Origin: a virus
Lineage: Duplodnaviria > Caudoviricetes
IMG/VR virus record: IMGVR_UViG_3300022670_000329
Location: 1-40,801 of that record
Length of the DNA: 40,801 nucleotides
Direction: 5' to 3' (one strand)
Positions 1-40,801 of this stretch are shown piece after piece (the stretch's first letter is position 1; each line of letters opens with the position of its first letter). A model generated the notes under the pieces. The model did not search any database and had not been told where the DNA came from. It was given only the letters and a program-made list of their open reading frames with translations. Made by a program: the position numbers and the translations under genes.

Positions 1-117
1 CCGTTTGAGGCTCCTGAACTGAATGGCCTTGGTCTAGGTCTGGAGATTAAGGTCGGTCAGAATTGGGACTACAAGGACGATGCCAACCCAGACGGAATGG
101 AAGTGATACTAGGCTAA
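1..117 (+). CDS. C-terminal end of family A DNA polymerase (partial)
   Basis: Frame 1 reads PFEAPELNGLGLGLEIKVGQNWDYKDDANPDGMEVILG*; the E-x-x-x-G-x-NW ending is typical of PolA C-termini; followed by nucleotide-metabolism genes. Confidence 0.6.
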   Translation, partial: PFEAPELNGLGLGLEIKVGQNWDYKDDANPDGMEVILG

Positions 118-275
118 TGAAAATTAAAATGTTGCATAGTGCAAAAATCAGATGCTCCTGGTGCAAACAACAGGTGCTATACATCGACTATTTGGCGGTG
201 CATGGCCCTCTGCTTTGCTTCCTAAGATCTGATATAATAAAAGAAGAAGGTAAAAAGGAGACAAAACATGAGTGA
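117..275 (+). CDS. Small hypothetical protein (CxxC)
   Basis: TAATG coupling to upstream stop; MKIKMLHSAKIRCSWCK...; overlaps next start. Confidence 0.55.
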   Translation: MKIKMLHSAKIRCSWCKQQVLYIDYLAVHGPLLCFLRSDIIKEEGKKETKHE

Positions 276-645
276 TATGAAAGTTGTGTATACTGCGGGG
301 CCGATCACTACGCCCTCGCAGAATGAACGATGGGAGTTTCACATGACAGCCCGTAGATATGCCTTTGAAATCTGGAAGGCTGGTCATTGCGCTCTCTGTC
401 CACATTTGAACACGATGTTCATGGACGATACAGAGATATCATCCGGGACTTTTTACAATGGCGATCTCTTGATGATTGAACGCTGTTGTGATGCAATGCT
501 TATGCTCCCTGGATGGCGCGCGTCTAAAGGCTCAGTTCGTGAATGGGAGTTAGCTAAGAAACTTGGACTGCCAATCTTCTTTACTGACAACATGGCTGAA
601 CTGATGGCGTATCTTGAGACAGGTGAATACAACAAGATAACCTAA
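268..645 (+). CDS. DUF4406 / nucleoside 2-deoxyribosyltransferase-like protein
   Basis: VYTAGPIT...CDAMLMLPGWRASKGSVREWELAKKLGLPIF signature; AAGGAG RBS. Confidence 0.8.
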   Translation: MSDMKVVYTAGPITTPSQNERWEFHMTARRYAFEIWKAGHCALCPHLNTMFMDDTEISSGTFYNGDLLMIERCCDAMLMLPGWRASKGSVREWELAKKLGLPIFFTDNMAELMAYLETGEYNKIT

Positions 646-863
646 TGAACTATGCAGAACAAGCACACGTTTGGTGGGAAGGTCAGGTCATGGATTGGGA
701 ATATGAAGAAACCATGCACGAAAATGACCTTGATTTTGAAGACTACATAACAGAGGTCATTGGATGCCTTTGCGGTTATCACTGCCCTCGTTATGAAATG
801 GAAGATCACTGGTGCGACGAAATGGAGAAGATGCTAAATGCCATACATACCCCCAAAAGATAG
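645..863 (+). CDS. Acidic hypothetical protein
   Basis: TAATG-coupled ORF in operon. Confidence 0.6.
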   Translation: MNYAEQAHVWWEGQVMDWEYEETMHENDLDFEDYITEVIGCLCGYHCPRYEMEDHWCDEMEKMLNAIHTPKR

Positions 864-1092
864 AGAACCTTTCACTCGGAGTTTATCTGATTGTGTACCC
901 TACATGAACAGGAAAGGAGATCTCACCTACTGTGTCTATTACTTGGCACTCGCAATGGCCCGAAGTCGCGGCATGAACTACACAAATATTTCTACTGCAA
1001 TCAGTTGTCTTGAAGATGCAGCACAGGAACTTAGACGTAGGCACCTGAATCCCTACGAAGACTTAAAGATTCAGGAGAATGGAGACATTTAA
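838..1092 (+). CDS. Conserved phage protein (DUF6899-like)
   Basis: MPYI...GDLTY...ELRRRHLNPYEDLKIQENGDI pattern of a widespread phage family. Confidence 0.7.
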   Translation: MPYIPPKDREPFTRSLSDCVPYMNRKGDLTYCVYYLALAMARSRGMNYTNISTAISCLEDAAQELRRRHLNPYEDLKIQENGDI

Positions 1093-1193
1093 TGGCTACA
1101 GCAATTATGATTATTTTTACTGTAATTATTGTTGGCGCTTTGTTGTTAGAAGCGTTGAATATACTCAGAGAAGCTGGAAAGGATAGAAGATAA
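1092..1193 (+). CDS. 33-aa single-TM membrane peptide
   Basis: MATAIMIIFTVIIVGALLLEALNILREAGKDRR*; GGAG RBS; TAATG coupling at both ends; below ORF-track cutoff. Confidence 0.65.
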   Translation: MATAIMIIFTVIIVGALLLEALNILREAGKDRR

Positions 1194-1789
1194 TGGCGAC
1201 AATTTTGAAAATCTCAGGCGGCAATGTTATGGTTGACATTGAAACTCTAGGCAATGGGAAGGATGCAGCTATCGTCAGTATCGGTGCTGCTAAGTTTTCC
1301 TTGCGTGGTGACGGACCTGATGAAACCTTTTTGACCAACGTGGATTTTGCAGACGCAATGCGGTATGGTCGCGTTGATGGTAACACGTTGAAGTGGTGGT
1401 TCCAACAGAGTAGAGCGGCACAGGATGGAATCATGAATAATCCTAATGCTCCCCCTGTGACTCTGGAACGTGCGTTGATCGACTTTCGTACATTCTACGG
1501 AACCTCGAAACAGTTGTGGAGTCACGCTACTTTTGATGCAGTCATTCTGGAATACGCTTATCGTAGAAGGTCTATGACTCAACCGTGGCACTACCGAGAA
1601 ACTAAAGACATTCGTACCCTGAATTTTATTCACAACATGATTTCTGGCAAGAAGGGTACAACTCGATCAAGGGCTGATACATCAGTGGCGCACTCTGCGC
1701 TCGATGATGCAGTCTATCAGGTTGAGTACGTGCAGGATATGTGGAAGTCCATGATGGCTGTGCGGGATAAGGCCAACGGGGGAATTTAA
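1193..1789 (+). CDS. DEDDh 3'-5' exonuclease (DUF5051/Rv2179c-like)
   Basis: VMVDIETLG, WSHATFDAVIL, PWHYRETKDIRT, AHSALDDAVYQ motifs. Confidence 0.85.
   Translation: MATILKISGGNVMVDIETLGNGKDAAIVSIGAAKFSLRGDGPDETFLTNVDFADAMRYGRVDGNTLKWWFQQSRAAQDGIMNNPNAPPVTLERALIDFRTFYGTSKQLWSHATFDAVILEYAYRRRSMTQPWHYRETKDIRTLNFIHNMISGKKGTTRSRADTSVAHSALDDAVYQVEYVQDMWKSMMAVRDKANGGI
1771..1788 (+). repeat. 18-bp dispersed motif copy 1 (GGCCAACGGGGGAATTTA)
   Basis: Core CGGGGGAATTTA identical in six places; ATG follows at 1789. Confidence 0.85.
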
Positions 1790-1914
1790 TGATCTGCCCG
1801 TTCTGTAAAGCCTGGGGGGTGAAACAATTAACACCTAGAGGCAGGATACGCCCCAAGAAAAGTTATCACTGTCCTAGTTGTGAAAGGAGTTTTTGGATAC
1901 CATGGGTAAAATAG
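1789..1914 (+). CDS. 41-aa zinc-ribbon microprotein
   Basis: MICPFCKAWG...SYHCPSCERSFWIPWVK*; two CxxC pairs; TAATG coupling. Confidence 0.65.
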   Translation: MICPFCKAWGVKQLTPRGRIRPKKSYHCPSCERSFWIPWVK

Positions 1915-2159
1915 AAAAAGAGTTTGTGACAAAAAAATTAGAAGGATACTGTGTGGCACTCTGGAACACCGCTAAAGATTTTAACGCACGATGGTTAGGA
2001 TTTGAAGATACACAATCCTGTATTAACGACACGGTAGAATGTGTGTGGAATGAGGCTCTCGAAGTGGCGGCACAGGAAGCTGATACCAACGGCGACTTCG
2101 CCACGTCTAACGCTATTCGCACTTACAAAATTGAAGGGATGGATATATTGTATGAGTAA
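1893..2159 (+). CDS. Hypothetical protein (start may be ATG 1902)
   Basis: AAGGAG RBS at 1884; overlaps next start. Confidence 0.6.
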   Translation: MDTMGKIEKEFVTKKLEGYCVALWNTAKDFNARWLGFEDTQSCINDTVECVWNEALEVAAQEADTNGDFATSNAIRTYKIEGMDILYE

Positions 2160-2799
2160 CGCCGCGTTAAGAATTAGAGATCGGCAGCAAGACGTGTGTG
2201 CTGGATGCTACCATTTTAGAAGTACACACATACTCGTCATGAAGAAACCAAAGGAAGAACGTTACGTTTGTATTGATTGTGAGTGTCCTGATTTTAGAGA
2301 TCAACACCCTGCTACTGAATCAGCTATAGCAGAATGGGCTGATGAAGCGCATCGTAAGATGTATGAGAAAAATACTATGGAACCAACAAGGATGCGTACA
2401 CCTAAAGAGATCATTGACAAGCACGTAGACATTATGAATGAACTGATAGAGGAAAAAACTATGGAAGAAGGCAAGAAGTTTGATGGAGATAAACTAAGGT
2501 TGGATCTGATTCCTACTATCCTACTTAGGGGCGTAGCTTGGATTTTAACTTTCGGGGCGAAGAAGTACGGTGATAGGAATTGGGAGCAAGGTATCCTGTA
2601 TCATCGACTGTGGGGCGCAATGCTGAGACACCTAATGGCGTGGTATGATGGCGAGGAACTAGATCCCGAATCTGGCAAGCCCCATTTATGGCATGCTGCT
2701 TGTAATCTTTCATTCTTGATGCACTTTGAAGATAATAAAGATCGCTATGAATCGTTTGATGATCGGCCTTGTCAGGCTGACAGACCGTTTAACTCGTAA
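2152..2799 (+). CDS. DUF5664 (dATP/dGTP diphosphohydrolase N-terminal) domain protein with N-terminal Cys-rich finger
   Basis: GKKFDGDKLRLDLIP...TFGAKKYGDRNW...RHLMAW.DGEELDPESGKPHLWHAACN; N-terminal CAGCYH/CIDCEC; likely start ATG 2152, possible internal start 2461. Confidence 0.85.
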   Translation: MSNAALRIRDRQQDVCAGCYHFRSTHILVMKKPKEERYVCIDCECPDFRDQHPATESAIAEWADEAHRKMYEKNTMEPTRMRTPKEIIDKHVDIMNELIEEKTMEEGKKFDGDKLRLDLIPTILLRGVAWILTFGAKKYGDRNWEQGILYHRLWGAMLRHLMAWYDGEELDPESGKPHLWHAACNLSFLMHFEDNKDRYESFDDRPCQADRPFNS

Positions 2800-2853
2800 C
2801 GTACACTATATAGGCAAATACCGCAACTAGGAAGCCCATTTCTAAATAAAATC

Positions 2854-3327
2854 TCATTGGTTAAAAGGAAGCTTTTGTCCTGTCTTTTCTACAGACCGTA
2901 GATAACCATATCCACCTACGAGAGTGCCAGCCAGCATATGAACTTCCCAAGGGATAATCATTGCTAGTGCTGTCGGCATCCATATATGAACGATAGCCAT
3001 GACAGGATAGTTAACAATATACATTGCTAGAAGACCCCACAACCATGCGGGTCTAGCTCTGCGTACAAAGGCATCCTCTGATGCTAACTCAACTTTAATC
3101 ATTGAGCGCATATCAGCGGCATCCTTCATGTAAATTTCTTCAATTTTAGTTTCGTAATCGCGTAGATCTTTTGCCGCTTGTGCCTCAAGGAGAGCCATCT
3201 TGACGGTGATCTCAGCCTGTTCAGCGGGTGGTAACTTGCCTGTGACTAGGCCGACGATATCTTTGACACCTTCCATGATGCCTTCAACCGGATTAAAAAT
3301 TCCTTTGAGTGTTGAAATGAATCCCAT
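2854..3327 (-). CDS. 3TM-type (GTA-like) holin
   Basis: SEDAFVRRARPAWLW, TM helices and GYGYLRSVEK; next to endolysin. Confidence 0.8.
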   Translation of the reverse strand: MGFISTLKGIFNPVEGIMEGVKDIVGLVTGKLPPAEQAEITVKMALLEAQAAKDLRDYETKIEEIYMKDAADMRSMIKVELASEDAFVRRARPAWLWGLLAMYIVNYPVMAIVHIWMPTALAMIIPWEVHMLAGTLVGGYGYLRSVEKTGQKLPFNQ

Positions 3328-3554
3328 TATTTACCACACCTGTCGCCAGTGAAGCGTCTTTTTGCAGTGCTGAACCAAGTTATTTTTGAAGGGATTTGTG
3401 CTCCTACTACTTCAATACTATGAAGTGATTTGCCGAAATCAAGCACCAACCCAGGATGAAGATTAACCGTCAAAGATCCATCAATAGCCACCAGTCTTAC
3501 TCCAGTATCATTTGGATTCCTTTCTACTGTATAAACTGTTGCCAGTTTCGGCAT
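3327..3554 (-). CDS. Hypothetical protein in lysis module
   Basis: ORF coupled to holin; preceded by 18-bp motif. Confidence 0.6.
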   Translation of the reverse strand: MPKLATVYTVERNPNDTGVRLVAIDGSLTVNLHPGLVLDFGKSLHSIEVVGAQIPSKITWFSTAKRRFTGDRCGK

Positions 3555-3557
3555 GTT

Positions 3558-3575
3558 TAAATTCCCCCGTTAGCC
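3558..3575 (-). repeat. 18-bp dispersed motif copy 2 (GGCTAACGGGGGAATTTA)
   Basis: 3 nt before ATG 3554. Confidence 0.85.
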
Positions 3576-3577
3576 GT

Positions 3578-3817
3578 TTACCGTCTGACGACTTTCCGCC
3601 GTTTAGCGTAGTAAACTGCCACCAGTGACATTAGGTTAAGTCCGATGTACCAAGGCAAAGTCACCCCACCGAAGAAACTAGCAACGGCTAGGATCAAAAT
3701 GATAGGTACGACTGAGTGATACATCACCGGAAATCGCTCTGCAATAAGCAAAGTTAAGATGTAGACTAGAACATACGCGCCTACAGACGCAAATAGCGAT
3801 ACAATAAAATTTATCAT
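3578..3817 (-). CDS. Small multi-TM membrane protein, probably leaderless
   Basis: Three hydrophobic segments, basic C-tail KRRKVVRR; TATAAT 6 nt before ATG, no SD. Confidence 0.7.
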   Translation of the reverse strand: MINFIVSLFASVGAYVLVYILTLLIAERFPVMYHSVVPIILILAVASFFGGVTLPWYIGLNLMSLVAVYYAKRRKVVRR

Positions 3818-3823
3818 GACTCT

Positions 3824-3839
3824 ATTATATCACATTATG
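3824..3839 (-). promoter_or_regulatory. Extended -10 promoter CATAATGTGATATAAT
   Basis: TGnTATAAT; same 16-mer (one variable base) at 19020 and 40493. Confidence 0.75.
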
Positions 3840-3845
3840 GGGTTA

Positions 3846-4214
3846 TCAGTAGTAAAGCCAGAGTCTAGGAGTGGGTAATTGATCGTCAGCAGAGTCAATA
3901 TGGACGAAATTTTCGCCCAATCCAATGCGTTTAAAGCCAAAATGTATGGCTGCTTCCACGATTAAGAACCGTTGGTAGGAGTGAGTACAGTAGATATCCA
4001 CGCCTTTACCGAGCATGTGAGCCGATTTAGACTTGCCGCCAGCGTTTTGGTTAGCCACAGGGCAGCGATATCCAGAGGTAATAGACAGAGGAATCCCTGC
4101 GCGAGTGCGTATCTTCTGCAATCGCTTGATGAAATCCAGGTCTATAATGAGTTCGCCACAGTGTTTGCAGCGGAACTCGTTTTCATTAAAATTTTTGGTT
4201 AGTTGTTTACCCAT
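3846..4214 (-). CDS. Endolysin, peptidase M15 family
   Basis: LTKNFNENEFRCKHCG, ITSGYRC, SAHMLGKGVDI, FVHIDS; start ATG 4214 coupled to upstream TAA. Confidence 0.9.
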   Translation of the reverse strand: MGKQLTKNFNENEFRCKHCGELIIDLDFIKRLQKIRTRAGIPLSITSGYRCPVANQNAGGKSKSAHMLGKGVDIYCTHSYQRFLIVEAAIHFGFKRIGLGENFVHIDSADDQLPTPRLWLYY

Positions 4215-4483
4215 TAGTACATCATAAAGTCCCAAACAAATTTCACGATAATGGTAGCAAACGTACCACCAATAATTCGCATCATCCAGGTACGTTTCTT
4301 TTGGGTCTGCTCCAGTCTGTCAACGGTCAACACTAGACCGTGAGGGTTGTTGGTTAAGATCTCGTCATGCTTGGTGAGAATCTTCGTCACCTGTGCGGTA
4401 TGCATTTCTACCTGGGTGCCCAACTTTCCTATCTCAACTTTCGTTTCAGTTAACTCGTCGTAGATTTTTGATAGATCACTCAT
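4214..4483 (-). CDS. Coiled-coil plus C-terminal TM protein (holin/lysis accessory candidate)
   Basis: Heptad N-terminus, single C-terminal TM, immediately upstream of endolysin. Confidence 0.6.
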   Translation of the reverse strand: MSDLSKIYDELTETKVEIGKLGTQVEMHTAQVTKILTKHDEILTNNPHGLVLTVDRLEQTQKKRTWMMRIIGGTFATIIVKFVWDFMMY

Positions 4484-7400
4484 TAGAACTCCTTTTTCTT
4501 TGCTGCCTTTGGCCCAACAATAATAGGAGCCAAGAATGGTATCCGTCTTTGCACTTCTTTTGATATAGGTTTAATCTCACCACGCGCTATGGCTTCCAAA
4601 GGTGCGACAGCTAAGGGTACCGAAGGTCCAAGAACGGCTGAAACCTGTGAGAGAGTGCCATACTGTGTAGCTTGCCATACGTCCATGAATTTTCCCAACG
4701 CTCCAACCATGATAGCATCTTCCACAATACGTGTAATCATTTCAGGATTCTCAACGCCGGTGGCCGTAATAGCTTCTAGGAGTGCTGCATCTACTTCCGC
4801 AAATTCAATAGGATCTGTGCCTATGATAGAGGAAAGAGCCGCACTTCCAGCTTCTCTGATTTCTCTACGACCTCGCCCAAAGATTTCTCCCGCAATAGGA
4901 AAGGCAATTCCAAGTTTAGTAAGGTTCTTCAACCCTTGAACTGGATCACTGAATAGCTTTTTAACAACCTCATTCTTGATAAGCTGTGTTTGTTTAAACG
5001 CAAATTGTCCAAACTGATTTACGATCTTACCTTCAGGGGAGTTCCACCACAAGGGAAGATCTTTTGCTCTAGTTCTAAATTGTGTATCGTTAGTAACCTG
5101 TTGTGCAGCAGAGAATATGTCGTCCTCTTTCAAACCACCGCGTTTGATAGCCTCGTCAACATTGATGCCCAAGCGTTCCAATTCTTTCACGGCTCTCTTG
5201 TTGGGAACCTGACCGCGTTTAGCTTGATTTGCTACACGCTTAAACATTTGTTGTGCGTAGTTTCGACCAGCTATAGCGGATATCGTTCTATTGATACGCT
5301 CTGTAAAGGAGAAACCCGTTGCTCTGAGGAACTGTCCACCAGCATCGAACCCTCCCATCTGACGCATGATCTCTCCGGTGAAGTTGTCCATCAAGGCAGA
5401 ACTGCGTAATCCAAATTCGGTTTCTTTACGAAAGTCTGTAGCCAGGAAAAACATAGCCTTGATAGTCGCGCGGGTGTTGGTTCTCAGCAGTGTTGATACA
5501 GACTGAGACAAATTGATAACCTGTGCGGCCGCAAGCAGTGGAGTATTAACAGTCCGTAGAAATTTTGATAGGTTCTTTCTACCTTGACTGAACTGCACTG
5601 CGCCTGTAGTAGCCTCAAGTAAATCCTGTGCGAACTGGTGGTTGTAACCTTCAGTCTGCATACCTTTAATCAAAGGGTTGATAATCTCATTATTTTGTCC
5701 AAGCACTCGTACTTCTTCCAATCGTCTGTATCCACGTACATAATATGTAGATAGAACTTGCTCAAGATCAGTTTGAATTGCCCAATCAGGTAGATTCAAT
5801 TCTCTTGCGCGTTCCATGTTTCCAAACTGAGCAGACGAGTGGTGCCGTACATAGTCTTGTAGAACCACATTGGCCTCTGCTCTATTCCGAGCCATTTCAG
5901 GATGATTCTCTATAATCCATTTCTCTAATCTATTGGTAAACTTCTGATTTATAAACACATCATCCCGAAGGTTGTGTGGTATGAAGTTCTCTCTCAGATT
6001 AAAGGGTACTAAAGTTCCATCCCGATGCCGTACTTTAATGCCAATGTCTGCCGCTTCCAAACCCATTTCATTCAAACGAGTTCGTAGTCCACCAATCTCA
6101 GGTGCAAGGCGATTCAGTTCGGCCTGTGCTTCCTCAACAGTGGTAAAGAGTTTACCCTTAGCAATTTCTTTGCCACTTGCTCTCTGTGATATAGCCACGG
6201 CTCTTGCAGCAGCTTGCTCGTCACCATGATTCAAGGCAGAGAAGATAAGATTTTTTTCGCCCTGACTCATTCGAAATTTCCTTTTACCAAAGCGTCCGGT
6301 GACTTCAAACAAATCCGCTAATGCGCCTGACGCACGTTTCTCAAATACATTATCAACAGAGTCGATCATGTTCATGAACATCTTACCAAATTGACCTTGT
6401 TTGCGTACTACAACTGCGGCTGAAGTGAAGTCAACAACAGGTGCGCCACGTAAACTGAAGGTATTATGGTATAGGCGTTTTAGGAATCCAGCTTGTTCTG
6501 CCACAGGTAATTTAGAAGTAGTAATACCAAGAGAAGATATACTCTTATCGGCTGTCCTAGAGAACAATACTCCAGGTTGAACTTGGCTAGGTCTGCGTGG
6601 TACAGGTAATGCTCTGATAGGTCGTATGCCTCTCACATCAGCTAACCCACGACTGCGCTCTAATTGTCTAGCACGATTGGCTTCCACAAGTGCGGAGTCA
6701 ACCGCCAATCCATCTTCTGCATTGCGGAGAGCCACTTCAGAGGCTTCCTGTCGCAATTTGTTTGCTTTAATGGCATCAGTTCTAAACCCACTATTTCTTT
6801 GCACTTGTTCTGTTACTGTTCGGGGAAACACACGATCAGGTCTTCCTGGCCCTTCAAGGATTCTAGTGGGGGCTGTAGGAAACTCCTGTCTAGGACCGTG
6901 TAATACAGATTCAGGAACCGAGTTCTCAAATATACGTTGTGCGCGTTCAGATCTCTGGATAGTTCCAGGTGGAATTGATTTAATACTAGTTGGTAAAGCA
7001 GTTGCACCACCTGTTACAAGCGGCGGCGGCTGTACTTGATTGGTAATAATTTTACCGTCTACGGTTCTCACATCAGGTACAATCTCAACAACTCTCTTTG
7101 GGGGTAAACCACCAGCCGTACTAACAGTTGGTCTACCTGTAAGACGAACACCGCCCGCACCAGTGGGGCCAAGTCCTTCTACACCTCCAGAGCCGAGTAG
7201 TCGAGCGGGATCAGTGATCGGTCCACCATCCCCTGCGGTTAGTAATTTCTGTGCATAACGTTCTTCAGGAATAGCCTCCATCACCGCAGCGACTTTCTTA
7301 GCCGCCCTAGGAGATATACCGTGAGCTAAATCAATAGTAACTCTACCAATAGTAGAAGCCTTACCACCAAGCAATGCAGCCTTAGATGCACGTAGTCCCA

Positions 7401-8232
7401 TTAACAAACCCCATTCAACAGGGACTAATCCGAACATCAAATCAGTGACAAGATCGCCCAATTCTGATCCAGTTGTAGCTCGATCATCACCAACAAGGGT
7501 AAACATTTTACTTACATTATCTGAAGCACGTAGGAAAGTTTCAGAGTCAGGGGGCAAGTCCGTAAAGGTTGCACCAAGACTAGCTTCAATGCCTGATACC
7601 GCAGTTCGACCTACGTTAGATAAACCTTGAATAATAGGAGCAAGGGGAGAAGTTGCAAGCGCAAGTCCACCCAACGCTACCTTCAGGACACCAAGAGTCT
7701 CCTGATAGGGCGTGATATGTTCTTCATTAAAAGTCTGTACGATTAACTGTGCGCCTTGCGCTGCCTGTTCCGCAATACTACCACCAATCTGTGCCCCAAC
7801 GCGTCCAAGGAAACCTTTAGGCTTCTCAGAAGCCAAAGTCTTAGGTTCAGGTGGTGCCTCACCAGTTACCAACTCAGTCAAACCACCAGCTTCTTCTCCA
7901 CCCAACGCCTGAATCTCAGGTTCAGGTGCAGGGGCTTCAGAGGGTTGTGCGCCCGCTTGAGCAGTAAGTAAACGATTGGCACTCAACTTACCTTCTTGAT
8001 TAACAGGAGAAGGACCGCCTACTCTAGCTTGTGCAGTTTGTTGCTCAGGCGTAAGTTCCTGTCGGCTTACGGGGGAATTTATATCCCCCACGGACAGGTC
8101 TTCCTGCGCGGGTGCTGGTTGTCCTTGCTGTTGTGCCGTAAATCGACGTACCGCAGCAGACATAACTTCAACCGGAGTTCCCTCTGGAAAGTCCAGAAAC
8201 GTATTAGTTCCTTGTATTTGTACTCTAGGCAT
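4483..8232 (-). CDS. Large internal virion / DNA ejection protein
   Basis: 1249 aa, mostly helical, N-terminal MPRVQIQG...FPEGTP motif; last of three genes after tail module, as in podoviruses. Confidence 0.7.
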   Translation of the reverse strand: MPRVQIQGTNTFLDFPEGTPVEVMSAAVRRFTAQQQGQPAPAQEDLSVGDINSPVSRQELTPEQQTAQARVGGPSPVNQEGKLSANRLLTAQAGAQPSEAPAPEPEIQALGGEEAGGLTELVTGEAPPEPKTLASEKPKGFLGRVGAQIGGSIAEQAAQGAQLIVQTFNEEHITPYQETLGVLKVALGGLALATSPLAPIIQGLSNVGRTAVSGIEASLGATFTDLPPDSETFLRASDNVSKMFTLVGDDRATTGSELGDLVTDLMFGLVPVEWGLLMGLRASKAALLGGKASTIGRVTIDLAHGISPRAAKKVAAVMEAIPEERYAQKLLTAGDGGPITDPARLLGSGGVEGLGPTGAGGVRLTGRPTVSTAGGLPPKRVVEIVPDVRTVDGKIITNQVQPPPLVTGGATALPTSIKSIPPGTIQRSERAQRIFENSVPESVLHGPRQEFPTAPTRILEGPGRPDRVFPRTVTEQVQRNSGFRTDAIKANKLRQEASEVALRNAEDGLAVDSALVEANRARQLERSRGLADVRGIRPIRALPVPRRPSQVQPGVLFSRTADKSISSLGITTSKLPVAEQAGFLKRLYHNTFSLRGAPVVDFTSAAVVVRKQGQFGKMFMNMIDSVDNVFEKRASGALADLFEVTGRFGKRKFRMSQGEKNLIFSALNHGDEQAAARAVAISQRASGKEIAKGKLFTTVEEAQAELNRLAPEIGGLRTRLNEMGLEAADIGIKVRHRDGTLVPFNLRENFIPHNLRDDVFINQKFTNRLEKWIIENHPEMARNRAEANVVLQDYVRHHSSAQFGNMERARELNLPDWAIQTDLEQVLSTYYVRGYRRLEEVRVLGQNNEIINPLIKGMQTEGYNHQFAQDLLEATTGAVQFSQGRKNLSKFLRTVNTPLLAAAQVINLSQSVSTLLRTNTRATIKAMFFLATDFRKETEFGLRSSALMDNFTGEIMRQMGGFDAGGQFLRATGFSFTERINRTISAIAGRNYAQQMFKRVANQAKRGQVPNKRAVKELERLGINVDEAIKRGGLKEDDIFSAAQQVTNDTQFRTRAKDLPLWWNSPEGKIVNQFGQFAFKQTQLIKNEVVKKLFSDPVQGLKNLTKLGIAFPIAGEIFGRGRREIREAGSAALSSIIGTDPIEFAEVDAALLEAITATGVENPEMITRIVEDAIMVGALGKFMDVWQATQYGTLSQVSAVLGPSVPLAVAPLEAIARGEIKPISKEVQRRIPFLAPIIVGPKAAKKKEF
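8064..8081 (+). repeat. 18-bp dispersed motif copy 3 (GGCTTACGGGGGAATTTA), intragenic, antisense
   Basis: Identical to copy at 25511-25528. Confidence 0.8.
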
Positions 8233-9557
8233 TATTGAATTACTCTACCTTCTTGAAGAATCACATTACCTTGTGCATCCATTTGAATTACTTGGGGTTC
8301 ATTACCACCCCCTGATATCAGTTGTGGCCCCGCCGTGGCAGGATCAGCAATAAATAAGGGGGATGATTCAACACCCAAACGAGGGATTTCTTCACCAGGG
8401 GTAGCGATAGTACCTGACCTTGGAGACACTAAACTAGTTTCCTTTCTAGTTCCTTCAAACCATTTTCCTACTAACCATAAGTTTGAAAACATATTAGGAA
8501 CAGGGAATTCTTCTGTGACAGCAAGTGGTTCACCTTCAAGTTCCATACTTTGCAAAAAGAAAGCACGAAGATTTGCTTTAGTAGGTTCATCCAAATCCTT
8601 ATAGCCTTCAACCCTAGCAGTAAGCCATGTATCAGCACCTTCAAGTTGCGTATTGGTAATTTTAGATACCTTAGCTCGACGCGGTACTCTAGCCAATTCC
8701 CATACGTTTGTGCCTTGTATTCCAAGCAATGTGCCAGACTCCGCATCGAATTGATAACGAATGTCCTCTGGATTTTGCCTATCAAACAATAGTTCGACCG
8801 CTTCACTCTCACTGATATTTTTAGTTTTCATCAAGATCTTTGTCATAGATTTGAAAGTTTTAATTTTCTCAGTATCTTTGACTTGCTTGTTGATAATACG
8901 TTTAGATTCAGCCAAAGCTACAGCCTGATTGATACCCTGGCCTCCTTCAGCTTCTTCTGGCGTAACTTGTCTAATGGCTCCAGTTACTTCATCAACAATA
9001 TGATTACCGCGCCGTTCCGCACGAATTTTAAATTCTTCTTTAATTTTTTCCTGTGCCTGTGTAGTCTGCTTGGCCTCACTTAATGCACGTTCAAATCTAC
9101 GGTTCTCCTGTTCCTCAAAAGGTACAGTGACAGGTCGCTCTTGTGGCGGTGTAGTAGGTACTTCCAGTGGAGCAAATGCAGGTCCACCCGCAGCAGTTTC
9201 ACTAGGCAACTGTTGTTGTGCAGCTTGTTCCGCAGGGAGAGCTTCTACCCCAGGTTCAGCAGCACCAGGGTCAACAGGAAGGATCTCCGTCTGTCCTGGG
9301 ATTGATACAACACCAAGCGCAATAGCTTTCTTAATGTCAGCTATGGATTTCTTGTCGCCAAACTGAGCGCGGTTTGCCATATCCACGAAGGCTGGATCAA
9401 ACGCTTCAGGGTCGTCCCTAACGCCAGCAATAGCCGCTTCAAACTTTTCCTCGTCCTTAATCTTTTCCTTCTTCTTCTCTAAAGCAGATTCACGTTCAGC
9501 ATCGAAGAAGCCGGTTCCAATACCAGCAATTAAACTTGTTAAAAAGGGTCCAGCCAT
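8232..9557 (-). CDS. Internal virion / ejection protein
   Basis: N-terminal amphipathic LIAGIGTGF then charged helices; position. Confidence 0.6.
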   Translation of the reverse strand: MAGPFLTSLIAGIGTGFFDAERESALEKKKEKIKDEEKFEAAIAGVRDDPEAFDPAFVDMANRAQFGDKKSIADIKKAIALGVVSIPGQTEILPVDPGAAEPGVEALPAEQAAQQQLPSETAAGGPAFAPLEVPTTPPQERPVTVPFEEQENRRFERALSEAKQTTQAQEKIKEEFKIRAERRGNHIVDEVTGAIRQVTPEEAEGGQGINQAVALAESKRIINKQVKDTEKIKTFKSMTKILMKTKNISESEAVELLFDRQNPEDIRYQFDAESGTLLGIQGTNVWELARVPRRAKVSKITNTQLEGADTWLTARVEGYKDLDEPTKANLRAFFLQSMELEGEPLAVTEEFPVPNMFSNLWLVGKWFEGTRKETSLVSPRSGTIATPGEEIPRLGVESSPLFIADPATAGPQLISGGGNEPQVIQMDAQGNVILQEGRVIQ

Positions 9558-10150
9558 TATCCACCACCCCCACCGAAGATCTTACGTCCGATGAATCCAC
9601 CAAGCGGTCCACCAACAGCACCACCGATGCTGCCCAAGAAGCCGAGTTTAGATTTTCTACGTTCTGCTTCAGACGTTAAGATGCTCTGTAAGCCAGAACC
9701 CTGTTGTCCAAATGAGCCAGTAGCCAGTGATCCTTGTTGGGCTGAACTGCCGAGCAAGGTAGAAAACAGGTTGGAAATTCCTCCTGCTCCTGCCCCTGGT
9801 GCGCCTTGTAGAATACCACCTCTGGCTGATCCTACGCCTCGTTCTACGCCAGCAAGTGACGCAGATGCAGCACCCCCGCCTGGAACGTTCTGTAAAATGT
9901 TTTCTCTTGTTGCACCAGCAGTACGCCGTACGTCTTCAAGTTGTGAGCCAAACACTTTGCCGAGTATGCCTCTATCGCCAGTCATTAGACCACGAAAGAA
10001 TGTGGAGAGCAACCCGATATTTGGTTCAGCAGTCTTAAACAACTTGTCTGCCCGCGCTGTCTCACTTTTGGCTTTCTGCCCAAGTGCCCTAGCCGAGCCA
10101 GCTTGTGCGTCTAGTGCATCCTGTTCTGCTTTTGAAGGTCCGAATCCCAT
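9557..10150 (-). CDS. Gly/Ala-rich internal virion (DNA transfer) protein
   Basis: G/A/S-rich with C-terminal GFLGSIGGAVGG membrane-like segment; position. Confidence 0.65.
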   Translation of the reverse strand: MGFGPSKAEQDALDAQAGSARALGQKAKSETARADKLFKTAEPNIGLLSTFFRGLMTGDRGILGKVFGSQLEDVRRTAGATRENILQNVPGGGAASASLAGVERGVGSARGGILQGAPGAGAGGISNLFSTLLGSSAQQGSLATGSFGQQGSGLQSILTSEAERRKSKLGFLGSIGGAVGGPLGGFIGRKIFGGGGG

Positions 10151-10539
10151 TACTTATCTCCTTTTCGTACATATAATTGACCGACATACTCAAAGCCTAA
10201 ATGCTTGATTGCGGTCTTCTTTTTCTGCCAACCACTGTAGGTCGGCTGTAAAAACACATAAACAGGGCTATTTCCTATTAAACCCTTTACTTTATTCCAC
10301 ATGCGCCACGTTAAATTCCCCCGATAGTCTGGATCTGTCCAAACGGGGTCAACGTGTATCATCTCTTGAATGACCCAAAATCCTACGATTTTGCCCTTTA
10401 CTTCCGAAATAATCACACTTGAGAACTTCGGGTCAGGAATCCACTCGTCGTTATCGGGAAGGCCCGATCCTCGCAAACCCTTTAACCGCCCGTATTCGGA
10501 AGGTTTCAGAAGTCTGACTGTGGGTACATTTATGCCCAT
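10150..10539 (-). CDS. GNAT-like fold protein preceding ejection genes (start likely 10539)
   Basis: KGKIVGFW, VWTDPDYRG, HLGFEYVG; AAGGA RBS before ATG 10539; a promoter overlaps the 10581 ATG. Confidence 0.6.
   Translation of the reverse strand: MGINVPTVRLLKPSEYGRLKGLRGSGLPDNDEWIPDPKFSSVIISEVKGKIVGFWVIQEMIHVDPVWTDPDYRGNLTWRMWNKVKGLIGNSPVYVFLQPTYSGWQKKKTAIKHLGFEYVGQLYVRKGDK
10312..10329 (-). repeat. 18-bp dispersed motif copy 4 (GACTATCGGGGGAATTTA), intragenic
   Basis: Core 12-mer intact, 5' part degenerate. Confidence 0.65.
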
Positions 10540-10562
10540 ACGTTGCAATAATCCTTGTGCCC

Positions 10563-10591
10563 ATTTTATCACTTTTCCCATTTTAAATCAA
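10563..10591 (-). promoter_or_regulatory. Sigma70-type promoter TTGATT-N17-TAAAAT with TG extension
   Basis: Exact 17-nt spacer; same -35 at 30284 and 38431. Confidence 0.65.
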
Positions 10592-10593
10592 GT

Positions 10594-12969
10594 TTAGGTA
10601 AACAAGCCCGCAACGTGCAAATCTAAAAATACCACACTATTGTTGGAACCTGTCGTAATTCTCATAATAAGTCCTTCACCGGATGCAGCTAAAATCAAAG
10701 TATCAACGTCAACTCTTTGAAACGAAAAGGGAAGTGTATTATCCAAATCCGCTTCTGGGGTATAGTCTGATCTATAATCCACAAGAACGGTACCACCAGG
10801 AACAAAACCTGTAGCTGCAAATGTCCAACCTTGGTCATTATGGTGTAACAATTCAACATTAAAGACTCCATCGTTAGCTCCAGCAAGTCCTACAAAATCC
10901 CATGACTCAATAAAGAAATTATTAGCAGCAAAATCTTCAAAACGTGCAAATCCAAAATTAAAATCTGCGGTGAACGCTGTGTGTGTCGATCCACCTGAGT
11001 TTTGAAGTGTAAATGTAACCGGACCGATCCACTTCTTTACTGTTTGCACATATTGATCTAACGTTAATGTTGTAACATCAGCCACAAGAATTTCTGTATC
11101 ACTTGCGATTCTAACCCCAAGATCAGATATAGAAGTTCCTGATACTTCTATCTCTACTGTTCCTGCGCCACCTGACGCGGTTCCTGCACCACCAGCTATA
11201 ATTGCGGCATGTGCGGCATAAGGTACATCAGAATTTCCATGAGTAACAGATGTATTACCTGCGGGCGGTCCCTGATCTAAGTTTGCATCATCAGTATCAA
11301 AGTCATAAAATCCAGAAACAAAAAATGTTCCAGGCCCACCAGGGGGTGAACGGAATGAATACGATTTAATACTTGGAGTGCTAACAACAGTACCACCAAT
11401 TTCGGAAGGTACTGTAGGACTTCCAGTAGAACCTGTAGGTCGGGCTGTTCCAATTGCCAAACCTCCATCATTTTTACACCAAATATAACAAGGTGTTCCA
11501 TCAGCCGAGAATAATTCTATAACTCCAGGTGCGCCACCTTCTGCTCCAACGTTCTCGTTATTACCAACACTGACCGCTTTACCAGGAACATCATTACCTA
11601 TATCTTCTGCTAATAGAGTGGCATCACCTTCTTCAATCGTTACTTCGCCAGTAACGGTCAAATTTGCAACCATAGACACATTCTGTGATCCGTCAATAGT
11701 TACGGCAAGCACAGTATTGGTAGTGAACTCCATTCGGTTTGCACCACCTGAACCAGCACCATGAAAGTAAGCGATCTGTCCTATGTTTTCATCATTAGCA
11801 TCACCGAAAGCAATAGTGGATACACCATTACCGCCAGCCCCACCAATAAGTGCAAGTCTTGAGACAGAGTTAACTCCAAGATTGTTTTGCAATACTAGAA
11901 CTGTTCCAGTATCGGTTTCTGTTGGGACCGTTCCCGTTCCTCTAATGATAGTGGTTTTGGCACTATCTTCAACAGTATATAACGTTCTAAAAGTATTATC
12001 CTGAATCTCTAGCAGATTTGAAGTCTGTGTTGAGTGACCTGTAATAAGAAGACCGATTTGATCTTCTGCTAATCTAATTTCAGCTTTCTTATTAAAGAGC
12101 CAAAAGTTCTGTCCAACATTGGTAGCAGAACCCCATACCACGTCCGAAATAGAAAAACGAATACTTTGTGAAGGTGCTGATCCTCCTGCGTTAAGTCTCG
12201 TTTGGTTGGTGCCTACTACGCGAAGTTGATAGTTAGTCGAACTTGGCGTTATACTATTTTCACCAATCCAGAGGCCAGCCCCCGTAGTACCAATGACTGT
12301 TCCTGCATCAAAGAAGAACGCATCAGTTGATCCAGTCGGACCTTCAATTCTAAGTTCACCCAAGTCGCTGATAAGTAAACGACTGTCGTAGGTAGCCTCA
12401 TCAATTCTTGTTTCCAGAGTAAAGGTAGAAGCACCTAAATCACTTGTTACATCTACAAACCACCGCCAATCAATTTCATGCGGAGTGTTAGATTCAAAAC
12501 TTTGTCCAGTCCATCGAATTGAATTAGAATCCTTTTGACCATCAGATTCTAAACCTGTACCATCTATAATAATAGCATCGACAGGATCTCCGTCTGTTAC
12601 AATGGTAATTGGCCCAAAAAGTTCAAGTGATCCTGTAGCTGGATCGTACACCGGAGAATTACGTGCGTCCAGTTGTAAAGCATCATTTAGATGGGGCAGT
12701 CGATTACGTTCTGCATTTAATACTGTTAGACCACCACCACCACTGCCGCCGAAACTACGAGGACCAATTTGAGGACTGAACGCACTTCTAGCTTGTGCAT
12801 CCCGTTCCTTTTCTATCATATCTCCCACAACTTCCATGGTGCCTTCTATATCTGCTTGTAGCGAATATATAGACTCCCAGGCTAGTTGTGTAGACTGGAA
12901 TACTTCTTGTGTATCAAGTTCCCCATCCCGTTTAAGAACATTAGGAAACCATTTATCCCTATGTCTCAT
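10594..12969 (-). CDS. Tail fibre/spike protein
   Basis: Beta-rich G/T/S composition, IAFGDANDENIGQIAYFH fibre-like repeat; follows nozzle gene. Confidence 0.7.
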   Translation of the reverse strand: MRHRDKWFPNVLKRDGELDTQEVFQSTQLAWESIYSLQADIEGTMEVVGDMIEKERDAQARSAFSPQIGPRSFGGSGGGGLTVLNAERNRLPHLNDALQLDARNSPVYDPATGSLELFGPITIVTDGDPVDAIIIDGTGLESDGQKDSNSIRWTGQSFESNTPHEIDWRWFVDVTSDLGASTFTLETRIDEATYDSRLLISDLGELRIEGPTGSTDAFFFDAGTVIGTTGAGLWIGENSITPSSTNYQLRVVGTNQTRLNAGGSAPSQSIRFSISDVVWGSATNVGQNFWLFNKKAEIRLAEDQIGLLITGHSTQTSNLLEIQDNTFRTLYTVEDSAKTTIIRGTGTVPTETDTGTVLVLQNNLGVNSVSRLALIGGAGGNGVSTIAFGDANDENIGQIAYFHGAGSGGANRMEFTTNTVLAVTIDGSQNVSMVANLTVTGEVTIEEGDATLLAEDIGNDVPGKAVSVGNNENVGAEGGAPGVIELFSADGTPCYIWCKNDGGLAIGTARPTGSTGSPTVPSEIGGTVVSTPSIKSYSFRSPPGGPGTFFVSGFYDFDTDDANLDQGPPAGNTSVTHGNSDVPYAAHAAIIAGGAGTASGGAGTVEIEVSGTSISDLGVRIASDTEILVADVTTLTLDQYVQTVKKWIGPVTFTLQNSGGSTHTAFTADFNFGFARFEDFAANNFFIESWDFVGLAGANDGVFNVELLHHNDQGWTFAATGFVPGGTVLVDYRSDYTPEADLDNTLPFSFQRVDVDTLILAASGEGLIMRITTGSNNSVVFLDLHVAGLFT

Positions 12970-15900
12970 TACGGATTGATTGCGCCTCCCTCGAAAGGTA
13001 ATTGAAATTGCTTATAACCAACATCGGTATTGAAAGGTTTAACCCAAACGGCGGTATCTTCATTGTAAACCAAGAAATCACCTGCCGAAGTTAGTGTAAA
13101 TTGAAAATTCTTACCTTTGTTGGCAGGAAATTGTACGTGAATTTTACGTCTATTGCCACCTGTACTGGAGATAGTTTCTACTGGAGACAAAATTGTACCA
13201 TCAATTGTAACTGTCAAAATTACATCGGCGTTAGACCGTAAGGAAATCCAAGCATCTTTGATGTGTCCATACGCCGCTAAATTAAAAGACTGTTCCTGTG
13301 TACGCCATGCATTATAGTTAGGCGGTTCTTGGTCAAAGATCCATTGTATATTGTATACGCGAATAGGAAATGAAGTCGTATTAGTCAAGCGTACCAACTC
13401 TGCAAGAATCTGATTTGTTCCAGAATTATCAAAAGCAAATTGTGCGGTCTGCGGTCCATTATGAGTGAATGTAAAATTTTCTACTCCAAGTGGATTGGTT
13501 GATTCATCCCCATTAATTCGCAGTTCTAAGTCTACTTCTTGTCCAAATGTATCCGCAGTAATAGCAAAACCTTTAACAAATTTTTCATACGGATGCCCTA
13601 AGTTTTCCCAATCAAATGGTTCCTCAAGTTGGACAGGTTCTTGTTTCCAAACCCATTTCCAATTCCATAAAGAACCTTCGACAGCAACACTAGTGAACCT
13701 CATACTCACTCCACGGAGCGGCTCAAAAGATATTTTGACAGGTTTAACGCCTGTACTATTGATAGTGAAAGGTGAACCCGTAATCTCTACTCCATCAACA
13801 TCGACGCGGATATCTTTATCAACCCCGCCTGTGTCGCACTCAAGATAAAGTCCACTAATCCACTTATCTTCTAGGTTGCCATCGTCTTCAAAGTTTGAAT
13901 CCCAATGTAATTGGCTAATTTGGTGAAGTTGGAAAGCAATATCCAATTCATGTAGAACCACCACATTACCATTGAACGTAGTAATATTGGTGAAGCCAAA
14001 AGAAATTGATCGTGCTATCTTATCTCTACCAAGTTCAATTTTATATCGTATACGCGCGCCTGTCCCAACCAACAGTTGTCCTGACTCTGTAGTTGCCTCG
14101 TCGTCCAAAAATGGTGTCACAGTTACGCTCACACCGACTGGAATACTTGCTTCTATGTGTATGTCGCCATAGGTTTTATTTTGATTCGGTGCATCTTGAT
14201 CGAGCGCGCCTGTACGAATTTCTCCTACAATTGGAGTACCGTGATCGTCAGCTGCTCCACCTTGTTTAAGAATAAGACCATCTTCTGTACCAAACAAATG
14301 ACTACGAGTTTCTGCTTCCGAGTAACTCATGCGAATAGGATCAGCCGTTTCCCAATATTCCCATCGAACTAACTCAGGTTCATATCGTAAAATTCGTCTA
14401 TCACCGTTTGTATCTTTATAGTAAAAATAGAGATAAGGTGAGTGCCATTGCAAACGCATTTCATCTTCATCAGCTTCCATACTTACGCCAGCGTTAGCGT
14501 TGATAGTAATTTGCTCAAAGATTGGGCGTACAAAGGATTGTGTAGTGATAGACTGTTCCGTTCCACCAGCAGACTCATAAATACCATCTTTAGCTAACCA
14601 CCAAAATCTTCCAGGTCCGACAGCAATAGCGTGTCGCTTCCACAATCCATGATCTACAGGAGTCTTCCATGCCACAAAGCGCGGTAGTCCTACAGGATTG
14701 ACATTGATTGCATACAAATGTTCAGTCGAAAAGACGTAAGGACGTGTATTGAAAATGAATCCAGCTTGTAAAGGTTCTCCTGCACCTGTGATTTCGATGT
14801 TGTCTTGAGGCCGCCACTGGTCAGGACGTTGTGCTTTAGACCAATATAATCGACCGGCGTTAACTAAATTAGAATCCTTATTACCACGGACGGCAAAAAT
14901 TGATTGTGCGAATGGCCCCCACCATTGTTCAGGCGGTCCACCATCTTCAAGAATCTCAATGATCGTAGTGGTTGTATCTTCCACTCGCATTGAACCTTTA
15001 AAAGTATCATCATCATCTTCACCAAGCACTACTTGTCGTGTAGTTCGTTCATCTTCTTGGAATTTTAGATTTGTCGTATATCGTGCAGGTTCTAAGAAAC
15101 CAGTTAATGCATCCCAACTTTCTAATTGTGCGCCCCATAAGTAGATAGCATCACCACTAGTAATGACTTTAACACCAACATCAGTTGTACCAATAGCACA
15201 AGTAATAACAAAGCGTTCCCAGACACCAGCTTTGCCACCTTCAGTTTGTTCAAAATTAGGTTGTGCTAAGGTGATATCAGTTTCTTGGTCAACCGCTGAT
15301 ACAGTATTATAGAGTCTAATATGTGGCCCACTGCCTGTGATAGAATTGGCTTTCACATAAACAGAAAAATAAGTTTCTTGAGTTGTTGTTGTAACTGTTT
15401 GATTGACTTCTCCATCCACTGCCGAAACAATCATTTCGTCAGCACTTTCTCCAAAATCAGGAGCGCGCCTAACGTTGGATTCAATCACAGCATTAGTTTT
15501 TACCCAAGTAGCATTATTGAAGTTTTGGGAAAATTTAATAAGCTGTGTAACTTCCACAGGCAAAGGTAAGGGGATAAAGTTATCCTGTTCTAAAATCGGA
15601 CTTGTTGCAATCTCCAGATCATCTTTACCATCTACATAGGTCGTGGTTGTTGCAGCACCAGGATTATCAATTGTATCTACCAAATGCCATTCTCGTAGAA
15701 ATCCACCTCTGCGCCAAATGCGAATTTTATCTGCTACAGTAATATCCGTTCCAACAACTGTGAGGGTAGGAACTTGTTGCACAACTTCAATACCTTCAGG
15801 CATAATAGATGAAGGATTGGATTCTACTCCTGTCGCAGATTCGTAATAGGTATATCGCCAATCGTACGGTTGTCCACCAAGTTTAGAATTAAGAATAGAC

Positions 15901-17231
15901 TCAGATTTAACCATATCAATCTGAGCGAATGTAATTGTATCGTCAGTAGTTGCAAGACCATTATACAGTGCGCCAATAGTTATAGCAGTAATATCAGACC
16001 AATTCTTGAGCGGATCACTACCTGAACGAAACCATGAAGTTTTAGGTCGTGAAAAGGAAAACCATTCATCTGAAGCAATCACAGCTTCATCAAGTGTGCC
16101 AGCCCAATTAAGTACAAAGTCTTGAAATGACATTCGTTCGGCCATCAGTCGATAGGATCTGAGTCTCAAATCAACCAACATCTGTTTAAATTCTTCGAAC
16201 TGTCTACGTAATCTAGTTTCGTCGGACGAATCCTGTTGGTTAGCAGTCAACAATTCTTCAGATAAATCACCTGAAGATGATAATTCTGAAGGAGTAATAT
16301 CAGAGTAATATGCGTTTTTGGAGAAGTTGGTCATATTACCATCAGCAGAAGTCGCTCCCGCAAAAGTAGAATCAACTAAGTCAAAAGTATCCGCATCAAT
16401 AACAGTAATAAACCAATAACCATTAAGATCTCCACCACCTTCATTAGTTTCATCAGTAATCAATACCGCATCATCGGTTGAGTAAGCATGTGCAGTTGAA
16501 GTTACGCGCACTACACCTGAACCGTTATCGGCATACGTCATGCCTGTCTTAATAGGTTCAAGCGATAATGAAATCCGCATGAAGTTCATAGTCTGTAAGT
16601 TAGATAACTTCACAAACAATTCTGCGCGTGAGGCCGAAGCAAAACCAGTTCGCCAATCTTTAGTAACTGTAAGTATACGTCCAGCCAAAGCCGCTTGTGT
16701 GGTATTCTTTACGCCTGGGGTATTGAGTGTTAATTTGATTGCATTTAATGTGCCACCAGGATCAACCCTAGTAAGTTTTTGAAGATCAATAGTGTCGGTG
16801 ATTCCTTCAATAGTATAATCACCATCCTTAGAAAACCAATCTGCATTAGCAGTGGGATTATCACCTGTCGCTAAATCATAGAGAGTATCAATAGTCGCAG
16901 CAGTCAACTCAGGAGTTTGCATGTGAGCATACTCATTGTTAGATCCATCCCTGTTAGGCCGCGTGATGCCAACTTTAACATTAGTACCAGTTACATCAAT
17001 ACGCCGCGTTCTTAAAGAATCAGCGATATAAACCCAAGTAGCTTTATCCAATAGGGGATGCCACGCTAACATACTAACAGGTTGACCGGAGTAACCACTA
17101 TCACGTTCAATGAACGTAGTGGTTCCTTGAAATATAATTCCTGCTCCAGCCCTATTCGTGCCGACAATAAGCGTACTTGTATTGTCTTCACTATTTTCTA
17201 GGTGTATGATTGAATGTATTTCGTCAGACAT
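12969..17231 (-). CDS. Tail nozzle / tubular protein B-like protein with inserted beta-sandwich domains (appears to lack its N-terminus)
   Basis: RLYWSKAQRPDQW, WWLAKDGIY, YRYTYY..TGVESNPS-type motifs; FCCH-like VRVTSTAHAYSTDD segment; lectin-like inserts. Confidence 0.7.
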   Translation of the reverse strand: MSDEIHSIIHLENSEDNTSTLIVGTNRAGAGIIFQGTTTFIERDSGYSGQPVSMLAWHPLLDKATWVYIADSLRTRRIDVTGTNVKVGITRPNRDGSNNEYAHMQTPELTAATIDTLYDLATGDNPTANADWFSKDGDYTIEGITDTIDLQKLTRVDPGGTLNAIKLTLNTPGVKNTTQAALAGRILTVTKDWRTGFASASRAELFVKLSNLQTMNFMRISLSLEPIKTGMTYADNGSGVVRVTSTAHAYSTDDAVLITDETNEGGGDLNGYWFITVIDADTFDLVDSTFAGATSADGNMTNFSKNAYYSDITPSELSSSGDLSEELLTANQQDSSDETRLRRQFEEFKQMLVDLRLRSYRLMAERMSFQDFVLNWAGTLDEAVIASDEWFSFSRPKTSWFRSGSDPLKNWSDITAITIGALYNGLATTDDTITFAQIDMVKSESILNSKLGGQPYDWRYTYYESATGVESNPSSIMPEGIEVVQQVPTLTVVGTDITVADKIRIWRRGGFLREWHLVDTIDNPGAATTTTYVDGKDDLEIATSPILEQDNFIPLPLPVEVTQLIKFSQNFNNATWVKTNAVIESNVRRAPDFGESADEMIVSAVDGEVNQTVTTTTQETYFSVYVKANSITGSGPHIRLYNTVSAVDQETDITLAQPNFEQTEGGKAGVWERFVITCAIGTTDVGVKVITSGDAIYLWGAQLESWDALTGFLEPARYTTNLKFQEDERTTRQVVLGEDDDDTFKGSMRVEDTTTTIIEILEDGGPPEQWWGPFAQSIFAVRGNKDSNLVNAGRLYWSKAQRPDQWRPQDNIEITGAGEPLQAGFIFNTRPYVFSTEHLYAINVNPVGLPRFVAWKTPVDHGLWKRHAIAVGPGRFWWLAKDGIYESAGGTEQSITTQSFVRPIFEQITINANAGVSMEADEDEMRLQWHSPYLYFYYKDTNGDRRILRYEPELVRWEYWETADPIRMSYSEAETRSHLFGTEDGLILKQGGAADDHGTPIVGEIRTGALDQDAPNQNKTYGDIHIEASIPVGVSVTVTPFLDDEATTESGQLLVGTGARIRYKIELGRDKIARSISFGFTNITTFNGNVVVLHELDIAFQLHQISQLHWDSNFEDDGNLEDKWISGLYLECDTGGVDKDIRVDVDGVEITGSPFTINSTGVKPVKISFEPLRGVSMRFTSVAVEGSLWNWKWVWKQEPVQLEEPFDWENLGHPYEKFVKGFAITADTFGQEVDLELRINGDESTNPLGVENFTFTHNGPQTAQFAFDNSGTNQILAELVRLTNTTSFPIRVYNIQWIFDQEPPNYNAWRTQEQSFNLAAYGHIKDAWISLRSNADVILTVTIDGTILSPVETISSTGGNRRKIHVQFPANKGKNFQFTLTSAGDFLVYNEDTAVWVKPFNTDVGYKQFQLPFEGGAINP

Positions 17232-17232
17232 T

Positions 17233-17628
17233 TTAACTTTCTAATGCAAGGATTTGAAACTGAACATTAACTACTCCACCCGGTCCTTCGATGCCTTTGA
17301 CCCGCGCAGAAATTTTGGTTCCAGAAGTGAACTTCCAAGGGATGAGGTAGTGACCTTTCGCTTGCGATTGAAACCCTGAACCCGCGTCAGTGTCGCGCCA
17401 ACTCAGTTTTTCAATGACCGGCACTTCTACTCCAGGTTCACCGATCCCGATGTCCAATTCAATTTCATTCGGGAACGATGGATTACCAGTAGGTCCATTG
17501 AAAACAAAAGACAATACTTGAGTGTCGGTTGTCGTCTGCACTTGGAAAACCCACGGACCAAATACATTGACAACTGCGTTGGTCGTCAATGGCGTGAGTG
17601 GGTTACTATGGTCAGCAGGATTTGCCAT
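17233..17628 (-). CDS. Tail-associated beta-sandwich protein (1 repeat domain)
   Basis: DIGIGEPGVEVPVIEKL...IPWKFTSGTKISARVK; GGAG RBS. Confidence 0.65.
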   Translation of the reverse strand: MANPADHSNPLTPLTTNAVVNVFGPWVFQVQTTTDTQVLSFVFNGPTGNPSFPNEIELDIGIGEPGVEVPVIEKLSWRDTDAGSGFQSQAKGHYLIPWKFTSGTKISARVKGIEGPGGVVNVQFQILALES

Positions 17629-17629
17629 A

Positions 17630-18433
17630 TTAAACTCCGAAAATTACGAGGCCCAATTGTAGTTCTTCAGCGTGGGGTGAGCCGATTCCGGTATCAAGCA
17701 TCTCAGCACGAACCGACAGTCTCGTTCCGAGTGGAATATCCACCGGCATACCAAAGTACCGCGAGTTGTTTCTCAAGCTAGACGACCCGAAAAAGATTTG
17801 ACCAAAGTCGTTAATCAACGGCACTTCGAATCCAACCGCCCCGGTCATGATGTCGATTTTGATTTGTACGCCATTGTTCGCGGTAGTGTGCAGGAATTCG
17901 ACAGAGAGTTCCAACCACGAGGCTATGAGATTTGTTACCGCAATCGCTTCGACAGGTGGAGTGGTTTCTACATTGTTTACAGCGGGAATGGTGATTGAAG
18001 CCGGGGGCGTTCCAATGTAACCGGAGGATTGAGTTTTAGTAATATCCAACCCAAGAGGCGTATCGGAAAGAGTCACAATCATTTGCACTCCAGAGGATGT
18101 CGAGTCGGCTCGTACTTGATACCCAAGTTCTGTACCCGCAGGAATGTCGCAGGGAAAGGACATCGGACCTGGACCCATCCCTTGAGTGGAACCAATAAGC
18201 AAGAGACCCTCGAAGAAATCGGGACCAGCAGCCGTTCCTGGGTTCGGGAAACCAGGGTTGACAAACGGACCAGCCGAGATAGTCGCACTGCAATTAGCGG
18301 GCGCACCATTCCAAGAAATAACAATCCAACGCGCACGAAAGGCGGTTGAGGCAATCAATTGCCGATAGTCACCATCCCCTTGCGACACGCCGCCTGTGTT
18401 GACTTGTTGCCAAGCTGAAGATTCTGTTTGCAT
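17630..18433 (-). CDS. Tail-associated beta-sandwich protein (2 repeat domains)
   Basis: FPCDIPAGTELGYQVR and MPVDIPLGTRLSVRAE ends of two related domains. Confidence 0.65.
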   Translation of the reverse strand: MQTESSAWQQVNTGGVSQGDGDYRQLIASTAFRARWIVISWNGAPANCSATISAGPFVNPGFPNPGTAAGPDFFEGLLLIGSTQGMGPGPMSFPCDIPAGTELGYQVRADSTSSGVQMIVTLSDTPLGLDITKTQSSGYIGTPPASITIPAVNNVETTPPVEAIAVTNLIASWLELSVEFLHTTANNGVQIKIDIMTGAVGFEVPLINDFGQIFFGSSSLRNNSRYFGMPVDIPLGTRLSVRAEMLDTGIGSPHAEELQLGLVIFGV

Positions 18434-18437
18434 AAGG

Positions 18438-19022
18438 TTATCCGTAAATGTGCATTACAAAGCACTGTGATCGATTCAAGTCATTGACCACATCTTTAAT
18501 TTGAATTCCAATTCTCGCTCCCGCTACGATATCTACAGGGAAAGAAACCACGGTGTTGCTGTGGCTAACAATTCCACCACCAGGGTTTTGAATGAGAAGC
18601 ATCTCAGCGACCTCGACAGTTGTCAAAGTTGGACCGCTTACGATGTCAAATTCATAGGTGCCGTCCTGCTCACCTGGGCCTGTCGTGCCAGCTATTGAAA
18701 GCGTAATCCACTTCACGTTAAAGCCAGCCGCAGCAAAGAACTCCACCGGAGTTCCATAAGTATCCGCAGGAGATCCAACTGTAACACAAATCTCAACCGT
18801 TTCATCTGCTTGAGACAACTCTGTAAATGATCCAGCCTGAAATACAATAGTATTAACAAGACTCGATCCTGGTCTGGGCTGTAATGAGCCTTCCTGCACA
18901 GACTTCACGTTAATGAAACGCGAATAGTGCTGTCCATCTACCTGATCTATAGAATGAATCAAGTCTAAACCTTTATTGTCAAACTTGATTACTTCATTAC
19001 TCCAAGGATTACGTAAAGCCAT
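18438..19022 (-). CDS. Nozzle-like N-terminal segment fused to a beta-sandwich repeat domain
   Basis: First ~60 aa FDNKGLDL...NVKSVQEGSLQPRPG; C-part FPVDIVAGARIGIQIK matches downstream repeats. Confidence 0.6.
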   Translation of the reverse strand: MALRNPWSNEVIKFDNKGLDLIHSIDQVDGQHYSRFINVKSVQEGSLQPRPGSSLVNTIVFQAGSFTELSQADETVEICVTVGSPADTYGTPVEFFAAAGFNVKWITLSIAGTTGPGEQDGTYEFDIVSGPTLTTVEVAEMLLIQNPGGGIVSHSNTVVSFPVDIVAGARIGIQIKDVVNDLNRSQCFVMHIYG

Positions 19023-19035
19023 AATGTGTTATAAT
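19020..19035 (+). promoter_or_regulatory. Extended -10 promoter CATAATGTGTTATAAT (antisense to late operon)
   Basis: TGnTATAAT; 16-mer shared with 3824 and 40493. Confidence 0.7.
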
Positions 19036-19041
19036 AGTGAT

Positions 19042-19075
19042 GTACCCGAATGGGGGAGGACTTCGGTCCTTTCCT
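19042..19075 (+). ncRNA. Putative tiny hairpin RNA A
   Basis: GTACCCGAAT leader then GGGGGAGGAC-TTCG-GTCCTTTCCT; C(UUCG)G loop and G.U pairs favour the + strand. Confidence 0.5.
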
Positions 19076-20357
19076 ACTCAGGTATCTTGTGTTCGTCCCG
19101 ATCAAAACCTAAAAATTGTGCAAAGAGCGGTTCGGGATTACGTTCTATTGCAGCTAGTTGAAAATTCTGTAATAGTTCTTGTGAAGCCTGGAACTCAGCG
19201 GTTCCCGATTTAAAAGTAGCTAAATGATGGGCGTAATCAACTAGGAGTTCAGCTTCTCCGAAACTAATATCCACATCTGCACCGTCATTGGCCGGAATTG
19301 GCGCGTCGATTAGCCCATCTATATCTAGTGTACTGCCTCCTGTATCATCTGAAGGATGCAGACCAATTTGGGTCATTCCAACAGGGAACCATTCTACAGG
19401 AATAGAATCATCTTTCTGCCAGCCATCTTCTCCAAAGTCTAAAGACATAAGAGATTCTAAATTCAGAGGGGTTCCATTAAGTTCTACTCGCATGTGCATC
19501 TTACGAAGTAGCAAGATTTTTGCGAGAACTACTCCCTCTCGAAAACGATTTTCGGCGTATTTTGCGCGCATTGGATCATGTGCTTGCCCTTCCTTGGACA
19601 ACAAATCGGCCAATGCTCCCCACTTAATGTAAGGGGTAAAGTCATTTGGAATACCGAGAATTGTGCCATCCGGTGTACTTGGTAGTTGTGCCGCCAGATC
19701 TGTGTATAAAATATCCAAGGTTCCCGCAGCATCAGGCGCGGGTAAAATCTCTATAGTTTGTGTTGGGAGACTTTCTTCTACGTATGCTTCAGGAGTACCA
19801 GGAGTAGTAGTCCATGAAGGTAAGAAGTGATCGTATTGAAATAGGTCGGCTTCTATTAAGCCATGCGAAAACCCATCCGAATCAGCAACCCAGGCTACTC
19901 GATGTAGCTTCATATTACCAGTATCCAGAAGGGCGTTAAGATCATACCGCGACACACCAATAGTAGTGGCGAATGTCTTTCGCGTCACGACAAGTTTGGT
20001 TTCCATCATGAACTGAGCCAAGCGTGAGTTAAGCACACGCACCCATTCCTCAATAGTCCAAATATCTGTACTTAGGGATGCACCCTGGTTTGGAGTCTCC
20101 AGAGTATGAAACTGCATTTCATTGAGTATGTCTTGATCGGATACAGTTTGGGAAGTTAGTCCCGTATTGTAAAAGATGGTGCTTGCAGTAGTCGCAACGG
20201 CATTGGTGTCTCGCCATCGTCCTACCATCAAATTCCACACGCGTAGAGCTTCGATAAGGTAGAGTTCCATTTCCGAAGTTGTCCAGAATGAATTTGCTCC
20301 CACCCTGTCGTGGGCCATACTCTTGAGTAGTCCTAACGTGAATTGTGTGTATCCCAT
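19074..20357 (-). CDS. Head-tail adaptor / tail tubular protein A-like, internally duplicated
   Basis: FWTTSEMELYLIEA and IWTIEEWVRVLNS; IEILPAPD...IPNDF.PYIKWGALA. Confidence 0.65.
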   Translation of the reverse strand: MGYTQFTLGLLKSMAHDRVGANSFWTTSEMELYLIEALRVWNLMVGRWRDTNAVATTASTIFYNTGLTSQTVSDQDILNEMQFHTLETPNQGASLSTDIWTIEEWVRVLNSRLAQFMMETKLVVTRKTFATTIGVSRYDLNALLDTGNMKLHRVAWVADSDGFSHGLIEADLFQYDHFLPSWTTTPGTPEAYVEESLPTQTIEILPAPDAAGTLDILYTDLAAQLPSTPDGTILGIPNDFTPYIKWGALADLLSKEGQAHDPMRAKYAENRFREGVVLAKILLLRKMHMRVELNGTPLNLESLMSLDFGEDGWQKDDSIPVEWFPVGMTQIGLHPSDDTGGSTLDIDGLIDAPIPANDGADVDISFGEAELLVDYAHHLATFKSGTAEFQASQELLQNFQLAAIERNPEPLFAQFLGFDRDEHKIPE

Positions 20358-20400
20358 TGTTTATCATAACTCCCTATCTCGGAAAGATTCAACAACGGTA

Positions 20401-20649
20401 TTACGATTGCTCAGTAAATTGTAACTTATCAAGTTCTACTAGCAACGGAGTATTGTCAGAAATTCCCAATTCTTTACGAAAAGATTGAAGCACTGCTGCT
20501 TTCGCATTTTGCTGATACTGCAAGAATGGTTGTAGTTCCTCTTGCTGCTTCATTGCGAGTTCCCTAATCAATGCAGTTTGAGAATCAGTAAATACCCAAG
20601 TTCTAGGACTTTTCCGTTTCGGAGCCTTGTTTTTACTCTTTTTAGCCAT
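20401..20649 (-). CDS. Small coiled-coil protein (fibre chaperone candidate)
   Basis: GGAGG RBS, own promoter, helical Q-rich; follows fibre genes. Confidence 0.6.
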   Translation of the reverse strand: MAKKSKNKAPKRKSPRTWVFTDSQTALIRELAMKQQEELQPFLQYQQNAKAAVLQSFRKELGISDNTPLLVELDKLQFTEQS

Positions 20650-20667
20650 ATATTACCTCCCAACGCT

Positions 20668-20696
20668 AGTATATCACACTTAAACTGGCTTTGCAA
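20668..20696 (-). promoter_or_regulatory. Sigma70-type promoter TTGCAA-N17-TATACT with TG extension
   Basis: Exact spacing, upstream of GGAGG RBS. Confidence 0.65.
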
Positions 20697-21003
20697 GGCC
20701 ATGTTGTCGTGCTTTAGCTATCTTTCCGTTGATAATTCTATCTCGCCCCAATCTAAATTCTGGGACAACTGCCTGACAGTGCGTGAGACTTTGATTACGT
20801 AAGTCCTCAACCGCCGTACTAAAAATATCAGTGCCAAATATCCTCACTAATCTATCCTTAGTCCAGACTAGAACAGCAAATCGTTCAGTCAGTTCTGTGA
20901 TCTGGCGTTTTAATGCGGGAGTCAATGCACTTGTCGGCACTGAGAATGGCCGATGTTGCACTTCCACCCGCTTATTTCCAGATGAATATTCTAAGGTTTT
21001 CAT
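20680..21003 (-). CDS. Hypothetical protein
   Basis: TAATG-coupled ORF. Confidence 0.6.
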   Translation of the reverse strand: MKTLEYSSGNKRVEVQHRPFSVPTSALTPALKRQITELTERFAVLVWTKDRLVRIFGTDIFSTAVEDLRNQSLTHCQAVVPEFRLGRDRIINGKIAKARQHGLAKPV

Positions 21004-21224
21004 TAAATTCCTAAAGCTACTTCGACTGTTCCTGGTGCAGCATCTTCGGCCACGATTCGTGTCGGTCCAACGATGAAGTAAATTCTACCACCGGACGTAT
21101 CATAAAACGTTTCGGCCGCGTAAGATTGCTGTAACTCCCAAAAAGTTTGTCGGGAGACAACAGCCACATACGGCCACTCAGTTGCTTTCAAAGCCTCAAT
21201 TAATTCGTGTTGAGTAACGGGCAT
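21003..21224 (-). CDS. Hypothetical protein
   Basis: TAATG-coupled ORF. Confidence 0.6.
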   Translation of the reverse strand: MPVTQHELIEALKATEWPYVAVVSRQTFWELQQSYAAETFYDTSGGRIYFIVGPTRIVAEDAAPGTVEVALGI

Positions 21225-22687
21225 TATTGTAACAATCCGTAAGCTTGTAGGTCAGCGATTAGAGCCGCTAACACAGAGTTGTTGTTTGCAATAGAAGCCG
21301 AGGCATTTGCCGCCAGTGTCCGAGATTCAACAATAGTTGCGGTTCGAGTGTACGCCGCAGCTTGTACGGCTGGCGTTCCACCGAAGAAGCTGATACCGTT
21401 ACCGTCAGCCTCAAATCGATTTTGACCGCCGAGAACAATAGTGATGTTGCCGCCCAGACCACCAATTCCAGTCGTGAGATTGTCTCGGTTAGGAATAAGA
21501 GTCGGATTGGTTTCGGTTGACGCTTCGTTTAGCAACGCATACGCACCGGAAAGAACCCCGCGAACAGTCCCAGTGAATACCGCCAAATTGGTGCTGATAT
21601 CTAGCTGAGTTGTATTACCGATTTGGAGAAGAAGATTCTCTCCAGGGGCAGTGTTCAGAACAGTGGCATCGTTGAAGTCCACCCTTAGAGTCTCAATATC
21701 GCTGTTGTTGCCGTTGTTTCTCCACACGATCCATCGTTGGTTTGAAACTCCAAGCCCCCCAGTAGCGGGTGGCGCGGGACCAGTAAAAATACCACCAGGG
21801 ATAGTTATGTCTCCAGCATTGCTGACGAGCATAACAGGGTCGGTGTCACTTTGGCGAATCTCGAAAATGTTTGCGGTTTGAGTAGAGAAACCTCGAATCT
21901 CCATTTGAACTTCATCAGCACTAGGGATAACCCGCATATTACCGGCCAATTGGAAGAATGGTGTAGTGATAGTTACCCCGCCCGGTGTCATATTCAGAAC
22001 CGTTGCGCCTTCAACGATACCTACGAGGCTGGAGTCACCTTCATTATCTGCACCCCCGAAACCAGTCGTAAGATCACCACGTCGAGGAATCAGAGTTGGG
22101 TTGGTTCCGGAAGCCGCTTCGTTTAGCAGTGCATATCCAGATCCGGTGATTGCGAGAATGGTGTTAGAGTTAATGACAGAGGTAGTCGTATCAACGCCAA
22201 AAACGAGAGTAGACGTGCCATCAGAGACACGAAACGCCGAAGGAGAAGACCCTGTAATGGCAAATCTACCCGCAGGAATTGAGACTTCTGGACTGCGAAG
22301 GCGGATATGTGCGAGAGCGGTTGGGGCACTAGGATCACCAATGTCAAAAATATCGGAAGTAGCAAAAGAAAGTATAGGAATGTCAGCGTTGTTCGCAGCA
22401 TTTCGAAAGACAATCGAACTAGCATTTGCAAGTCGAATTGTTCCCGATTGAGCAGGACTTGTCGCCAAAGACAAAAAAGAACTATTCCCAAGAAAAATTG
22501 CCGAAGGAAAATCGATAACCGGACCCGACACGAAAGAAATGCGCGGCATACTCGCATGACCAATAAGCAAGTTTGCAGATCCGTCAGATGAGAGAGCGGT
22601 AAAATCAGCGTTATCGTTTTGATTCCGCATGAGGTATGAAGCCGCATTGGGAATCCGAATGTTACCAGTTACTTGAAAATCAGCCAT
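21224..22687 (-). CDS. Fibre protein with repeated modules
   Basis: PAQSGTIRL...RNAANNADI repeats; YALLNEA...NPTLIP twice; C-terminal LAALIADLQAYGLLQ trimerisation-like end. Confidence 0.75.
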   Translation of the reverse strand: MADFQVTGNIRIPNAASYLMRNQNDNADFTALSSDGSANLLIGHASMPRISFVSGPVIDFPSAIFLGNSSFLSLATSPAQSGTIRLANASSIVFRNAANNADIPILSFATSDIFDIGDPSAPTALAHIRLRSPEVSIPAGRFAITGSSPSAFRVSDGTSTLVFGVDTTTSVINSNTILAITGSGYALLNEAASGTNPTLIPRRGDLTTGFGGADNEGDSSLVGIVEGATVLNMTPGGVTITTPFFQLAGNMRVIPSADEVQMEIRGFSTQTANIFEIRQSDTDPVMLVSNAGDITIPGGIFTGPAPPATGGLGVSNQRWIVWRNNGNNSDIETLRVDFNDATVLNTAPGENLLLQIGNTTQLDISTNLAVFTGTVRGVLSGAYALLNEASTETNPTLIPNRDNLTTGIGGLGGNITIVLGGQNRFEADGNGISFFGGTPAVQAAAYTRTATIVESRTLAANASASIANNNSVLAALIADLQAYGLLQ

Positions 22688-22696
22688 ATTTTATCC

Positions 22697-23635
22697 TTAT
22701 GAAATCGGTCCAGTCAACGTGATATAGTGAACTTTGACTCGAATTTGTCCTCCGGTAAAGTTTACGCCGTCAGAAGTAATAACTACGTCATTAGCAACCG
22801 GGAAAATTTCAATCGCACTTGAAACGAAGTCGCTAGAATTAGAAACCGTACCATTAACGGTAGAGATTGAATTACCCCAACGATCTGTATTCACACCATC
22901 TCCAACATCATATCCCGCAGGACCAGCTGCGTTAATGTTGCGGGTTGTAACTCCAAGAACAATCGCTCCAGCCGGGATGAGTCCAACAGCTGTCGCAGTC
23001 GCGCCAGATGGCGTAAGGACAACAGCCGTAGCAAATTGAGTGGTTGTGGCCGCACTTCCTTGAACCTGCGTATCACCTCGAACAATGAGTGTATCTTGGA
23101 CAGTAACTTCCAAAAGGCTAGTATTAGCTTGGAGGACAGCCTGACTAGAAGCCGAAACAACAATCAGGGCTTCCGAAGCGGTTTTGGTAAGTGCCAGTTG
23201 TCCACCTTGGAGAGTAACAAAAGGTGTATTGATAACGACCTGCAAAAGTCCGCCGCCTTCACCGATTTGAAATACATCTGAATCAGAGAAACCAAAAACA
23301 TTAATATTACCATCATCATTGAAGTTGCGCCAAGAGATTGAATCTGCATTAGATAATCTAAGCGTACCCGATTGGGCAGGAGTCGAACCCAAAGACAATG
23401 GAGCGGTTGGGAGACTGACTCCTAAAATTCCTGCACTAGTGCCGAGAATAAGAATATCATTATCATCAACTTCAAGAGCCGTAAGGTTTGCATCATCAGC
23501 AACATTTCGCCATCGAATAGTTCCTTGATTGGGAAGTTTAATTTCGTCGCCAGTAAACTCAAAAGTACCAAGATCGCCTTCAACAACCATGTTGCCAATG
23601 ACTCTTGTATTACTAGGTATTACAAATTCTGCCAT
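22697..23635 (-). CDS. Fibre/spike protein
   Basis: PAQSGTLRL repeat; C-terminal IPAGAIVLGVTTR...FTGGQIRVKVHY jelly-roll-like domain. Confidence 0.75.
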   Translation of the reverse strand: MAEFVIPSNTRVIGNMVVEGDLGTFEFTGDEIKLPNQGTIRWRNVADDANLTALEVDDNDILILGTSAGILGVSLPTAPLSLGSTPAQSGTLRLSNADSISWRNFNDDGNINVFGFSDSDVFQIGEGGGLLQVVINTPFVTLQGGQLALTKTASEALIVVSASSQAVLQANTSLLEVTVQDTLIVRGDTQVQGSAATTTQFATAVVLTPSGATATAVGLIPAGAIVLGVTTRNINAAGPAGYDVGDGVNTDRWGNSISTVNGTVSNSSDFVSSAIEIFPVANDVVITSDGVNFTGGQIRVKVHYITLTGPIS

Positions 23636-23645
23636 AGTTTATTCC

Positions 23646-24902
23646 TTAATTTCCCGGTGCTGTAAGCGTTCTGTAGTGAACAATAATTCTAATCTCTCCA
23701 CCAGTAAAGTCCACACCGTCTGATGTGATAACCACATCGTTTGCTGTGGGAAAATTACGAAGGCTTGAAGAAGTATAATCCGTAATATCTGAGGTTGTGC
23801 CCAAAGCAACAGCAATTGAACTACCCCAGAAATCCACATCTACACCATCACCCACATCGTATCCCGTAGGTCCAGTGACCGTTGTAATGACACGAGTTGT
23901 GATTCCGATTACGAATGAGCCAGCAGGGATAAGAGCCGCTGCCGTGACAGAACTGCCAGCAGAAGTGAGGACCGTGGTAGTCGCAAACTTGTCTTCTGTT
24001 TCAGCCCCATTAGGCCCAGTAAACTTGATTTCCCTATCAGTCGAATTAACTTCAAAAACAACGCTGCCAGCCGCCTGTCTGATCTGTAGAGCCGCGTCAC
24101 TATCGCCCCGGATGAGAAGGTTTCCAGCAGGAATGAGAATTTGTGTGCAATTAAGTCTAAGTTCTTCGAGTTCGCCGGGATTACTGTTGTCACCAATGTC
24201 AAGAATGTCGGAACCAGCAAAAGAGATAATGGGAATGTCAACCGTGTCTTCCGAGTCTCGGAAAATGATTGAGTCAGAGTTTTGAAGTCGAATGGTACCT
24301 GTCAGAGCAGGAGTGGTACCGAAAGCAAGAGAAGCACCACCACGTACGAAGACAAGACTATTAGTTGTATCAACTAGAAATTTGGTACTACCGGCTGCAT
24401 TTCTAACGTCCAATGCTTCTTGGCTAGTAAATTGAATTTTAAGAACGTCATCCAAGTTAATACGCGTAGGAATACGAAACCCGTCCATATTCACATCACC
24501 AAGTTGCCATTCATCCGAGTCCAAAGAATCGAATAGGACAATATCGCCTGAATCACCAGCGTTTCTTGAGATAATGGTGTCTGTGTAGGAAAGTCGAAGT
24601 GTACCTGATAAAGCGGGAGTGGAACCGAAACGAATATCGCCGGTTGCCATAATGAGAGAGGAAGAAATAGTTACAAGGCCATTAATAGTATCGACAGCGA
24701 ATACATCACCGCCATCACCATCTGCCCTAACAAGAAGTGCCTCAACATTATCTGTGTCAATAATAAGTTGACCTTGGAGGTCCATATCCCCCAAGACTGT
24801 GTGATCTACTTCAATAGTAGCTGATCCTTGAACGGTGAGATCGCCTGTAACTACAAGATCTCCAACGACAAGGTGTTGGTTAATACCAAGTATGATTGCC
24901 AT
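23646..24902 (-). CDS. Fibre/spike protein, paralog of 22697-23635
   Basis: Two TPAL[ST]GT[LI]RL repeats; C-terminal IPAGSFVIGITTR...FTGGEIRIIVHY. Confidence 0.75.
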   Translation of the reverse strand: MAIILGINQHLVVGDLVVTGDLTVQGSATIEVDHTVLGDMDLQGQLIIDTDNVEALLVRADGDGGDVFAVDTINGLVTISSSLIMATGDIRFGSTPALSGTLRLSYTDTIISRNAGDSGDIVLFDSLDSDEWQLGDVNMDGFRIPTRINLDDVLKIQFTSQEALDVRNAAGSTKFLVDTTNSLVFVRGGASLAFGTTPALTGTIRLQNSDSIIFRDSEDTVDIPIISFAGSDILDIGDNSNPGELEELRLNCTQILIPAGNLLIRGDSDAALQIRQAAGSVVFEVNSTDREIKFTGPNGAETEDKFATTTVLTSAGSSVTAAALIPAGSFVIGITTRVITTVTGPTGYDVGDGVDVDFWGSSIAVALGTTSDITDYTSSSLRNFPTANDVVITSDGVDFTGGEIRIIVHYRTLTAPGN

Positions 24903-24913
24903 TCAACTACTCC

Positions 24914-25210
24914 TTATTTTCTAGCAAAAAATTCAACGCCTTCGCCATCAACTTCTGCTTTTAGAATAACGCAATTAAGATCAATAGTATCCATTGACCA
25001 TTCCGCAGCAAGACTAACGGGCTGACCTGGATTAAGCGGTATACCTTTAGTATCACCTGTGGTACCCACCAATCTAATTACATCTGTGTTGGTATCTTTG
25101 CCGATAATGAGAACGTCATTAACTTCATTTCTTGAAGAAACCAAAGGTTCTGGCGTTATAGCCAAAGCTACATCTTTTTCTCCAGAAACAAATTCCGTAC
25201 CTACAGCCAT
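24914..25210 (-). CDS. Small beta-rich structural protein
   Basis: AAGGAG RBS; GIPLNPGQPVSL...DLNCVIL; lies in virion module. Confidence 0.6.
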   Translation of the reverse strand: MAVGTEFVSGEKDVALAITPEPLVSSRNEVNDVLIIGKDTNTDVIRLVGTTGDTKGIPLNPGQPVSLAAEWSMDTIDLNCVILKAEVDGEGVEFFARK

Positions 25211-25239
25211 GATTACTCCTTATTTAATATTAAATTCAT

Positions 25240-25506
25240 TTATACTCTACGTACTGGCACTGTTTTCATGCCAAGTTCTTTTGCTGCGATAAGACGATGA
25301 TTGCCTTCAATTAAATATGCATCTACGCCTTTACGCTTAATTCGTGGTCCCTTACATTCCAACAACAGAGGTTCTTTAATACCTTCTTTGCTGATAGACT
25401 CTTTAAGAGCCTCAATAGTAACTCGATCTCGCTCACTCATCTTTTGAGTTGCGTATTGCTCCACATAAGAAATGAGCATTTCTTCTATAGGACCAGTATG
25501 TGCCAC
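25240..25506 (-). CDS. Stand-alone ParB/Sulfiredoxin N-terminal domain protein
   Basis: LKESISKEGIKEPLL...LIEGNHRLIAAKELGMKTVPV; GTG start. Confidence 0.85.
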   Translation of the reverse strand: MAHTGPIEEMLISYVEQYATQKMSERDRVTIEALKESISKEGIKEPLLLECKGPRIKRKGVDAYLIEGNHRLIAAKELGMKTVPVRRV

Positions 25507-25510
25507 AGGT

Positions 25511-25528
25511 TAAATTCCCCCGTAAGCC
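25511..25528 (-). repeat. 18-bp dispersed motif copy 5 (GGCTTACGGGGGAATTTA)
   Basis: 4 nt before GTG 25506; fills nearly the whole intergenic gap. Confidence 0.85.
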
Positions 25529-25767
25529 TAGAAACCTCTAGTTTTCTTGAGTTCGCGTTCTTTACGTTCTGATTCCAAAGCAATAGCAATTTTGCCAACA
25601 GGGGCACCTTGCTCTGTTAGTGTTTTAGAACTTATCGCCCTAACTACTTCAGTTGCCGGTGTACCAGTTACAGGCAAAGGTGCCTGTCTGCCTTGTGCAG
25701 CCCTTAAAGCGGCAGTACGTTCTTCTACGTTTTTTACAACCGCTGCGGGTCTAAATAACTGAACCAT
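25528..25767 (-). CDS. Hypothetical small protein
   Basis: TAATG-coupled. Confidence 0.6.
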   Translation of the reverse strand: MVQLFRPAAVVKNVEERTAALRAAQGRQAPLPVTGTPATEVVRAISSKTLTEQGAPVGKIAIALESERKERELKKTRGF

Positions 25768-26015
25768 TAGGATTGCCGTGTACTATGAGTGGGAGCAACC
25801 TGACCATCAAAGGTATTAGGTACTTTCCCGCCAGTAGTTGCAACACTTCTGCGTCCAGCGTGACCAGCATCACCACCAGGGGCGGTATTGGGAGATGGCG
25901 TACGCCCTGGATATCCAGGTTCACCATCAACTCTGGCAACGTTATCACCAGTACCATGTTGTACTGGAGCTAGACCATCGTCAAACGGAGAGTCAATAAC
26001 AGTTTTATGGGACAT
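25767..26015 (-). CDS. Small disordered protein (DSPFD motif)
   Basis: TAATG-coupled, G/P/T rich. Confidence 0.6.
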   Translation of the reverse strand: MSHKTVIDSPFDDGLAPVQHGTGDNVARVDGEPGYPGRTPSPNTAPGGDAGHAGRRSVATTGGKVPNTFDGQVAPTHSTRQS

Positions 26016-26233
26016 TATACTTTTTCCTCTCTTGTGGCATGACCCGCATTGTGGTCAAACCCTTGTTTAGTTATAAACAATTCTACGCCTTCCGCACGAC
26101 TTGGTGTAGCCGTTGCTTGTGGAAGATCCTCATTGATGGGACCACTTCTGGGGGCCGAGGATTTTCCTCTACCGTGATCTTCTGTCACAGCATAGCCATC
26201 AAACGGACTATTTAAACCTTTTAAATCGGGCAT
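26015..26233 (-). CDS. Small disordered protein (NSPFD motif)
   Basis: AAGGAG RBS. Confidence 0.65.
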   Translation of the reverse strand: MPDLKGLNSPFDGYAVTEDHGRGKSSAPRSGPINEDLPQATATPSRAEGVELFITKQGFDHNAGHATREEKV

Positions 26234-26242
26234 AAATTCTCC

Positions 26243-27166
26243 TTAAAAATGACCGTGGTGCCCATGCACCGTAAACGGTCCTGAACGAACAGACTCAGAT
26301 GTGATTAACGTCATTGGAATGTCTGTCCAAACTTCTGTGGCGTAAATTTCGCCATCTTCTATCGCTAACTTTTGAAGCAAATCTTCAAATGTAGCACGTT
26401 TTTTTGCAGCTAAACGAATAGAAAACATTGGATTTGGTTTATCTCTTGTCCCAGGCCAATCAGCCATTTCGGACAAGGCGTACAATTTAATCAACCGATC
26501 AGGAATTGTAAATGGTAATTCCTGTAATGTTGAAAAATCTTCGCTAATTGACCAGTACAAAAGGCGAAAACCTTTCGCTGCCTTCTGATGGGGCCAAAGT
26601 TCATACATTGGCAAAGGAGTCGTATCAGGGCTGTATCGTAAGTCTGCTAAGGCCAGAGCGTCACCCGTTCTTTGCCGTTGTGGATCAAGCCAATCTAGTC
26701 TGGACTGATCCATGTTTGTATGTAACCTTGCTGGACGGTTCGCATCAATAACTGAAACGAATCCGTAAAAATCAGAAGGTACGGTCACATAACCAGTAAA
26801 GATAGAATAACCTTTGCCAGCTTCAGTAGGATCAGGATATGTCCTATCAATAGTTATTTCGGTAACAGATGTAAAGGTAGCGACAGTGAAGACGTGATTG
26901 CCAATTTTGATTTGTTGTCCAACGTGAGCATCTAGGAAAGTTGTTCCTGCGCCTATGATAGTCGTGGAGTCTTTGGTAGCCGTAATAGTACCATCAGTTA
27001 CTTGGTCGATGGTAGTGAACTGACTTTCTTTGACAGCCCAACTCCATAATTTTGAATCGCGTACTTCTTGGAAACCGTCTTTTACCCAACTCTGTATGAG
27101 CCGAACCGGAACTTCAGGGTTGTAAAAAACAAGTTCCTTCCAAATACTATCGAAGGTACTTGCCAT
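26243..27166 (-). CDS. Head-tail adaptor-like protein with inserted beta domain
   Basis: LWSWAVKE, GTITATKDSTTIIGAGTTF insert, VPSDFYGF, YELWPHQ; position after capsid genes. Confidence 0.65.
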   Translation of the reverse strand: MASTFDSIWKELVFYNPEVPVRLIQSWVKDGFQEVRDSKLWSWAVKESQFTTIDQVTDGTITATKDSTTIIGAGTTFLDAHVGQQIKIGNHVFTVATFTSVTEITIDRTYPDPTEAGKGYSIFTGYVTVPSDFYGFVSVIDANRPARLHTNMDQSRLDWLDPQRQRTGDALALADLRYSPDTTPLPMYELWPHQKAAKGFRLLYWSISEDFSTLQELPFTIPDRLIKLYALSEMADWPGTRDKPNPMFSIRLAAKKRATFEDLLQKLAIEDGEIYATEVWTDIPMTLITSESVRSGPFTVHGHHGHF

Positions 27167-27176
27167 TTTCTACCTC

Positions 27177-27482
27177 TTATCGTCCGATGATTTCCACTTC
27201 AACTACTACGTTTGACAAATCTTCAGCGTTATCAACTTCAACTTGAGCAGCATCACTGCCATCAGGTTGATAAACAACCACAGTCTCAGCCACGCTATCG
27301 TAATGGAAGGTATAACCATCTTCGCCTTGATTGAAATTGACGTGAAGAATCTCGCCAAGTCCTACATCAGAGGCCAGTAATGCTTCCCCGCCAGTTACGT
27401 AAGACGCATCAAAAGTCAGAGTTACCAAAACCCTACGAACATTCGCCAAAAGCGGAGTTTCTTGTGTAAATGAAAGAGCCAT
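27177..27482 (-). CDS. Capsid decoration/cement protein
   Basis: FDASYVTGGEAL...EVDNAEDLS motif; directly after major capsid gene. Confidence 0.65.
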   Translation of the reverse strand: MALSFTQETPLLANVRRVLVTLTFDASYVTGGEALLASDVGLGEILHVNFNQGEDGYTFHYDSVAETVVVYQPDGSDAAQVEVDNAEDLSNVVVEVEIIGR

Positions 27483-27498
27483 TTTTATCTCCTATAAA

Positions 27499-27528
27499 GA
27501 CAAGGGCAGAGTAAATTCCGCCCTTGCC
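27499..27528 (-). terminator. Intrinsic terminator/stabilising hairpin after major capsid gene
   Basis: GGCAAGGGCGGA-ATTTAC-TCTGCCCTTGTC followed by TTTAT. Confidence 0.75.
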
Positions 27529-27541
27529 TAGATTTTTGGGA

Positions 27542-28594
27542 TTATCCAGTGATTCGGTTCAACTGTCCCTGGAATCGGGGTTGTACGCAAGTGATGTTAC
27601 CGGCGAAGAACATCTGTCCAGCCAGCAAGTTGTCGTCACGTTCGCCCTTAAAGCCAGAGAAACCAAACGCAAACTCAGGATCAGCAGTAATCCATAAGCG
27701 CCAATGTTTGGTGTTCAACCACCATAACACTTCGCCTTCGCCAGAGTCAAGCAAGTTCTCACCGAACCCGTTTTCACCAGGGGCGTACTGCGAAACCATG
27801 ATTCGCGCTGCGTTGAACTCAAGTCCAGTAAAGCCAATCGTGGGATCGACAGAACTAAACCTCTGTTGGGGCTGAAACTTCTGCTTAATAAAAGCAATAC
27901 CCTTATTGGTGGTCACACCAAGATCGGGCTGTTCGGCACCAACAACAGTTTCCTGATAAGTTTCCTCTAGCGTTTTATAACTAATGGAACCGGAAACGTC
28001 AGTGACGTTACCATCAAGAGCGTTGTTCACGTCAGCACGTAGGATAGTACCGTATGAGTCAAAGGTCTGACCATCAGAGTCAGAAGCCAACTCATAACTA
28101 TCCGTTACGTTGTCGTTTATAATTTCAGCAAGGCCATTAAGTCTCAAAGACCTATCGGTTCCATCACCACCGGACAAATCGATACCGTAACCGTAAAGGT
28201 CAACAGCAAGATCTTCCGACAGCTTCAGGGCCGCATTGACCATGTGCAAGTCGATAATTCGGAAAGCCGCTTCCGGTCCGACATTGATAACCTGAATTTC
28301 CTCTTTCACGACAGAAACGTTGCTGTAATAGTGCTTCACGTCATGCGTGGTCCTATTAGCAATGTCTTTCTTCGTGATGGTAAACGTATTGGACGTATTG
28401 TTACGATCATACGGTCCACCATTCTCACGGTCATACATGAACATCTCATCGAAGGTTTTTCCGCCAGGGAATACCATCGGCTGATTTGCTTTCATGAACG
28501 CTAAGAGAGGATCATTCAAAAAGATACCATCTGCCACACCAGGAGCAATAAATTCCTGTGTAAGTGCATTGATTTCAGATAATGAAAGAGCCAT
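27542..28594 (-). CDS. Major capsid protein
   Basis: 350 aa after scaffold; NDPLLAFMK..FPGG, LAVDLYGYG, LNGLAEII, WWLNTKHW, GNITCVQPRFQGQL; followed by hairpin. Confidence 0.85.
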   Translation of the reverse strand: MALSLSEINALTQEFIAPGVADGIFLNDPLLAFMKANQPMVFPGGKTFDEMFMYDRENGGPYDRNNTSNTFTITKKDIANRTTHDVKHYYSNVSVVKEEIQVINVGPEAAFRIIDLHMVNAALKLSEDLAVDLYGYGIDLSGGDGTDRSLRLNGLAEIINDNVTDSYELASDSDGQTFDSYGTILRADVNNALDGNVTDVSGSISYKTLEETYQETVVGAEQPDLGVTTNKGIAFIKQKFQPQQRFSSVDPTIGFTGLEFNAARIMVSQYAPGENGFGENLLDSGEGEVLWWLNTKHWRLWITADPEFAFGFSGFKGERDDNLLAGQMFFAGNITCVQPRFQGQLNRITG

Positions 28595-28615
28595 TTTAAT
28601 CTCCTAAATTGAATT

Positions 28616-29458
28616 TTAGTCGCGTGTCCATTCGGGGATTACTTTTGTTCCCCCTCTGTACTCTTGCAGTCGCTTCATGGCCGCACTAGCACGATCATCA
28701 GGTGACGTTAAATTAGCGTCAGCTTCCTGAATCGCATGTACTCTACGCGGGCCAGCATCCAAGAGGGGAGAAGCAGGATTTTCTGCTATCATTTCCTCTT
28801 TGGCTGTCGCCACATCAGCAGCAAGTCGCTCCTGGTAGGATTTCTCTGCAAGTTCGGCATATCCTTCTTTATTCATTGAAGTGTATGCTGTCTCTAGATT
28901 CATGTTATTGTCTTCGGCAAATTGAATAAGCTTGCGTGTATCCAGGTACTTATTAAAGTCCTGGTGAAACTTGTTGCCAAGTTCCATGACGGTCGAGTGA
29001 TAATCGGCATAGGCACGATCTTTAATATCGGCCATATCCTTCAACTGATCCATCGTCACATATTGCTTATCTTCCGGTGTCTCTGGAGTCACTATGGGTG
29101 CCGTTGGCATTTCAACATCGTTTTCCACTAACTTTGCTCGGTATTGAGCGTTTTCCTCAACAAGCTTATCATAGATATCCTTGTTGTTGTGGTCGTTGTC
29201 TTCGTTGCGCTTAACGTACAACCTAGCATCGTCCATTTCGGACTGAACTCTACTTTGCGCATCGGCCAACTCAGTCTGAGCCGTTTTCAACTCATCCATG
29301 TTGCGCGAGTAATCGCTTTGCCGAGTGAAAGAATCTTCCAGTGCCTTTAAAGCCACTTCGTCGCCAGCGAGGGCTTCTTTAAACCCCTTGGCATCTTCCT
29401 CTGAAAGTTTACCACTTCCAATTGTTTCCGCAAACCATTTTTCATAATTAAACGGCAT
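28616..29458 (-). CDS. Capsid scaffolding protein
   Basis: Acidic coiled coil with FTRQSDYSRNMDEL motif; AAGGAGG RBS; upstream of MCP. Confidence 0.8.
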   Translation of the reverse strand: MPFNYEKWFAETIGSGKLSEEDAKGFKEALAGDEVALKALEDSFTRQSDYSRNMDELKTAQTELADAQSRVQSEMDDARLYVKRNEDNDHNNKDIYDKLVEENAQYRAKLVENDVEMPTAPIVTPETPEDKQYVTMDQLKDMADIKDRAYADYHSTVMELGNKFHQDFNKYLDTRKLIQFAEDNNMNLETAYTSMNKEGYAELAEKSYQERLAADVATAKEEMIAENPASPLLDAGPRRVHAIQEADANLTSPDDRASAAMKRLQEYRGGTKVIPEWTRD

Positions 29459-29501
29459 AATATATAACCTCCTTACAGCCAGTTAATAAAACTACTTCCT
29501 G

Positions 29502-29867
29502 TTAAACCTGAGTCTGCGGACCCTGTTGGGGTGCCACAGCTTCTTCGTTAACGCCAGAAATAGAAGAACCTTGCAGTTGGTTTGACCGCGATAGGCCAGC
29601 TTCAACGCCAGCTTTAATCTGCGGTATGATCTGAGCAGCAACATTGCCAAAACCTGGAAGTATGTTTGCGAGAGCTAGGATGCCTTTCTCCAATCCAGTT
29701 GCCATCTGGAGAATGACTCCTACCTGTTGTATACTTCCTAATGAGGGTGCCTCCGACTGATTCTCCGTAGAACCTTGTTGGGCCAGCCTTGGTTTCTGCT
29801 CAGGGGCCGTGGTCGGTCTGGGAGGATCTTCAAGGTTTCGCCTACCTAATACGGGTAAGTTTGACAT
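29502..29867 (-). CDS. Hypothetical head-module protein
   Basis: AAGGAG RBS; Q/P-rich. Confidence 0.65.
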   Translation of the reverse strand: MSNLPVLGRRNLEDPPRPTTAPEQKPRLAQQGSTENQSEAPSLGSIQQVGVILQMATGLEKGILALANILPGFGNVAAQIIPQIKAGVEAGLSRSNQLQGSSISGVNEEAVAPQQGPQTQV

Positions 29868-29870
29868 TGA

Positions 29871-30104
29871 TTACTCTCCTTTTTTGACCGGAATTATATC
29901 GTAACCACCGGATTGAGGTCCGTGGTTAGCAACCGTACCTGGACGGTCATAACCTGGAACTGCACCAAAGCCCTCGTAATGCGTCCAGTTTTCGGGCATT
30001 GGCCCGGATGGAGCATCGAAGTCCACAGTTCTAGGTACGTCTGGGCTGAAATCCCCAAATAGGGGATGCTCAAACTCAGGTTTCTTGTGCGCTCGTTGCG
30101 TCAT
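29871..30104 (-). CDS. Small disordered protein
   Basis: In-operon ORF; P/G/D rich. Confidence 0.6.
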   Translation of the reverse strand: MTQRAHKKPEFEHPLFGDFSPDVPRTVDFDAPSGPMPENWTHYEGFGAVPGYDRPGTVANHGPQSGGYDIIPVKKGE

Positions 30105-30105
30105 A

Positions 30106-30165
30106 TTACTTCTTTTTCCCGATAGCGTCAGTAAAGACGGTATCCATAGATCCTTTGTTAGACAT
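30106..30165 (-). CDS. 19-aa peptide MSNKGSMDTVFTDAIGKKK
   Basis: GAGG RBS; stop 1 nt before next ATG. Confidence 0.5.
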   Translation of the reverse strand: MSNKGSMDTVFTDAIGKKK

Positions 30166-30183
30166 TTCTGATAGCCTCGTTCG

Positions 30184-30223
30184 AAAATTAAAGTAGGGAG
30201 TGAGGGATATCCTGACCCCCTAC
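30184..30223 (-). terminator. Terminator-like hairpin in leader of head genes
   Basis: GTAGGGGGT...ACTCCCTAC followed by TTTAATTTT. Confidence 0.6.
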
Positions 30224-30260
30224 AATATTAGACAGAGAAAGCGTTAAGCCTTCAAGTGTT

Positions 30261-30289
30261 ACTATATCACACTATTATATCCTAATCAA
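30261..30289 (-). promoter_or_regulatory. Sigma70-type promoter TTGATT-N17-TATAGT with TG extension
   Basis: Directly after portal stop; exact spacing. Confidence 0.75.
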
Positions 30290-30290
30290 G

Positions 30291-32201
30291 TTAGGACTCA
30301 GATACTATCGGACGACCATCACCTTTAGTTTCAATTGAAGGTGTAGTCTGTGCTGTGGGCTTACGGCCAGGGGTTCCAGCCGATTCCTGTTGGATAAGAG
30401 CGATCTTCTGATCCAACTCACTACCCAATCGAGCCGCAATCTGTGGAATATTAGGTACTTCCAGCAATTCCAAGAAGGTTTCGTGATCGATCTCGCCCAT
30501 TCGCCGCAACATGATAGCTTCTGCTTTCTTTGTAATCAACTGCAACTCCAGCATGGAATTGGGTGTCACATAGAAGGTGAAGTTCGATGCGTGTTTGATA
30601 GCCCGTTGTGTTCTTGTCAATCCAGCAAATTCGCTGAAATTCTGCAAATTACCATCTGTATCCAGAATATCTCCTGAACCGTCAGGTATCAAGGAGTTAG
30701 GATCAAAGTCAAAATCTTCCAAGGTCAATCCACCAGGACCGAGAATTGACATTCTCCGCTTGGCAGTGTAATGCTGCATAAAGCCAAACTTAACCAAATG
30801 GGCTAATTCCCTAATGCTAAATTCCAGCAAACGCCCCCGCATCCGAAGTTGCGGAGACATACCAGCTTGGATAGCCTCAATAGATTCTGCCGAAGGAGTT
30901 TGTCTCAATCGCGTCAGTGCCGACAAGTCGCGCGATCCGCTCAAGAGATCCATTTTATCAACAATGAACTCAAGCATGGAGAAGACATAATCTTTTAATT
31001 CTGCCCCACCCTCAAATTGGATTCCTTGACCACCGAGAAAGCGTAGTCTCATATTCTGGCCTGAACGCCGTGAATCGAATTTCGCTAATTCTTTCTGTGA
31101 GATAACTCTGGAATCCGCAATCTTGTTGGGCCGCAGATCCTTCTTAATATTATCATCTACCCCTTGCACTACATTATTCACAAACTCATTAAGTGGAATA
31201 AGATCCTGCGTCAAACTCTTGGAGAAGAATGAATTGGGATAAACAAAACTCATATCATTGAATAACTTAACAACGGGGAACATATCAAACCACCAAACGT
31301 TCGGCCCATCGTAAAATACTTTCTTAGTAGAAGATATGATCGTGCGCCCGCGTGGGTATAATGGTTCATTGGGTTCCACGTCATAACTATAAAATGTTTC
31401 TTTTCCTTGATTGTCCAAACCCATAGACACTGTGTTCTGGGACTCATTCATGGCATCATCCTTCACATGCACAGTGAATACCTCAACGCCTGGAATTGTC
31501 ATATTGGGTTTACCAGGGTTGCGGAATCTACTAAGCACAGGAGAAATCATACGATCAAACACATGGGAGGTTATGTGCCGACCAGTACCAAATGCTACGT
31601 CCTGGTCAGGTTTGATGAAATCCGCTAAATGCGGGTATTTCGCTTTTAAGAAACTGACTGTTTCTCTTGACCGAATGATAACTCCCATACTATCTTGGAT
31701 AGACATAGAAGTTGTGGGTCTGATGGGGATTACATCTCTTGCATCTCTTGGAATGATATCCAGATCTCCAAGTCCACCTTGAAGTTCGGGGTTCCAAACA
31801 AGATGGAGATATGCACAGCCCGCTGGCATTGCCAACTGTACGGCTGCTCCAATTTTCAGATCAATAAAATTATTCAACCACCACGATTGCGATAGTTGAT
31901 TCAAAATCATAGCCTGACCTTTAAACAAGTCATTGGCTGATTTATAAGAGAAGAACGGTTTAAGATCCGTCAATGCGGCAACATTGTCGCCTACTGCCTT
32001 GCCAAGCAAGTTGACGGTTAAATGGGAAAGATCGCTATGCTGAAGTTTAGAGTGATGCTCACCTTGAATATACGCAATGCCTCTATCAATATCTTTATAC
32101 CCAAATTGTGCGCGTAAGAAGGCATCACCTTCATTAACCACGGTATTTACCCAAGTAAGAACATCTTTCTCACGTTGGGTAATAGGTACGATATTCGCCA
32201 T
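30291..32201 (-). CDS. Portal protein
   Basis: 636 aa between terminase and scaffold; YIQGEH, VNLLGKAV, YPRGRTI, FPVVKL, SAESIEAIQ; podoviral portal layout. Confidence 0.85.
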   Translation of the reverse strand: MANIVPITQREKDVLTWVNTVVNEGDAFLRAQFGYKDIDRGIAYIQGEHHSKLQHSDLSHLTVNLLGKAVGDNVAALTDLKPFFSYKSANDLFKGQAMILNQLSQSWWLNNFIDLKIGAAVQLAMPAGCAYLHLVWNPELQGGLGDLDIIPRDARDVIPIRPTTSMSIQDSMGVIIRSRETVSFLKAKYPHLADFIKPDQDVAFGTGRHITSHVFDRMISPVLSRFRNPGKPNMTIPGVEVFTVHVKDDAMNESQNTVSMGLDNQGKETFYSYDVEPNEPLYPRGRTIISSTKKVFYDGPNVWWFDMFPVVKLFNDMSFVYPNSFFSKSLTQDLIPLNEFVNNVVQGVDDNIKKDLRPNKIADSRVISQKELAKFDSRRSGQNMRLRFLGGQGIQFEGGAELKDYVFSMLEFIVDKMDLLSGSRDLSALTRLRQTPSAESIEAIQAGMSPQLRMRGRLLEFSIRELAHLVKFGFMQHYTAKRRMSILGPGGLTLEDFDFDPNSLIPDGSGDILDTDGNLQNFSEFAGLTRTQRAIKHASNFTFYVTPNSMLELQLITKKAEAIMLRRMGEIDHETFLELLEVPNIPQIAARLGSELDQKIALIQQESAGTPGRKPTAQTTPSIETKGDGRPIVSES

Positions 32202-32204
32202 AGA

Positions 32205-32588
32205 TTATCTCCCTTGCAACTTTTTCGCTAACAATTCACGTAAATCGGTCTGATGGGTCTCTTGCACCGGATTTTTCGCGTAGTCTTCTTTACCATGTTT
32301 GGTGTCATAAGAATATGCTTCACAGCACAACTGCTGATCTTCATGTTTCTTTTCAAGTTGTCGTAGTTGATGCAGACTTGTAATTAAAACAGGTTTGCCT
32401 TCTAACCGAGTCAAATGCTCCGCTACAAACGGTACGAAACTCCTACGTTGTCTCCGTCGAGGATCGTATGCCATTTCCGTCTTACAGATCGGACATAACT
32501 GCACATGATCCATAATCTCATCACACGTAATATATTCATCAATCATCCTTTCTTCACAGTTAGGACAATCAAAATCGTATAACGGCAT
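32205..32588 (-). CDS. FmdB-like zinc-ribbon protein
   Basis: MPLYDFDCPNC...CPICK. Confidence 0.75.
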   Translation of the reverse strand: MPLYDFDCPNCEERMIDEYITCDEIMDHVQLCPICKTEMAYDPRRRQRRSFVPFVAEHLTRLEGKPVLITSLHQLRQLEKKHEDQQLCCEAYSYDTKHGKEDYAKNPVQETHQTDLRELLAKKLQGR

Positions 32589-33007
32589 TAAACTAAACCC
32601 AACACAACGTTAAGTGCGTAGGACATTTGCTCACGAACATAACGCTGAATCTGTTTAATTACCACTTCTTTCGGATAATCCTCGGCATCTTGAGCCGATG
32701 TGGGTTCTCCTTCTTCTGCGTTGAAGTAAGCCTGTTCCTTTAGCATTTGAATCTGATCTCCGTCTAACTGCAATTCTACTCCTTGCAATTTAATTGCACC
32801 AACGGTCATTATCCGCTGGAACAATTCATGCGCGGTTTTGAATTGACCAAAGTGCCTACGAAGATCCGCAAGCTGTTGTCCCGTAAACTGAAGTGCCCAA
32901 TCCGTGTCATTAGGCATATCAGCCGTGTCTACAACCCGCTTCCAGATTGCTTGTTGAGAGCCATACTGCTCATAAACTTCATCAGGTATCTTAAATTCAA
33001 AAATCAT
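32588..33007 (-). CDS. Hypothetical protein
   Basis: GGAGG RBS and upstream promoter. Confidence 0.65.
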   Translation of the reverse strand: MIFEFKIPDEVYEQYGSQQAIWKRVVDTADMPNDTDWALQFTGQQLADLRRHFGQFKTAHELFQRIMTVGAIKLQGVELQLDGDQIQMLKEQAYFNAEEGEPTSAQDAEDYPKEVVIKQIQRYVREQMSYALNVVLGLV

Positions 33008-33030
33008 TAAACAAAAACCTCCCTTAATAG

Positions 33031-33073
33031 ACTATACCACAAATCCACGTTGAAATCCAGTTTGTGATATAAT
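33031..33073. promoter_or_regulatory. Back-to-back extended -10 promoters (TGTGGTATAGT on -, TGTGATATAAT on +)
   Basis: Imperfect inverted repeat ACTATACCACAAA...TTTGTGATATAAT; minus promoter has TGGATT at 17 nt. Confidence 0.7.
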
Positions 33074-33079
33074 AGTGTT

Positions 33080-33120
33080 GACGCAACGGGAGAGGGACTA
33101 CTACACGGTAGTCCTTTTCT
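33080..33120 (+). ncRNA. Putative tiny hairpin RNA B
   Basis: GACGCAAC leader then GGAGAGGGACTAC-TACACG-GTAGTCCTTTTCT with G.U pairs. Confidence 0.5.
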
Positions 33121-33122
33121 AT

Positions 33123-33965
33123 TTACCAACCTTCATCCAATTCCTGCATCATCCTGCTATAGCTAACAGCCGTGTTCCGGTATGTGGGCTTTACATATGT
33201 GGGGTCGTCTTCCTTTCTTATACCCTCTTTAACCAAATTTGACAGGTATCTCTCCCTATCCAGAGCCAAATCAGGATCATACGCATTAGCCGCCCAGAGT
33301 GCGTGGAACCCCGCAAAGAGCCTATCATCGAGCTTCTTACCCTGAAATCTGCCCGCAGCAGCCTTAATGTCCTGGGCCAGAGCATCATAGTCCTTGATCT
33401 TGGCGATCTCAAAGCCAGCCATTTCACTGATGAACCAGGGCGACTGGATGATCCAATTGCCTGTCTTCAGCCTAGTTTCACCCAACATGACCAATTTCGT
33501 CCGTGTCTTAGCAGTAACCTTGGTACCAAAAGCTGGTATCTCGTTACGTCTAATGCTAGTGGTGTTGATATCCTGAAACAGATTCTCGTACTGAAATTCC
33601 TCAGATAGTGTGTGAATGGTATGCTCACCGTAGTTGTTGGACTCCACGTTGACCACCGCTGGCATATCCAGGTAGTGATCGAAGTACATGAATCCAATCT
33701 TATGAATCACGGCCGCAAACTCGTTCGGCTTGAGGTAATTACACGCGAACTCAGCCACTTGCACCTCGTATTCGCTCTTGCTGCCCTTCTTCAGCACATG
33801 GACTACTGAGTTACTCAAACCTAGTCCACCGCCAATATCAGCACCTATGTAGTATTCTGCGCCCTTCTGCGGTCCCTCAAACATGAGCAGACAACCATTT
33901 GGATCAGCCAACTCAGTAGACATACCGAGGAATTTGATTTTAGGATCTGCGAAGTATGGTTCCAT
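33123..33965 (-). CDS. Terminase large subunit, nuclease (RNase H-like) domain as separate ORF
   Basis: YYIGADIGGG, VNVESNNYG, DDRLFA motifs. Confidence 0.8.
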   Translation of the reverse strand: MEPYFADPKIKFLGMSTELADPNGCLLMFEGPQKGAEYYIGADIGGGLGLSNSVVHVLKKGSKSEYEVQVAEFACNYLKPNEFAAVIHKIGFMYFDHYLDMPAVVNVESNNYGEHTIHTLSEEFQYENLFQDINTTSIRRNEIPAFGTKVTAKTRTKLVMLGETRLKTGNWIIQSPWFISEMAGFEIAKIKDYDALAQDIKAAAGRFQGKKLDDRLFAGFHALWAANAYDPDLALDRERYLSNLVKEGIRKEDDPTYVKPTYRNTAVSYSRMMQELDEGW

Positions 33966-35164
33966 TAGTCTATCGCGGAAGGCATATGATACACCTGAAA
34001 GGGTTTCAGCCGCTTCTGCATTTCATTGATAAGTTCATTGCCGAACATACCGATAGTCCTATGCTGGAACGCCTCAAAGTGATCTGTGGGGTATTCAGAG
34101 TAGAAAGTAGCCAGATTACCTGACTTCTTGAAGTTTATGTAATTTGCTTCCCACCAATACATCTGCTCCTTGGTGACGACGAACGCCTTGCCAAAACAAT
34201 ATGTAGGACTCGTTTTCAGCACATGAGCCGCCCAATCAAGGGTAGCCTTACGTGGAGTCCAATTAGTCGGAGGATTCATGACATAGAGTGAGTTAAGATA
34301 GACTGGAATGAACAACGCCCTGAGCTTAGGATCTCTACCTTCCCATGAGCGTGTAAACATATCGTGCCAATGATCGTCACGTACACGCGCGGTAGATTCG
34401 TGGATGCCAATATTGTTTGGAAACAAGTGAAAAGTTGGCATAAAATCAGCGTCGATTTGTTCATAGTTTTCCCAATCTGGGAGTTCTGTAAAATGAAAGA
34501 CATTGGTAGTGTTTCCTTGAGCGATACCGCCGCCCATCTTGCGTCCGTGGCCTACGACCAGGGTACTGTTAAGATCATCGAAATGAATAGCCTCACCCTC
34601 AGTCGTCTTGACGTTATCCTTAATAGAAGGATACATCCACCAAGGCAAGCCATCCATAATATCATTGAAGCGTCTGCGAAGAACCTGAGAGCCTGTAGGT
34701 GCGTCCGAGGCCATAACCCCGCGCTGGTTCTCATGGAACACAAGCCGCTGTACCATTATGTTCTGTGCAAGCTGTGTAGCTCCTGCCTGTCGGCACTTAC
34801 ACCACACCCATCCATTGCTGCGCCCTTCTTCCCAGGCCAGCTTCTCGCCATTGGAGATATGTAGAAGGCCAGTCTCTTGCGCGTCCCAGAGTTCAATCGT
34901 AACCAGTCTGCCATCAGGAGTCATAACCTTAGAATAGCGGTCCATCCAATAACGGAAGTCCCAAGTACACAGGGCTATCTCATTGATGATGAATTGGTTT
35001 TCGTGATCTTTAAGTTGTCTGACAGGCTGCTTCTTGTCCTCGTTCCAGTCAGGCATGCTTTGTTGCATGTCTAGTGATTCACCCACAGTAAACCGTTTAA
35101 GTTTAAAAGGGATACCTTTCTGGACTTCATGCAGCCGCACAGCGACTATTTCTTCGTGGTACAT
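33965..35164 (-). CDS. Terminase large subunit, ATPase domain
   Basis: Walker A-like CKCRQAGAT, Walker B-like FHFTE, coupling motif HESTA, SEYP...EAF. Confidence 0.85.
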   Translation of the reverse strand: MYHEEIVAVRLHEVQKGIPFKLKRFTVGESLDMQQSMPDWNEDKKQPVRQLKDHENQFIINEIALCTWDFRYWMDRYSKVMTPDGRLVTIELWDAQETGLLHISNGEKLAWEEGRSNGWVWCKCRQAGATQLAQNIMVQRLVFHENQRGVMASDAPTGSQVLRRRFNDIMDGLPWWMYPSIKDNVKTTEGEAIHFDDLNSTLVVGHGRKMGGGIAQGNTTNVFHFTELPDWENYEQIDADFMPTFHLFPNNIGIHESTARVRDDHWHDMFTRSWEGRDPKLRALFIPVYLNSLYVMNPPTNWTPRKATLDWAAHVLKTSPTYCFGKAFVVTKEQMYWWEANYINFKKSGNLATFYSEYPTDHFEAFQHRTIGMFGNELINEMQKRLKPFQVYHMPSAID

Positions 35165-35331
35165 TTTAGATAAGCTAATATAGGTAATTCTTCAAACATC
35201 CGGTCTACGTAAGGCATAGAGTGACGTAAAGTAATTTCTATCATTTGAGCCATAACAACCCACATAGGCACACTACGCCACGGAAATAAGTCTAACTGGA
35301 ATGGCTCAAACTTAAACGTCAGTTGGTTCAT
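35146..35331 (-). CDS. 61-aa protein with QLTF and QLDLF motifs
   Basis: GAGG RBS before ATG 35331; fills gap between terminase genes. Confidence 0.55.
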   Translation of the reverse strand: MNQLTFKFEPFQLDLFPWRSVPMWVVMAQMIEITLRHSMPYVDRMFEELPILAYLKCTTKK

Positions 35332-35917
35332 CTTCAGCCTCAACTACTATCTCAAAGGGGTTATCGTGCATCAGATCGCCAGAACCTCTGGCAACCTTGC
35401 CAGCCATGCCTTTCTCCATCATACTACCGAAGTTCTGATTGAGGTTGATGTTAATGCCGCCATCCTTGGGGAATAGGCCAGCCATCTGAAAGAGCATCTT
35501 TCGCTCCTGGTGTCCATCAGGCTCAGTGGCCGCGTCCAGACTCACCCGCATGAGATCAGGCAGATCTCTAAACATGATATCGTAAGCCTTGATAACGTTC
35601 TGGGTGCGAAGTCCTTGAGAGAAATACTTTTGGAGTTCGTGTGGATTAGGCGAGACAGACTTAGCTATCTCGTACAAGGACTTGTCCTCGTTTTCCATCA
35701 ATCCTAGGGCCGTGACGAAAGCTTTGGCCTTGGGGTGCTGACTAGCAGCCACGGCATCTATGAGAGCCGATCTGCCGCCCGCTGTTTCCTCAAGACTATC
35801 TAGGGCTCTCTGGAGACTCAACTCCGCTCCATCCATACTCTGCAAAGCGGTGCTGGAGTTCTTCGATCCCTTCTTTTTCGTCGTCGTGCGCTTCGTAGCT
35901 GACTTCTTCTTGGGCAT
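35312..35917 (-). CDS. Terminase small subunit candidate
   Basis: Upstream of TerL; helical, RKMLFQMAGL..GGININLNQNF tail typical of TerS; GAGGTG RBS. Confidence 0.55.
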   Translation of the reverse strand: MPKKKSATKRTTTKKKGSKNSSTALQSMDGAELSLQRALDSLEETAGGRSALIDAVAASQHPKAKAFVTALGLMENEDKSLYEIAKSVSPNPHELQKYFSQGLRTQNVIKAYDIMFRDLPDLMRVSLDAATEPDGHQERKMLFQMAGLFPKDGGININLNQNFGSMMEKGMAGKVARGSGDLMHDNPFEIVVEAEDEPTDV

Positions 35918-36053
35918 TTTCAGGCACCTCGTCTACCCATCCAAGCTGTTCTGCAATAGCATGGAGCAGACGATTCTGTTCCTCCATTATTTCGGACTGT
36001 TTTGCGACATTTTTGGCTAATACTCTCAGTACCGCCACTTGGGTTAAATTCAT
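35796..36053 (-). CDS. Hypothetical acidic protein
   Basis: TAATG-coupled to XRE gene; overlaps next gene by 122 nt. Confidence 0.55.
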   Translation of the reverse strand: MNLTQVAVLRVLAKNVAKQSEIMEEQNRLLHAIAEQLGWVDEVPENAQEEVSYEAHDDEKEGIEELQHRFAEYGWSGVESPESPR

Positions 36054-36352
36054 TAAAACTTACCTTCTCGCTGCAATTCTGCCAGCTTCGCTAGGTATTC
36101 ATCTTTGTAAAGGGTTGCCAGCCGAGTTAGCTGGATTTTAAAGGTACGCATAGGACGCGTTTTGCCAGTTTCCCAATTCGCAATCGTTTTACAAATTCCG
36201 TACTTTTTGCCGTGAGGCCGCCGAGACACTTTTTGGGTATACAACCCTACGTGTTTTCCTAGATCGTAACGTGACCACCCTATTGCGTGGCGCAGCGCCC
36301 GTATCTGGAGAGGCTCACTGTTGTAATATTCCGTTTTCAGCGGTAATTCCAC
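36053..36352 (-). CDS. XRE-family HTH regulator with insertion
   Basis: IRALRHAIGWSRYDLGKHVG...KTIANWETGKTRP; ~15 extra residues in the turn. Confidence 0.8.
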   Translation of the reverse strand: MELPLKTEYYNSEPLQIRALRHAIGWSRYDLGKHVGLYTQKVSRRPHGKKYGICKTIANWETGKTRPMRTFKIQLTRLATLYKDEYLAKLAELQREGKF

Positions 36353-36373
36353 CTTTTCTACACCTTCCCTCCA

Positions 36374-36389
36374 TTTATGATATCATAAA
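36374..36389. promoter_or_regulatory. Perfect 16-bp palindrome TTTATGATATCATAAA; bidirectional extended -10 / operator
   Basis: TGaTATCAT on both strands between divergent genes. Confidence 0.75.
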
Positions 36390-36392
36390 AGC

Positions 36393-36581
36393 ATGATAAG
36401 AGTGGAAATTACACCTGGATCAATCGCTATTTTGCAGGACGATTATGTGTTGTACGAATCTCTGACAGAATTATCCCTTTCCTCCCCACGATCTGTTATA
36501 ATGGATATAGACGACATTATTGAATTGGTGAGAGAATTGACAGACGACGAGGTAATTTTGACAGAGGATGCGTATGAATAA
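36393..36581 (+). CDS. Small acidic protein, probably leaderless
   Basis: ATG 6 nt after TATCAT, no SD; D/E-rich. Confidence 0.65.
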   Translation: MIRVEITPGSIAILQDDYVLYESLTELSLSSPRSVIMDIDDIIELVRELTDDEVILTEDAYE

Positions 36582-37800
36582 CAAGAAATCTGTGCTGAAT
36601 AGTATCAAGAAGGCTGGCGCAGCAGGGATAAACCTGCGTAAACTGTGCAAACACAGGACTGCTGGCTCTACCAGGAAATTCTTAAAAGAACTCATTGGTG
36701 AAGGAAAGGTGAAGGAACTGTCTATTCTGAACAGGAATAAGACAACCACCCGCATATTCATTCTGGCTAAAGACGACGAGCGAGAGGCTCTAGGTCATGC
36801 TTTCATAAACTTCCTTGTAACAGGGAAAACCCGCGACGAGATAGTACACACCTTTGGCGATCATGCCGATGCGCTAATCGCTGGCGAATACCAGGGTTAC
36901 AACAAGTTTGAGCAACTGAATGACTTTGGAGAGAAGGTCTGGATACTCCTGCCTGAAGTCCGAAACGAGTTGATTGTGCAACCGAGAGACTGGACGTACA
37001 GTATTGGCAAAAACGACAAAGGCGAGAACCAACCTTACATCATGGCTCAACTGCCAGATAGTGCTTTCCACGATGCAAACTTTGGTGAGTGCATCAGGAT
37101 CGCTCCTATCGCTGACGTACACTACGGCCACAAGGCTTGTAGGATCGAGAAGTGGTTGTCCTACCTACGCTGGATCAAGGAAACTCCTGGCTTGTATGCG
37201 ATCATCCTAGGCGATCTCATGGAGAACGCACTAGACGATGGGCGTGGTATGAGCTACGATCAGGACAAAGATCCACAAACACAGCTAGATGAAATGACTG
37301 CAATGATCGCTCCGATAGCACATAAGGTGCTGTTAATGACAAGGGGGAACCATGAAGCTAGAACGTTCAAGAGAAGCGGAATCGACCCGATGCGTATTCT
37401 CGCGGAACGCCTGGACATTCCGTATTTTAGTGGGCCTAGTATCGCAGCCATTCTCGCGGGTGGGCATAAATGGTCAGTCTATACCTTTCACGGCAAAGGC
37501 AACGCGCAAACCAAAGGCGGCAGAATGAACGCTGCTGGTGTAGCCCGCAAGTTCACAGGGTTCATCAACTTTTATCTTTCAGGCCATACACATGATCCGA
37601 TGGCAAACTCCGAAACCTGTATCGTAGAAGATCCTATTAACTGTAGATTGATCTATCCGCAACAATGGACAGTAGTCACATCGTCATTCCTAGCATGGGA
37701 AAACACTTACGCTTATGATGCTGGATATGCACCGTCAGGGAGAGGGGGAGTAATACTGGAACTTTACAAGAACGGTGACTACAACGCAAGCATGAGGTAG
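36568..37800 (+). CDS. Calcineurin-like metallophosphoesterase with N-terminal winged-helix-like region
   Basis: IADVHYG, ILGDLMEN, RGNHE, FHG, SGHTH; N-terminal LKELIGEGKVKE. Confidence 0.85.
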   Translation: MRMNNKKSVLNSIKKAGAAGINLRKLCKHRTAGSTRKFLKELIGEGKVKELSILNRNKTTTRIFILAKDDEREALGHAFINFLVTGKTRDEIVHTFGDHADALIAGEYQGYNKFEQLNDFGEKVWILLPEVRNELIVQPRDWTYSIGKNDKGENQPYIMAQLPDSAFHDANFGECIRIAPIADVHYGHKACRIEKWLSYLRWIKETPGLYAIILGDLMENALDDGRGMSYDQDKDPQTQLDEMTAMIAPIAHKVLLMTRGNHEARTFKRSGIDPMRILAERLDIPYFSGPSIAAILAGGHKWSVYTFHGKGNAQTKGGRMNAAGVARKFTGFINFYLSGHTHDPMANSETCIVEDPINCRLIYPQQWTVVTSSFLAWENTYAYDAGYAPSGRGGVILELYKNGDYNASMR

Positions 37801-37806
37801 AAACTA

Positions 37807-38355
37807 GTGTTCCGAGCAACCACAGACCGTACGGTACTCCCGTATACGATAGAAGGATGGGATCTTCGTAATGAAGACGACAGAGAGAAGTGTGTGAAAA
37901 AATGGCAAAAGAACCTGAGACTAGAGGATTTCGACGTAGTTATCAGTTTGAAGCGTTTTGTCGATCTGAACTTAGGAGACTCCACTGCCAGCATCAGAGT
38001 GAACGAATGGCACAAATGCGCCACGATCTACCTTTTGGACCCAATCGACTATATACTGAGCAACTATGCGGATATGGTTTGGGGATATGATATGGAAGAT
38101 GGCATTGTCCACGAACTACTCCATATCCCAATGTTCCCCTACACGCCCGAAGACAAAGAGACACTGGAATACACAGCTTTGGAGGTTTGTATATCAACTA
38201 TGGCAAATGCACTACTTACCCTAGACAGGGCACGATGCGTACACAAAAAGCGTAACGGCGCTGATATTCAATTAAAAGAGGAAAACGATAGATTGAAGGC
38301 CGCAAGCAAATCCATCATGAAACTCCTAAAGAACGAGACTAACCCTGTATCATAG
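37807..38355 (+). CDS. HEXXH zinc-metallopeptidase-like protein
   Basis: IVHELLHIP, downstream E; C-terminal coiled coil; GAGG RBS, GTG start. Confidence 0.7.
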   Translation: MFRATTDRTVLPYTIEGWDLRNEDDREKCVKKWQKNLRLEDFDVVISLKRFVDLNLGDSTASIRVNEWHKCATIYLLDPIDYILSNYADMVWGYDMEDGIVHELLHIPMFPYTPEDKETLEYTALEVCISTMANALLTLDRARCVHKKRNGADIQLKEENDRLKAASKSIMKLLKNETNPVS

Positions 38356-38402
38356 GCTAGTCCATGGAGTGAGGTATGAGGATTTGATACGGTATCTACC
38401 AG
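38328..38402 (-). ncRNA. Putative ~75-nt sRNA with CU-rich core
   Basis: Downstream of consensus-like promoter; TCCTCATACCTCACTCC tract; hairpin 38337-38362 then TCGTTCTTT. Confidence 0.4.
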
Positions 38403-38407
38403 TTCTT

Positions 38408-38436
38408 ACTATAACACACCCAAGCCCTTAAATCAA
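38408..38436 (-). promoter_or_regulatory. Sigma70-type promoter TTGATT-N17-TATAGT with TG extension
   Basis: Exact spacing; no convincing sense ORF downstream. Confidence 0.7.
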
Positions 38437-38442
38437 GTCTAT

Positions 38443-39414
38443 TTAGTTTTCGTCGGTAGTTTCTTTGGTTTCAAGCGGTTCAGGTTCAGTCTTCTCAATC
38501 TTGCCATCACGTCTTCTCCTGAGAGTAGGTCTATCAGGATTATCAGAGACAACCGAGTTCTCGGCTTCTCTCCAATCTGCAAGAATCTGCTGCATATCCG
38601 TAAACGCGCCAGAAGTAAGTTGTCGTTCATCCTTTACAGGAAAGAAAGCAATTTCCTCAACTACCTTACGCGCTCGATCATCGAACGGTGGGTGAGTAGA
38701 AAAGAATCCTATGTGATTACCTTTTTCTTCCTCAAGCCTCTTAAAGAAGTCAACAAAGGCCATTGGGTCATATCCTGCGTTCCACAGGTATTGCGCCCCA
38801 AGTTGATCGGCCTCAATCTCTGAGCCACGACTGATTCCTAGCACCAACATGGATAAACCAAAGCCGATGCCCTGGTAAAGCAGATATTCCTTCCAACTGC
38901 CGCCAAGCACAAACATTAAGGGAATAGTCGAATATTGGATAAGTTGGCCTTTGGTCGCCATTTCAGTTGAATGACGCGCAAAGACGTGAGCCATCTCATG
39001 TGCCAGAACACCCGCCAGTTCAGCCTCAGACTCGACAGCTTCTATAAGTCCTGTGTGGACATAGAGATAGCCGCCTGGAAGGGCGAAAGCGTTGATGGTG
39101 TCGTCGCGGATAATCTTTACCTTAATGGGCTGTTTGGCATCACTAGCTTTGACAATTTTATTGGTAAGAGCGGTGATATATTCATTAAGCTCAGGGTCGT
39201 TTTCGATTGGAGCATTATTCTCAATAAAAGCAGCATATTCCGCTCCCATACGAGCCTCTGACTCAAGGGAAGTGAAGTTTGGGAAAATCCTGAATATGCG
39301 CCCGTTGATTTGTCTGTTGCCAATGTTTTCAATGTCTTTGTGATTCCTCGCCATCAAGGGCGTAGTGACCAGTAACAAAGATAATAGGATGCTGATGATT
39401 TTGCGGTGCTTCAT
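38443..39414 (-). CDS. Secreted M48 family zinc metalloprotease (BepA/YfgC-like)
   Basis: Signal peptide; INAFALPGG, AELAGVLAHEMAHV, EIEADQLG, AGYDP, FSTHPP; C-terminal RPTLRRR. Confidence 0.92.
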   Translation of the reverse strand: MKHRKIISILLSLLLVTTPLMARNHKDIENIGNRQINGRIFRIFPNFTSLESEARMGAEYAAFIENNAPIENDPELNEYITALTNKIVKASDAKQPIKVKIIRDDTINAFALPGGYLYVHTGLIEAVESEAELAGVLAHEMAHVFARHSTEMATKGQLIQYSTIPLMFVLGGSWKEYLLYQGIGFGLSMLVLGISRGSEIEADQLGAQYLWNAGYDPMAFVDFFKRLEEEKGNHIGFFSTHPPFDDRARKVVEEIAFFPVKDERQLTSGAFTDMQQILADWREAENSVVSDNPDRPTLRRRRDGKIEKTEPEPLETKETTDEN

Positions 39415-39415
39415 A

Positions 39416-39433
39416 TAAATTCCCCCGTTTGCC
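39416..39433 (-). repeat. 18-bp dispersed motif copy 6 (GGCAAACGGGGGAATTTA)
   Basis: Between TATAAT and ATG 39414. Confidence 0.85.
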
Positions 39434-39471
39434 TATTATACCACGAATGACTAGCAACTATGGTATAATAG
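39433..39471. promoter_or_regulatory. Back-to-back extended -10 promoters in perfect 11-bp inverted repeat
   Basis: CTATTATACCA-N17-TGGTATAATAG. Confidence 0.8.
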
Positions 39472-39475
39472 TGAT

Positions 39476-39522
39476 ACCGCTGAACGAGAAGGGCGAGTGG
39501 ATAGATTTCCCTCGCTTTTTTC
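39476..39522 (+). ncRNA. Putative tiny hairpin RNA C
   Basis: ACCGCTGAAC leader then GAGAAGGGCGAG...CTCGCTTTTTTC; + strand terminator polarity. Confidence 0.55.
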
Positions 39523-39541
39523 ATTTATGGAGGTATTTCTA

Positions 39542-39877
39542 TCAAGGTCGTGCCATAGGTCCAGACGACTTAGGTAAATTGGCCTCGGCAAAGTCTTTGC
39601 TCTCCTGAAACAACGCTTCCTTGATATAAGTCAGAAATGGCTCATTTGCCTCACATTCCATAAAATCGCCAGGAAAGATCCTTCGGTCTATTCTTATGCG
39701 AAAACAGCCCCAACACAATACTTCGTCCGACTTAGCTACTTCTTCCCAACAACGGTCTGTCATCATAAACTGGTTGATTTCTAGTTTGCAGTCATCACAG
39801 AGGTTATTGACTGAAAGCACAAGATCACCATTCATGGCCGTTTTCACCTGTCCTTCTATTTTTACGTCTTGTTTCAT
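39542..39877 (-). CDS. Cys-rich conserved phage protein
   Basis: CDDC...FMMTDRCW...LCWGCF..RIDRRI...DF pattern. Confidence 0.7.
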   Translation of the reverse strand: MKQDVKIEGQVKTAMNGDLVLSVNNLCDDCKLEINQFMMTDRCWEEVAKSDEVLCWGCFRIRIDRRIFPGDFMECEANEPFLTYIKEALFQESKDFAEANLPKSSGPMARP

Positions 39878-40353
39878 TATGATCGCTCCAAAAATATTGA
39901 TTGCCCTTTAGGGGTAATACGACTTAGTTTATCTACGGTAGCTTCAAAAACCTTCATTTGGGCAAGTTCGTCCTCGCCTAGCTCAATTAGTCCTTCTTCG
40001 TGCAAAAGTCGATTCCAGTGCGAAACGGGCCAAGTCCTTGTCTCACAACACTTTGAGGTCTGAATCACGAAACTCATGATGAGCTCAAGTGTAATCCATG
40101 CTTTCATGCGTCTTTGCGCCGGTTCGCCTATATTATCGTCAATCATCCCGCCAATCCACCTTTCGGCGTTTTTGTAGTCGTCACCGCGTAAAGTCTCATT
40201 TACGTGCAAACAGGGTAAAGTGTTGGCAAAGTGCTTATGAGGCACACAAATCCAGAAACCACGCGCACAGTCCATAGCCACTGGTTCCTTGAATCCTGTC
40301 CATTCCCATCGAAAGTAGTCTGCGTAGTCGAATCCTGCTAAATCCTTACTCAT
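39877..40353 (-). CDS. Hypothetical protein
   Basis: Coupled to both neighbours. Confidence 0.65.
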   Translation of the reverse strand: MSKDLAGFDYADYFRWEWTGFKEPVAMDCARGFWICVPHKHFANTLPCLHVNETLRGDDYKNAERWIGGMIDDNIGEPAQRRMKAWITLELIMSFVIQTSKCCETRTWPVSHWNRLLHEEGLIELGEDELAQMKVFEATVDKLSRITPKGQSIFLERS

Positions 40354-40486
40354 CCTCTCTTTTCCACCGTAATACCAAATGTCGGTTGTAAGTGCGGATA
40401 TCTGTCAAAACCATCATAATCATCACTACGACGATAGATAGCGCTCCTGACAAGAATCCGAGTGCAAATGCTGTAAGTGTTGTCAT
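40346..40486 (-). CDS. 46-aa single-TM protein, probably leaderless
   Basis: MTTLTAFALGFLSGALSIVVVMIMMVLTDIRTYNRHLVLRWKREDE*; ATG 6 nt after TATAAT. Confidence 0.65.
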   Translation of the reverse strand: MTTLTAFALGFLSGALSIVVVMIMMVLTDIRTYNRHLVLRWKREDE

Positions 40487-40492
40487 ATCTTC

Positions 40493-40508
40493 ATTATAGC
40501 ACATTATG
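40493..40508 (-). promoter_or_regulatory. Extended -10 promoter CATAATGTGCTATAAT with upstream A/T tracts
   Basis: Third copy of the 16-mer; TTTTGAAAAAAA occurs twice at 40511-40535. Confidence 0.75.
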
Positions 40509-40588
40509 AGTTTTGAAAAAAAATTTTGAAAAAAATTATGTCAACCCCATCAGTATGCAAATTGGTGACGCGCTCCCCGCTCGACAAT

Positions 40589-40760
40589 CGAATGCATATG
40601 CAATGCACACGCAATTTATATACAGTACAATCGCATTGTATGTGCAGTGTAGATACAATTTAATTGCATTGTACTAGCAATCTATCCACATTGTATCCGC
40701 AGTTTAAATAGAATGGATGCCCACTATGCAATGCAAACACAATGCAAGTGCAATGCAGTA
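40589..40760. repeat. Degenerate 11-bp-period tandem array (RCANTNYANNN)
   Basis: CANT at 40601, 612, 623, 634, 645, 656, 667, 678, 689, 700; phase shift, then CAAT at 40729, 740, 751. Confidence 0.85.
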
Positions 40761-40801
40761 TAGGGTGAGTGGCACGACTATTGCAATGAGTTTACCTATA
40801 G

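Follow-up and report, generated by a model that had tools for sequence, protein, structure and literature searches.

Why should the gap between two late genes of a phage carry, on the opposite strand, a consensus promoter that leads almost at once into a terminator-like hairpin? The gap lies in the minus-strand virion arm, between a 427-aa structural gene with an SU10 adaptor domain (19074..20357, minus strand; Pfam PF24175, E 1.5e-9), which is upstream on the coding strand, and a 194-aa gene (18438..19022, minus strand) whose start codon stands just upstream of the opposite-strand promoter. The same arrangement occurs at two further places in the window, which is the whole 40,801-nt contig, and an earlier note on this DNA had proposed that the three units, here called A, B and C, produce tiny RNAs. 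Our analysis indicates that they form a conserved family, with three copies and no catalogue entry, of very short units predicted to be transcribed in antisense, for which a function can only be proposed.

Three plus-strand cassettes with a shared architecture

All three cassettes were found on the plus strand where the earlier note had placed them, at 19027-19076 (A), 33065-33122 (B) and 39461-39524 (C). Each comprises a perfect TGnTATAAT element, an 8-10-nt leader and a hairpin with a U-rich tail, and an AGTG discriminator and an AAY before the stem are common to all. The dedicated promoter is 14-16 nt from a one-way, U-tailed hairpin, and every unit sits at the 3' end of a gene. A composite pattern drawn post hoc from A, B and C matched those three places only, with no match in 100 shuffles.

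In unit A, the extended -10 promoter TGTTATAAT (19027..19035, plus strand; hexamer 19030-19035), which has no -35 match, is followed by the discriminator (AGTG start) and a predicted 10-nt leader (19036..19051, plus strand; predicted +1 at G19042), and then by a terminator-like hairpin (19052..19076, plus strand) with a cUUCGg loop (19062-19065), the 3' end of which overlaps the stop codon (19074-19076) of gene 19074-20357. Unit B (TGATATAAT, 33065..33122, plus strand) has a predicted +1 at G33080, an 8-9-nt leader and a hairpin at 33089-33120, with a tail that extends to the stop codon of gene 33123-33965; back to back with it stands a sense promoter, TGGTATAGT (33031..33039, minus strand), the predicted starts being 56 nt apart. 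Unit C (TGGTATAAT, 39461..39524, plus strand) has a predicted +1 at A39476, a 10-nt leader, a hairpin at 39486-39522 and a U6 tail, and is likewise back to back with a sense promoter, that of an M48 peptidase gene (TGGTATAAT, 39435..39443, minus strand), with predicted starts 48 nt apart.

The units use the phage's own sigma70-type promoter class, in agreement with the promoter assignment made earlier. The element TGNTATAATAGTG has three exact copies in the window, all on the plus strand (19027, 33065 and 39461), and 10 matches at <=2 mismatches compared to 3.55 in shuffles (0 of 100 shuffles reached 10). More broadly, TGnTATA(A/G/C)T is the ordinary promoter of this phage and lies upstream of sense genes, at sites including +230, +36494, -40501, -39443, -33039, -20676 and -3832, among others. 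A purine is found 7 nt after the hexamer at 8 of 8 perfect TGnTATAAT sites, and an ATG stands exactly at this distance in 3 of 29 extended -10 sites (0.47 expected). Calibrating on this spacing of purines and leaderless ATGs, we infer that the three units start at the positions given above.

Folding the 55 nt from each predicted +1 gave -22.9, -20.0 and -24.5 kcal/mol (A, B and C), a stability equalled in 0.11%, 0.58% and 0% of 8,150 genome windows, respectively. Among 13 promoter sites, only A, B and C are followed by such a very stable fold, the remaining 10 ranging from -2.8 to -13.2 kcal/mol. The predicted RNAs would be 35, 43 and 49 nt long, with 3' ends that we placed in the U-rich tail, and the unit A RNA could reach ~50 nt if a weak first U-tract were read through. 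Their leaders are predicted to be single-stranded (0.93-1.0, with 0.93 for A in its 35-nt RNA). In our judgement, short plus-strand RNAs are very probably made.

Strand polarity of the hairpins

The hairpins had been claimed to work only on the plus strand. For the inner stems this holds: G.U pairs number 3, 4 and 3 on the plus strand vs 0 on the minus strand (A, B and C), and the 8 nt after the core stem contain 4, 5 and 6 U on the plus strand vs 2, 3 and 3 on the minus strand. With no U-tract on the coding strand, the units are, as previously argued, poorly explained as intrinsic terminators of the minus-strand genes. A hairpin located after the capsid gene has the same design of purine arm and G.U pairs in its own sense direction.

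The plus-only claim has to be limited to the inner stem, however, because the minus strand of unit A folds nearly as well (z of -4.07 on the minus vs -4.16 on the plus strand) and forms an additional outer stem. There, the late mRNA is predicted to contain a long interrupted hairpin (19043..19084, minus strand; 16 bp, -20.9 kcal/mol), in which the final codons of gene 19074-20357 form the pairing partner of the leader complement, and only 1 of 500 leader shuffles was as stable. Read-through on the plus strand would bury the leader likewise (7 of 500 shuffles). The same test indicated no outer stem at B, with 346 of 500 shuffles as stable, and a marginal one at C (48 of 500). Since the outer stem uses the leader complement, unit A may be under selection on both strands, and its leader may be partly held by the minus-strand stem. 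A further argument for unit A had been the overlap of its promoter with a start codon, that of gene 18438-19022, lacking a Shine-Dalgarno (SD) sequence. This start is indeed SD-less, but its value as evidence is weak because such starts are common in this phage (23 of 51 had no 4-nt SD match in a crude test) and because relatives shift the ATG by 2 nt with respect to the promoter.

Paralogy and conservation among relatives

The stems of A and B can be aligned in register so that 30 of 30 cells are paired, one change being two-sided and four one-sided, and covariation across the three available rows was no better than in shuffles (164 of 500 as good). When a covariance model was built from A, B and the unit B of a related contig (L001), the held-out unit C ranked next in the window, with 21.5 bits and a rough E of 0.001, and scored above all promoter-only matches. 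The proposal that the hairpin sequences differ while the architecture is kept is borne out, and the units are paralogous and conserved.

L001 is 84% identical to the phage at the nucleotide level over 9.4 kb, and its unit B includes a 47-nt identical run across the promoter, leader and 5' arm, along with one A-U to G.U change and a longer U-tail. With four-fold sites being 66% identical (923 sites), the probability of an identical 8-nt B leader is 0.037, or 0.003 when the discriminator is included. This identity is still weak evidence, since the spacer between the two B promoters is also well conserved in L001, as are other intergenic stretches. In a second contig (X2), unit C has 1-nt deletions at 39498 and 39509, in a bulged U and an apical C run, as seen among the 40 differences listed of about 1,790. 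A small-peptide role for the units was considered and rejected: open plus-strand frames start at the GTG inside AGTG, but this codon is upstream of +1, the frame of unit B stops within 13 codons in L001, and the two 1-nt deletions of the X2 contig fall in unit C.

For unit A, contigs of relatives, drawn from four runs in three studies, were compared with 18960-19140; the unit is covered from 19022 onward in 6 of 8 pieces. One contig has the compensatory pair A19060T and T19067A (A-U to U-A), four have T19063C, which changes the UUCG loop to UCCG and keeps it within UNCG, and C19077T is present in 6 of 6 spanning pieces. No change is listed in 19022-19059, but 2-6 unlisted differences per spanning piece could lie there, so that the invariance of promoter and leader is bounded (<=2 in the best piece) rather than proven. 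In a seventh piece, which is more diverged, the loop and the 3' arm persist within a loose end. Upstream of unit A the relatives diverge, and the distance from the minus-strand ATG to the promoter is two bases longer.

Relatives at ~60% capsid identity lack the units at sites A and B where these were checked. The two genes flanking site A are coupled without a gap in L008 (63% capsid identity), and at site B the sense promoter stands alone in both L008 and L009. The covariance model had no match in 195,652 nt of more distant relatives. Given these absences, the cassettes are likely lineage-specific, having been inserted or duplicated in this clade. Within IMG/VR, queries with the adaptor, M48 and 1420-aa genes retrieved no further relatives, queries with capsid and terminase retrieved only L001 and one contig at 24% identity, and a blastn search of unit A against 50,697 phage records gave no match.

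Candidate roles of the predicted RNAs

We favor, with a probability of roughly 0.38, a reading by analogy in which A, B and C would be minimal small RNAs acting in trans, each a seed on a terminator, like prophage anti-sRNAs but shorter. A host sigma70-type polymerase would transcribe each unit into its 35-, 43- or 49-nt RNA, and the free 8-10-nt 5' leader would pair with target RNAs in trans; the likeliest targets would be RNAs of the host or phage genes that lie outside the contig, in the missing part of the genome. The antisense orientation would likely be forced and not functional, because at site A the late operon would be interrupted by a terminator in sense orientation; a G.U-rich stem whose coding-strand version is weaker and lacks a U-tract would, by contrast, let late mRNA read through. 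Stems that are weak on the coding strand suit a passenger gene of an operon better than a two-way terminator. Also in favor are the three paralogs with one scaffold and different leaders, of which at least that of B is conserved. Against it, the purine arm pairs with the U-tail, the conservation of the A leader is explicable by the minus-strand outer stem, and a cis role fits B and C because they overlap sense promoters. Also against it, an A-rich 5' flank disfavors Hfq binding in E. coli (PMC7367173). In its favor, a published Hfq tree has an Acidobacteria group (PMC7074383).

A search of 51 phage start regions yielded no antisense targets of the leaders (154 of 300 shuffles as good for B and 75 of 300 for C), the only strong match of unit A being its own locus. 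Leaders as mimics of phage starts were also set aside. Those of B and C match 9 nt of genes 29871-30104 and 36053-36352 (A has no such match), but 79 of 1,944 and 76 of 1,941 random 12-mers did as well, and L001 kept the B leader yet lost its start-region match. Pairing among A, B, C and two further sites, D and E (see below), reached only -0.5 to -7.6 kcal/mol and was rejected.

The position of the units can also be read as a transcription brake acting in cis, with the antisense promoter competing with the sense promoters (B and C) or colliding with polymerase (A) and the terminator only keeping long antisense RNA out of the upstream gene, a mechanism that we consider possible if on the unlikely side. 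It would account for three units at gene 3' ends, for RNAs that are mostly terminator, and for antisense starts at B and C whose 56- and 48-nt distances from the sense starts are within two polymerase footprints. The late arm, moreover, is driven by ordinary promoters of the sigma70 type, which have to be damped. Strong transcription in one direction is described as repressing divergent RNA (PMC12825309), and head-on collisions as terminating at hairpins (bioRxiv 2022.10.23.513370). Unit A, however, has no competing sense promoter and must be read through for ~16 kb of downstream virion and lysis genes, collision requires a nascent-RNA hairpin but the inner stems, with their G.U pairs, are weakened on the coding strand, and in L008 and L009 the sense promoter persists although unit B is absent. 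Direct clashes are also reported to spare separate divergent promoters, with preferred spacings of 10-23 bp for shared elements (PMC12825309). Improbable in our view is a cis antisense role of the lambda OOP type, in which each short RNA would pair along its whole length with the 3' end of the mRNA from its upstream gene, or an RNase III site in the minus-strand hairpin at A that would split the late mRNA. Complementarity is perfect, with duplexes of -40 to -56 kcal/mol, the hairpins touch or adjoin stop codons, and OOP is described as promoting RNase III decay of cII mRNA (PMC12197685); at A, the outer stem is significant, and C19077T turns one of its G.U pairs into A-U (read by hand). Yet both partners are stable hairpins, the leader-complementary mRNA sites are predicted to be buried (unpaired 0.11, 0.12 and 0.46), and the outer stem is absent at B and marginal at C.

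Consensus promoters in three copies, the shared AAY before the stem and an architecture kept while the sequence differs would also be expected of protein decoys, i.e. hairpin RNAs titrating Hfq, a terminator-binding protein or a defense protein (Cas6, Cas7). VpdS of phage VP882 is described as competing for Hfq (PMC12197685), and solitary CRISPR repeats as often lying just downstream of a promoter (PMC10651486). We nonetheless find this improbable as well, as the positive evidence stops at copy number and promoter strength and the U-tail is sequestered by the purine arm, and the anti-defense or RNA anti-CRISPR role suggested earlier is not supported: Rfam 15 had 0 matches above the gathering threshold in the window and none on A, B or C at E<=5, and the three hairpins differ in loop and stem. 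Rfam, of which we take CRISPR-repeat families to be a part, holds far fewer repeats than the SRUFinder set, making this a partial test of repeat likeness. SRUFinder uses 17,823 CRISPR repeats (PMC10651486). Finally, because TATAATA reads TATTAT on the other strand, the units could be functionless by-products of a bidirectional -10 that serves the minus strand, possibly as a near-leaderless start for 18438-19022, with the terminator mopping up antisense RNA. At A, the hexamer on the bottom strand would place a start 18 nt away from that of the plus strand, 18 bp being the commonest bidirectional spacing among starts 10, 18 or 23 bp apart (PMC12825309), and the phage has a palindromic two-way promoter (36378/36385). 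This is the least probable of the readings weighed here, for the minus-strand use as for the lack of function, given that the perfect TG-extended element is on the plus strand and the minus strand has neither TG nor -35, that B and C already have minus-strand promoters of their own, that AGTG and AAY would be needless, and that the ATG shifts by 2 nt in relatives.

If the preferred reading as trans-acting small RNAs were extended beyond this phage, it would describe a general phage class in which a 5'-triphosphate 8-10-nt seed on a terminator is dropped antisense into late-operon junctions. We regard such a class as doubtful, and as equally doubtful its corollaries that the G.U-biased stem would be nearly invisible to the coding strand and that the seed of each copy would address a different host RNA.

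Relation to known systems

Phage small RNAs made from a promoter-terminator unit are a known kind (PMC12197685). The prophage anti-sRNAs AgvB (EcOnc01), AsxR (EcOnc02) and EcOnc03 of enterohemorrhagic E. coli (EHEC) O157:H7 are, like the predicted RNAs of A, B and C, multi-copy, very short and terminator-ended; they too run convergently with late transcription and combine a 5' end that varies with a 3' part in common (PMC4104026). They are given as 51-60 nt long, with 14-18-nt variable 5' ends and a 42-nt conserved 3' region (PMC4104026), whereas the lengths predicted for A, B and C are 35-49 nt, including leaders of 8-10 nt, no more than a 10-bp stem core can be aligned between A and B, there is no sequence or Rfam match, and the host is probably from the Acidobacteriota. 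In sequence, A, B and C carry the predicted signals of an own promoter and an intrinsic terminator, but length and conserved 3' region do not agree, and hence A, B and C are not members of the EHEC group.

Lambda OOP and P22 sar are also short antisense RNAs with their own promoter at a phage gene boundary (PMC12197685), and A, B and C likewise have a promoter and a terminator of their own antisense to a neighboring mRNA. They overlap stop codons and 3' UTRs only, however, lie in the virion arm or after an early operon, and their complementary toeholds are predicted to be mostly paired. Collision-driven bidirectional terminators of E. coli similarly have a hairpin between converging polymerases, but those described involve two long convergent genes and an element that is not an intrinsic terminator (bioRxiv 2022.10.23.513370), in contrast to the dedicated promoter and one-way hairpin of A, B and C. 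Racrs are small phage non-coding units with a hairpin just downstream of a promoter and resemble host repeats in sequence (PMC10651486); A, B and C showed no repeat-like sequence in the Rfam search, their hairpins differ between copies, and no acr neighbors were recognized. Our literature search, with bioRxiv supplements and most subscription journals outside its scope, returned no paper on this promoter-terminator layout.

If transcribed and active, RNAs of 35-49 nt would fall at the bottom of the size range catalogued for phage small RNAs; in one review table, the smallest size stated is ~37 nt (PMC12197685 Table S1). One transcriptome study points out that RNAs under ~80 nt can escape its pipeline (PMC10914365). 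If the host assignment is right, they would provide a level of control by RNA in a phage of the Acidobacteriota, the first phage isolates of which were reported in 2025 (PMC11924767). Whether an effect comes from RNA acting in trans or from polymerase interference in cis is a question that concerns antisense promoters of late phage operons in general.

Recurrence of the layout in other phages

Pattern scans of IMG/VR identified 26 loci with a strict pattern and 119 loci, from 29 of 64 parts, with a looser one. These 145 promoter-hairpin loci reduced to 105 unique units and 82 clusters, of which 23 had a representative at <= -18 kcal/mol compared to 4.1 +/- 1.6 expected (maximum 8 in 60 rounds), under a null that keeps the purine run and tail motif fixed, shuffles the rest, and ignores how common intergenic terminators are. 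One of the 23 stable clusters is the contig of L001, and no other locus is protein-related. Since the promoter-then-hairpin layout recurs in about 22 unrelated phage groups, the architecture is not unique to this phage, and the other instances are not homologues. Both flanks were antisense for 16 of 40 hairpin-bearing units and 7 of 38 units without a hairpin, based on crude ORF calls. At least one cluster (L092, L142, L153 and L160) resembles an opposite-strand terminator, and the antisense promoter-hairpin of L020 was rejected as a free unit since it precedes a 224-aa minus-strand ORF. Rfam searches of 36 recurrent loci matched no unit, only neighboring tRNA, tmRNA, ROOL and drum genes.

These scans also brought up an unrelated promoter-hairpin family (L057, L061, L066, L073, L103, L104, L107, L140, L143 and L185), several members of which lie beside tRNA, tmRNA or ROOL genes. 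It has a long GA-rich stem and a pyrimidine loop with UUUCCUUU, which resembles the anti-Shine-Dalgarno tail of 16S rRNA. Across 10 sequences, the non-folding L056 among them, two-sided changes are seen in 4 of 13 consensus pairs, and the unit had no Rfam match in the 5 loci tested.

Phage, host and neighboring elements

The phage is a podovirus-like, tailed phage, with genes for a portal (30291-32201) and a major head protein (27542-28594), a terminase large-subunit match (33965-35164) followed by a coupled 280-aa gene, two genes with SU10 adaptor domains, holin and endolysin on the minus strand, and nucleotide-metabolism genes on the plus strand. Its terminase region (33123-35164, minus strand) consists of two coupled ORFs (399 and 280 aa), which are also separate in L001, L008, L009 and L013, while Tunturi 1 has one 723-aa gene. 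Because capsid relatives sit on contigs reaching 57-65 kb, an estimated 17-24 kb of the phage genome would be absent from the contig.

The best-matching sequencing run was a marine sediment metagenome, possibly the source, and parts of 30000-39900 are present in 20 runs from 12 studies. None of these 20 is listed as RNA, and one run with a share of 0.05 is RNA by guess only, which says nothing for or against expression. Among 120 listed homologues of the M48 peptidase, 10 carry an organism name and all 10 are from Acidobacteriota. By capsid protein, the closest isolates are the Tunturiibacter phages Tunturi 1 and 2 (26.5% identity), which are podoviruses of Acidobacteriota (PMC11924767). As both lines point the same way, the host is probably an acidobacterium, which is a lead and not a result. 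Omnitrophota were considered as hosts and found unsupported: 7 of 301 genomes matched, through one 2-kb capsid contig and six short stretches, five of which fall in the M48 gene. This gene (38443-39414, minus strand), which has its own promoter, encodes a host-like, BepA-type peptidase that shares ~50% identity with proteins of Acidobacteriota.

Several other regulatory elements were observed. After the portal gene, site D (30170-30282, minus strand; conserved in L001) has a sense promoter, two hairpins and a U-rich tail, and looks like a late promoter with an attenuator that the capsid genes must read through. In the distant relatives L005-L010 and L018, the stretch between the portal gene and a 121-aa gene has a TTGACA promoter whose -10 is bracketed by a conserved, operator-like inverted repeat, followed by a short ORF that shows little conservation and ends at the start codon of the next gene. 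A possible fourth unit of different design, E (38325..38416, minus strand), combines a TGTTATAGT promoter with a predicted ~75-nt RNA and a CCUC-rich stretch; its hairpin overlaps the stop of the plus-strand gene 37807-38355, antisense to the end of the plus-strand operon, its fold z is only -1.37, and it does not match the A/B model. Against the 51 phage start regions, 78 of 100 and 38 of 100 shuffles were as good as D and E, respectively.

The palindromic two-way extended -10 promoter (36374-36393) faces a leaderless 62-aa ORF at 36393 on the plus strand and an HTH gene (36053-36352) on the minus strand. Two further minus-strand genes are leaderless, with the ATG exactly at +1 (40486 and 3817), and their promoters have CATAATGTG upstream in common with unit A. 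The non-coding end of the contig (40505-40801) is dense in overlapping ATGCA/TGCAT inverted repeats and is possibly an origin, packaging or terminal region.
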